A stretch of DNA of 38,496 nt from an uncultured Bdellovibrionales bacterium (GTDB lineage: Bacteria; Patescibacteriota; Minisyncoccia; Moranbacterales; UBA1568). The notes beneath the pieces were generated by a model. The model did not search any database. It had not been told where the DNA came from and worked only from the letters and a program-made list of their open reading frames with translations. This document shows positions 1 to 38,496 of the stretch, piece after piece. Made by a program: the position numbers and the translations under genes. The DNA is taken from the NCBI GenBank assembly GCA_964357915.1, contig CAYHND010000001.1, forward strand, positions 2,167 through 40,662, written 5' to 3'. Each line of letters begins with the position of its first letter. Position 1 is the first letter of the stretch.

Positions 1-815
1 TTGTTCGTAGCATAGGTCATCTCAGTCACCACAATCTGAAACTGCCCCGCTTTGGGTTCCACAATGTCTACCTTGGCACGAGCAGTGATGGGCCCGCGTC
101 CTGTAGCATAGGCTTCTCGAATATCCTTCTGGTTATAAATAATTCCACCCGTTGGGAAGTCTGGCCCTTTTACAAATTCCATCAGATCATCAATAGTAGC
201 TTCTGGATGATCAATCAGGTGTGAGATAGCATCAACGAGCTCATTCAGGTTATGAGGCGGAATGTTGGTAGCCATACCCACAGCAATACCGACCGTACCA
301 TTGAGGAGGAGTTGTGGTAGCTTGGCCGGCAACACGACTGGTTCTTCATGGACACCGTCGAAGTTGGGTATGAAATCTACCGTGTCTTTATCAATATCAA
401 TCAACATCTCTTCGGCAATAGCCTTAAGCTTAGCCTCGGTATAACGATAAGCTGCCGCACTATCACCATCCATAGAGCCGAAGTTTCCTTGTCCCCAGAT
501 GAGCGGATAGCGCAAAGAAAAATCCTGAGCCATACGAACCATCGTGTCATAGACAGCGGTGTCTCCATGAGGATGATACTTACCAAGCACTTCACCGACT
601 ACGGTAGCCGACTTACGAAACTTGGCTGTCGAGCGAAGACCGGTAGACCACATCGAATAGAGGATGCGACGGTGTACTGGCTTCAGACCATCACGAACAT
701 CGGGAAGTGCACGCGACACAATAACGCTCATGGCATAGTCAAGGTATGACTGGCGCATTTCATCAGTCAGTGAACGATCTTCAATTTTCCCGCTATTGTA
801 TATTTCTTCAGACAT
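1..815 (-). CDS. gyrA: DNA gyrase subunit A, N-terminal part (continues beyond the left edge of the window)
   Basis: The reverse-strand translation from the ATG at 815-813 reads [92 protein letters not shown]..., the canonical GyrA N-terminus. It is absent from the ORF track because no stop lies inside the window. Confidence 0.9.
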
Positions 816-857
816 ACATTCTACTTGTTTCATTATTACACGTTCCCTCATTCATCT

Positions 858-1154
858 CTACTGACCTTCTGGTTGCAAAATTTCTTCCAGTCCAGCTCCT
901 TCGGGTTTTGTCTTGAGCGCTTCATTACTTTCCATCAAAGACTGGAGAGACTTACCTTCTTCTACTGGAAGGGTGGGTAGGGGAACATTGAAACTTTCTT
1001 TAGAGATATCGTTGACACTCTCCTTGAGAGAGAACGCCCAGATAATGACTACAAAAAACATGGTCACACCCAGACACAGGAGCAGATAACGCATACGAAC
1101 GGCTTCTGGTTGTTCACGAATCTCGAGAATCTTTTTTTCAATGCGCTCAATCAT
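858..1154 (-). CDS. small membrane protein, function unknown
   Basis: 98-aa ORF with one hydrophobic helix (YLLLCLGVTMFFVVIIWAF). It is tightly packed between the MBL-fold gene and gyrA on the same strand. Confidence 0.55.
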   Translation of the reverse strand: MIERIEKKILEIREQPEAVRMRYLLLCLGVTMFFVVIIWAFSLKESVNDISKESFNVPLPTLPVEEGKSLQSLMESNEALKTKPEGAGLEEILQPEGQ

Positions 1155-1159
1155 ATTCT

Positions 1160-1822
1160 TTAGAGACCTCGTTCAAGAAAAACCACTTCCATACTCTTAC
1201 CTTCAAGATCTTTTTTCTTCAGTGTAAGTTTGGTCTGTCCACTCTCAGCCGGAGTAATACCGAGTGCATCACAGAAAGCTTTCTTGTCACCCACGCCTGT
1301 CTTAGTGAGACCGGGCAACGCGAAGTGCATAGGGATAACTATACTCGGCTCAATCTTTTTGACCAGATCCGCTGCCAGCGCCACTGAGAGAGTGTCTTCA
1401 CCGCCAATAGGCAGGAACAAAATATCTGTATGAGAAAGTTTATCGAGTATTTCTGGTGACAGCTCATGTCCCAAGGCGCCGAGATAGACCAAATGCAATT
1501 CCTCACTTTCAAAAGCGAAAAAAGTATTGTGTCCGCGCTTTGCTCCCATTACATCATCCGCAAAACTAGGGTAGGCCTGAAAACCAATTCCCTGAGTCGA
1601 GTATTCCCCTGGTATGTCCAAAAGAATAGTCTCTTCCTTCACTTCTGGGGAATTCTTCTCCTCTTGATGAGATAAGAGGAGGATGTGAGGAGTGCCCTGG
1701 GGAGAACGTAGACCAGCTCCTTTAGGTAAAGGATCTGTCCAAATAGTAATGTCATCTGTGGCTCTTCCGCCTGGTTTTGTGGTTATTTTGAAGCAAAAAT
1801 CACCATAGTACTGAATGAGCAT
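1160..1822 (-). CDS. MBL-fold (beta-lactamase-like) hydrolase family protein with a degenerate metal motif
   Basis: 220-aa ORF. Its N-terminus (MLIQYYGDFCFKITT...ILLLSHQEE) resembles UPF0173/UlaG-like MBL-fold proteins, but the HxHxDH motif is not intact. Confidence 0.55.
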   Translation of the reverse strand: MLIQYYGDFCFKITTKPGGRATDDITIWTDPLPKGAGLRSPQGTPHILLLSHQEEKNSPEVKEETILLDIPGEYSTQGIGFQAYPSFADDVMGAKRGHNTFFAFESEELHLVYLGALGHELSPEILDKLSHTDILFLPIGGEDTLSVALAADLVKKIEPSIVIPMHFALPGLTKTGVGDKKAFCDALGITPAESGQTKLTLKKKDLEGKSMEVVFLERGL

Positions 1823-1847
1823 ACCGTAGAAAAAGTAGTTTACTGGC

Positions 1848-2060
1848 TTATTCTAGCACAAACCTACCCGCCATGTCCACGCCCCATAAGACGTTTTTTG
1901 GACGGTAGCTCTTGCCAAAATAGGACTTCCCCGCTATACTGGACACGTTATGGTTACATAAAAAGTTTCCTTTTTTAGGACTTTTCCTTCCATGATGCTT
2001 GCCTAACCTGGTCAGTCTTAAGACAACTGAAGTGAGAAATGCCTTAATTTCTCCATACAT
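1848..2060 (-). CDS. hypothetical small basic protein (70 aa), doubtful
   Basis: The ORF is preceded by a perfect AGGAGG (complement of 2067-2072), 6 nt before the ATG. It has no recognisable family. It lies in a 351-bp divergent intergenic region. Confidence 0.35.
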   Translation of the reverse strand: MYGEIKAFLTSVVLRLTRLGKHHGRKSPKKGNFLCNHNVSSIAGKSYFGKSYRPKNVLWGVDMAGRFVLE

Positions 2061-2173
2061 CCGGCCCCTCCTCTTGAATGAGGTTCCTGATTCTCGTTAC
2101 CAAGCACCATTGAGCGGAAAATGGGGCTTTTTTTAGACCTTTTTAATTATTAACCCCCTAAATCAGATAGCAT

Positions 2174-3298
2174 ATGTCAGAAATTACTCAACCATCTAAA
2201 ATGGGAGCTCTCCTAGAGCAACACCTTCTCGAAATTCCCGAGGTTGGTGATGTTGTCATTGGAACCGTCCTCTACGTCGCCTCCTCTTCAGCCCTGATAG
2301 ATCTTGGTGGTCTTGGTACCGGTATTGTCCTTGGTAAAGAAATGCGTGACGGACTCGGACTCGAAGGTAAGCTCAAGGTAGGTACCCAGGTCAGTGCGAC
2401 TCTCATGGATTTTGAGAACGAAGATGGCTATATAGAGCTCTCAATTCGTGAAGCATCTTATGAAAAGTCATGGGAAGATATCGAGAACAAGCTCACCTCA
2501 CGCGAAGCGGTGACTACCAAAGTCACTGACGCCAATAAGGGAGGTCTCATGGTAGAAATCAACGGTATAGCCGGTTTCCTTCCGGTTTCACAACTGTCTA
2601 GTGAACACTATCCTCGTGTAGAAGACGGTGATAAGAACAAAATCCTTGATCTTTTGAAGAAACTCACCGGTCAGGATGTTATTGTCCGTATTCTTGATGC
2701 TGATCGCGAAAGCGAGAAGCTCATTGTCAGTGAAAAAGCTGCTCAAAGTGAAAAAGAGCGTGAACTTATCAACCTCTTCCAAATCGGTGATGTCGTAGAA
2801 GGCGAGGTTAGTGGCGTTGTTGATTTTGGAGCCTTCGTCAAATTCGCACCAAAAAACGATGGTGTAAGTAAGCCTAATCACGAGAAACTTGAAGGACTGG
2901 TTCATATTTCAGAACTGGCCTGGCAGCTCATCGATGATCCTCGTGAGATGATTAAGACTGGTGACATCGTACAAGCCAAGATCATTGGTATCGAAGAAAC
3001 TCGTATCTCCCTTTCTATGAAAGCTCTGAAGGAAGATCCTTGGACGACTGTTGATCAAAAATACAAAATTGGTGACATGGTGAGTGGTAAAGTAGACAAG
3101 ATCAATCACTTTGGTGCCTTTGTCTACCTTGATGAAGACATCCATGGTCTCGCGCACGTCAGTGAATTCCAAGAAGTGTACCCTGGTAAGAAAATTGAAG
3201 AAGTGTTCCAAGAAGGATCATCTTACAACTGGAAAATCCTTTCCATTGAGGCCAAGACACATCGTATGGGTCTCCTCCCAGTGAAAGACGCTGCCTAA
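2174..3298 (+). CDS. rpsA: 30S ribosomal protein S1 (four S1/OB repeats)
   Basis: 374 aa with repeated S1-domain signatures (GDVV.G.V..V...GA.V.., HISE/HVSE). Confidence 0.85.
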   Translation: MSEITQPSKMGALLEQHLLEIPEVGDVVIGTVLYVASSSALIDLGGLGTGIVLGKEMRDGLGLEGKLKVGTQVSATLMDFENEDGYIELSIREASYEKSWEDIENKLTSREAVTTKVTDANKGGLMVEINGIAGFLPVSQLSSEHYPRVEDGDKNKILDLLKKLTGQDVIVRILDADRESEKLIVSEKAAQSEKERELINLFQIGDVVEGEVSGVVDFGAFVKFAPKNDGVSKPNHEKLEGLVHISELAWQLIDDPREMIKTGDIVQAKIIGIEETRISLSMKALKEDPWTTVDQKYKIGDMVSGKVDKINHFGAFVYLDEDIHGLAHVSEFQEVYPGKKIEEVFQEGSSYNWKILSIEAKTHRMGLLPVKDAA

Positions 3299-3309
3299 GT
3301 CATCTTGTA

Positions 3310-3336
3310 AACATCCTGGTCTCTCCAGGATGTTTT
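3310..3336 (+). terminator. stem-loop after rpsA
   Basis: aacatcctgg (3310-3319) pairs with ccaggatgtt (3325-3334) around a 5-nt loop. The T-run is short. Confidence 0.45.
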
Positions 3337-3359
3337 ACTAGAGGTGTTAGTATACTCTT

Positions 3360-3926
3360 ATGGGAAATGTATTCATCATTTCTGGTCCCTCTGGCTCAGG
3401 CCAAGACACCCTCATCGAAGCCCTCCGTAAAGAGCTTCCTCTTGAACGCGTCGTCACCACAACCACTCGCTCAATGCGTCCAGGTGAGAGTGATGGTCAT
3501 CCCTATCACTTCATCAGCAAAGACCACTTTGCTGAACTCCGTAAGAATGGCTCTTTTGTGGAATGTGCTGAGACATACAATGGGGAATGGTACGGTGTAG
3601 AGAGGAAAGATCTCGAGATAGCCTTCGCTTCCAAAAACATTGTTATTTGGAAAATGGACTACAAGGGTGTCGCCACAGTCAAAAAACAGTTCCCTCATAT
3701 TATCTCTTTTCTCATAGAAGTGCCTGAAGAAGTTCTTCGTCAACGTCTTATCAAAAGAGACAACCCGAGTGAAGAATACTTACAAGCTCGTATGGAGTAC
3801 ACCAATGAGTGGGTCGCTAGCAAACAACTCTATGACTACTGTATCAAAAATGAAGAAGGGCACCTCGATGAAGCCGTCGCAAGTATCAAGGCCATCATCG
3901 AGCAAGAAGTTGCCTCTGAAGTTTAA
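3360..3926 (+). CDS. gmk: guanylate kinase
   Basis: P-loop GPSGSGQDTL and TTTRSMRPGESDGHPYHFIS, typical of Gmk. Confidence 0.9.
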   Translation: MGNVFIISGPSGSGQDTLIEALRKELPLERVVTTTTRSMRPGESDGHPYHFISKDHFAELRKNGSFVECAETYNGEWYGVERKDLEIAFASKNIVIWKMDYKGVATVKKQFPHIISFLIEVPEEVLRQRLIKRDNPSEEYLQARMEYTNEWVASKQLYDYCIKNEEGHLDEAVASIKAIIEQEVASEV

Positions 3927-3942
3927 CGCTTTCGAAAAAAGA

Positions 3943-4884
3943 GTGCTTGCTTTTGGTACGGAGCAGACACTTTGGCACAAGAACGATACTCTTGTTCTGG
4001 CTCTTTCTGGTGGAGCTGATAGTACCGCCTTACTCCATATCTTTCTCACTCTGGCTCACAAAGAAAATTTTCGGCTGGTGATTGCTCATGTTAATTATGG
4101 CTTGCGAGGAACAGAGTCATCTGGTGATGCCTCTTTCGTAGAAGGCCTAGCCACGAAGTATTCCCTCCCCTTTCATCTTCTCACCGTCAAGAAAACTGAC
4201 CGCAAAAAAGATGAGGCTAGTCTCCGCGCTATTCGTTACGATTTTTTTTCCCAAGTGTTGAAAAAAGAAAAAGCTACTGCCGTTGTCTTAGGTCATCACA
4301 AAGATGATCAGGCCGAGACATTTCTTTTGCGTCTACTCCGTGGTTCGGGAGCAACTGGTCTTCAAGCCATGCAGCCCAAAAGAGACTTCTATATTCGTCC
4401 GTTTCTTTTTGCGACTCGGAAAGAAATTCGTCACTACCTGACATCCAAAAGTATTCCCTTCCGAAATGACAGCAGTAATATCGATACTCGCTACCTCAGA
4501 AATAAAATTCGTCACGAGCTCATTCCCCTGCTTGAGAATGACTATCAATCTAATATTACAAATATCCTCGCCGACACCGCTCTGCGTCTTTCTGAAACAC
4601 CGGTCGCTTCTCTCAAAACCCTTTCTCTCTCAGTACTTGAAAAAAAGAACTCACTCACTTTTTCTTTAGCAGAACTCCTTGCTCTGCCTAGCTCTACTCG
4701 CCTAGTTTTCCTTCGTAGTATCCTCAGCGAGCTTCTCCCCTATCCCATCTCCCATAGTCTCTCTCGGGAGATTGAAAAAGCCCTCAAAAGCACCAAGAAT
4801 AAAGTCTCGCAAGTGTCATTTCGTGGCTTGAAAATAACAAAAAAAGGTGCTACAGTGACCCTACAGAAAATTTCTCTCGACTAA
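3943..4884 (+). CDS. tilS: tRNA(Ile)-lysidine synthase
   Basis: PP-loop LALSGGADSTALL plus a HHKDDQAET-type motif. The start is uncertain. In-frame candidates are ATG 3868, TTG 3910 and GTG 3943, and the track ORF start at 3769 overlaps gmk. Confidence 0.8.
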   Translation: MLAFGTEQTLWHKNDTLVLALSGGADSTALLHIFLTLAHKENFRLVIAHVNYGLRGTESSGDASFVEGLATKYSLPFHLLTVKKTDRKKDEASLRAIRYDFFSQVLKKEKATAVVLGHHKDDQAETFLLRLLRGSGATGLQAMQPKRDFYIRPFLFATRKEIRHYLTSKSIPFRNDSSNIDTRYLRNKIRHELIPLLENDYQSNITNILADTALRLSETPVASLKTLSLSVLEKKNSLTFSLAELLALPSSTRLVFLRSILSELLPYPISHSLSREIEKALKSTKNKVSQVSFRGLKITKKGATVTLQKISLD

Positions 4885-4899
4885 CCTATACCACTATTT

Positions 4900-6726
4900 A
4901 TGGACAAAATCATCAAAAATCTTACCCCGTATTTCTTCGTCGCTATCCTTGTTTTCGGCGTTATTATTCTCTACCAAGGACCTGCCCAAAAAGAAAAAGA
5001 GGTTTCCCTGAATAGCCTCGTCAGCCAGATCAATGATGGTCAAGTCAAGGCGATTACCGTTGAGGGCAGCGCTCTTTCTATTGAGCTTGCTGATGACACC
5101 AAACAAAAGGCTCGCAAAGAAAACGAGGCCTCTCTGACTGAGACCCTCTCTAACTACGATGTAAACCAAGAAAAACTGGCGGCTGTTGCCATCACTATCA
5201 AAGAACCCTCTGGTTTTGCTTTCTGGGCAGCTACTCTTCTTCCATTTCTTTTGCCGTTGTTTCTGATTGGTCTCTTTATCTGGTTCATGCTGCGTCAAGC
5301 TCAGCGTGGTAATTCTCAAGCCCTTTCTTTTGGAATGAGTCGTGCCCGTATGAGTGATCCGAATGACAAGAAGAAACAAGTCTTGTTCAAAGACATCGCT
5401 GGCAGTATCGAAGCCAAAATGGAACTCGAAGAGGTCGTTGATTTTCTCCGTCAGCCAAAGAAATTCCTAGACATGGGTGCCAAGATACCCAAAGGCGTTC
5501 TTCTTCTTGGTTCCCCAGGAACAGGAAAAACCCTCATGGCCAAGGCCGTTGCTGGTGAAGCGGGTGTACCCTTTTTCAACATCAGTGGTTCAGAGTTTGT
5601 GGAAATGTTTGTCGGTGTTGGTGCTAGTCGTGTCCGTGACCTCTTCAAACAAGCTCGCAAGAATGCCCCAGCCATTGTCTTCATAGATGAAATTGACGCT
5701 GTGGGTCGTCATCGTGGCGCTGGTCTTGGCGGTGGCCATGATGAACGAGAACAAACCCTCAACCAGATTCTTGTTGAAATGGATGGCTTTGAAACAGAGA
5801 CTAATGTCATTGTCATCGCTGCTACCAATCGTCCCGACGTTCTCGATCCAGCCCTCCTTCGTCCTGGTCGCTTTGACCGCCGAGTGACTATGGATCTGCC
5901 TGACATCAACGACCGTGAGCAGATTCTCCTTATTCACACCAAGAATAAAAACCTGGAACCCGAAGTAAAACCTCGTGTCTTAGCTGAGCGTACTCCTGGT
6001 TTTTCTGGAGCTGACTTAGCTAACTTGGTCAATGAAGCCGCTATTCTAGCTACTCGTCGCGATAAGACGTCTATTGGTATGGCCGAACTGACTGAGTCTA
6101 TCGAGAAAGTCATTCTCGGACCAGAACGTCGTAGTCGTGTGATTAGTCCAAACGAGAAGAAGATCGTGGCGTATCACGAAAGTGGTCATGCTCTAGTGGG
6201 AGCCAGCCTCAAGTACGCTGACCCAGTGCAGAAGGTTTCTATCATCTCACGTGGTCATGCTGGAGGCTACACCCTGGCCGTACCTTCTGAAGACAAGACC
6301 CTGCATTCAAGAGAGTACTACTACGATGAACTCGCGATGCTCCTTGGTGGCTACGCGAGTGAGAAACTCATCTTTGATGACATCACCACTGGTCCATCCA
6401 ATGACCTGGAGCGGGCTACTCAAATGGCTCGCAACATGGTCACTCGCTACGGTATGAGTCGTCTCGGTGCCCGTACCTTCGGCAAGAAAGAAGAGCTTGT
6501 CTTTCTTGGTCGTGAAATGCATGAAGAAAAAAACTACTCTGAAAAAACCGCTGAGTCTATCGACATAGAAGTCTCACATCTTATCGACGAAGCCTTTAAG
6601 CATGCTACTGACATCTTAGTCAAGAGAAGAAAGACTCTCGAAACATTAGCGCAAACCCTTCTCGAAAAAGAAACTATCGAGAAAGAAGAGTTTGAAAGTA
6701 TCGTAAACTCTAATCTCGACAAGTAA
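4900..6726 (+). CDS. ftsH: ATP-dependent zinc metalloprotease FtsH
   Basis: N-terminal TM segments, Walker A GSPGTGKT, an AAA second region of homology, and zinc motif HESGH. Confidence 0.95.
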
Positions 6727-6809
6727 TCTTGTTTTTTCCCAACACCTCTGGTATCATGCCCTTCGTATTGAAATGTATTTCGTACGAAGGGTGATGCTAG
6801 TTATAAAAT

Positions 6810-6883
6810 GAGTCTGTAGCTCAGCTGGTTAGAGCGCTACATTGACATTGTAGAGGTCTCCAGTTCGAATCTGGACAGACTCA
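6810..6883 (+). tRNA. tRNA-Val (anticodon GAC)
   Basis: Hand-folded cloverleaf: acceptor gagtctg/cagactc, anticodon stem ctaca/tgtag with loop ttGACat, T-loop ttcgaat. No encoded CCA. Confidence 0.9.
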
Positions 6884-6902
6884 CACTCATACACACAAAG
6901 AT

Positions 6903-6936
6903 AAAAAGCTCCTATAAAGGAGCTTTTTGATTTTTT
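6903..6936. terminator. bidirectional rho-independent terminator
   Basis: aaaaagctcct-ataa-aggagcttttt is followed by tttttt. It lies between plus-strand tRNA-Val and the stop of the minus-strand gene at 6953. Confidence 0.65.
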
Positions 6937-6952
6937 GCTTATAGTAGACCCT

Positions 6953-8047
6953 CTAGCAAGAAGCTGCGCCAGAGAAGCACGGTGTTCCCTGGGGATTACT
7001 GACTGGCAATGAAGGTTTTTTGATAGGGCTGGTTGTACCAATACCACCAGTGGTCTGATTGACCCGAGTGTTGAGAATCCCGCCTGCTGGTCCCAAGATA
7101 CCTTCAGCATCAGAAATAGCTCTGTTGGTCTGAGAATTGATAGTCCCGATTTCTTGACGGATGGTACGTTGGATGGAACCAGTCCCCCGCTGAATCACCT
7201 GGGTGATGGTACGGTTGACGACAGAACTGACTACTCCTCCGAGAAACTCTGCCGGATTGTCAGCGCCTACGATAATTTTGTTACCAAGGGTAGTGACATC
7301 ATCTATCAAATTCTGTACCGTTCCAGCCGTGGTGATGACATTCCCAGCGGCATCAAGAATTGGCTTGGTGCCAGAACTCTGAGCAATCACTTCTTGCTCT
7401 TTCTTTTTGTCTTCCAGCGTTTTGTTGTAGAGTTGCTCAGCCGCTATAGAAATACCAATCGGATTATTGGCTGGACTCGCTACGAGACAATTGATGGCTC
7501 GAAAATCTCCTTCAGCAATGGCTACTCTAGGATCGCTGTTACCCGTGTTACATTCAGCAAAGTTGTTCTTAGGAATTTTCTCAGCATTGACGGTAGACTT
7601 CAACACTGCTTCTTTGAGATAGCTATTGTAGTTGCCAGTAACCTTACTCCCCTGCAAGGCATCTACATAGTTAGCGCCAGACTCTGTGCCACGAAGTGAC
7701 TGGGAAAGAAAATCCTTAGTAATCACTCTGTTGGCTTTCTCTTCAGGTATGGTAGTCAGAAACTGCTCGAAATTATAGATAACACTACTCTCTCCAAGAC
7801 TACCGTCAATGAGTTGAAAAACCTGATTATTCAAAAGTTGGACAGCTGCTACTTTCAATGTTCCCAGCAGAGCCCCCTCTATCTGACGCTTGATACTCTC
7901 AATAGTAGTCTGCATGATAGCGGCCGCTATCGACTCCCCCCAAGCTCCAGCATGGGCTTTGGGAGCAGAGGTCATAAAAAGACTTACCACAAAGAAGGTA
8001 ACGATTATCTTTTTATTTCTCATACTCATTACACGGAACTTTGTCAT
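6953..8047 (-). CDS. secreted protein, function unknown
   Basis: 364-aa ORF with a signal-peptide-like N-terminus (MSMRNKKIIVTFFVVSLFMTSAPKAHA). Alternative starts are at 8029 and 8023. No recognisable domain. Confidence 0.7.
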   Translation of the reverse strand: MTKFRVMSMRNKKIIVTFFVVSLFMTSAPKAHAGAWGESIAAAIMQTTIESIKRQIEGALLGTLKVAAVQLLNNQVFQLIDGSLGESSVIYNFEQFLTTIPEEKANRVITKDFLSQSLRGTESGANYVDALQGSKVTGNYNSYLKEAVLKSTVNAEKIPKNNFAECNTGNSDPRVAIAEGDFRAINCLVASPANNPIGISIAAEQLYNKTLEDKKKEQEVIAQSSGTKPILDAAGNVITTAGTVQNLIDDVTTLGNKIIVGADNPAEFLGGVVSSVVNRTITQVIQRGTGSIQRTIRQEIGTINSQTNRAISDAEGILGPAGGILNTRVNQTTGGIGTTSPIKKPSLPVSNPQGTPCFSGAASC

Positions 8048-8052
8048 AGTAT

Positions 8053-9030
8053 CTATAATTCGAGTGGGATATCTACAATCTCATATTTTTCCAGAGCTCC
8101 CTGAACTTCACTGACAAACTGAGTTGATACACCAAGAAGACCTTGCAAACGTGAAAGTACCGCTATCTGACCGAGTGGGTCATCACTGGCTGGATTGATT
8201 TCTTGTTTGAGTGAGACCGCATAGAGCCCCATCTTGAGCGCCTTGATATGAATATCAAGCATTGCCTCTGGTACTTCGAGTTTCTGACTCTCATCAAGAA
8301 TCTTTTGGCCACGCTCTGCGAGTGTATTAGTAAAATCTTTATTACCGCTTGCCAGTGTCAAAACAGCTTGATTAGAGAGGTTACCCAACATCCCGCCAAA
8401 TTCATCCTCGTTGCTAAACTGGGCTGGAGAGTTGTCTACTACGATGTAGGACATAACGGTGAGGTATTCCAAGACATCTTTACGCTCCTGTGCTATGCGT
8501 TCTTTTTCTTTCAAACTACTACTCGGCGCTTTCTTTATTTTGATACTTGCCACATCTACTTCTGGTAAAGTAATTTCAGTTGATTGACTGGAGAGAGCTT
8601 GCTCCACTGCTCCGTTGATCTGATCAAAGGTGATCTCTTTGTTCTCACTGTCTATAGTACTGAGGACTCCGGAAATTTGTTGAGAGACTTCGTTTGTAAG
8701 GTTCGGACCTGACTCATTTAACTCTGTGGTCGTTTTCCTTTTTTCTTCATCCCCTGCCACAATGCGATCCCCTGGTGCTGGCAGTAATGGATTGTAACCA
8801 CTCTCTACCTCTACTCCATCAGAGTAGCCATCGCCATCTGTATCGGCTTTGTCCGGATTAGTACCATAAAGTTTTTCTTCATCAAGAGAAAGATTATCCT
8901 GATCACTATCAACGAAGATGTTTTTTGCGCTGCTCGTTGATTCTGCATCTACTGCCAAAAAACTCACTAGAAAAAAAAGTCCTAAAAAAAGACTGAGTGT
9001 AAGTTTGTCACGAAAAAATAAATATCCCAT
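8053..9030 (-). CDS. secreted protein with a thrombospondin-type-3-like calcium-binding repeat
   Basis: Signal or anchor helix followed by DSDQDNLSLDEEKLYGTNPDKADTDGDGYSDGVEVESGYNPL (a DxDxDG-type acidic repeat). Confidence 0.7.
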   Translation of the reverse strand: MGYLFFRDKLTLSLFLGLFFLVSFLAVDAESTSSAKNIFVDSDQDNLSLDEEKLYGTNPDKADTDGDGYSDGVEVESGYNPLLPAPGDRIVAGDEEKRKTTTELNESGPNLTNEVSQQISGVLSTIDSENKEITFDQINGAVEQALSSQSTEITLPEVDVASIKIKKAPSSSLKEKERIAQERKDVLEYLTVMSYIVVDNSPAQFSNEDEFGGMLGNLSNQAVLTLASGNKDFTNTLAERGQKILDESQKLEVPEAMLDIHIKALKMGLYAVSLKQEINPASDDPLGQIAVLSRLQGLLGVSTQFVSEVQGALEKYEIVDIPLEL

Positions 9031-9053
9031 ATCAAGTTCTTTTTGTTTTTTCT

Positions 9054-9062
9054 AGTATATCA
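9054..9062 (-). promoter_or_regulatory. candidate extended -10 element (TGaTATACT on the minus strand) for the 9030-6953 genes
   Basis: The reverse complement of agtatatca is tgatatact, about 25 nt upstream of the ATG at 9030. Confidence 0.3.
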
Positions 9063-9268
9063 TTGAATAGCAAAAAATTGTACGCCAACCCTGCTAAGTA
9101 TCCCGTTTGTGATTACTATAAATTACTCGTAAGCAGTTTCATCAAAAAAACTTCTTTCAACCTTTATAGCTGTGGTATTACTACCTATCAAATCTCGTAT
9201 ATATTGAAGGATCTTTATATTTTTATATAAAATACTATACAATATATAATACAAAATGTCAATATATA

Positions 9269-10828
9269 CTATCCTCTCTCTTTAAGAGCTACCAAGATTC
9301 CTAGCCAAAAAATAGCTTGCCCCTGAGGAATAGTATAGAAAAAGTGATCTCCTAAAGCGAATACGATCAAAAAGAATACTACAGCCAGGTATTCTTTTGA
9401 ATGTTCCACGTGGAACATTTCCTTTTCATGATTCCCCTCTAATTGTTCCACGTGGAACATTGTGTCATTTTTCTTCTCTGTGATTACTTTTACTAGTAAG
9501 AAGATTATCAGAAACAACCCGATAGCTCCAAGCTCGTAGTAGGTTAAAAGAAAATAGTTATGAATAGGCTGGATACTCCAATCATTCACGCTGTATATTT
9601 GTGAATAGAGACGCGCACCATAAGAAGCGACTCCGTTACCGATCAACTGGAAATGACTCAGTTCTGAATATTCAACCAAGGAAAGTTCTCGCTCAGAAAA
9701 GCTTTTTAGTGAAGTAAGACCTCCTAGAGTCACTAAAAGGATTACTGCTAAAGCCATTAACCAATGTTCCACGTGGAACAATTGTATTTTCTTTTTTAGA
9801 GGAAATCTGGGAAATGTTCCACGTGAAACAATGAAAATACTCCCCAGCAGGGTCAAAAGTATGCCTGTCCTTGAAAAAGTAAGCATAAGAGCCATTACAA
9901 GTGTACCTATGACTAAATGTTCCACGTGGAACATTGTTTTTGATGAGTTTTTAGTTTCTACAGAAGATATTGTTCCACGTGGAACATTCTGGTGAATAAG
10001 GAGAACTAGTAAAGTAAGACCCAAAAAAGCGGCTAAAATATTGGGGTGAGGAAATAGCCCGTAGCCTCGAAGTATCTTCTCTCCGAATAGATTTATAGTA
10101 GCTATTCCCGGATTACCCACCCGCAAAAAGCTTTCTCCTAAGTACTTCAATCCAATAGAATGCTGTGTACTAACCTGTATAAAGACAACAAAAGCGTTAA
10201 ATAAAGCAAAGTAAGTCATTATCTTAATGATACTCCTATAAAGGACATCCTGTGTTCCACGTGGAACATTATTACTAGCTACTTGTTGTTCCACGTGGAA
10301 CATCCGTATTAGTTGTATCGAGATAAAAACACCTATTTCAGTCATAGTAAGAGCACTTCGTATAGCTAGGGGAATCTGATCTGCTTGAGTCACCGATAGC
10401 CATTGCCAAAGAATAAAGGCTAATATAAGCAATGTGATGCTTTTTAGAGTATGTTCCACGTGGAACATTCTTTGTTGGTCAGCATTTCCTGATTGTTCCA
10501 CGTGGAACATCTTTTTATATATTGACAATAATAGATACTCATGTTTTAATATTATATAGCCAAGCCACAAGAGAAACACTCCATCAAAAAGATAGACTGA
10601 TAGGTCTAGGTGCTCATTGAACAGACTCCCTTCGACCAACACATTCGGTATCAAGACTTTCTTGATATTCAATAAAAAAGCTACCAGAAGACTCATGGTA
10701 AGCCATTTCTCTACACTCTCTCCTTTTTTATCTTCACTGGTATTCATAGTCGTAGTGTACGTTTTTATAGTGAAGGGGACAAGAGATTGACTGAACAGGG
10801 GAATTAACAGATAATGAATGCGTTTCAA
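9269..10828 (-). CDS. Wzy_C / O-antigen-ligase-like polytopic membrane protein carrying ten in-frame parS-like palindromes
   Basis: 519-aa open frame with many hydrophobic helices. It has the motifs LTFSRTGILL and IHNYFLLTYYELGAIGL, shared with the two paralogs at 25296-27766. Alternative starts are at 10747 and 10696. Confidence 0.7.
   Translation of the reverse strand: MKRIHYLLIPLFSQSLVPFTIKTYTTTMNTSEDKKGESVEKWLTMSLLVAFLLNIKKVLIPNVLVEGSLFNEHLDLSVYLFDGVFLLWLGYIILKHEYLLLSIYKKMFHVEQSGNADQQRMFHVEHTLKSITLLILAFILWQWLSVTQADQIPLAIRSALTMTEIGVFISIQLIRMFHVEQQVASNNVPRGTQDVLYRSIIKIMTYFALFNAFVVFIQVSTQHSIGLKYLGESFLRVGNPGIATINLFGEKILRGYGLFPHPNILAAFLGLTLLVLLIHQNVPRGTISSVETKNSSKTMFHVEHLVIGTLVMALMLTFSRTGILLTLLGSIFIVSRGTFPRFPLKKKIQLFHVEHWLMALAVILLVTLGGLTSLKSFSERELSLVEYSELSHFQLIGNGVASYGARLYSQIYSVNDWSIQPIHNYFLLTYYELGAIGLFLIIFLLVKVITEKKNDTMFHVEQLEGNHEKEMFHVEHSKEYLAVVFFLIVFALGDHFFYTIPQGQAIFWLGILVALKERG
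9402..9417. promoter_or_regulatory. parS-like site 1 (TGTTCCACGTGGAACA)
   Basis: Perfect 16-bp palindrome, extended to the 18-bp palindrome ATGTTCCACGTGGAACAT at 9401-9418. Confidence 0.7.
9444..9459. promoter_or_regulatory. parS-like site 2 (TGTTCCACGTGGAACA)
   Basis: Perfect 16-bp palindrome, 42 bp centre-to-centre from site 1. Confidence 0.7.
9765..9780. promoter_or_regulatory. parS-like site 3 (TGTTCCACGTGGAACA)
   Basis: Perfect 16-bp palindrome. Confidence 0.7.
9815..9830. promoter_or_regulatory. parS site 4 (TGTTCCACGTGAAACA)
   Basis: Identical, as I recall it, to the Bacillus subtilis spo0J-internal parS and to the consensus TGTTNCACGTGAAACA. It lies 50 bp from site 3. Confidence 0.75.
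9918..9933. promoter_or_regulatory. parS-like site 5 (TGTTCCACGTGGAACA)
   Basis: Perfect palindrome; the 18-bp version spans 9917-9934. Confidence 0.7.
9971..9986. promoter_or_regulatory. parS-like site 6 (TGTTCCACGTGGAACA)
   Basis: Perfect palindrome, 53 bp from site 5. Confidence 0.7.
10253..10268. promoter_or_regulatory. parS-like site 7 (TGTTCCACGTGGAACA)
   Basis: Perfect palindrome. Confidence 0.7.
10287..10302. promoter_or_regulatory. parS-like site 8 (TGTTCCACGTGGAACA)
   Basis: Perfect palindrome, 34 bp from site 7. Confidence 0.7.
10452..10467. promoter_or_regulatory. parS-like site 9 (TGTTCCACGTGGAACA)
   Basis: Perfect palindrome; the 18-bp version spans 10451-10468. Confidence 0.7.
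10494..10509. promoter_or_regulatory. parS-like site 10 (TGTTCCACGTGGAACA)
   Basis: Perfect palindrome, 42 bp from site 9. Confidence 0.7.
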
Positions 10829-10923
10829 AAAGGGCCCTTCGTCATCCTGGTTGGCGCTCGCTAACTATTCCCTGCGAGCGCTCAAGGAAGCTCTAGCTGA
10901 AGACACATGCTTATTCACATTCT

Positions 10924-10996
10924 GGGCCCTTAGCTCATCTGGTAGAGCGCTCCCATGGCATGGGAGAGGTGAACGGTTCAAGTCCGTTAGGGTCCA
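10924..10996 (+). tRNA. tRNA-Ala (anticodon GGC)
   Basis: Cloverleaf with acceptor gggccct/agggtcc including the G3:U70 alanine identity pair, and anticodon loop atGGCat. Confidence 0.9.
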
Positions 10997-11049
10997 CACT
11001 TAAATTCGCTTGGATAAAGCTGTATAAACTAGTACAATCCCTTACACAA

Positions 11050-11121
11050 GCCTCCGTAGCTCAATGGATAGAGCTATCCCGTCCTAAGGGAGAGATCTGG
11101 GTTCGATTCCTGGTGGGGGCA
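11050..11121 (+). tRNA. tRNA-Arg (anticodon CCT)
   Basis: Cloverleaf with acceptor gcctccg/tgggggc, anticodon loop gtCCTaa and T-loop ttcgatt. There is one A:G mismatch at the top of the anticodon stem. Confidence 0.8.
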
Positions 11122-11196
11122 CTTTAAAATTCAAAAGGGGACTCTTTCTTTTTTTGGTCTACCATGCTAGACTAGTTCGTTACTAACCAAAAACAG

Positions 11197-11529
11197 ATGT
11201 CACTCCGTATTACTAAAGTTAATGATCTTTTGCGAGATCTTATTGCCGAGGCTCTTACTAAAGAGGTGAGTTTTAAGACTGGCGTTATCGCTACGGTGAC
11301 CAAGCTGCGCGTAACCAAAGATCTCCGTCATGCCTATTTTTCTGTCAGTATTTTTCCTGAAAGTGAGGTACATTACGTAGAGGTGACTCTCAAAAAAGAA
11401 ATTTCCAAGCTCGAACGCTTCGTCCATGACAAGCTCTACATGAAACCACTGCCTCGACTCCACTTTGAAGTTGATTCCACTGGACTCAATGCTGACGCCG
11501 TAGAAAAAATTCTTCTTTCTCTCGACTAA
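11197..11529 (+). CDS. rbfA: ribosome-binding factor A
   Basis: 110 aa. R..KVNDLLRDLIAEAL...VTKLRVTKDLRHAYFSVSIF is typical of RbfA. Confidence 0.85.
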   Translation: MSLRITKVNDLLRDLIAEALTKEVSFKTGVIATVTKLRVTKDLRHAYFSVSIFPESEVHYVEVTLKKEISKLERFVHDKLYMKPLPRLHFEVDSTGLNADAVEKILLSLD

Positions 11530-11530
11530 T

Positions 11531-12490
11531 ATGAAAAACTATTCTTCTGAATTCAAAACACTTGAATACATTATCGCTCAGGCAGAAAATATTCTTCTCG
11601 TAGCTCATACTCGACCAGATCCTGATACGGTGGGTTCTAACAGTGCGCTTCAGGAACACCTGGTGGCTCTAGGAAAAAATGTGACTATCGCTTGCTATGA
11701 TCATTTTCCAGAAGTGCTGATTCCTCTTGGCAAAAAAGAATTCGTTCATCCTGATACCCTCGCACTTGAAAACTTCGATGCTGTGTTAGCGTTAGATAGT
11801 GTTGATAGGGGATTTCATCTTTTCCGCGATAAGCTACGTGAAGATCAAGTGGTAGTGCTCATGGATCATCATCCTGATATAGAACTCCACGGTGATGTGG
11901 TGATTATCGACAAAGACTATTCTTCTACTTCAGAACTTTTGTATCTGTACCTCAAACAAACAGGGGCTCGTATCACCAAACCGATGGCTACCTATATGCT
12001 GGCTGGTCTCGTCTTTGATACTGGTGGATTCAAGCATTCTAAGGTCAGTCCCCAAGTCATGGAGATGGCTTCTACTCTGATGCAAAAGGGGGCGCCTCTC
12101 GAAAAAATCTCTCAAATTATTTTTGCCCACCAGAATATCGGAGCACTCCGACTGTGGGGAAGAGCAATCGAAAAAGCTCGTCTCTATGCCAGTAATGGTA
12201 TGCTGGTTACCGCTGTCACAAGAGAAGAAATTGAACAGTGTCAGGCTTCTCGGGAAGACATCTACCAACTTACTTCTATCCTCAGCACCATCCCAGACGC
12301 CAAATTTGCCCTCGTACTGTCTGAGCGTGATGAATACACGGTAAGGGGTAGCCTTCGCTCTATGGATCACCATGGAGTCGATGTATCGAGTATCGCTCAC
12401 CAGTTCGGTGGGGGAGGCCATCACCTGGCTAGCGGTTTCGAGGTGCCCGGTCGTCTCGTAGAGACGGGTGCTGGTTTTGCTATACTGTAA
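11531..12490 (+). CDS. DHH-family phosphoesterase (NrnA-like oligoribonuclease / pAp phosphatase)
   Basis: Contains the motifs HTRPDPDTVGS, DHH (LMDHHPD) and GGGGH (DHHA1). Confidence 0.8.
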   Translation: MKNYSSEFKTLEYIIAQAENILLVAHTRPDPDTVGSNSALQEHLVALGKNVTIACYDHFPEVLIPLGKKEFVHPDTLALENFDAVLALDSVDRGFHLFRDKLREDQVVVLMDHHPDIELHGDVVIIDKDYSSTSELLYLYLKQTGARITKPMATYMLAGLVFDTGGFKHSKVSPQVMEMASTLMQKGAPLEKISQIIFAHQNIGALRLWGRAIEKARLYASNGMLVTAVTREEIEQCQASREDIYQLTSILSTIPDAKFALVLSERDEYTVRGSLRSMDHHGVDVSSIAHQFGGGGHHLASGFEVPGRLVETGAGFAIL

Positions 12491-12492
12491 AA

Positions 12493-13080
12493 ATGGACAA
12501 GGCAACAGCTCTTCTAGAGCTTCATACAAAATACGCAGCAGAAAACTCTTGCACACTCAAAGCGACAGCCACGCGAGCGGTGTTTGGGAGTGGTAACCCT
12601 GAAGCCGATATTGTTTTTATTGGAGAAGCTCCTGGCAAGAAAGAAGACGAGACTGGTATACCCTTTGTTGGGGCGGCAGGGAAGTTCTTGGATGAAATGC
12701 TGGCACGAGCGAGTCTCAAGCGAGAAGATATCTACATCACTAATATCGTAAAGTATCGTCCACCAGAAAATCGCGATCCGACACCTGAAGAAATCGCTGC
12801 TTGCGAAAGTTGGCTTCATGAAGAAATTTCTACCATCAAGCCCGCAGTGATTGTCAGTCTTGGTCGCTATTCACTTAATCATTTCATCCCTGATGTAAAA
12901 ATTTCTCTAGTTCATGGCACAGCCTTCCGACGGAATATCCCAGGACTAGGGGAGTGTGTCTTCTTTGCTCTCTATCATCCTGCTGCTGCTCTCTATAACG
13001 GCAGCATGCGCGAAACTCTTATAGAAGATTTCCTTAAAGTCCCAAAGCTTGTGAAACAAATAAAAAAAGACTCTCACTAA
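12493..13080 (+). CDS. uracil-DNA glycosylase, family 4
   Basis: Contains the family-4 UDG motifs GEAPGKKEDETGIPFVGAAGKFLD and HPAAALYN. Confidence 0.85.
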   Translation: MDKATALLELHTKYAAENSCTLKATATRAVFGSGNPEADIVFIGEAPGKKEDETGIPFVGAAGKFLDEMLARASLKREDIYITNIVKYRPPENRDPTPEEIAACESWLHEEISTIKPAVIVSLGRYSLNHFIPDVKISLVHGTAFRRNIPGLGECVFFALYHPAAALYNGSMRETLIEDFLKVPKLVKQIKKDSH

Positions 13081-13104
13081 GGGGGTCTTTTTTATCGCTG
13101 ATTC

Positions 13105-13188
13105 TGGTACCGAGGGTGGGACTCGAACCCACACGGCTTGCGCCTGGGGATTTTAAGTCCCCTATGTCTACCATTCCATCACCCCGGC
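13105..13188 (-). tRNA. tRNA-Leu (anticodon TAA), long variable arm
   Basis: The reverse complement folds with anticodon loop ctTAAaa, a long variable arm and T-loop ttcgagt. A CCA appears to be encoded at the 3' end (13105-13107). Confidence 0.85.
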
Positions 13189-13223
13189 TTATTTGTATTC
13201 TATACTATCTTTAACTCTTTCTG

Positions 13224-13294
13224 AGGTCCGAAGCAGAATCGAACTGCTGTGCAAGGTTTTGCAGACCTCTGCCTAACCACTCGGCCATCGGACC
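13224..13294 (-). tRNA. tRNA-Cys (anticodon GCA)
   Basis: Reverse complement ggtccga...ctGCAaa...ttcgatt...tcggacc-t, with the U73 discriminator expected for Cys. Confidence 0.85.
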
Positions 13295-13371
13295 TTTTTC
13301 TTGTATCTTGTTTTGCAGATTGGTACAACAAGTACAGGGGAAGCCTAACAAATAGGACCCCCACCGTCAAC

Positions 13372-13402
13372 AAAAAACCTCCCTACCAAAGAGGTAGAGA
13401 GG
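13372..13402 (-). terminator. rho-independent terminator after the 3D-domain gene
   Basis: On the minus strand, cctctctacc-loop-ggtagggagg is followed by tttttt. Confidence 0.6.
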
Positions 13403-13410
13403 TAATTTGT

Positions 13411-13959
13411 TTAGTCCACCACCTGAGCACTAAGATTCTGACGTCCAAAAGCAAAAGCTTCTGACTTGGTCTTCACATAGATGTCAAAGTGATTTCCCTT
13501 GATAGCACCTCCACGATCTTCACAACGGTACTCACCCATTCCTTCAATACTGATTTTGGTACCGAATGGGTATTGTTTAGGACAAGCAAGGGTACGTTTT
13601 TCAGTCACCTTAAGTCCTGAAGCGGTAATACCATCAGACTTACCACATTCATCAGCGGCTGCCGTATAGGCAGAGGCGTTGATAGTGAAAGAGTCTCGTG
13701 AAAGCTTCTCCCAGAGGGCTGCTTGTTTGGTTTTCCAATGAGCAAGGGTTTTGTCCTCAAAAGAGAGAACTTTTTCTTCAACAGGAGCCTTGTTAGTGTC
13801 ATTCTTGAATGTCCACTCAAGAAGGTATGGATCCTGTGAATAGTTATAACCCTGTATAACTGGTAATTCGATGATTTGAGCCGCTACGCTAGACGTATTG
13901 GCAAAAAATCCGGTAATGCTGACTATGGCTACGAAAAGAAGTTCTTTTCGATACGTCAT
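13411..13959 (-). CDS. secreted 3D-domain (MltA/RlpA-like fold) cell-wall protein
   Basis: N-terminal signal or anchor, then C-terminal TASGLKVTEKRTLACP...GTKISIEGMGEYRCEDRGGAIKGNHFDIY, the 3D (Asp-Asp-Asp) domain pattern. Confidence 0.75.
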   Translation of the reverse strand: MTYRKELLFVAIVSITGFFANTSSVAAQIIELPVIQGYNYSQDPYLLEWTFKNDTNKAPVEEKVLSFEDKTLAHWKTKQAALWEKLSRDSFTINASAYTAAADECGKSDGITASGLKVTEKRTLACPKQYPFGTKISIEGMGEYRCEDRGGAIKGNHFDIYVKTKSEAFAFGRQNLSAQVVD

Positions 13960-14034
13960 AAAGTGTCCTTATGGCTAAGCCACTAGCTCTCGAGAGAGTA
14001 ATGGGTCGAGCAATCGAAATTAACTCAACCAGCA

Positions 14035-14063
14035 ATGTTAGCATACTTTTGTCTTTTTGTCAA
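14035..14063 (-). promoter_or_regulatory. sigma-70-like promoter for the 3D-domain gene
   Basis: On the minus strand: TTGACA (14063-14058), 17-nt spacer, TAACAT (14040-14035), about 70 nt upstream of the ATG at 13959. Confidence 0.5.
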
Positions 14064-14224
14064 TACCAAAACACTAGTATTTGCTTTAGATAAAGCAAAT
14101 CTCCTCTATTTTAGGGGTGGTTTTTGGCTCTTTTCCTGCTATTTAAGGGTTTTTGTGAGAAACTAGCTTCCCAATAACAGTAAATGGGTATAGTATGCTC
14201 TATTAACCACAGAACACTCCCTGT

Positions 14225-14836
14225 ATGGATCAGAAGGTCTTTCTCAAATTCTCAAGCGTCCTCTTAGTCCTCACTGGCTTGATTTTGCTTATTGCGCCAA
14301 GCGAGTGGTTTCCCAATTTCTACAGCCCAGTCTTTATGGGTATCATTGCTCTTATCTCTCCCATACTGATCTACCTCCCCAAATTCATTCTCACCAGAAG
14401 CAATCCTCAAAAAAGGAAGCTCATCCTCGAAATGCGTTCTATTATTGCTTTTGCACTCCTCGTCAACTTTGCAGGGGAGCTTGGGCTATTTCAACTCTAC
14501 AAATACGGGTTTGAGTATGATAAATTTTCTCACTTCATTGTCTGCATGGCTTTTGCTTTTATTCTTGGGGAATCTCTTCGAGAATGGGAACATCTTCATG
14601 CTAAAAAGCTTGTGGTGATAGTATTTCTGATTGTTTTTGGTTCTGGTATTGTCTGGGAAATATTTGAGGCTTCCTCTGACTTTCTTTTCAAAACCCAAGA
14701 ATGGGGAGTTTATGGCGAACACCTTGTTCTTGATAGCTACAAAGATCTTCTTTTCAATAGCCTTGGAGCATTGGCGGGCATTGTTATTTTCAAAATTCCC
14801 AAAAAAAGTCCTGCAAAAATTAAAAACGCCCACTAA
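14225..14836 (+). CDS. polytopic membrane protein, possibly YjdF/DUF2238-like
   Basis: 203 aa with about 5-6 hydrophobic helices and a YDKFSHF motif. The family assignment comes from memory of the motif only. Confidence 0.6.
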   Translation: MDQKVFLKFSSVLLVLTGLILLIAPSEWFPNFYSPVFMGIIALISPILIYLPKFILTRSNPQKRKLILEMRSIIAFALLVNFAGELGLFQLYKYGFEYDKFSHFIVCMAFAFILGESLREWEHLHAKKLVVIVFLIVFGSGIVWEIFEASSDFLFKTQEWGVYGEHLVLDSYKDLLFNSLGALAGIVIFKIPKKSPAKIKNAH

Positions 14837-14871
14837 AGGGACGTCTCACTCGGCTCCATTAAATCTAACTA

Positions 14872-15438
14872 CTATAAATGGGCTATTTGTTTTTTCACGA
14901 GATCTATCTCTACTTGATTTGAGAGAAGATTATCATCCCTAGTAGTCATGAGGCTCCCACGCCCATCATCAGAGAAAAATGCTTTGCGCTGCTCAATGGC
15001 TCGATCAATAAGAAAGAGTTGATCGCGCCTGATAGGAGGTAGCTCTTCAAGGGAACAGAATCTTGCCTCTACAACCTCAGGCGAGGGCGTGAAACTACCT
15101 CCAATAAAAGTCCCTATATAAGAAATATCGAGTCGCGCTGTTTCTCGGTCAGTGCGTACCCTCATACGCCAATCAATACTAACAGTAAGCCCTGATTCTT
15201 CTAGAATCTCCCGCTCAAGGGCTTCTTTGGGATGTTCTTTACCGTTCATATAGCCACCAGGTAAACTCCAGGCTGTCTTGCGATAGGTGTGCTTGAATAC
15301 CAGTACCTTGTTATCCGAGTTGAAGATCACTCCAGTGACCCCTATCAAAAATTGATCTTGAAAGAGACGGATGATGCTCAATTGAAAATGCTTAGAGAAG
15401 CCCAACTTCCTCCATATTTTTAGGAGGACGCTCATCAT
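14872..15438 (-). CDS. NUDIX hydrolase
   Basis: Nudix box GGYMNGKEHPKEALEREILEESGL (Gx5Ex7REUxEExGU). Confidence 0.85.
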   Translation of the reverse strand: MMSVLLKIWRKLGFSKHFQLSIIRLFQDQFLIGVTGVIFNSDNKVLVFKHTYRKTAWSLPGGYMNGKEHPKEALEREILEESGLTVSIDWRMRVRTDRETARLDISYIGTFIGGSFTPSPEVVEARFCSLEELPPIRRDQLFLIDRAIEQRKAFFSDDGRGSLMTTRDDNLLSNQVEIDLVKKQIAHL

Positions 15439-15779
15439 AAGGATCTCTCGTCAACGTCTGATTCCTCACCGAGACGAATCTTGAGTTTTCGATTTTCAAT
15501 TTCTAAGGCGTGGGCTTGTTTGGTAATCTCTAGAATCTGGTTCTGATCTTTCTCTACATTACCCTCTAGATCTTGGATAACCAGACTCGCTTTTCTCATA
15601 AGACCAAGGTGGAAGAAGGAAAAAATGAGCATTGCTAGGGAAATAGGGACAATGATAGCTAAGGGAAGGGGAGTGTTCATGGAAAAATCTCCTATCTTCA
15701 CTGGAACCACCATAGTATTTTGCACTGTGAAAAAGGCAAAGAAGAGAATCAGAATAATCATAAAGATAAAAATTTTCAT
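15435..15779 (-). CDS. LapA/DUF1049-like membrane protein with a C-terminal coiled coil
   Basis: Two TM helices (FFAFFTVQNT...V.V, PLPLAIIVPISLAMLIFSFF), then a charged helical tail. It shares an ATGA overlap with the NUDIX gene. Confidence 0.65.
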   Translation of the reverse strand: MKIFIFMIILILFFAFFTVQNTMVVPVKIGDFSMNTPLPLAIIVPISLAMLIFSFFHLGLMRKASLVIQDLEGNVEKDQNQILEITKQAHALEIENRKLKIRLGEESDVDERSL

Positions 15780-15852
15780 ACCCTGTTTTCTTTAGATGGT
15801 TAGATAATCCCAGTATACTCTCATTCAGATAGAAACCTACTCTCTCTTAGTT

Positions 15853-15887
15853 AAAAAACAAAATACCAGACATAAAGCCTGGTATTT
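15853..15887 (-). terminator. terminator closing the minus-strand rplS-tRNA operon
   Basis: Stem aaataccag/ctggtattt with a 9-nt loop, followed on the minus strand by a T-run. Confidence 0.6.
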
Positions 15888-15894
15888 TCTTTTT

Positions 15895-15917
15895 ATGAGC
15901 GGGTAAGGGGAATGAAC
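15895..15917 (-). pseudogene. duplicated 3' fragment of tRNA-Gly (acceptor 3' strand plus part of the T arm)
   Basis: 19 nt (atgagcgggtaaggggaat, 15895-15913) are identical to 16069-16087 at the 3' end of the intact tRNA-Gly. After a 1-nt deletion, gaac also matches. No 5' half is present. Confidence 0.7.
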
Positions 15918-16009
15918 AAAAGCTAAAGCTTTTCTAAGAACCCACGGTTCTCAGCGCTTCGCTGCTCTCCTCCAACTGAAAAACAAATGTTTTTCCGACC
16001 CTTTTCTCG

Positions 16010-16029
16010 TTCGATTCCCACTACCAACC
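16010..16029 (+). other. tRNA 3'-end-like fragment (T-loop plus acceptor-like) without a 5' partner
   Basis: ttcgattcccactaccaacc looks like T-loop, T-stem and acceptor 3' strand, but the upstream sequence cannot form the T stem or the rest of a cloverleaf. Confidence 0.3.
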
Positions 16030-16030
16030 T

Positions 16031-16057
16031 AAAAAATAAAATCCCCATTAAGGGGAT
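16031..16057 (-). terminator. stem-loop plus T-run immediately after tRNA-Gly
   Basis: atcccc-attaa-ggggat, with tttatttttt downstream on the minus strand. Confidence 0.5.
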
Positions 16058-16071
16058 CATATTTTTCAATG

Positions 16072-16143
16072 AGCGGGTAAGGGGAATCGAACCCCTATCT
16101 CATCCTTGGCAAGGACGTGTAAGAGCCATTATACGATACCCGC
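16072..16143 (-). tRNA. tRNA-Gly (anticodon GCC)
   Basis: Reverse complement gcgggta..cgtcc-ttGCCaa-ggatg..agggg-ttcgatt-cccct-tacccgc-t. Confidence 0.9.
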
Positions 16144-16173
16144 GACTCTTCTTAGATTGTAACCTACTCTATG

Positions 16174-16247
16174 TGGGACTGGTTGGACTTGAACCAACGA
16201 CCAAGCGGTTATGAGCCGCGTGCTCTAACCAACTGAGCTACAGTCCC
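16174..16247 (-). tRNA. tRNA with CAT anticodon, probably tRNA-Ile2 (lysidine) rather than elongator Met
   Basis: The cloverleaf has a G1:C72 pair, so it is not an initiator. The stretch GCGGCTCATAACCGCTTGGTCGTTGGTTCAAGTCCAAC closely resembles E. coli ileX as I remember it. Confidence 0.85.
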
Positions 16248-16327
16248 ATTTTACCTTTATAACACCTGTATAACTGTCAGAGAAGGTACTTATACAGTAG
16301 TTCTCCACATACTATTTACCTTTTCTG

Positions 16328-16399
<72 letters not shown>

Positions 16400-16411
16400 A
16401 GAACTTCTTTG

Positions 16412-16485
16412 TGGGCAATAAAGGACTCGAACCTTTGACCCCCTCGGTGTAAACGAGGTGCTCTAACCAACTGAGCTAATTGCCC
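16412..16485 (-). tRNA. tRNA-Val (anticodon TAC)
   Basis: The reverse complement has acceptor gggcaat/attgccc and anticodon stem cctcg/cgagg with loop ttTACac. Confidence 0.9.
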
Positions 16486-16517
16486 ATACTTCCACAAATT
16501 TTCTCTTCTTTACACTG

Positions 16518-16602
16518 TGCCCAAGAGAGGACTCGAACCTCCAATCCCTTGCGAGAACATGCACCTCAAGCATGCGCGTATACCAAATTCCGCCACCTGG
16601 GC
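16518..16602 (-). tRNA. tRNA-Leu (anticodon GAG), long variable arm
   Basis: The reverse complement has anticodon stem catgc/gcatg with loop ttGAGgt, a long variable arm and T-loop ttcgagt. Confidence 0.85.
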
Positions 16603-16622
16603 AAATTCTAATCGGAACCCAC

Positions 16623-17105
16623 TTATTCTACAGTGTTTTCTACTTCTGTGGCAACACCTTCTTCAAGTGCTTCTACTGCAACTTCTTCCTCTATCTCTTC
16701 TGCTACAGGAGCAGCGACTACTCCTTTGGCCTTGCGAGAATCCTTAAGAGCCACTTCTTTCAGTTTACGGCTCAACACCTTCACTGATTTGTCGCGTACA
16801 AAGTACAACTTAGCGCGACGAGCAGTAGTTCGCTTAACGAATTCGATTTTCTCAATTTGCGTTGAATTCAAAGGAAGAACCAGCTCTACGCCGACTCCTG
16901 AAGCTACTTTGCGCACCGTAATAGTCTTAGAGGCACTTTGGCCTCCACGGGTAGCAATCACCATACCCTGAAACATCTGGGTACGCTCTTTGCCACCTTC
17001 TTTGATCTTACGATATACCTTCACCACGTCTCCAGCTTGAAGCTCTGGGAGCTCTGGGAATTCACGACGCTGTTTTTTATTAAAAGCAATCAGTTTTTGA
17101 TTCAT
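16623..17105 (-). CDS. rplS: 50S ribosomal protein L19 with an acidic C-terminal extension
   Basis: GDVVKVYRKIKEGGKERTQMFQGMVIATRGG...ITVRK.ASGVGVE..LPLNS..IEKIEV is canonical L19. About 45 extra E/A/V-rich residues follow at the C-terminus. Confidence 0.9.
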   Translation of the reverse strand: MNQKLIAFNKKQRREFPELPELQAGDVVKVYRKIKEGGKERTQMFQGMVIATRGGQSASKTITVRKVASGVGVELVLPLNSTQIEKIEFVKRTTARRAKLYFVRDKSVKVLSRKLKEVALKDSRKAKGVVAAPVAEEIEEEVAVEALEEGVATEVENTVE

Positions 17106-17209
17106 AATGTTTGGCGTATAAATAGAAGCCTAAGTTCGGCTTTCGGTCAATAAAATAGCTTATCTGAAGTCTTTTATCCTAAAAAGGATGCTCGAGAAAT
17201 AAAAAAGCC

Positions 17210-18244
17210 TCACTCTCTCGTAGTAGAAAATAGGCTCTTCAAAGCCTCATAATCATAACCGCTTCCCCGAAATCCGTCAAGGCTTTCCAGAGCCTCTCTG
17301 AAATCCTCTCCTGGCATAGCCTCAAAGACATAACTGGTGCTCTGAAAATCAAATTCTAGCCGCAAAGCATGAAGCATTTGACGCTCAATATCAGGATAGG
17401 CTCTTTGAGAATCACGGGTACTGTAAAGGGTATCTCCCAACACTGCCTTATGGAGAGCTTGTAGATGTACTCTAATCTGGTGCATACGACCAGTCTCTGG
17501 CTCAAGCATAACCAACGAGGCGTCATTAAAGGAAACTATGACTCGATAATTAGTAATAGCACTCTTGGCATTTTCAAGAGCTTGCTCTGTCTTAGAACGC
17601 ACTATTTCCCTTTTCAGGCTGCTTTTTTGGCGACGAATAGGAAAAGTGATGCTGCCCTCAACCTCTTTGAAAACCCCGTAACACAAGGCTACGTAGGTTT
17701 TGTGAATTTTTCTCTCTAGGAAGAGTTCTTTGAGGCCAGTGTAGGCTTCTTGTGTCTTGGCTATCAAAACAACGCCTGAGGTGTTCTTATCGAGCCTGTG
17801 GACTATACCAGGACGCTCAACTGATTCGCCAATACCAGCCACTTCAGGATAGCGATCCCGTAAAAAGTCAGCAAAAGTGTAATCATTTTGACGTATGCCG
17901 ACCCCACCATGCATAGACATGAAGGCTGGTTTGTTGAAAACCAAGAAATGCTCATTTTCGTAGAGCTTTTCTGGTAGGAAACGAGGGGTGTCTTTGGCAC
18001 GCTTCTTATCTTCCTCGTCAGGAAGGTTAAACTGGATAGTCTCACCAGAACGTAGTCGTTTACTCGCATCAATAGGGGTATCCAAAACAGAGACTTGACC
18101 AGCTTCAAAGAGAGCCGTCAAAAAAGTCCGTCCGGTAAAGTCATTTTCCCAAAGACCTTTGCGCTTAAGAGCGGCTCGCACTACCTTATCAGCCCGCTCA
18201 CCAGAGTAGGCTTTTGGGATTTTGTAAGTATAGGATGTGTTCAT
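17210..18244 (-). CDS. RluA-family 23S rRNA pseudouridine synthase (RluD-like, with an S4-like N-terminus)
   Basis: Catalytic motif HRLDKNTSGVVLIAK and GRMHQIRVHL. Confidence 0.85.
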   Translation of the reverse strand: MNTSYTYKIPKAYSGERADKVVRAALKRKGLWENDFTGRTFLTALFEAGQVSVLDTPIDASKRLRSGETIQFNLPDEEDKKRAKDTPRFLPEKLYENEHFLVFNKPAFMSMHGGVGIRQNDYTFADFLRDRYPEVAGIGESVERPGIVHRLDKNTSGVVLIAKTQEAYTGLKELFLERKIHKTYVALCYGVFKEVEGSITFPIRRQKSSLKREIVRSKTEQALENAKSAITNYRVIVSFNDASLVMLEPETGRMHQIRVHLQALHKAVLGDTLYSTRDSQRAYPDIERQMLHALRLEFDFQSTSYVFEAMPGEDFREALESLDGFRGSGYDYEALKSLFSTTRE

Positions 18245-18423
18245 GAAATAGTTGATTGTACGCTGCTCTCACTTGTGTCACGTTTTGGGAATTTTGGCAA
18301 GTCTCTTGTTTACACCTTGGCGCTTCAGTTGTGTCTAATATTAACAGAAAAACACAATATGTAGTTGTTTTTATGAAAGATAACAGAAAAAGAGGTCGAA
18401 TTTATCCTTTAAACAGCGGATAG

Positions 18424-18452
18424 TTGACACACTTTTTCGAGGCTCGTATTAT
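18424..18452 (+). promoter_or_regulatory. near-consensus sigma-70 promoter upstream of sod-nrdAB
   Basis: TTGACA (18424-18429), 17-nt spacer, TATTAT (18447-18452), about 65 nt before the ATG at 18518. Confidence 0.55.
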
Positions 18453-18517
18453 ACAAAAACGGCTTCAAAAAACCGGGGTCAAAAAGACACTAAAAAACTC
18501 TAAACAAACATTTTCAT

Positions 18518-19084
18518 ATGATGGAATATACACCAAAAGACTATAGTCACCTCTTAGGCCTCCCTGGGTTGAGTGATGCGCTTCTCAACAACCATTTTAC
18601 CCTGTATCAGGGCTACGTCACCAACACCAACACGTTGCAAAAATTACTCGCCGAGGCAGAACCTAATTCTCCTGCCTATAATGAGCTCAAGCGTCGTTTT
18701 GGTTGGGAATGGAACGGTATGCGCTTGCACGAACTGTACTTTGAAAACATGGCCAAAGAAAATAACACTGCTTCTGAACAGATGAGCGCTGCTCTTGAAA
18801 AATCTTTTGGCTCATTTGAAAATTGGCGTACTGACTTTCTCGCAACGGGTGCCATGCGTGGTATTGGTTGGGTCATTCTCGTCCAAGACGAAGAGACTGG
18901 CTCGTTATTTAATACCTGGATCAACGAGCACGACTTAGGACACCTCACGGGTACCAAGCCCTTACTTGTCATGGATGTCTTCGAACACGCTTTTATGCTC
19001 GACTACGGTATCAAACGTGCCGACTACCTGACTGTTTTTATGAATGCTATCGACTGGACAGTGGTAGAGAAACGTTTCGCCTAA
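18518..19084 (+). CDS. Fe/Mn-family superoxide dismutase
   Basis: By-eye alignment to E. coli SodB places all four metal ligands (H in NNHF, H in RLHELYF, D and H in DVFEHAFMLDY) and the conserved QGYV tyrosine. Confidence 0.8.
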   Translation: MMEYTPKDYSHLLGLPGLSDALLNNHFTLYQGYVTNTNTLQKLLAEAEPNSPAYNELKRRFGWEWNGMRLHELYFENMAKENNTASEQMSAALEKSFGSFENWRTDFLATGAMRGIGWVILVQDEETGSLFNTWINEHDLGHLTGTKPLLVMDVFEHAFMLDYGIKRADYLTVFMNAIDWTVVEKRFA

Positions 19085-19135
19085 ATACAAAAACAAAAAG
19101 TATAATACCTTAATCTGCCTTCTGGCTCGAACACT

Positions 19136-21751
19136 ATGGCTATCGAAAAAATCCTACGTCGTGATGGAGAAGTCGCCCCCTTCAGTCGCACTCGTATTGA
19201 GAACGCTATCGCACTTGCTTGTGATGCAATTGGAGAAACTGACAAAGATTTTATTCCCGAACTGACTGATCTCATCGTAGCTGACATTGAACATGTCTAC
19301 ACTGAGATATTTGTAAACCGAACTCCATCAGTGGAAGATGTTCAAGACATCGTAGAACAAAACCTCGTCAAGACGAATCGCTTTGAGCTTGCTAAGTCAT
19401 ACATCATCTACCGAGAAAAGCGCAGACAGGAGCGAGAGGATCGCATGGAGCAACTGATTGATGAGTTTGAACAAAACACTCTCCAGGTAACTAAATCTAA
19501 TGGTTCCAAGGAACGCTTTGACATTAAGAAGCTTCGTGTTGTTTTCAATCGTGCCTCTAAAGAGTTTGATGAAGAATGTAGTTTTGAGGACTTGATGGAA
19601 GCTTTCAAGAAAAATCTCATCGAAGATATCCAAACTGCTGATATTGAGAAGTTGCTCGTCAAAACCTGTATCGATCTAGTGACTGTCGAAAATATCGCCT
19701 GGCAGAATGTCGCGGCTCGCATCCTCCTTGGTGGCCTCTACAAAAAAGCTCTCAAGAACAGAAACATTGAACAAGCTGATGTCTATTCACCTGCCTCCTA
19801 CAAAGCTTTGTTTGATGACTACATTGAGCGAGGTCTCTACTACAAAGACTTCTACAAATACTATTCGGAGGAAGACATCCTTGAAGCTGGTAAGCACCTC
19901 TCCAAAGAGACAGATGAGACCTACGAATATACGACTATCGTGTCGTTGATCAAACGCTATCTTCTTAATCCCAACAAAATTACCAAAGAGTTGCCTCAAG
20001 AAATGTACATGTCGATTGCGCTGTTCCTCGCCATTCCAGAAACGGACGAGACTCGTCTTGAGACCGCTCTTAAAATTTACAAACACTGCTCAGAACAACG
20101 CATCTCTCTCCCAACACCAACGCTCCTCAACTCTCGCACTAACTATCACCAACTCTCAAGTTGTTTCAAGATTAATGTAGATGATGATCTCCGTGGTATT
20201 TATCACGCTGTCGAAAACATGGCTCAAATTTCTAAGTTTGGTGGTGGTGTCGGTGTCTATCTCGGAAATATTCGTGCTCGTGGCAGTATGATTCGTGGAG
20301 TGAAGGGTATGTCTGGAGGAGTCAATCCTTGGGTAAAGGTCATCAATGATACTGCCGTAGCCGTCAACCAGCTCGGTGCCCGTCTGGGTGCTATATCAGT
20401 CACTCTTGATTTTTGGCACTTAGATATCTACGACTTTCTTGATCTCCAAACCGAAACAGGAGATATTCGCTCTAAGGCTTTTGATGTTTTCCCCGCTGTC
20501 TCTATTCCTGATCTTTTTATGAAACGTATTGAGGAAGATGGGGATTGGACTTTGTTTGATCCGTATGAAATCAACCACGTTCATGGTCGGGGTCTTCAAA
20601 ACCATTTCAACAAAGAGTTTGAGGCTTTCTATCTCGAGCTAGAGAAAGACGAGCGCATGACCATGAAGAAAACCATCAAGGCCAAAGATCTCTTTAAGAA
20701 ATTTCTCAAAGCGACTGTAGAGACGGGTATGCCCTACGTGTTCTACCGTGATACAGTCAATCGTCTCAATCCCAACAAGCACGCTGGTAATATTTACTCC
20801 ACTCAACTCTGCACAGAAATTTGTCAGAACACTTCATCTTCTAAATTTGTTGAAGAAACTATTGAAGATGGTAAAATTGTTATCCGTTACGAACCTGGTG
20901 ATCTCGTTGTCTGTAACCTTGCCTCAGTCAACATAGCCAAAGTCAATGATCAGAAAACTATCGGTGAAGTATTTCCGGTTTTGCTCCGTGTCCTTGATAA
21001 CGTTATTACGCTCAACTACTACCCAATCAAAGAAGCAGAACGAACAGCACTCCGTTACCGCAGTATCGGTATTGGATATCTGGGGTTGGCTGAATACCTG
21101 GCTGTGCGCAGAATTTCTTATGACACTGAAGCTGCTCGTGAAGACGTCGATGTCCTGTTTGCGGAATATGCGTATCACACCTACCGCGCTTCTGTAGACC
21201 TTGCCCGAGAACGTGGCCATTATGAACTCTTCCCGGGAAGTGAGTACTCTAAGGGCATTCTCCTTGGACGAACAGAAGACTGGTATGTCGACAATACCGC
21301 TCGTGGCGAAGAATGGAAAACCCTCTTTGCTGATATGAAGGCCTACGGTACGCGCTTTGCCTATCACACTGCCCCTGCTCCAAACACCTCAACAGCAGGA
21401 GTGGTAGGTACGACAGCGGCGTTACTCCCTATCTACAAACGTTACTTCGTCGAAACCAACCTCTCAGCTCCAACTCTCCGTGTTGCTCCAAAGCTCTCCA
21501 AAGACAACTTCTGGTACTACAAAGAGTACGTTCACATGGATATGAATGATGTCATCAGTATGATTGCTGTCGTCTACAAGTGGGTAGACCAGTCTATCAG
21601 CTTCGAATGGATGATTGATCCTGCCAAAGTCAGTCCAGCTCAGCTCTACGACTACTACATCAAAGCTTGGCAAGATGGAATCAAGACGGTGTATTATGTA
21701 CGAAGCTTGTCTGGCGAGATCAAGGAAGATTGTGTAAGTTGTAGCGGTTAA
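19136..21751 (+). CDS. nrdA: class I ribonucleoside-diphosphate reductase, alpha subunit (ATP-cone N-terminus)
   Basis: 871 aa with an ATP-cone (KILRRDGEVAPFSRTRIENAI), catalytic-core motifs (LSSCF, NLCTEI-like QLCTEI) and a C-terminal CVSC redox pair. Confidence 0.9.
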   Translation: MAIEKILRRDGEVAPFSRTRIENAIALACDAIGETDKDFIPELTDLIVADIEHVYTEIFVNRTPSVEDVQDIVEQNLVKTNRFELAKSYIIYREKRRQEREDRMEQLIDEFEQNTLQVTKSNGSKERFDIKKLRVVFNRASKEFDEECSFEDLMEAFKKNLIEDIQTADIEKLLVKTCIDLVTVENIAWQNVAARILLGGLYKKALKNRNIEQADVYSPASYKALFDDYIERGLYYKDFYKYYSEEDILEAGKHLSKETDETYEYTTIVSLIKRYLLNPNKITKELPQEMYMSIALFLAIPETDETRLETALKIYKHCSEQRISLPTPTLLNSRTNYHQLSSCFKINVDDDLRGIYHAVENMAQISKFGGGVGVYLGNIRARGSMIRGVKGMSGGVNPWVKVINDTAVAVNQLGARLGAISVTLDFWHLDIYDFLDLQTETGDIRSKAFDVFPAVSIPDLFMKRIEEDGDWTLFDPYEINHVHGRGLQNHFNKEFEAFYLELEKDERMTMKKTIKAKDLFKKFLKATVETGMPYVFYRDTVNRLNPNKHAGNIYSTQLCTEICQNTSSSKFVEETIEDGKIVIRYEPGDLVVCNLASVNIAKVNDQKTIGEVFPVLLRVLDNVITLNYYPIKEAERTALRYRSIGIGYLGLAEYLAVRRISYDTEAAREDVDVLFAEYAYHTYRASVDLARERGHYELFPGSEYSKGILLGRTEDWYVDNTARGEEWKTLFADMKAYGTRFAYHTAPAPNTSTAGVVGTTAALLPIYKRYFVETNLSAPTLRVAPKLSKDNFWYYKEYVHMDMNDVISMIAVVYKWVDQSISFEWMIDPAKVSPAQLYDYYIKAWQDGIKTVYYVRSLSGEIKEDCVSCSG

Positions 21752-21763
21752 TACGAAAAATAT

Positions 21764-22804
21764 ATGTCAGCCATCAACAGAAACCCTCTTTTCAATCCTA
21801 CCGGTACTGATGCCGTAGAAGAGAGGACTATCATCAAAGGTTCTACTACAGGCCTCTTCAACCTAAACGCCACCAAGTACCCTTGGGCAAAAAGTTTGTA
21901 CCAGGTCATGGTTGGTAACTTCTGGGTACCAGAAAAAGTCTCTGGCCTCAAGGATGATGCTCGGGCCTTCCATAGCGACCTCTCACCAGAAGAACAGCGT
22001 GCTTACAAAGGAAGTCTCTCTTTCTTGATTTTTCTGGACTCTCTTCAGACGGTCAATCTCCCGCACTTCGCTGACTACATCACGTCTCCAGAAGTAAATC
22101 TCATTCTCTCTATCCAGGCCTATCAAGAAGCTATCCACTCACAGTCATACGCTACCATCCTGGAATCAGTAGTGGAGAGCAAAGAACGAGAAGAGATCTA
22201 CTACTTCTGGAAAGACGACAAGATTCTGCTGGAACGAAACCGCCATATTGGGCAAATCTACCAAGACTTTATCGATGATCCTACTGATAAGACCTTTTTC
22301 CGCGGTATTGTAGCCAACTTCCTGCTCGAATCTATCTACTTCTACAACGGTTTTGCTTTCTTCGATACCCTGGTGGACAGAATGAAGATGTTGGCAACTG
22401 GAAGGATGATAGCCTACATCCGTCGTGATGAAGTTACTCATATTACTATCTTTGCCAACATTTTGCGTGAAATCAAAAAAGAATTCCCGGAGATATTCGA
22501 CGAAGACCTCATTCGCCAGATGACCACCGAAGCAGTGGACCAAGAAATTGAATGGAGCGCTCATATTCTGGGTAATCGTATCCCTGGTATCAATGGCGAC
22601 ACTACGGCAAGTTACACAAGATGGCTGGCTAACAAACGCCTGGCTATGCTCAATCTTGAACCTCTCTACCCTGATGCTATTGAGAATCCCTACAAACACC
22701 TTGATCGCCTCCAAGATGTAAACAGTGACAAAGGAAACTTCTTTGAAACCACCGTCGTGAACTACACACAGTCATCCAGTCTCAATGGCAGTTGGGAATT
22801 CTAA
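21764..22804 (+). CDS. nrdB: class I ribonucleotide reductase, beta subunit
   Basis: Di-metal ligand motifs EAIHSQSY (with the radical Tyr position) and RDEVTHITIF, plus a C-terminal acidic/aromatic tail ending in WEF. Confidence 0.9.
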   Translation: MSAINRNPLFNPTGTDAVEERTIIKGSTTGLFNLNATKYPWAKSLYQVMVGNFWVPEKVSGLKDDARAFHSDLSPEEQRAYKGSLSFLIFLDSLQTVNLPHFADYITSPEVNLILSIQAYQEAIHSQSYATILESVVESKEREEIYYFWKDDKILLERNRHIGQIYQDFIDDPTDKTFFRGIVANFLLESIYFYNGFAFFDTLVDRMKMLATGRMIAYIRRDEVTHITIFANILREIKKEFPEIFDEDLIRQMTTEAVDQEIEWSAHILGNRIPGINGDTTASYTRWLANKRLAMLNLEPLYPDAIENPYKHLDRLQDVNSDKGNFFETTVVNYTQSSSLNGSWEF

Positions 22805-22840
22805 AGTAGTTTACCTAAAAAACTTTTAGAGCAGTCTCAC

Positions 22841-22872
22841 AAAAAACGTCCGTCGTATAGCGGACGTTTTTT
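22841..22872 (+). terminator. rho-independent terminator after nrdB
   Basis: aaaaaacgtccg-tcgtatag-cggacgtttttt. Confidence 0.75.
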
Positions 22873-22882
22873 AATTTTGCTA

Positions 22883-22891
22883 TGATATAAT
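22883..22891 (+). promoter_or_regulatory. extended -10 promoter (TGaTATAAT) placed for a leaderless or near-leaderless transcript
   Basis: tgatataat ends 6 nt before the ATG at 22898. Confidence 0.45.
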
Positions 22892-22897
22892 ACATAT

Positions 22898-24148
22898 ATG
22901 AAAATTTCTCTGTCCAAAAATATATTTTCCATTTTTGTTTTGCTTTTTTTTGTTTTTTCTCCTATAGAAACAACTTGGGCTCAAAACAGTGCTCCAGACC
23001 CTAATCAGCAACTTACCGACCTAGAATGTCGAAATGAGCCTCCGGGTGGAAAGGGTGGTTTTTGTAAAACTATTCTCTTTGGAGGAGACGGCTGTGATGC
23101 CGACCAAGATCGTGTTGGTAAATGTGAAGAAAATATTGGCTTTATACAGCAAGCTTGTTGCGTTCCTAAGGCTGGAGCCTTACCTGAGTCACTTTGTGAA
23201 AGAGCTGTGTCTAGCGGAGGGAAGGGTGGTGTCTGTAGTTTTGGGGGATGTGCATCTGGCGCTACCAATTTGGGAGTTTGTAGTGAGGCAGTCCTGACTG
23301 GAAGAGATGGTGTATGTTGTGTTTCAGAAGAATCAAAAAAGGCAGCTGAAAAAGATACTGGCATTGCTGCTGTAGGAGCAGTCAATATTGGTACTACCTA
23401 TACGCCCCTAGAAAACGTGCCTTTTATCACTGGTACCACCTTTCAAGACTATGTACTTGGTCTGTATACTTTAGGACTTGTTCTGATAGTACTCTGCGCG
23501 GTCTTTATGCTGGTGATTGGAGGTTTCACCTACCTCACCAGCGCCGGTAATACAGCCGCTATTAGCTCTGCCAAACACATTATCTACGGATCACTGATTG
23601 GTCTTGTTCTTGCTCTGGTATCCTATATTATCCTTAATACCATCAATCCTGATCTGGTGAACGTGAATGTGACTAGTTTCCAGCCCCTAGCTATTCGTAA
23701 TGGATCTGTAGACGCTGGGGGGGGAACTCCCTCAAACTACAGTGGTCCTGGCGGTGTTGCTGTACCAGCAGGTACTACGGGTTGCTACGATTGTGTGAAA
23801 GTGACTAGTATAACTTGTAAAAACAGTAACAGTTGTCAGCTTAATAAAACCTTTCTTTCTCGACTAGAGGCCGCAAATGCCCAACTCAAAGACATCACTA
23901 TCACAGAAGCCTGGCCACCAACCGTTCAACACAAAAGTGCCTGTCACTCAAATGGTACTTGTGCTGATATACGTACTAGCCCGACTGATGTGACGAATAT
24001 GGTGAGGTACTACAACGCCCTTAAAACAGCTGGGCTGGGGACTTCCTTCCTAGAGGTAGGTAAGGGCAGTAGCTGTACTCCTTATAAAACAAATGGTGTC
24101 CCTTGTATTATTACTCAGGGCACAGGCGTCCATTTCCACGTTCGATAA
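22898..24148 (+). CDS. secreted fusion protein: two Cys-rich modules, a VirB2/TrbC-like pilin TM hairpin and a C-terminal LAS/M15-type zinc-peptidase-like domain
   Basis: Signal peptide. Two 6-Cys modules (aa 43-88 and 100-141), each with GGKGG and a terminal CCV. Two TM helices (aa ~184-207 and ~228-247) flank TSAGNTAAISSAKHII. The C-terminus has H350-x6-D357 (SACHSNGTCAD) and H412-F-H414. Confidence 0.75.
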   Translation: MKISLSKNIFSIFVLLFFVFSPIETTWAQNSAPDPNQQLTDLECRNEPPGGKGGFCKTILFGGDGCDADQDRVGKCEENIGFIQQACCVPKAGALPESLCERAVSSGGKGGVCSFGGCASGATNLGVCSEAVLTGRDGVCCVSEESKKAAEKDTGIAAVGAVNIGTTYTPLENVPFITGTTFQDYVLGLYTLGLVLIVLCAVFMLVIGGFTYLTSAGNTAAISSAKHIIYGSLIGLVLALVSYIILNTINPDLVNVNVTSFQPLAIRNGSVDAGGGTPSNYSGPGGVAVPAGTTGCYDCVKVTSITCKNSNSCQLNKTFLSRLEAANAQLKDITITEAWPPTVQHKSACHSNGTCADIRTSPTDVTNMVRYYNALKTAGLGTSFLEVGKGSSCTPYKTNGVPCIITQGTGVHFHVR

Positions 24149-24153
24149 AAGTA

Positions 24154-25299
24154 ATGAGAAAACTCTTCCTCAGCTCACTCGCACTTTTTTTACTAGTCAT
24201 CATTTTTTTGTTGGCTTATAACTTCGCGTTTAAGAACAATGCTAGCGAGCCCAAGGTTACCTCTGATACCAAGGAAGAAGCCGTGACTCCAGAAGAAGGT
24301 TTTGGTAAAGAAAAAGAACCGGCCATAGCTACCGCCGTCACCAACCCTATTAACGAAAGTGTCCTTGGTGCCGTCACGGGTCCCAACAACAGTATTTTTT
24401 ACTACTCACAAGATGACCAGGCTTTCAAAAAAGCCACTCTCGAAGGTAAGGATAAGACCGTTCTCATGACCAATCTCCCCGGTAAACCCCTTCGCGTTAC
24501 CTGGTCTACTAAGCGCGATGCCGCCCTAGCACTCATTGAAGGAACGCCTACCCCTCGCTGGTATTCAATTAATTTTCCTACTAAATCTCTCACTCCGCTT
24601 AAAGCAGAAATTACTAAAGTAAGCTGGGGATCTCTCGGGGACAAAATCTACTACTTATTCAAAAATCCCTCTACTAAGGAATTTTCTCTCAATCGCTCTA
24701 ATGCTGACGGCAGCGACTGGAAGGAGATTGCGGTGGTAGGAAGTAGAGATCTTTTCTTAGGTACCATTCCCCAGTCCAACCGTATTTCCTTTTGGACGAG
24801 GCCAAATGGCTTAGAAGAAAGCTTTTTTGATGCTATTGATGCTGATGGGAACAATCGCACTAAGCTTTTCAATGGTCGTTATGGCGGTGATTACTTGTGG
24901 TCACCTAATGGAGAACGGGTGGTCGTAAGCGCCTCACTTACCAAGGGTGGCCCAGTCACTCTGGCTGTGATGAACAAAAATGGAGGAGAGCTACAGTCTC
25001 TCAATATTCCTACTCTCATCTCCAAAGTAGTGTGGTCCAGTGATAGCTCAAAGCTCTTCTATGCTCTTCCAGGCGGTTTAGGTGAAGCTCTGCTACCCAA
25101 TGATTACTTCGAGAAAAACCTCGCCTCACAGGACACTTTTTGGCAAATAGACCTCGGCACCGGCAAGAGTAGTCGCCTCCTCGAATTGGGTGATATTGGC
25201 CAATCTTTCGATAGTACTGATCTTTCCTTATCAGCTGATGAGCGTATCTTGTTCTTTACTGATAGAGTGACAAAGAAAATCTATCGTATTGAACTCTAG
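24154..25299 (+). CDS. membrane-anchored TolB-like / PD40 beta-propeller protein
   Basis: The start was chosen at MRKLFLSSLALFLLV (TM anchor), 5 nt after the previous stop. It has PD40-like repeats (WSPNGERVVVSA, VVWSSDSSKLFY, ILFFTD). Confidence 0.7.
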   Translation: MRKLFLSSLALFLLVIIFLLAYNFAFKNNASEPKVTSDTKEEAVTPEEGFGKEKEPAIATAVTNPINESVLGAVTGPNNSIFYYSQDDQAFKKATLEGKDKTVLMTNLPGKPLRVTWSTKRDAALALIEGTPTPRWYSINFPTKSLTPLKAEITKVSWGSLGDKIYYLFKNPSTKEFSLNRSNADGSDWKEIAVVGSRDLFLGTIPQSNRISFWTRPNGLEESFFDAIDADGNNRTKLFNGRYGGDYLWSPNGERVVVSASLTKGGPVTLAVMNKNGGELQSLNIPTLISKVVWSSDSSKLFYALPGGLGEALLPNDYFEKNLASQDTFWQIDLGTGKSSRLLELGDIGQSFDSTDLSLSADERILFFTDRVTKKIYRIEL

Positions 25300-26513
25300 T
25301 CTTCTTCTATATACCAGAGCGTAAGGAGCACTTGTAGCCAAAAAAGAAAGGCGAGATCATTTCTGAAGTAGGGTGTATCGATAAGCCCATAGCAAAGAAA
25401 TACGAACCAAAGAGCCAAAAGAAGTCCCCCTTCATTTTGGTTTTTTCTTTGTGTACTCTCAAATAATCTAACAACGAGCCTTCCTAGGATCAAAATAAAG
25501 CCAAGTAACCCTAGAAAGCCCGTCTGTAGCCATACGGCCAATAGAAGATTATGTGGCTGTGGAACAGCCCATTCAAGATAGGGGGTAAAGTGTGGCTGAT
25601 AGGCTAGGTACTCTCGCTGGAAGTTTCCCACACCAATTCCCAAAAACCAATGATCTTGTAGTATAGCCCAACTTGACTGCCAAATCATGACCCGCGAATC
25701 AAGTGATGAACGGCTATCCTCAAGAAACAGATCCTGCCACTTGCTACTATCGTGCTCCAGAAAAAGGAGAATGCCCAGTGCTAGTACTACTACTGCAACA
25801 AAGATGCCTAGTTTTTGCCGACTCTCACTCTCTGTTTTTTGTATCCATAAGAGCAAAAGACTTGCCAAAACTGCCAGAATGAGAGCTAGCCAGGTGTTGT
25901 ATGAGTGAGTGAGGTATAGCGGGATTAAGAGAAGGGTAGCTGTAGAGAGGAAAAACGCTCTTTTGCACCAGGTATTTGCTTGAAAAAGAAAGAAGATCGC
26001 TAAGAGAATGCCAGGGGCAACTAATAAGGCCAGAAAGTTGGGTGAATTATAAGGAAAAGCCAGTCGCCCATCGTAGGTGAGTATATGATGACTATATCCA
26101 TACAGAGCGGTGAAAGCTACGATGATGACTCCTACTAACCAAGACCCGTAGATAAGCATCCTCTCTTTATACTCCCCCCTCTGAAGGCTATAGAGTGTAA
26201 GGGCAAACACGAGGGGAAAGAGGAACCATGACTTGAGTTGACCGAGTGATGTGAGAGATACTGATTGACTTTGGTAGAGGATGGACATAATCGCTCCCGC
26301 CACAAACAAGATTCCCCCTAGGGCAATCCAGCGGTCAAAACCCTGCCATCTCACCCGTAAGCTCTCCTTGGTTACCTTCCACACACTCAACCCAAGGAAA
26401 ACTATGAAAAGGGCTTCCAAAAAGTACACTGGAAAACCAAAAACGGTCACTTTTTCAAGTGCTAAGACGAGGGATGCTGGCAAAAGAAAGAGTATGGCCT
26501 GTGAAAACATCAT
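25296..26513 (-). CDS. O-antigen ligase (Wzy_C) family membrane protein
   Basis: Polytopic, with the motif PHNLLLAVWLQTGFLGLLGF (HN-x2-L-x4-Q/E-x-G-x2-G-L). Confidence 0.75.
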   Translation of the reverse strand: MMFSQAILFLLPASLVLALEKVTVFGFPVYFLEALFIVFLGLSVWKVTKESLRVRWQGFDRWIALGGILFVAGAIMSILYQSQSVSLTSLGQLKSWFLFPLVFALTLYSLQRGEYKERMLIYGSWLVGVIIVAFTALYGYSHHILTYDGRLAFPYNSPNFLALLVAPGILLAIFFLFQANTWCKRAFFLSTATLLLIPLYLTHSYNTWLALILAVLASLLLLWIQKTESESRQKLGIFVAVVVLALGILLFLEHDSSKWQDLFLEDSRSSLDSRVMIWQSSWAILQDHWFLGIGVGNFQREYLAYQPHFTPYLEWAVPQPHNLLLAVWLQTGFLGLLGFILILGRLVVRLFESTQRKNQNEGGLLLALWFVFLCYGLIDTPYFRNDLAFLFWLQVLLTLWYIEED

Positions 26514-27766
26514 ACGGTTTTTGTTCTTGGAACAGCTTGGTACGCTACAAGAAGAAAAAGAGCAAACATGACGTGAAAAGAAAAGAGTGGTGCTTCAAAG
26601 AAGCCGTGAAAAAGAAAATAGATGGTACTGATACCACAAGCAAGCATGAGTGGGTCTTGACTATCTCGCCACCTTCTGAAACCTAACCACAAAGCGCTTC
26701 CAATAAAAGAGAGAAACAGGAGTAAGCCAATGAAACCCGTCTCAACTGCGATATCTAAATACAAATTATGAACATAGATAGGTTCTCTCATTGAGGCATC
26801 TGGTTTAACGAGAAGCGGATAGTTACCCACACCTACTCCTAAGAAGGGTCTTGTGAAACTATAGTGGACAGCTTCTTCGAGGAGACGGAGACGTTCGGTA
26901 CGAGAACCGTCTTCTGCTGACACACTTGAAAGTATTCTTGGGCCAACTGGTGTGGCAAAAAATACTCCTCCCAATAACAGCATCCCTACTAAAAAGTACT
27001 TACCGTACTGACGATAATCTTTAGCAAGCAGGATAGAAAGTAGAATTATACTCGTCAACAAAATTGCCGTGTAGGCTCCTCTGGAAAAGGTGAGCAGTAT
27101 TGCTACTCCTACCAGAACAAAGCTAAACTTGGCCACGAAAGTTCTTACTGTGTGCTGCCAGACATAGACTAGAGGAAGAGCAAGACCTAAATACAAACTC
27201 AGTGTGTGGGGATCAGGGAAAAAAGCCGTCACCCGTAAGTAGGTGGTTCCTAAAACATTTACCAAAAGGCTCGGGTATTCTTTGACCACAAGAGCGAAGT
27301 TATTACCCAGAAAAAATGGCAACACCTGGGTATTCCAAAGAGTCAGAATTTCATCAAGTGAAAGAAAAAACTGTAGACCGGCTTCTATACAAGCTACAAG
27401 AGCAATCAGTATCGCGCCATAAACAAAAGCCTGGGCGAGTTTAGCTAGTTTTTCTTGGCTCAGTGTCAGTAAGATTGGAAACAATAGACCTATATTCAGT
27501 AAAAAAACGACCTTACGCATACTCCAGGTAGGATCCAGAGCCCACAGTGGGGAGAGAGCACTCCAGAGAAGCCAAAAAAGAAAGAGTGCTAAAACACCGA
27601 GAGCTCGTATTTCTATCTGTCTTTGAAGTAGTGTTCGTACCAGCCAGCTGACTGATAGAAGTACCACTACTACTCGAGCTATGGGCAAGTCAATACTCGC
27701 AACAGGATTTAAGGCAAAGCTAAAAGGGAGGAGGAGGTAGAAATAATACAGAAGTCCCTCAAGCAT
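26510..27766 (-). CDS. O-antigen ligase (Wzy_C) family membrane protein
   Basis: Polytopic, with LLTFSRGAYTAILL and VHNLYLDIAVETGFIGLLLF. It shares an ATGA overlap with the downstream paralog. Confidence 0.8.
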   Translation of the reverse strand: MLEGLLYYFYLLLPFSFALNPVASIDLPIARVVVVLLSVSWLVRTLLQRQIEIRALGVLALFLFWLLWSALSPLWALDPTWSMRKVVFLLNIGLLFPILLTLSQEKLAKLAQAFVYGAILIALVACIEAGLQFFLSLDEILTLWNTQVLPFFLGNNFALVVKEYPSLLVNVLGTTYLRVTAFFPDPHTLSLYLGLALPLVYVWQHTVRTFVAKFSFVLVGVAILLTFSRGAYTAILLTSIILLSILLAKDYRQYGKYFLVGMLLLGGVFFATPVGPRILSSVSAEDGSRTERLRLLEEAVHYSFTRPFLGVGVGNYPLLVKPDASMREPIYVHNLYLDIAVETGFIGLLLFLSFIGSALWLGFRRWRDSQDPLMLACGISTIYFLFHGFFEAPLFSFHVMFALFLLVAYQAVPRTKTV

Positions 27767-27770
27767 ATTC

Positions 27771-28568
27771 TTAGTAACTATCTAAATTCTCACATCTTTT
27801 GAAAAAGTGAAAGCCTCTTAACAAAATTTGTTCGTACCAGGGTCGCATTTTATGAAAGTAATACTTTTGTGATTCATAGTAAGCCTTTTTTTGTGCTCTC
27901 GGCGACTTCTGACTCTTACCGCGAAAATGTGTGATTTTCAAATCTCCATACACATAGGCGGGGTGGCCTGCTTGTCTGGCTCGTTCACAAAAATCAACAT
28001 CCTCATAGTACAGAAAGTAGTGCTCATCAAAGCCACCAAGTGTATCAAACGTTTCTTTGCGAAAAAATAATGCGCCGCCACTCACCCAATCCACTCGTTT
28101 TTTCTCACTCACTGATGGCGTTACTCTGAAGAGGTGATTCTCAACTAACCTCAAGAAATGCACCCTCTTTCCGAAACCATGCTGTTCTTGCTTGCCATTT
28201 TCATCAAACAACCCCAGACCAATGAGACACTCCTCTTGGCGCAGACGAGTTTCTACTTCTGATAACTGTGTCTGCACCCAGAGAGTATCTGGGTTGAGCA
28301 GACCCACCAAAGGAGTGTTGACTGTCCGTACTCCCTGATTGACCGCCTTCGCAAAACCGACATTACCGGCGCTCTCAATAACCCTTGCTCGATACTGGTT
28401 ACCCAGTGTTGCAATTATTTGTGTTTCTCGTTCGTCATTGTTAACAATAATGAGCTCGTACTGAGAGCGGTCTTCATGAAGGGAGATACTCTCTAGAGCT
28501 TTGGTTAAGTACTGGCTACTATTATAATTGACGAATATGAGAGAAGTGGTGGGCATTTTTGCGATCAT
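27771..28568 (-). CDS. family 2 glycosyltransferase
   Basis: SLIFVNYNS, IIVNND and YYEDVDFCERA (the DxD / ED region of GT2). The start is either 28568 or 28556; the track start at 28628 overlaps the upstream gene heavily. Confidence 0.8.
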   Translation of the reverse strand: MIAKMPTTSLIFVNYNSSQYLTKALESISLHEDRSQYELIIVNNDERETQIIATLGNQYRARVIESAGNVGFAKAVNQGVRTVNTPLVGLLNPDTLWVQTQLSEVETRLRQEECLIGLGLFDENGKQEQHGFGKRVHFLRLVENHLFRVTPSVSEKKRVDWVSGGALFFRKETFDTLGGFDEHYFLYYEDVDFCERARQAGHPAYVYGDLKITHFRGKSQKSPRAQKKAYYESQKYYFHKMRPWYEQILLRGFHFFKRCENLDSY

Positions 28569-29400
28569 AAAAATCTTGATACGCCTCTCTGACTCGGGTA
28601 GCTTGAGGCTGACCCAACAAGATATCAAAGCGGTTTTTTAGTCTTCTTAGTATAACATAAATGGCTTGATAGAAAGAAAAAACCCTATTTTTATGTTTCT
28701 CAAAGAAGATAAGTCCTGAGAGTACCAGATGGTAGGTTTTGGTGGGATTGAACTGACTTTCTTCACTATGGAGTACTCGTGATGCTGGTACCACCATCAG
28801 GGGTATCTGTAAATTCTTAGCCCGCAACGAATAGTCGGCATCTTCGTAGTACAGAAAAAAATCTTCATCAAGCAAACCTACTTTTTGAATCATGGATACT
28901 GGTAAAAAAAGAGCGCAGCCCGTGAGAAAGTTGGTACTAGTAATCTTCGTTGGCACCGAACCTTGGTCATGCTCTACTCGCATTCGAAGAAAGTTAATCC
29001 TCCCACCCGAAAACCAGTTGTTATGATACTGATCCAAAATCAACGGACTTAAGAGTACCCTATCCTCTCTTTGTTCTGCTGCTCTGACTAAAGGTTCGAG
29101 TGCATCGGGTTCGGCTAAAGCATCATAATTGAAAAGCCATACGTAGTCGGCTTGTTTGCTTACAGCATACTCAATACCCCGATTCATACCATAGCCAAAG
29201 CCTCCATTACGAGGCAATGCCAAAAAAGAGTACTCTGGAAACTGAGCCTGAGCCTGAGCAAAAGACTCATCGCTGGACGCATTATCTACAACTAGAATCT
29301 CTTTGTGAGGATAAGAAAGTGCTCGTAAAGAAGTGAGGGTCTTTATGAGGCATTTTTGACCATTGTAGTTCAATACTACGATGACAACTTGACCCGCCAT
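28522..29400 (-). CDS. family 2 glycosyltransferase
   Basis: VVIVVLNYNG, VVDNASSD and FFLYYEDADYSLRA. Confidence 0.85.
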   Translation of the reverse strand: MAGQVVIVVLNYNGQKCLIKTLTSLRALSYPHKEILVVDNASSDESFAQAQAQFPEYSFLALPRNGGFGYGMNRGIEYAVSKQADYVWLFNYDALAEPDALEPLVRAAEQREDRVLLSPLILDQYHNNWFSGGRINFLRMRVEHDQGSVPTKITSTNFLTGCALFLPVSMIQKVGLLDEDFFLYYEDADYSLRAKNLQIPLMVVPASRVLHSEESQFNPTKTYHLVLSGLIFFEKHKNRVFSFYQAIYVILRRLKNRFDILLGQPQATRVREAYQDFYDRKNAHHFSHIRQL

Positions 29401-29404
29401 ACAA

Positions 29405-30859
29405 TTAGGGTATGAATGTTTCTGGAGTAATGGTACGTGCTTCTTTGTTCAGAAGGAGCATCTTTATTTCTGCGTAGGTAACCACTCGAGTAAGCCAGAG
29501 ACCAAAAACATACATGATGCCTCCACTAAGACCCGCTACGATAAATGAGTACTGGTCAAAGTAATACATTGTGCCCGCCATGAGAAGTGTCGCGAAAAGA
29601 ATACGTGGAAGCGGCTTAAATGAAGGCCTAAACTGAATCTCTCGAAAGGCCAGTGCCCCAATGAGGAGGACTACTAGACACTCTGTAATGAGAGATACTC
29701 CTGCTGCTGCTATGTATGAGTACTTGGGAATAAGAGCCAGGTTGAGGCCAATATTCACGACGGCTGCAATGAGCAGGGCTTTCATCAATTTCTTTTGAGC
29801 ATTACCCACCACTAGTAGCATGGTGAAGTAGTGTCCAAAGAAAATAAATCCGAGTGCAAATATCAGAATGCGAAGTACTCGCACAGATTCCTCAAAACCC
29901 GTGCCACTAACAATAGCAATAATTTCTGGCGCCAAAACCCAGACACCGACCACCAACGGGAAAACGATAAGCAAAAACACCTTAAAGGTTTTATCAACGA
30001 TGTCTTCAAAAAGAGCCCTATTGGTGCTCAGTGTTCGTGAAAGAAGTGGCAGAATAAGACCCGCTAACATAGCTGGAAAGAAAATCAGATTCTCCATGAT
30101 TTTGTAGGCCACGTTGTAGATACCTACATCGCTGTTGCTTTGCAGGACAGAAAGGATAATCGTATCTAGCTTGAAGTAGGCAAAGGTGATGAGGGCTGTA
30201 GCTGCCAATGGTGAGGCTTCTCGCAGGAACTCTTTCCAAAAACGAGTGTCGACTTTGAGTGAGAATTTCACAAATGATCGACTCAACCAAAAAACCAGTA
30301 GCGCATTAAACGCTAGGGCAGCAAGAAGGGTACTGGCTACCGCGAGAAAACCCCAGTCATTACGAACAATGAGCGTCACCAGAACTACCTGCAAAAGTTT
30401 GCCGAAGAACTCTACAAAAGCTACTCGATCCATGGCTAGATTCTTCTGAAAGATCCCGTTGAGGAGGAGGGATGAAGAAGAAAAGAGTACCGCAATAGCA
30501 GCTATTACAATTCCTATTTTTAGATCTGACTCATAATTAAAGAAAAAGAGTACTAATGGAGCAAATATCAAAAGTACAGCCGATGAGAGTAAACGTAAGG
30601 CGAGCACTCTTCCCAAGATACGTTTCTCATCAGCACCCTCTTTGGATATTTCTCGTGCTGTCACTGGAGCCAGACCAAGATCAACAATAGCACTAAAGAA
30701 GGCAAAAAAGGCAAGAACAGTAGCATATTTTCCAAAACCTTCAGGGCCAAGATACTCTGTAATCAATCGAATCGAATACAAAGAGAGTACCACTGTTGAA
30801 AAAACCTTGAAGATAGAGTTTAAGACTACGTTATAGGCAATCTTTCTCGCTAATGGCAT
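29405..30859 (-). CDS. Wzx-like oligosaccharide flippase (MOP superfamily polysaccharide biosynthesis protein)
   Basis: 484 aa with about 12-14 TM helices and the typical N-terminus (NSIFKVFSTVVLSLYSIRLITEYLGPEGFGKY). Confidence 0.8.
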   Translation of the reverse strand: MPLARKIAYNVVLNSIFKVFSTVVLSLYSIRLITEYLGPEGFGKYATVLAFFAFFSAIVDLGLAPVTAREISKEGADEKRILGRVLALRLLSSAVLLIFAPLVLFFFNYESDLKIGIVIAAIAVLFSSSSLLLNGIFQKNLAMDRVAFVEFFGKLLQVVLVTLIVRNDWGFLAVASTLLAALAFNALLVFWLSRSFVKFSLKVDTRFWKEFLREASPLAATALITFAYFKLDTIILSVLQSNSDVGIYNVAYKIMENLIFFPAMLAGLILPLLSRTLSTNRALFEDIVDKTFKVFLLIVFPLVVGVWVLAPEIIAIVSGTGFEESVRVLRILIFALGFIFFGHYFTMLLVVGNAQKKLMKALLIAAVVNIGLNLALIPKYSYIAAAGVSLITECLVVLLIGALAFREIQFRPSFKPLPRILFATLLMAGTMYYFDQYSFIVAGLSGGIMYVFGLWLTRVVTYAEIKMLLLNKEARTITPETFIP

Positions 30860-30890
30860 ATGTAAACTTTTAACAATATCCTCCGGTTTA

Positions 30891-31373
30891 CTAAATCTTT
30901 TGAGATTCCTTTTTGTTGGTAGTAAAAATGCGCATCCTTCGTTCTCTTCCTACTCCAAAGCTTTCTGTTTGGACACCCTCCATAGCAACCAGTGCTGCAT
31001 GAATGACCCTACGATCATGTGATTCCATAAACGGCAGAATCTGCTCTTCTCCAGTCGCCAAAACTACCTCCGCTCTTGCCTGAGCTTCATCAGTAAGTTT
31101 TTTTTCTTTTTCTTCCCAATAACCGTTTACGTCAAGATATATTTCCTTCAGAGTTTCTTCCTCAGATAGCTGTTTGCGTAAAAGCAGACGCACTATATGC
31201 TGGAGAGCTTGCAAATGAGCACCCGCCTGACCAATAAGTACACTTTGGTCAGTCTCAAGTCTAATTTGAATCTGGTAGCTCTGCTCAGTTTCTGCTACCT
31301 CTACCGTACCTTGAAAAGAAAGCTTCTCAAGAAGATTTCCTACTAGTTGTTTGATTTGTTCTGTTCTATTCAT
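30891..31373 (-). CDS. jag: Jag/KhpB-type RNA-binding protein (KH plus R3H)
   Basis: R3H motif (ESHDRRVIHAAL) and a conserved position downstream of yidC, with an ATGA overlap. Confidence 0.8.
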   Translation of the reverse strand: MNRTEQIKQLVGNLLEKLSFQGTVEVAETEQSYQIQIRLETDQSVLIGQAGAHLQALQHIVRLLLRKQLSEEETLKEIYLDVNGYWEEKEKKLTDEAQARAEVVLATGEEQILPFMESHDRRVIHAALVAMEGVQTESFGVGRERRMRIFTTNKKESQKI

Positions 31374-32122
31374 AACGCGGTAGTTTCTATCTTTCCATCA
31401 ACTTTTTTAGCAAAAAGAATTTTTTGTTGGATAAGCATAAAAAGAGTGGAGGTAAACCAATACAGAGAAAGAGCTGCTGGAAAAGTAAGTCCAATGAACA
31501 GGGTGATGGCTGGCCCCATGTAGAGCATCTGCTTGTTCATTATAGCGCTAAAGTCTGGTTCTTCACTCACACCCTCCTTTACCTCTTTGGTTGGTGTGTT
31601 GGCAAGCAGCATTTTTGTTTGGAAGTACTGAGCCGTGGCTGAAAGAATAGCAAAAACGATACTCGGCTTGGCGAGATCTACTATGTGTAAGAAGTAGTGA
31701 TTGATAATTCCCGGATTTGAAACAAAACTGTACAAATCAGTGACTTCTACTGAGAAATTGGCACCAGAAATATTGATAATGACTCGATAAATAGCGATAA
31801 GGACAATTATTTGAACAATCAGTGGCAGGCAGCCGGAAAACGGATTAGCCTTCTCTGTACGATAGAGCTCCAGAAGAGCCTTTGTTTGTTCTTCTTTCTT
31901 ATCCTTAAATTTCTTTTGTAGAGCCTTTATTTTCGGCTGTATCTCCTGCATTTTCTTCTGAGACTGGATCTGTTTGCGTGAAAGCGGAAACATGATGAAC
32001 TTGAGAAGAATGGTGACCAAAATAATGGCAATACCAAAATCTTGACCTGGCAAGGTATCATAAAAAAAGATGAGGGTATTGTAGATTGGACGATAGATGA
32101 TTTCGTGGAAAAGAGCCAGCAT
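31370..32122 (-). CDS. yidC: membrane protein insertase YidC (short form)
   Basis: FPLSRKQIQSQKKMQEIQPKIKALQKKFKDKKE...NPFSGCLPLIVQ are canonical YidC/Oxa1 motifs. Confidence 0.9.
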   Translation of the reverse strand: MLALFHEIIYRPIYNTLIFFYDTLPGQDFGIAIILVTILLKFIMFPLSRKQIQSQKKMQEIQPKIKALQKKFKDKKEEQTKALLELYRTEKANPFSGCLPLIVQIIVLIAIYRVIINISGANFSVEVTDLYSFVSNPGIINHYFLHIVDLAKPSIVFAILSATAQYFQTKMLLANTPTKEVKEGVSEEPDFSAIMNKQMLYMGPAITLFIGLTFPAALSLYWFTSTLFMLIQQKILFAKKVDGKIETTAL

Positions 32123-32128
32123 AGTATT

Positions 32129-32455
32129 TTAGGTGTTTTGTGGAGGTATTTTGTTAAATAAAGCCTCTATATCAGGCATTTCTAGCTTTCCAACTGGGTG
32201 GGTGGTAAAAAAGACTATATCCAGTCCTTTGAAATTATAGCGCTGATTGTAGAGTCCGACCATTCTGCGTCGTAGACGGTTACGCATAACGGCTGTTTTG
32301 GCGTGTTTCTTACTAAAAGAGAAGCCGAGTCGATCATTACCAAGCTCATTAGCTATCCACTTACAACCGTAGGGCTTAAAAAAAAGAGGCTTTCCGAAGC
32401 GAAAAACCTTTGCAAAATCCTCTTTTTTCTTTAACCTAAAGGCTTTTTTTAGCAT
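32129..32455 (-). CDS. rnpA: ribonuclease P protein component
   Basis: 108 aa, basic, with an RNR-like motif (AVMRNRLRRR). It lies between rpmH and yidC. Confidence 0.85.
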   Translation of the reverse strand: MLKKAFRLKKKEDFAKVFRFGKPLFFKPYGCKWIANELGNDRLGFSFSKKHAKTAVMRNRLRRRMVGLYNQRYNFKGLDIVFFTTHPVGKLEMPDIEALFNKIPPQNT

Positions 32456-32460
32456 ATTTG

Positions 32461-32598
32461 CTAGACGGCAGTGAGCTTAGTTCGTCCCTTTCGGCGTCTT
32501 GAAAGAAGCACATTTCTCCCTCCGGGAGTACTGGCTCGTTTCAAAAAGCCATGTCTTCGGGCTCTTTTTCTACTTTTAGGCTGATAAGTTCTTTTCAT
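32461..32598 (-). CDS. rpmH: 50S ribosomal protein L34
   Basis: [45 protein letters not shown]. The start was trimmed to the conserved MKRTYQP, so the track ORF extends too far upstream. Confidence 0.9.
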
Positions 32599-32689
32599 AC
32601 AGTAAAATATTCCGTCTTCTAAATTGCAAAACGTCTCTCGATTGTACAAAAAAATAGAGAATTAGTCAACAGGGCGCTATTTTTTCTAT

Positions 32690-32775
32690 TTATCCACCGA
32701 CTATACACAAAAAAGCTCATTTTAAGCCTCGTACTAAAGTTATCCACATGGTATAATTTGATTCACTTATTCACC
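32690..32775 (+). promoter_or_regulatory. cluster of four co-oriented DnaA boxes in the rpmH-dnaA intergenic region
   Basis: TTATCCACC (32690-32698), cTATaCACA (32701-32709), perfect TTATCCACA (32740-32748) and TTATtCACc (32767-32775). Confidence 0.65.
32749..32757 (+). promoter_or_regulatory. extended -10 dnaA promoter (TGgTATAAT) abutting the perfect DnaA box
   Basis: tggtataat lies directly after TTATCCACA, about 40 nt upstream of the dnaA ATG. Confidence 0.5.
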
Positions 32776-32797
32776 GCCTATTTAATAGACTCCTTGT

Positions 32798-34207
32798 ATG
32801 ACTAATGAAGAGCTGTGGAAAGCTGTTTTAGGCCAGATAGAGCTTTCACTTTCGAAGGCTAATTTCATTACCTGGTTCAAAAATACCTCTCTCCTGGAAA
32901 TTAATCAGGGGAAAGTTGTTATCGGTGTACCAAACGGCTTTGCTAAAGAATGGCTAGAAAACAAGTATAATAGTCATATTTTGAAGGCTTTGCGTTCTCT
33001 TGATCCTTCTATACAGCATATGCGTTGTATGATTGCTCTTCCGGATGTGAACAACAAAAGTCTTCCTCGCTCTATCGATGCAGCTATCCCCAGAGAAACG
33101 AATTCCTTTGTTCGTAAAAAGATTATTGAAAAGCCATCTTTCACAGCTAATAACATTTCTCTACAACAGGAAGTATTCCACGCGAGTAGTCTTAATTCTC
33201 GTTACACCTTTGAAAACTATATCGTAGCTGAAAACAACGAACTGGCTCATGCCGCGTGTCACGCTGTTTCTCAAAGTCTTGGAACACTCTACAACCCTCT
33301 CTTTATTTACGGCGGAGTTGGCCTTGGGAAAACACATCTTCTTCAGTCTATTGGTAATGAGGTTATGAAGAATCACCCAGAAAAACGCATTAAGTACATT
33401 ACTTCAGAGCGCTTTACTACCGAGCTTGTCGATTCTATCAAGAACCAGAAGATAGACCTCTTTAAGGAGTACTATCAACAAATGGATCTCCTTATTATTG
33501 ACGATGTCCAGTTTCTGTCAGGAAGGGAAAAGACTCAACATGAATTCTTCCATATTTTTAATGCTCTCTATCAAATCAACAAGCAGATTGTCATCTCAAG
33601 TGACCGGCCACCCAAAGCTATTGGCACACTTGAGGAGCGACTCCGTTCACGTTTTGAGGGTGGTATGATCACTGATATTAGTCAACCAAGCTTAGAGACC
33701 CGCATTGCTATATTAAGCTCCAAAGTATCTGAACGAGGTGTTTTTGTAGAGGAAGAGGCTCTTCGCTATATTGCTCAAAACATCAACCAGAATGTCCGCG
33801 AGCTTGAGGGTGCTCTTAACCGAGTTATTGCTTATTGTGATTTTCGTAAAATACCAGCCAATTTAAGTAATACTGAAAAGATTCTCAATGAGCTTCTTGA
33901 AAAAAATCGTAAAAATATCTCTGTAGAGAGTGTTTTTACAGCTATTTGTGACTACTACTCCGTTTCTCGTGAGGAACTTATCAAAAAGGGTCGCAAAAAG
34001 GAGATCTCACATCCTCGCCAAATCCTTATGTATCTTCTCCGCCAAGAACTCTCTACCCCTTTTTCTTCTATTGGAGATCTTTTGGGTGGAAGAGACCACA
34101 CTACTATTCTTCATGCGTATGAAAAGATCCAAAATCAAAAAGAGTCCTCTCGAAAAATAAAAGAGGAACTTTCTCAAATAAAAGAGCGCCTTTACTACGT
34201 TACCTAG
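32798..34207 (+). CDS. dnaA: chromosomal replication initiator protein DnaA
   Basis: Walker A GGVGLGKTHLL, LIIDDVQFL, an RFEGG sensor region and the C-terminal DNA-binding helix (GGRDHTTILHAYEKI). Confidence 0.95.
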   Translation: MTNEELWKAVLGQIELSLSKANFITWFKNTSLLEINQGKVVIGVPNGFAKEWLENKYNSHILKALRSLDPSIQHMRCMIALPDVNNKSLPRSIDAAIPRETNSFVRKKIIEKPSFTANNISLQQEVFHASSLNSRYTFENYIVAENNELAHAACHAVSQSLGTLYNPLFIYGGVGLGKTHLLQSIGNEVMKNHPEKRIKYITSERFTTELVDSIKNQKIDLFKEYYQQMDLLIIDDVQFLSGREKTQHEFFHIFNALYQINKQIVISSDRPPKAIGTLEERLRSRFEGGMITDISQPSLETRIAILSSKVSERGVFVEEEALRYIAQNINQNVRELEGALNRVIAYCDFRKIPANLSNTEKILNELLEKNRKNISVESVFTAICDYYSVSREELIKKGRKKEISHPRQILMYLLRQELSTPFSSIGDLLGGRDHTTILHAYEKIQNQKESSRKIKEELSQIKERLYYVT

Positions 34208-34459
34208 TGTATATGTTTGTATAAGCTGGTTTTAGACCTGTATACCTCGTGGTAAAAATGTAGATAAAAAACTAAAAACAATACCCTTCATCATCCCCAT
34301 CCTTCTAAATACCTAAATAATAAAAAGTATCCCTATTTAAATAACTCTTCTGATAAACTTTTTAGCCCACTAACTAAACCTTTATAGAAGTTATCCAGTT
34401 ATACAGACTACTAATAAATAATAACTATTTTTCTAAATAATTTAATTAATACTTCTTAT
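34208..34459. other. candidate oriC segment (dnaA-dnaN intergenic) with tandem DnaA-box-like sites and an AT-rich unwinding stretch
   Basis: TTATCCAgt (34391-34399) abuts TTATaCAgA (34400-34408). It is followed by ctactaataaataataactatttttctaaataatttaattaat, which is almost pure A/T. Confidence 0.5.
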
Positions 34460-35602
34460 ATGAAAATCATTTGTACTCAAGAAAACCTCCTCCAAGCACT
34501 AAGTGCTCTTGATAGAGTAGTGGGGAAACAAAGTTCACTCCCAATTCTTAGTAACTTCCTCTTTGAAACAGAGAAGGGTCGCCTTAAAATATCTGCTACC
34601 AACCTCGAAATAGGTATTTTGGTTTATGTAGGAGCAAAAATAGAAAAAGAGGGAAAGATAGCAGTACCAGCTCGTATACTCTCTCAATTTGTCCAAAATT
34701 TGCCGAGTGGTGAGGTTTTAGAGCTAGAAGTAAAGGATAGACACCTTTCTATTAAAGGAGGGTCCTCAGAGATGAAAATTAAAGTGCTTGATGGGAAAGA
34801 TTTTCCAATAATTCCCCACTACAAAAAGGAATATCCCCTTACATTACCAGCTCAGAGTATTAAGCGAGCTCTTGGAAGACTTTTGTTTTGTGTGAGTACG
34901 AATGAGTCGAGAATTGAACTGACAGGTGTTCAGCTTCTTTTTGAGGAAAACCAACTCTCTTTGGCTGCGACGGATAGTTTTCGTTTAGCAGAAGAGATTA
35001 TTCCCTACACAAAAGCTTTGGTAAACAACGAACAATACACCTCACTTATTATTCCCACCCAAACCCTACAGGAAATAAGTCGTTCGCTTGGGGCTGAGGT
35101 TGACGAGGTAAAGATGGCTCTTGAGGAAAACCAACTCTTTTTTGAGTTAGGGAATATTCAAATTGTGTCGCGGGTTATCAATGGAAAATTCCCAGACTAC
35201 AAACAAATTATCCCCCAAGATCTCAAAACAAAAGTAGTTCTTGAAAGAGATGCCCTTATTCGCTCACTCAAAATAGCGAGCACACTCTCTTCTTATACAG
35301 CCGGAGAGATAGCGTTGGTACTTAACCCGAGTGATAAAAGTTGTACAGTGATCGCTCGCTCACAGGAAGTGGGGGAAAACCAGAGTGTTCTAGAGGGAGA
35401 GTTTCTAGCTGGTACAGAACCACTTACACTTGTCTTCAACCCACGCTACCTTATTGAGGGGTTAGGTGCTTTTACAGAAAAGAAAGTTCTTTTTTCAGCC
35501 AATACCCCATCAAGTCCAACAACATTTCAGGCTATTTCTACAGAAGGTCAGGAGACAGACTATGTCTACGTTATGATGCCTATCCGTAAAGAATATGCGT
35601 AA
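34460..35602 (+). CDS. dnaN: DNA polymerase III beta sliding clamp
   Basis: 380 aa with a typical DnaN N-terminus (MKIICTQENLLQAL...VVGKQSSLPILSNFLFE) and ATDSFRLA. Confidence 0.9.
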   Translation: MKIICTQENLLQALSALDRVVGKQSSLPILSNFLFETEKGRLKISATNLEIGILVYVGAKIEKEGKIAVPARILSQFVQNLPSGEVLELEVKDRHLSIKGGSSEMKIKVLDGKDFPIIPHYKKEYPLTLPAQSIKRALGRLLFCVSTNESRIELTGVQLLFEENQLSLAATDSFRLAEEIIPYTKALVNNEQYTSLIIPTQTLQEISRSLGAEVDEVKMALEENQLFFELGNIQIVSRVINGKFPDYKQIIPQDLKTKVVLERDALIRSLKIASTLSSYTAGEIALVLNPSDKSCTVIARSQEVGENQSVLEGEFLAGTEPLTLVFNPRYLIEGLGAFTEKKVLFSANTPSSPTTFQAISTEGQETDYVYVMMPIRKEYA

Positions 35603-35912
35603 TATAAAGGATCTTTTTCAAGAGAAAAAGAAGTTAGTAGCCAAAAAAATAGAACCGACTCTTGATGAGAAAACCATCTTCTTTGTTTTTAAGAGAGTTT
35701 TTCGTGAGCTGTATGGACCAAAGGGTGAAGAGAGTGTAGAGCCCTTACGTGTCTACGAGAAAAAGCTCTATATCAAACCAAAAACTTCATTGTGGGCTAA
35801 TGAAATACTCCTCCATAAAGAGAAATTGGTACAGAAAACAAATCAAACTCTTGAGGGGGAATACCTCTCTGATATTACTTTGACGCAACGTTCATTTGAG
35901 AACACCAAGTAA
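35595..35912 (+). CDS. DUF721 / DciA-like small protein
   Basis: 105 aa, overlapping the dnaN stop by 8 nt. The pattern ...LRVYEKKLYIKPKTSLWANEILLHKEKLVQKTNQTLG resembles the DUF721 core (L.V.V.S..WA.EL......L...N). The assignment is from memory. Confidence 0.55.
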   Translation: MRNIKDLFQEKKKLVAKKIEPTLDEKTIFFVFKRVFRELYGPKGEESVEPLRVYEKKLYIKPKTSLWANEILLHKEKLVQKTNQTLEGEYLSDITLTQRSFENTK

Positions 35913-38471
35913 CTAAAAGCTAACCTTCACTTCTTGTGAGTCAGAAGAGGTGTTGCCATTAGCGTCCTCAAGCTCACCCTTAACAGTGATAGTTTTGTTA
36001 TTTTTTGAACCTGGAAGACTATATTCAGTAGAGTAAGGTTTGTCTGAGACGGATTTTACAGAGTCACCATCTACAAAGTAGGTTATTTTTTTTACTCCAT
36101 AAGGAGCGTCAACCTTAGCGGTCAAGGAAAGATTAGAGGAGCTAACAGAGCTTGAGAGGGTGAGTTCGAGAGAGGGTTTGTAGCTGTCAAAATCATCACC
36201 ATCACACTCATCAGTAGGAACATTTTCAGATTTCTTGTCTTCTTTTTTGTACCACTTTTCTACAGCATCTTCCCATTTTTTATACTGAGGATCATTTTCA
36301 GGGTTTTCAGGTTTACTTCCCAGTGGATCTTCACGATTAACATAATGGAGGATATCATGAGTGCTCGCAAAGTCTTTTTTCTTTACTTTGTCATCAGGAC
36401 AGTATTTATTAGCGAGACAGTAGGTATTTTTCTTGGGAATTTCACATACCCTAAGATCCTTTTCTTCCTCAAGCTTGCCGTTAAGCATAGGCTTATTAGT
36501 CTTCCCTTCCCCATCTCCAATGTAATCATCGGGATTATAAGAAGGAAAATCCTCCTTGGTGTAATTGGAAACAGCTTTTTCAAAAAAGGCTCTCCAAATA
36601 GGGGCGGCGACATTGACGCCATCAGCCCCTTCTTTCATTGGACTGTTGTCATTGTTACCAGCCCAAACACCAACAGCAAGATTTGGTGTGTATCCAACCG
36701 TCCAGCCATCGCGAAACTCATTAGTGGTACCTGTTTTTGCTGAAACAGGGCGACTCTCAAAACGAAGAGGGGAGTTATCACCAAATACCCAGGCGCGATT
36801 ACTGTTATCAGAGAGAATAGAATCAAGCATAGCCACGTATTTTTCTTCCACTACACGCTCACCAGGTTTTTCTTGATACTCCTCTATAACTTCCCCGCTA
36901 ACATCCTTGATACTCAGAATAGAAACCTTATCGTGACGCACTCCACCAGTAGCAAGGGTACTATAGGCATTGACGTGATCAAGGAGCTGCACCTCTCCAC
37001 CTCCAAGAACGAGAGAGAGGCCAACACGAGCGGGGTCATTGAGGCCTTGGATACCAAGATCCTTGGCTACCTTGATAGCATCTTTAACACCAACAAGGTA
37101 GAGGGTTTTGACAGCCGGTATATTCAGGGAGCCTCCGAGAGCCTTTTTCATGGGTAGAGGGCCATTGAACTGACCATTGTAGTTGACCGGCTTATATCCT
37201 TTTCCATCATCCGTATCAAATTCAGTTTCCACATCATAGAGCATGGTTTCTGGAAGGTACCCCTTAGTAAAAGCAGTTAGATACACATAGGGCTTAAACG
37301 AAGAGCCTGGTTGACGATCACGAATGGCCACATTGACCTGTCCATCGATAGACTCGTCAAAGTAATCCTTAGATCCGACCATGGAAAGGATCTGGCCGGT
37401 CTTTGGATCCATAGCGACGAGAGCCGCGTTACTGGCGTTCCAAGCCACGTTGTTTTTAGCACCTTCTCGTACAGCCTCCTCGGCGATTTGTTGCTTATCC
37501 CAATCGAGAGTAGTGACTACCTTGTAGCCACCCTGCTCGATAGCTTGGTCGCCATATTTTTCTTGTAGATAATCTTTGACATACATCACGAAGTGGGGGG
37601 CAGCAATAATATCCTTCTGAGGCAGAATTTTATCAAGCGTAGCCGTATCAATAGCCATTTGAGCTTGTTCTTCACTGATATAGCCCAAGTCAGCCATTTG
37701 GTGTAGAGCATATTCTTTGCGGCCAATGAGGCGTTCTGGGTGGCTGCCATACGGAGAGTAATAGGTGGTTCCTCGAGGGAGAGAAGCAAGAAGAGCTGCT
37801 TCATCAAGAGTTAGATCTTTGGCTGATTTTCCAAAGTAGGTTTGAGCCGCCGCTTCTATACCATAGGCATTCTGACCGTAAGGAATTTCGTTTAGGTACA
37901 TACTGAGAATTTCATCCTTACTGAAGAGTGTTTCAAGCTCGATAGAAAGAATAGCCTCCTTTATCTTGCGAGTGAAGGTTCGTTCGTTCGTGAGGAGAGA
38001 GTTCTTGACGAATTGCTGGGTGATAGTGGAACCTCCTTGGGCAGCATCAAAGGTAATAATGTCTTTAAGGGCGGCTCGAAGAATAGCGGTTGGTTTGAGG
38101 CCAAAGTGATGATAGAAACCCTGGTCTTCAAGAGAAATAGTGGCCGCTCGGACTATCTCCGGAATTTGATCAAAAGGAATGACGGTACGTTTTTCCTCGC
38201 CATGAACCTCATACAGGATGTGATTTCCAGTACGGTCATAAATCTTGGTTGATTCAGCAACAAAGCGTTTGTTGACGTTACCAGCCTCGGGAAGATCTTT
38301 GGCTATATAGAGAAAAATACCGAGAATAAGCAAAAACAAACCGCCACCGGCAATTGCTCCAGAGCGATTGATTTTCTTCCAATCCCAAGTGCGGAGTTTG
38401 GCTAGCAGAGCGGACTCTGGCTTTACCACGGAAGAAACCCGTCTTTTTTTAGGTAAAAAAAGCATAGACAA
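35913..38471 (-). CDS. class A penicillin-binding protein (GT51 transglycosylase plus transpeptidase) with a long C-terminal extension
   Basis: EDQGFYHHFG and GGSTITQQ (GT51). SSFKP, SLN and KTGTT (transpeptidase). An N-terminal TM anchor and about 230 extra C-terminal residues. Confidence 0.9.
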   Translation of the reverse strand: MSMLFLPKKRRVSSVVKPESALLAKLRTWDWKKINRSGAIAGGGLFLLILGIFLYIAKDLPEAGNVNKRFVAESTKIYDRTGNHILYEVHGEEKRTVIPFDQIPEIVRAATISLEDQGFYHHFGLKPTAILRAALKDIITFDAAQGGSTITQQFVKNSLLTNERTFTRKIKEAILSIELETLFSKDEILSMYLNEIPYGQNAYGIEAAAQTYFGKSAKDLTLDEAALLASLPRGTTYYSPYGSHPERLIGRKEYALHQMADLGYISEEQAQMAIDTATLDKILPQKDIIAAPHFVMYVKDYLQEKYGDQAIEQGGYKVVTTLDWDKQQIAEEAVREGAKNNVAWNASNAALVAMDPKTGQILSMVGSKDYFDESIDGQVNVAIRDRQPGSSFKPYVYLTAFTKGYLPETMLYDVETEFDTDDGKGYKPVNYNGQFNGPLPMKKALGGSLNIPAVKTLYLVGVKDAIKVAKDLGIQGLNDPARVGLSLVLGGGEVQLLDHVNAYSTLATGGVRHDKVSILSIKDVSGEVIEEYQEKPGERVVEEKYVAMLDSILSDNSNRAWVFGDNSPLRFESRPVSAKTGTTNEFRDGWTVGYTPNLAVGVWAGNNDNSPMKEGADGVNVAAPIWRAFFEKAVSNYTKEDFPSYNPDDYIGDGEGKTNKPMLNGKLEEEKDLRVCEIPKKNTYCLANKYCPDDKVKKKDFASTHDILHYVNREDPLGSKPENPENDPQYKKWEDAVEKWYKKEDKKSENVPTDECDGDDFDSYKPSLELTLSSSVSSSNLSLTAKVDAPYGVKKITYFVDGDSVKSVSDKPYSTEYSLPGSKNNKTITVKGELEDANGNTSSDSQEVKVSF

Positions 38472-38496
38472 AAGTGTTTTATGCCTTATTATAGCA

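Follow-up and report, generated by a model that had tools for sequence, protein, structure and literature searches.

The stretch of DNA analysed here, a window of 38,496 bp from an ultra-small groundwater bacterium of the Moraniibacteriota (CPR/Patescibacteria), carries ten canonical ParB-binding parS palindromes, all embedded in one gene for a WaaL-like membrane protein. Together they are most probably the organism's chromosomal centromere, to the left of dnaA/oriC. Our verdict is that the parS centromere is real and that it takes a new, gene-embedded array form that we did not find described; literature searches combining parS/ParB with CPR or Patescibacteria, for MFHVEH, and combining parS with O-antigen ligase retrieved no relevant paper.

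The window was scanned for TGTTCCACGTGGAACA with a tolerance of two mismatches. Ten matches were obtained, all within 9402-10509, of which nine are exact and one is the variant TGTTCCACGTGAAACA; elsewhere in the 38,496-bp window there is no further copy even at two or fewer mismatches. In 100 dinucleotide-preserving shuffles, the mean number of matches was 0.00 and the maximum 0. An earlier note on this DNA had reported nine plus one palindromes in this interval and none in the rest of the window, and the exact scan agrees. The sites start at 9402, 9444, 9765, 9815, 9918, 9971, 10253, 10287, 10452 and 10494, the site at 9815-9830 being the sole TGTTCCACGTGAAACA, which we take to be the Bacillus spo0J-internal site (Lin & Grossman 1998). 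Start-to-start spacings of 42, 321, 50, 103, 53, 282, 34, 165 and 42 bp arrange the ten 16-bp palindromes into five pairs, with no strand assigned to the array as a whole. Homology among the copies ends about 1-2 nt beyond the 16-mer, the spacers are unrelated, and flanks beyond approximately 20 nt are not conserved. All ten sites fit the parS palindrome pattern TGTTNCACGTGNAACA, and the 16-mer agrees with the Bacillus consensus, which in B. subtilis is TGTTNCACGTGAAACA. The nine exact sites are sequence-identical to parS2 and parS3 of P. aeruginosa, TGTTCCACGTGGAACA, the experimentally defined highest-affinity ParB site (PMC4368675).

All ten palindromes lie within one intact open reading frame on the minus strand (9269..10747), a point that had escaped the earlier note, although its sites and their location stand. 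The gene encodes a 492-aa, 12-TM, WaaL/O-antigen-ligase-like protein of the Wzy_C family. Gene calling likewise yields 492 aa, the protein P0001 (492 aa) is 100% identical to it, and a longer TTG-start frame extending to 10828 is probably an artefact. Like WaaL and other O-antigen ligases (PF04932), the protein has a predicted 12-TM fold with Arg/His/Asp invariants in its outer loops, but it falls below the PF04932 threshold and its cytoplasmic loops are lengthened by parS-encoded peptides. Most homologues at 25-35% identity carry PF04932, and the profile match in the host protein itself is probably broken up by the parS-encoded loop inserts. The AlphaFold2 (AF2) model (pTM 0.85) has WaaL 7TPG as its top PDB match (E=1e-4, probability 1.00, TM-score only 0.45-0.53) and places conserved Arg/His residues on the predicted outer face. 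The invariant residues R227, H234, R353, H396 and D467/H468 map to predicted outer loops and are presumably catalytic. Lys plus Arg account for 23 of 150 residues in the five loops and two termini predicted to be cytoplasmic, versus 9 of 136 in the outer loops. With dS saturated, dN/dS is 0.13-0.22; this purifying selection shows only that the protein is functional, and a glycan ligase or polymerase activity is putative. Two further Wzy_C genes in the window (25296-26513 and 26510-27766, both on the minus strand) are paralogues that match PF04932 and contain no parS, providing an internal negative control. Thirteen distant ligase-like matches from Saccharibacteria, Doudnabacteria and other groups, which are either orthologues or paralogues, carry zero or one parS.

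Within the protein, the sites occupy five predicted cytoplasmic loops, two sites to each, where they are read as MFHVEH/Q or VPRGT, and five low-confidence (low-pLDDT) loops of the AF2 model coincide with the five pairs. In loop A (TM2-TM3; 10452..10509; all loops on the minus strand), positions 10494-10509 encode MFHVEQ (aa 80-85) and 10452-10467 encode MFHVEH (aa 94-99), 42 bp apart; most orthologues have one site there, which suggests that this lineage gained 42 bp in frame. Loop B (TM4-TM5; 10253..10302) holds MFHVEQ (10287-10302, aa 149-154) and NVPRGT (10253-10268, aa 160-165), 34 bp apart and in differing reading frames, and both sites are kept in four orthologues (L001-L004). Loop C (TM6-TM7; 9918..9986) comprises NVPRGT (9971-9986, aa 254-259) and MFHVEH (9918-9933, aa 272-277), 53 bp apart. 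In loop D (TM8-TM9; 9765..9830), the TGTTCCACGTGAAACA site at 9815-9830 is translated as IVSRGT (aa 306-311) and lies 50 bp apart from LFHVEH (9765-9780, aa 323-328), and loop E (TM10-TM11; 9402..9459) contains MFHVEQ (9444-9459, aa 430-435) and MFHVEH (9402-9417, aa 444-449), 42 bp apart. Across the family, 468 of 489 parS sites map onto cytoplasmic loops, and the host protein is about 11 aa longer for each additional site. The protein seems to be permissive in its cytoplasmic loops, which in effect have become carriers of centromere DNA.

Relatives were identified using parS-independent peptide patterns, which gave a sample of the window and 61 related genome loci. In this sample, 452 of 453 parS-like sites are inside the host reading frame, and none occurs in the host-gene flanks of the 61 loci, which total 943,764 bp. 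Orthologues occur across the Parcubacteria group with 2 to 18 copies depending on the species, the largest set occupying approximately 1.6 kb, and the positions are orthologous across species. Because relatives keep the same arrangement, a single stretch of DNA appears to serve as both gene and segregation handle. In L001, two sites are split by an apparent 21-bp insert of unrelated sequence. The parS sites are read in all three frames, with 431 occurrences of FHVE, 379 of VPRGT and 221 of CSTWN among 120 homologues, and matching loop positions change frame between species. Third codon positions are invariant in 31 of 40 cases within parS versus 23 of 368 outside. Moreover, 370 of the 453 copies are identical and 429 fit TGTT[CT]CACGTG[GA]AACA; variation is almost confined to positions 5 and 12, the degenerate positions of parS, and includes nine C-A changes. 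At the level of these sequence comparisons, selection acts on the DNA of the parS sites itself.

The origin marker dnaA (32798..34207, plus strand) is flanked on its left by rnpA-yidC-jag and on its right by dnaN-dciA, with dnaN at 34460-35602. The array lies to the left of dnaA/oriC, and its end is 22.3 kb from dnaA by these coordinates, which bears out the earlier estimate of about 22 kb. Among relatives, the host gene of L172 is approximately 10.5 kb from yidC, and the array of L144 is immediately upstream of dnaA. The centromere reading, already proposed in the earlier note, is supported by the canonical ParB site sequence, identical to P. aeruginosa parS2/3, at a single locus of the window 22.3 kb from dnaA, and by DNA conservation that is independent of reading frame.

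Known chromosomal parS sites of ParABS systems are likewise origin-proximal, whereas here all ten share one gene and 1.1 kb, none is intergenic, and parAB does not adjoin them. Streptomyces and Listeria have about 22 parS sites, and the spo0J site of B. subtilis provides a precedent for parS within coding sequence. Another precedent is C. glutamicum parS1 in trpCF; the ten parS of that species extend over 35 kb and nine are intergenic (PMC7083940), while the five strongest sites of Caulobacter lie within 5 kb (PMC5815017). The clustered centromeres of Caulobacter, C. glutamicum, Streptomyces and Listeria similarly comprise several near-origin parS and one ParB nucleation zone, but at far lower density than the present array, where ten sites in 1.1 kb amount to about 9 per kb, all coding. 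The density had been called unusual before, and the comparison with C. glutamicum and Caulobacter upholds this. In the sopC centromere of the F plasmid, the ParB-family protein SopB binds 43-bp repeats arranged in tandem. This centromere is alike in being a dense array, with about a dozen ParB-family sites in roughly 0.5-1 kb; however, sopC is non-coding and has longer tandem direct repeats and another site sequence, whereas here the 16-mer alone is repeated between unrelated spacers and everything is translated.

In an unbiased metagenome sample, palindrome pairs of other phyla were found within 400 bp of parA at 46 of 120 loci and in or beside gidA at 30 of 120, and pairs also occur in rsmG. 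In gidA (mnmG) and rsmG, two perfect TGTTCCACGTGGAACA copies 28-58 bp apart are inserted in frame where an origin-proximal housekeeping gene encodes a loop, as exemplified by L126 ('KMFHVEHSGTQ...NVPRGT'). These genes differ from the CPR gene in having 2-3 sites each, a soluble enzyme as host and usually an adjacent parAB. The spacing also differs: neighbouring sites are in frame in only 4 of 208 cases in the CPR gene, compared with 14 of 17 gidA-embedded pairs. A 'deletion lock' was rejected as a general rule, given that intergenic pairs are uniform modulo 3 (16/20/20) and gidA-embedded pairs mostly in frame. The rule of out-of-frame spacing thus holds for the CPR gene alone, where inheritance may be enough to explain it.

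Pfam and NCBIfam gave no ParA or ParB domain in any ORF of the window that reaches 100 aa, and tblastn of the window with B. subtilis Spo0J and Soj yielded no match; these empty searches agree with the earlier statement that the window has no parA or parB. In the 61 related loci, neither was detected up to 10 kb on either side of the host gene (tblastn, and a GxRRxRA regular expression over 1.06 Mb of CPR loci). Because the same queries detect both proteins in other loci, this absence is a true negative, within ±10 kb only. Contigs bearing the window proteins reach only about 2 kb past the window. Weak Soj-like matches in L021, L043 and L047 were identified as formate-tetrahydrofolate ligase, and L083, in which Soj stands beside a parS pair, was ruled out as CPR by its Firmicute-type recF-dnaN-dnaA...mnmE-mnmG-rsmG-soj order. 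Among Parcubacteria genomes, COG1475 (ParB family) is listed in 13 of 17 and SMC in 14 of 17, in a table that labels the COG1475 row 'predicted transcriptional regulators', covers other Parcubacteria and not the present lineage, and has no COG1192 row in its core set (PMC4508563 supplement). Motif searches of the loci for ClpB, DprA and DnaX, all three syntenic with COG1475 in that table, gave nothing. The idea that two conserved neighbours, orf364 and a TSP3-repeat protein, are hidden partners that bind DNA was rejected; because their N-terminal hydrophobic segment resembles a signal peptide, they are probably exported.

The lack of ParA in the window and loci, together with the missing COG1192 row, would also suit a different role for the sites, in which a palindrome-binding protein of the ParB family or another kind mainly regulates the host gene, for example as a roadblock coupling expression of the envelope-glycan ligase to the cell cycle, rather than acting in segregation. 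All sites share one transcription unit, and chromosomal ParB alters gene expression in P. aeruginosa (PMC4368675). Nonetheless, we consider regulation as the main role unlikely, as 10-18 perfect sites far exceed the needs of a repressor, the array is origin-proximal here, in L172 and in L144, and the same palindrome is a parAB-linked centromere in other phyla. Regulation and segregation are compatible and not mutually exclusive.

An explanation at the RNA level is very improbable. Every site is transcribed within the coding sequence and could form a stem-loop, several were flagged as hairpins by a terminator scan, and the sites fall exactly at transmembrane helix/loop boundaries, so ten 6-bp mRNA hairpins might pause ribosomes at each cytoplasmic loop as an aid to membrane insertion, or stabilise the transcript, with the likeness to parS being coincidental. 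However, an RNA stem would accept compensatory changes anywhere, whereas most copies are identical, variation is almost confined to positions 5 and 12, and the nine C-A changes would disrupt base pairing in such a stem. In an Rfam search at E<=1 the hairpins had nothing but chance matches below threshold, the two Wzy_C paralogues of the window are without such hairpins, and elsewhere parAB has the same 16-mer beside it in non-coding DNA. Even less credence can be given to a mobile or selfish palindrome (REP/MITE-like), a DNA-uptake sequence or a restriction-related motif that piled up in a tolerant gene. Many identical short palindromes, a copy number that ranges widely between species and the insert in L001 would be in keeping with such an element, but similarity stops about 2 nt past the 16-mer, the 944 kb of flanks hold no copy, positions are orthologous across species, and uptake sequences and REPs scatter genome-wide rather than in one gene. 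Selection on the MFHVEH peptide, for instance as a His-rich metal site with an incidental palindrome, is scarcely credible despite seven occurrences of MFHVEH/Q in the host protein and a VSRGT motif that distant homologues conserve in an outer loop, as the same DNA is read in three frames that switch between species, synonymous positions are frozen, and the segments are low-confidence loops in AF2.

With the array read as a chromosomal centromere, we infer by analogy with ParABS biology that ParB may bind there, spread and recruit SMC. ParB dimers with CTP would load at each parS, close into clamps and slide out to adjoining DNA; the partition complex would then recruit SMC, and ParA, if present, would move it. 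With ten such sites in 1.1 kb, this very small genome would have one compact loading zone of high capacity. It is doubtful, though conceivable, that the centromere lies on purpose in a gene for a polytopic membrane protein, as a transertion tether and/or for ParB gating of ligase expression. If the WaaL-like protein were inserted into the membrane while its gene is still being transcribed and translated, parS and the origin would be tethered to the envelope, and ParB occupancy could gate expression of the envelope-glycan ligase to the replication cycle. In addition, reading-frame selection on an important gene would guard the array from recombinational collapse, which fits the near-absence of in-frame spacings.

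A simple marker of the centromere and origin region in fragmented CPR metagenome bins is the WaaL-like gene with its many MFHVEH, VPRGT and CSTWN motifs, and the natural, compact 1.1-kb array of ten sites can be used to study cooperative ParB loading. The arrangement raises the questions of how ParB clamps share a gene with RNA polymerase, why it is this gene every time and whether such minimal cells segregate their DNA by ParB and SMC only. If the tether reading is true, transertion would constitute a membrane-anchored segregation handle for tiny, possibly ParA-less cells. The array represents dual coding in an extreme and clean form, with the same 16 bp kept as both protein-binding centromere and membrane-protein part across a large, mostly uncultured radiation.

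When the whole window was searched for TGTTCCACGTGGAACA with up to 2 mismatches, exactly ten matches were found, all within 9402-10509, which bears out the ten parS-type palindromes counted in the earlier note; shuffled window sequence contained no match. Nine sites are exact, and the tenth, at 9815-9830, is TGTTCCACGTGAAACA. The exact form is identical to parS2/parS3 of P. aeruginosa, a perfect palindrome and the highest-affinity ParB target (PMC4368675). The ten sites are arranged as five pairs, whose members start 42, 50, 53, 34 and 42 bp apart, and separations between pairs are 103-321 bp. Because the likeness among the ten copies stops 1-2 bases outside the 16-mer, the array contains no longer repeat unit. 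The origin lies where it had been placed, with dnaA at 32798-34207 and dnaN at 34460-35602, 22.3 kb separating the array end from dnaA, in a typical context (rnpA-yidC-jag / dnaA-dnaN-dciA). The DciA-family gene, a helicase-loader candidate (35595-35912, plus strand), lies directly 3' of dnaN and overlaps its end. A glycan-assembly cluster adjoining the origin (25296-30859) comprises two Wzy_C paralogues, two GT2 glycosyltransferases and a Wzx-type flippase, and occupies the slot between jag and the genome remainder that is the gidAB-parAB slot in many bacteria; the two paralogues (25296-27766) carry no parS. The unusual density proposed earlier also holds: C. glutamicum has ten parS over 35 kb, one alone coding (PMC7083940), and the five strongest Caulobacter sites lie within 5 kb (PMC5815017), whereas here ten sites occupy 1.1 kb and all are coding.

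A point missed in the earlier note is that one minus-strand ORF encloses all ten sites. This host gene (9269-10747) encodes 492 aa, is annotated at that length on a Hainich groundwater contig and has an identical 492-aa counterpart in a public collection (P0001); a 519-aa ORF with a TTG start, reaching 10828, is probably an over-extension. The palindrome lacks a stop codon in every frame, and of the window sites seven are translated as MFHVEH/Q and the other three as (N/I)V(P/S)RGT. Homologues of the product are Patescibacteria proteins of the O-antigen-ligase family (PF04932). An AlphaFold model based on 60 homologues (pTM 0.85) contains 12 long helices, and its closest PDB structure is the WaaL O-antigen ligase 7TPG (E=1e-4), with a modest TM-score of 0.45-0.53. 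Low-confidence segments of the model (approximately aa 70-88, 150-167, 253-274, 307-326 and 424-451) coincide exactly with the five loops bearing parS pairs. Given an N-terminus inside, the topology established for WaaL, these loops are predicted to be cytoplasmic. Lysine and arginine account for 23 of 150 residues in the five loops and both termini versus 9 of 136 in the outer loops, and the family-invariant residues R227, H234, R353, H396 and D467/H468 are all on predicted outer loops. Between the host-gene start and rbfA lie plus-strand genes for tRNA-Ala(GGC) (10924-10997) and tRNA-Arg(CCT) (11050-11122). Downstream on the minus strand are genes for two apparently exported proteins, directly adjacent a TSP3-repeat protein with a signal-peptide-like hydrophobic N-terminal segment (8053-9030) and then a 364-aa protein without a family match but with a signal-peptide-like start (6953-8047); this pair (6953-9030) keeps its place in Moraniibacteriota loci, with ftsH as the next gene.

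Scanning a single genome for each GTDB species with two conserved peptides not encoded by parS returned 61 loci, mostly from Moraniibacteriota and other Parcubacteria-group members. The earlier note had suggested counting the palindrome in related genomes; at these 61 host-gene loci and the window, with at most 1 mismatch to TGTTNCACGTGNAACA, 452 of 453 parS-like sites fell within the single host ORF, the other lying 30 bp beyond a truncated host-gene copy at a contig end, and the flanks, 943,764 bp in total, held none. The ORF stays open for 450-708 codons and carries 1-18 sites, which use all three reading frames, and host-protein length grows by approximately 11 aa per site. Perfect copies of TGTTCCACGTGGAACA number 370 of the 453, and almost all variation affects positions 5 and 12, where the parS consensus is itself degenerate. 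In the orthologous gene of L001, the closest GTDB relative (contig CAZLQC010000001.1), an identical 21-bp insert, the GC-rich near-palindrome CGTGCCTACCGGCAGGCAGGC, interrupts two parS precisely at their centres (354-374 and 909-929) and keeps the frame (MFH-RAYRQAG-VEH); absent from 64 other loci, it may be either a very small site-specific insertion or an irregularity of the assembly. Predicted cytoplasmic loops hold 468 of 489 sites, a count that includes 35 where helix 3 begins on the cytoplasmic side, and 20 map to the large outer loop. This loop, between TM9 and TM10, has a motif conserved at the protein level, (N/D)VSRGTI, in one related locus (L053) and in distant database homologues (P0011, P0012, P0044). 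In some species the DNA encoding the motif resembles parS; the motif may have been the ancestral seed from which the gene came to host parS, or the likeness may be coincidental. Thirteen distant ligase-like matches (Saccharibacteria, Doudnabacteria and others) carry no more than one site each and may be paralogues, and each of the best 120 database homologues, from a word-based search biased towards such proteins, contains at least two parS-derived peptides. Several TPA-assembled MAGs that are clearly Patescibacteria (L001, L002, L004, L010, L013 and others) are titled 'uncultured Bdellovibrionales', 'Methanosarcinales archaeon', 'Ignavibacteriaceae' or 'Gammaproteobacteria'. FtsH of L001, L002, L004 and L013 is 78-95% identical to that of the window, and synteny is kept; the automated names are evidently wrong and such taxon labels unreliable.

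Selection was assessed across the window gene and four of its orthologues (L001-L004). Outside the parS sites, dN/dS was 0.13-0.22 at saturating synonymous divergence (dS 1.2-4.4), and the host protein is therefore under purifying selection. Among these five genes, third codon positions were invariant at 31 of 40 within parS versus 23 of 368 outside. Selection acts on both the host protein and the DNA palindromes. That selection targets a peptide motif is excluded, since the sites are read in three frames and synonymous positions within parS are frozen. The palindromes are also unlikely to serve as RNA hairpins, being invariant without covariation and matching no Rfam family, and a mobile or REP-like element is unlikely given conservation confined to the 16-mer and flanks devoid of copies.

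As an unbiased control, metagenomes were scanned for two perfect copies 28-58 bp apart, which yielded at least 120 loci. Among the 120 matches listed, 46 pairs were within 400 bp of parA/soj, 30 were in or beside gidA (15 in frame inside it), 3 were at rsmG and 4 inside the CPR ligase-like gene; 37 were assigned to none of these contexts, 33 of them lacking a recognisable neighbour. A Soj or Spo0J homologue was present at 53 loci. The same paired palindrome is thus a parAB-linked centromere in other phyla. Pairs in gidA/mnmG (L126, L164 and 13 other metagenome loci) and rsmG (L120) are perfect, in frame and within a loop, mostly in high-GC phyla, for example '...SKMFHVEHSGTQTTTHPSELPNVPRGTIPP...'. 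Embedding of parS in origin-proximal housekeeping genes seems widespread, and in-frame embedding in such a gene is not unique to CPR; the CPR gene is set apart by its number of sites, its single membrane-protein host and its conservation. In that gene, the distance from one site to its neighbour is a multiple of 3 in no more than 4 of 208 short spacings, two of these being the window's own 42-bp pairs, so neighbours almost never share a frame. Within one loop, frames often cycle FHVE -> VPRGT -> CSTWN. Intergenic pairs near parA are uniform in spacing modulo 3 (16/20/20), whereas gidA-embedded pairs show the opposite bias (14 of 17 in frame). Since the loci are not independent, the out-of-frame bias may reflect shared descent instead of selection.

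As the earlier note had stated, neither parA nor parB was found in the window, and neither turned up in the 10 kb on each side of the host gene at the related loci; the same queries readily detected both proteins at other loci. COG1475 is the ParB/Spo0J family. For 17 Parcubacteria genomes, the core-gene table of Nelson & Stegen 2015 (PMC4508563) records COG1475, labelled 'predicted transcriptional regulators', in 13 and SMC in 14; it has no row for COG1192 (ParA). On contig L144, from a CPR relative whose DnaA shares 53% identity with that of the window, five perfect parS (13583-13837) are non-coding and directly upstream of dnaA, in a tandem array with a unit of approximately 145 bp and two sites that extends to the contig end; in L172, another relative, the host gene is approximately 10.5 kb from yidC. 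A host-type gene also lies near dnaA in distant relatives without parS (L056, L059), so the ligase-like gene may simply be the nearest tolerant gene.

Although parS itself is well known, an array of ten to eighteen sites embedded in a gene and conserved across a CPR clade was not found in the searchable literature. A mainly regulatory role of ParB at the host gene is a less likely possibility. For a centromere, the more likely reading, established ParABS biology suggests that ParB-CTP dimers would nucleate at each parS and, once closed into clamps, slide to the neighbouring DNA, that the complex would then load SMC, and that ParA, if it exists, would segregate it. Ten sites in 1.1 kb would constitute a single compact, high-capacity loading zone, and in the ligase-like protein the cytoplasmic loops seem to be the regions permissive enough for centromere DNA to accumulate.

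Follow-up and report, generated by a model that had tools for sequence, protein, structure and literature searches.

Ten parS-like palindromes form a probable centromere within a WaaL-like membrane-protein gene of Patescibacteria

What are ten copies of one palindrome doing inside a single open reading frame, and does selection maintain the protein, the DNA or both? The locus lies in a 38.5-kb window (the whole stretch of DNA analysed, 38,496 nucleotides) from a Moranbacteria-related Patescibacteria/CPR bacterium. A search of the whole window for the 16-mer TGTTCCACGTGGAACA, allowing up to three mismatches, returned ten matches, nine perfect and one with a single mismatch (starts at 9402, 9444, 9765, 9815, 9918, 9971, 10253, 10287, 10452 and 10494), the variant at 9815 reading TGTTCCACGTGAAACA on the + strand. 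All ten fall within 9402-10509, inside one open frame and in five pairs, with no further match outside the host gene; shuffled sequence averaged 0.14 matches, and a count of ten was not reached in any of 100 shuffles. Within-pair spacings, re-measured as 42, 50, 53, 34 and 42 bp, agree with the first-pass annotation, whereas its figure of 270-320 bp between pairs was half right: the gaps of 321 and 282 bp bear it out and those of 103 and 165 bp do not. We consider it probable that the ten palindromes constitute the origin-proximal chromosomal centromere of this bacterium, written in the coding sequence of a functional WaaL-like glycosyl ligase.

The 16-mer matches canonical chromosomal parS, in line with the initial reading of the palindromes as centromere-type sites. 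It is the same 16-mer as the parS of Pseudomonas putida and P. aeruginosa (PMC7022226); all ten window sites fit the parS consensus TGTTNCACGTGNAACA, and 14 of 14 specified positions agree with pan-bacterial parS, the usual variation at N5 and N12 included. As had been claimed, the palindrome is free of stop codons in every frame; in the A12 variant TGTTNCACGTGAAACA the third frame would read TGA. Seven of the window sites are translated as [M/L]FHVE[H/Q] and three as VPRGT/VSRGT. The array (9.4-10.5 kb) lies about 22 kb from dnaA-dnaN and is thus origin-proximal, the origin being placed by gene content. The window's terminal gene is a PBP gene. The features of the locus are as follows.

9269-10747, minus strand: gene for a 12-TM membrane protein resembling WaaL/O-antigen ligase; translation from the ATG at 10747 gives 492 aa; contains all ten parS sites
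10451-10510, minus strand: putative cytoplasmic loop 1 unit, aa 80-99, MFHVEQSGNADQQRMFHVEH; parS at 10452-10467 and 10494-10509
10253-10303, minus strand: putative cytoplasmic loop 2 unit, aa 149-165, MFHVEQQVASNNVPRGT; parS at 10253-10268 and 10287-10302
9917-9988, minus strand: putative cytoplasmic loop 3 unit, aa 254-277, NVPRGTISSVETKNSSKTMFHVEH; parS at 9918-9933 and 9971-9986
9764-9832, minus strand: putative cytoplasmic loop 4 unit, aa 306-328, IVSRGTFPRFPLKKKIQLFHVEH; parS at 9765-9780 and variant at 9815-9830
9401-9460, minus strand: putative cytoplasmic loop 5 unit, aa 430-449, MFHVEQLEGNHEKEMFHVEH; parS at 9402-9417 and 9444-9459
25296-26513 and 26510-27766, minus strand: two tandem Wzy_C paralogues without parS; internal controls with shorter loops
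30891-32455, minus strand: rnpA-yidC-jag, preceding dnaA-dnaN-dciA; origin-region context
32798-35912, plus strand: dnaA-dnaN-dciA; marks the replication-origin region

The host gene and its palindrome-bearing loops

An ORF check confirmed that the minus-strand frame at 9269-10828 is open through all palindromes. The frame continues upstream of the ATG at 10747 to a TTG at 10828, but the coding sequence is more likely 9269-10747, because distant orthologues and the database protein P0001 (100% identical, 492 aa) begin at that ATG. A protein search returned 357 homologues, most with PF04932; since this first search picks candidates by shared 5-residue words, the set is biased towards parS-bearing proteins, a bias that searches with a stripped query and with peptide patterns offset only partly. 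The full host protein gave no match to Pfam PF04932, and after removal of the palindrome units it scored 13.7 bits against a cut-off of 31.7. The earlier label of Wzy_C-like therefore stands by homology and fold, but not by the PF04932 threshold, which the window protein does not reach. A sub-threshold Pfam match of the full ORF to DUF4079 was dropped as meaningless, as homologues and fold indicate WaaL. An AF2 model (pLDDT 82.6, pTM 0.88) predicts 12 TM helices with pLDDT >90, and the only significant Foldseek match in the PDB was WaaL (7TPG_B; E=3.1e-4, probability 1.00, target-normalised TM-score 0.56).

In 107 sequences, four candidate catalytic residues, R227, H234, R353 and H396, never vary; they lie in or beside putatively periplasmic loops, where invariant motifs such as W..QP.HN, DH and FPHPN also occur. 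Outside parS codons, dN/dS is 0.18-0.26 against the orthologue at locus L001 and 0.21 against that at L002, values that are approximate because dS is large (1.2-2.8); the LWL85 method gives no estimate for the more distant pair. More than 100 homologues retain an intact reading frame. By these measures the host gene is functional and under purifying selection.

The first-pass annotation had the palindrome units translated as loops between the hydrophobic helices of an intact membrane protein. Hydropathy agrees, and the low-pLDDT blocks of the AF2 model are exactly these five units. Helix counting, the positive-inside rule (K+R content of 21/140 in putative cytoplasmic segments versus 7/114 in periplasmic ones) and the topology of WaaL, which we take to put the units on the cytoplasmic side, lead us to infer that these units correspond to the five loops of the modelled protein that face the cytoplasm. 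Comparison with relatives confirmed that palindrome-bearing loops are longer than their parS-free counterparts, with units of 20, 17, 24, 22 and 20 aa versus medians of 10, 10, 12, 20 and 8 aa; both paralogues in the window likewise carry no parS. The 106 homologues contain 940 translated parS motifs; of these, 755 fall in the five loops assigned as cytoplasmic and the rest at bordering helix ends, a periplasmic loop holding just one. The two sites of loop 2 are read in two different frames, and loop 1 has only one parS site in orthologues. The window spacers of the five units (18-37 bp) are unrelated and have no unit in common, so that they cannot be copies recently made from a single element.

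Conservation of the sites and their restriction to one gene

Positional orthologues at 27-72% identity share a neighbourhood (RbfA-DHH-UDG, the gene, then TSP3 ... FtsH-TilS-Gmk-S1-GyrA) and carry 5-17 parS sites each, in the same loops, in all three frames and confined to the host gene, with the highest count, 17, in L005. L126, the best match, originates from the Hainich aquifer. The units had been proposed as possible lineage-specific insertions; this proposal fails, since the same loops are occupied in the syntenic orthologues, aligned at 26-72% identity, and in 106 aligned homologues, and the sites are instead ancient. Within one loop, different lineages read parS in different frames, so that the frame-dependent peptides FHVEH, VPRGT and CSTWN appear in the same loops of different lineages; one lineage uses the half-site variant TGTTTCACGTGAAACA, which accounts for its peptides FHVKH/VSRET.

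At identical aligned amino acids, codon identity inside and outside parS was 93/60%, 94/42%, 79/40% and 91/33% in four comparisons (Fisher p = 3e-6, 3e-9, 4e-4 and 5e-7). Synonymous positions are far more conserved at the palindromes than at other codons (79-94% versus 33-60%), indicating that the parS sequence is kept by selection on the DNA itself. Other lineages also show local remodelling. In L102, multi-site cassettes recur in several loops of the gene with about 80-85% identity over 126 bp; in L005, whose ORF is truncated by gene callers, an identical 18-bp spacer recurs in several loops; and in L001, P0121 and L004, small inserts and a nested parS sit exactly at palindrome centres.

Restriction to the host gene extends well beyond the window. 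Across 80 related metagenome loci found by parS-independent peptide patterns, the gene regions (177 kb) contain 275 perfect sites and the flanks (639 kb) not one, and no parS copies were found outside the host gene in five orthologue loci. Sites are absent from 30 of the 80 loci, and these 30 may be paralogues. A scan of a genome collection covering all bacteria listed at least 120 paired-parS loci; close pairs are frequent in many phyla and thus nothing unusual in themselves. Two of the loci listed are from CPR (L090 and L102), and of the three 8-kb stretches with ten sites among those listed, two are CPR loci with the same host gene. Taken at the level of sequence, the overlap of the putative centromere with coding sequence is conserved across a large CPR group. 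A search of the literature on parS and ParB in CPR found no description of a centromere-in-gene arrangement.

Known centromeres and rival explanations

Neither ParB nor ParA genes were found in the 38.5-kb window. In 87 related CPR loci (~0.9 Mb), phmmer with B. subtilis Spo0J and Soj queries and an HMM built from 45 ParB ORFs likewise detected none up to about 10 kb from the array; as a positive control, the same search recovered 49 ParB and 50 ParA ORFs in 120 listed non-CPR paired-parS loci. Chromosomal ParABS systems place parS arrays near oriC in Pseudomonas, Bacillus, Caulobacter and Myxococcus (22 sites). The present array resembles these centromeres in its identical 16-bp palindrome (PMC7022226), its multiple sites clustered near the origin and its close pairs. 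It differs from them in that all sites (ten in the window, as many as 17 in L005) are crowded into a single coding sequence over about 1.1 kb, are limited to codons of the putative cytoplasmic loops of one conserved gene and have no parAB nearby. Translated parS sites have a precedent: in 1998 Lin and Grossman reportedly described a B. subtilis parS within spo0J, whose translation, NVPRET, uses the reading frame of NVPRGT here. That is one site in the linker of a soluble protein, whereas here an array spans every putative cytoplasmic loop, clade-wide. A further parallel comes from AT-rich 'Bacilli' MAGs (L095 and L043), in which several sites, three and two in the ORF parts seen, are translated as NVSRGT/VPRET in the low-complexity linker of the essential protein DnaX; although the host gene, the smaller number of sites and the soluble linker differ, this case shows the same solution, a centromere hidden where the coding sequence tolerates it. 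The first-pass annotation noted that the gene would have to be transcribed and translated across a partition complex; this is no paradox, as loss of B. subtilis Spo0J leaves expression of the genes beside parS sites unchanged (PMC7022226).

Could a protein other than ParB read the palindromes, or could they act at the RNA level, without being a segregation centromere? They might, for example, serve as operators for a regulator of an envelope-glycan gene, or form hairpins in the mRNA that modulate translation and membrane insertion. The lack of ParB/ParA around the array would fit, since paired parS in other phyla commonly adjoins parAB, as would the strict tie of the sites to one gene family. 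We nevertheless consider this unlikely: ParB genes in other bacteria are often far from some of their parS sites, every specified position of the 16-mer matches pan-bacterial parS, the array is origin-proximal, and an operator specific to one gene should not recur 10-17 times within a coding sequence, in three frames. Somewhat less probable still is the analogy, drawn in the first-pass annotation, with Rickettsia palindromic elements (RPEs), by which the units would be selfish miniature mobile elements inserted in frame into tolerant loops, their likeness to parS incidental or secondary. RPEs are elements of ~100-150 bp dispersed in many unrelated genes, and like the present units are palindromic DNA translated as extra, tolerated segments of otherwise functional proteins; the excess length of the loops over parS-free relatives, the multi-site cassettes with conserved spacers, and the inserts and nested parS at palindrome centres would all suit such an origin. 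Unlike RPEs, however, the units comprise 16-bp sites with unrelated spacers, at fixed positions in one gene and identical to a known protein-binding site. No copies occur beyond the host gene in the window, the orthologue loci or the flanks; the five window spacers yield no full-length element consensus and the cassettes stay within the gene; homologous loops are occupied throughout the syntenic orthologues and aligned homologues; and the exactly canonical parS sequence lies in an array near dnaA.

The other possibility that had been put forward, a decaying pseudogene kept just as a scaffold for the centromere, could draw on the missed PF04932 threshold and on the two intact window paralogues, which could take over the function. 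Low dN/dS, frames intact in more than 100 homologues, invariant motifs in the putatively periplasmic loops and a confident 12-TM model refute the idea of decay and make this reading very improbable. With sites that are gene-restricted, conserved by loop and selected as DNA, in a functional gene, the units are thus not selfish insertions of the RPE kind, and neither are they a scaffold left by a pseudogene. We give least credence to MFHVEH and NVPRGT being functional peptide repeats with DNA palindromy as a by-product. Such motifs do occur in every loop assigned as cytoplasmic, and in the family consensus they are the majority form, but three frames supply unrelated peptides to one and the same loop from lineage to lineage, conservation of synonymous sites is confined to the motif, and the loops are predicted to be disordered.

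Proposed mechanism and significance

Our preferred reading remains that of an origin-proximal centromere within a functional gene, in which we infer ParB binding and centromere function of the array from the sequence of its sites. Each of the five putative cytoplasmic loops carries two 16-bp parS sites, one near either helix end, and these unstructured loops, about twice their length in parS-free relatives, would accept whichever hexapeptide is encoded (FHVEH/Q, VPRGT or CSTWN). Selection would keep the DNA palindrome because a protein reads parS there, presumably a CTP-dependent ParB of the canonical type, which would load at the array, spread and probably recruit SMC, while the enzyme itself would be kept by ordinary purifying selection. 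The arrangement would have arisen in the ancestor of a large CPR clade and changed later as sites were gained, lost and copied, both inside a loop and from one loop to another; the loops were presumably chosen for their tolerance in a gene-dense genome. The protein shares with WaaL (7TPG) its 12-TM fold and PF04932 in homologues, and its conserved Arg/His motifs in putatively periplasmic loops may be a further common feature; it departs from WaaL in cytoplasmic loops that are about twice as long and encode putative DNA-binding sites, in falling under the Pfam threshold and in belonging to a CPR host without an outer membrane.

A functional coupling of centromere and membrane-protein gene beyond shared space is conceivable but rather unlikely. 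Co-translational insertion of the nascent 12-TM product may tether ParB-parS and the origin region to the membrane (transertion) or, conversely, ParB loading may gate expression of the envelope glycan ligase to the replication cycle; the clade may also be without canonical ParB, the palindrome being read by another protein. If true, transertion coupling would provide a membrane anchor for the origin in tiny cells without array-adjacent parAB. The arrangement also lets one look directly for interference or cooperation between ParB loading and the transcription or membrane insertion of the same DNA.

The locus represents a case of dual coding, in which a dense and complete putative centromere of 10-17 protein-binding sites is laid over a coding sequence that is still under purifying selection. 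It illustrates where genomes of about 1 Mb that are dense in genes can accommodate essential cis-elements, and the amount of sequence that cytoplasmic loops of polytopic membrane proteins can absorb. The extra loop segments also affect annotation, lowering Pfam scores and making gene callers truncate the ORF, as in L005, and the peptides FHVEH, VPRGT and CSTWN should be flagged as not being protein motifs. In uncultivated Patescibacteria, the host gene would readily point to the centromere and the region of the origin, an aid to orienting and checking MAGs.

A parS array inside one membrane-protein gene

A search of the 38,496-bp window for the palindrome TGTTCCACGTGGAACA, allowing up to three mismatches, revealed ten sites, all within 9402–10509; nine are perfect and the site at 9815–9830 carries a single change. 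Shuffled controls contained a mean of 0.14 sites, and 0 of 100 shuffles held ten. By sequence, the 16-mer is the canonical chromosomal parS, fitting the consensus TGTTNCACGTGNAACA and identical in every letter to parS of Pseudomonas putida and P. aeruginosa (PMC7022226). Successive sites start 42, 321, 50, 103, 53, 282, 34, 165 and 42 bp apart, reproducing the within-pair spacings of the first-pass annotation (42, 50, 53, 34 and 42 bp); its separation of 270–320 bp between pairs fits two of the four gaps (321, 103, 282 and 165 bp) and fails for the other two.

ORF analysis confirmed that the minus-strand frame 9269–10828 stays open through all sites. ATG 10747 is the start in an identical 492-aa database protein and in more distant orthologues, and we therefore took the CDS as 9269–10747. 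All three readings of the palindrome are stop-free, the third only with G at position 12, and the sites are translated as [M/L]FHVE[H/Q] seven times and as VPRGT or VSRGT three times. The two Wzy_C paralogues have no parS site in a search of the whole window. At a cut-off of E ≤ 1e-3 we recovered 357 homologues of the host protein, the majority with Pfam PF04932 (O-antigen ligase, Wzy_C); the host protein itself falls under the Pfam threshold both with and without the palindrome-encoded segments. An AlphaFold2 model built from 107 sequences (mean pLDDT 82.6, pTM 0.88) contains twelve long helices, and a single PDB entry matches it significantly, the O-antigen ligase WaaL (7TPG; E = 3.1e-4, probability 1.00, TM-score 0.56 on target). 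Model confidence is low only at the palindrome–spacer–palindrome units, each with confident helices on either side, bearing out their description as loop segments between helices.

Units in the host protein and their putative locations
Unit 1, aa 80–99: putative cytoplasmic loop 1
Unit 2, aa 149–165: putative cytoplasmic loop 2
Unit 3, aa 254–277: putative cytoplasmic loop 3
Unit 4, aa 307–328: putative cytoplasmic loop 4
Unit 5, aa 430–449: putative cytoplasmic loop 5

Helix count with the N terminus inside, the positive-inside rule and the topology of WaaL, which we take to be 12 transmembrane helices with both termini cytoplasmic and used to orient the host protein, would place the five units in five cytoplasmic loops and the conserved motifs in the periplasm. 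Lys and Arg make up 21 of 140 residues in the proposed cytoplasmic segments versus 7 of 114 in the periplasmic ones, in agreement with this orientation. The family as a whole keeps to this pattern: 106 homologues contain 940 translated parS motifs, and 755 of these fall in the five loops; the remainder lie at the helix ends next to loops 3 and 4, with only one in a periplasmic loop.

As the first protein search picked candidates by shared five-residue words and was biased to parS-bearing matches, we used two controls: a query stripped of the five units and a metagenome scan on three non-parS peptide patterns. The stripped query still ranked parS-bearing orthologues at the top, followed by more distant PF04932 proteins, 27 of 30 of which have no parS motif. 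Loops of these distant proteins are about half as long (medians 10, 10, 12, 20 and 8 residues versus 20, 17, 24, 22 and 20 for the units). The peptide-pattern scan yielded 80 loci, 50 with parS in the gene; across all 80, perfect sites number 275 in 177 kb of gene regions versus 0 in 639 kb of flanks.

Selection on the palindromes and on the host gene

We traced six proteins to contigs (72, 43, 37, 31, 28 and 27% identity), with DNA for five and a gene list for the sixth. All six share a neighbourhood, bounded by rbfA-DHH-UDG or L19-RluD and, at the opposite end, by FtsH-TilS-Gmk-S1-metallo-beta-lactamase-GyrA, and are therefore positional orthologues. Each carries 5–17 parS sites, every one inside the host gene. 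In the Moraniibacteriota locus L005 (9651–10001) the deposited gene call begins about 700 bp too far downstream; no stop interrupts the frame ahead of it, and the uncalled part adds six sites, giving 17 in one ORF. Gene callers appear to be misled by loops rich in parS, which also seem to lower Pfam scores.

At aligned positions with an identical amino acid, we compared codon identity inside and outside parS by Fisher test.

Codon identity between the host gene and four orthologue loci
L001: 93% inside parS, 60% outside, p = 3e-6
L002: 94% inside parS, 42% outside, p = 3e-9
L003: 79% inside parS, 40% outside, p = 4e-4
L004: 91% inside parS, 33% outside, p = 5e-7

The reading frame of a site within one loop also differs between lineages (loop 1 reads CSTWN in L002 and MFHVEH in others), and a TGTTTCACGTGAAACA variant in one lineage yields the peptides FHVKH and VSRET. 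Codon conservation, frame switching and variant peptides thus place selection on the DNA palindrome and not on the peptides. Outside parS codons, dN/dS is 0.18–0.26 and 0.21 against two orthologues, and 107 aligned sequences show little or no variation at R227, H234, R353 and H396 or in the motifs FPHPN, W..QP.HN and DH. Purifying selection therefore acts on the gene; this contradicts its proposed status as a decaying scaffold and led us to reject a pseudogene reading.

Two genes lie directly downstream of the host gene, and the same pair follows it in L001–L003 and L005, the four closer orthologue loci inspected; the three may form an operon.

Genes adjoining the host gene region
Within 6953–9030, minus strand: 325-aa protein with bacterial TSP3 repeat
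Within 6953–9030, minus strand: 364-aa protein without family

Directly upstream are tRNA-Ala/tRNA-Arg, and the L005 orthologue has the same tRNA-like sequence upstream. No kilobase of the window is lower in G+C than 9001–10000 (0.349 versus about 0.44 overall), despite its six GC-rich palindromes; the host gene is markedly AT-rich once the sites are set aside.

Growth of the array and comparison with other parS arrangements

The first-pass annotation had likened the units to Rickettsia palindromic elements (RPEs), which insert in frame. The sites are indeed translated loop segments, but the five spacers are mutually unrelated, four of the five units have same-position counterparts in close orthologues, and copying is confined to one gene, all of which speaks against RPE-like insertion. 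In loop 1 the second site was gained in the window's lineage. A three-site cassette (about 80–85% identity) is present in three loops of the Parcubacteria locus L102, and an 18-bp spacer is identical in two loops of L005; in these lineages, units have clearly been duplicated from one loop to another within the gene. In close orthologues, an insert interrupts some sites precisely at the palindrome midpoint, CAC^GTG (L001, locus coordinates about 350–410 and 905–965; L004, 11430–11530; homologous protein P0121). L001 (twice) and P0121 carry a GC-rich, partly palindromic 21-bp insert (CGTGCCTACCGGCAGGCAGGC) that encodes RAYRQAG and occurs in both orientations, the reverse reading being ACLPVGK; the L004 insert is a nested, complete second parS with extended arms. 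Such split sites look like centre-targeted insertion or hairpin-driven expansion. Copied units and split or nested sites thus indicate that the loops lengthened as sites were gained and copied locally, which is how a cis-element array evolving within one gene behaves, in contrast to a dispersed, RPE-like selfish element.

A scan for paired parS in one genome per species returned at least 120 stretches. Among the matches listed, close pairs are common (Streptomyces, Collinsella, Bacteroidota, Clostridia and others) and dense arrays are rare, with 112 of 120 stretches holding two or three sites and three holding ten. Two of these three listed ten-site stretches are from CPR, the Patescibacteria group (Moraniibacteriota L090 and Parcubacteria L102), and have all ten sites in the same gene family as the host gene, in all three frames. 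The third, L095, and its relative L043 carry parS in and around dnaX, recognised by its N-terminal motif: 10 sites at L095 5922–7979 and 7 at L043 443–2293, in AT-rich MAGs labelled 'Bacilli' and 'Muribaculaceae'. Three sites of L095 fall in the DnaX C-terminal linker, and several in the two loci are translated there as NVSRGT, VPRET or VSRET; these sequences would make the DnaX linker a second tolerant coding segment that accommodates a centromere. The classical B. subtilis parS inside spo0J reads NVPRET, and, with the DnaX-linker sites, translated intragenic parS is therefore not unique to the host gene. In the literature searched we found no description of an entire centromere array restricted to the loops of a single conserved membrane-protein gene, and nothing relevant on the peptides, the 16-mer or parS/ParB with CPR names. 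A further locus, L115 (3246–5375), is a contig labelled Nitrosopumilus, an archaeon, with four bacterial-type parS and a ParB ORF (E = 5e-61 to Spo0J, the B. subtilis ParB); it is probably a mis-binned bacterial contig.

Genomic setting and a putative centromere

Origin region of the window
30.9–35.9 kb: rnpA-yidC-jag / dnaA-dnaN-dciA, marking the origin region

This location places the parS array about 22 kb from the origin region. A DciA-family gene (PF05258) sits directly 3′ of dnaN (35595–35912, plus strand), which fits helicase loading of the DciA type at this origin. The remaining window includes ten tRNA genes, ftsH, tilS, rbfA, ribonucleotide reductase and a class-A PBP, and the gene content outside the array is typical of a small Patescibacteria/CPR genome. 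The ten tRNA genes in 38 kb, with one six-gene cluster, lie at 10924–11122, 13105–13294 and 16071–16602. Named homologues belong to Moranbacteria, Parcubacteria and the Patescibacteria group, and the best metagenomic match, at 98% identity, was recovered from groundwater of the Hainich aquifer.

Exact site identity, selection on the sites and their position suggest that the array may function as a centromere. Neither the window nor about 10 kb around the array in roughly 0.9 Mb of related CPR DNA contains detectable ParB or ParA genes; the same searches readily detect both where paired parS occurs outside CPR. In the mechanism we propose, the ten sites, 34–53 bp apart within pairs, would serve as loading points for ParB dimers, which would then spread and assemble a complex for partition and SMC loading over the origin-proximal DNA; the host gene would still be expressed. 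In B. subtilis without Spo0J, expression of parS-adjacent genes is unaltered (PMC7022226). The cytoplasmic loops of a WaaL-type enzyme would hold no catalytic residues and could therefore accept any of the three stop-free palindrome readings. Historical contingency combined with this tolerance is the simplest answer to why this gene became the host; coupling through co-translational membrane insertion is a hypothetical alternative. The host gene probably encodes a functional WaaL-like protein whose cytoplasmic loops house a parS centromere array of ancient origin, conserved across a large CPR clade.
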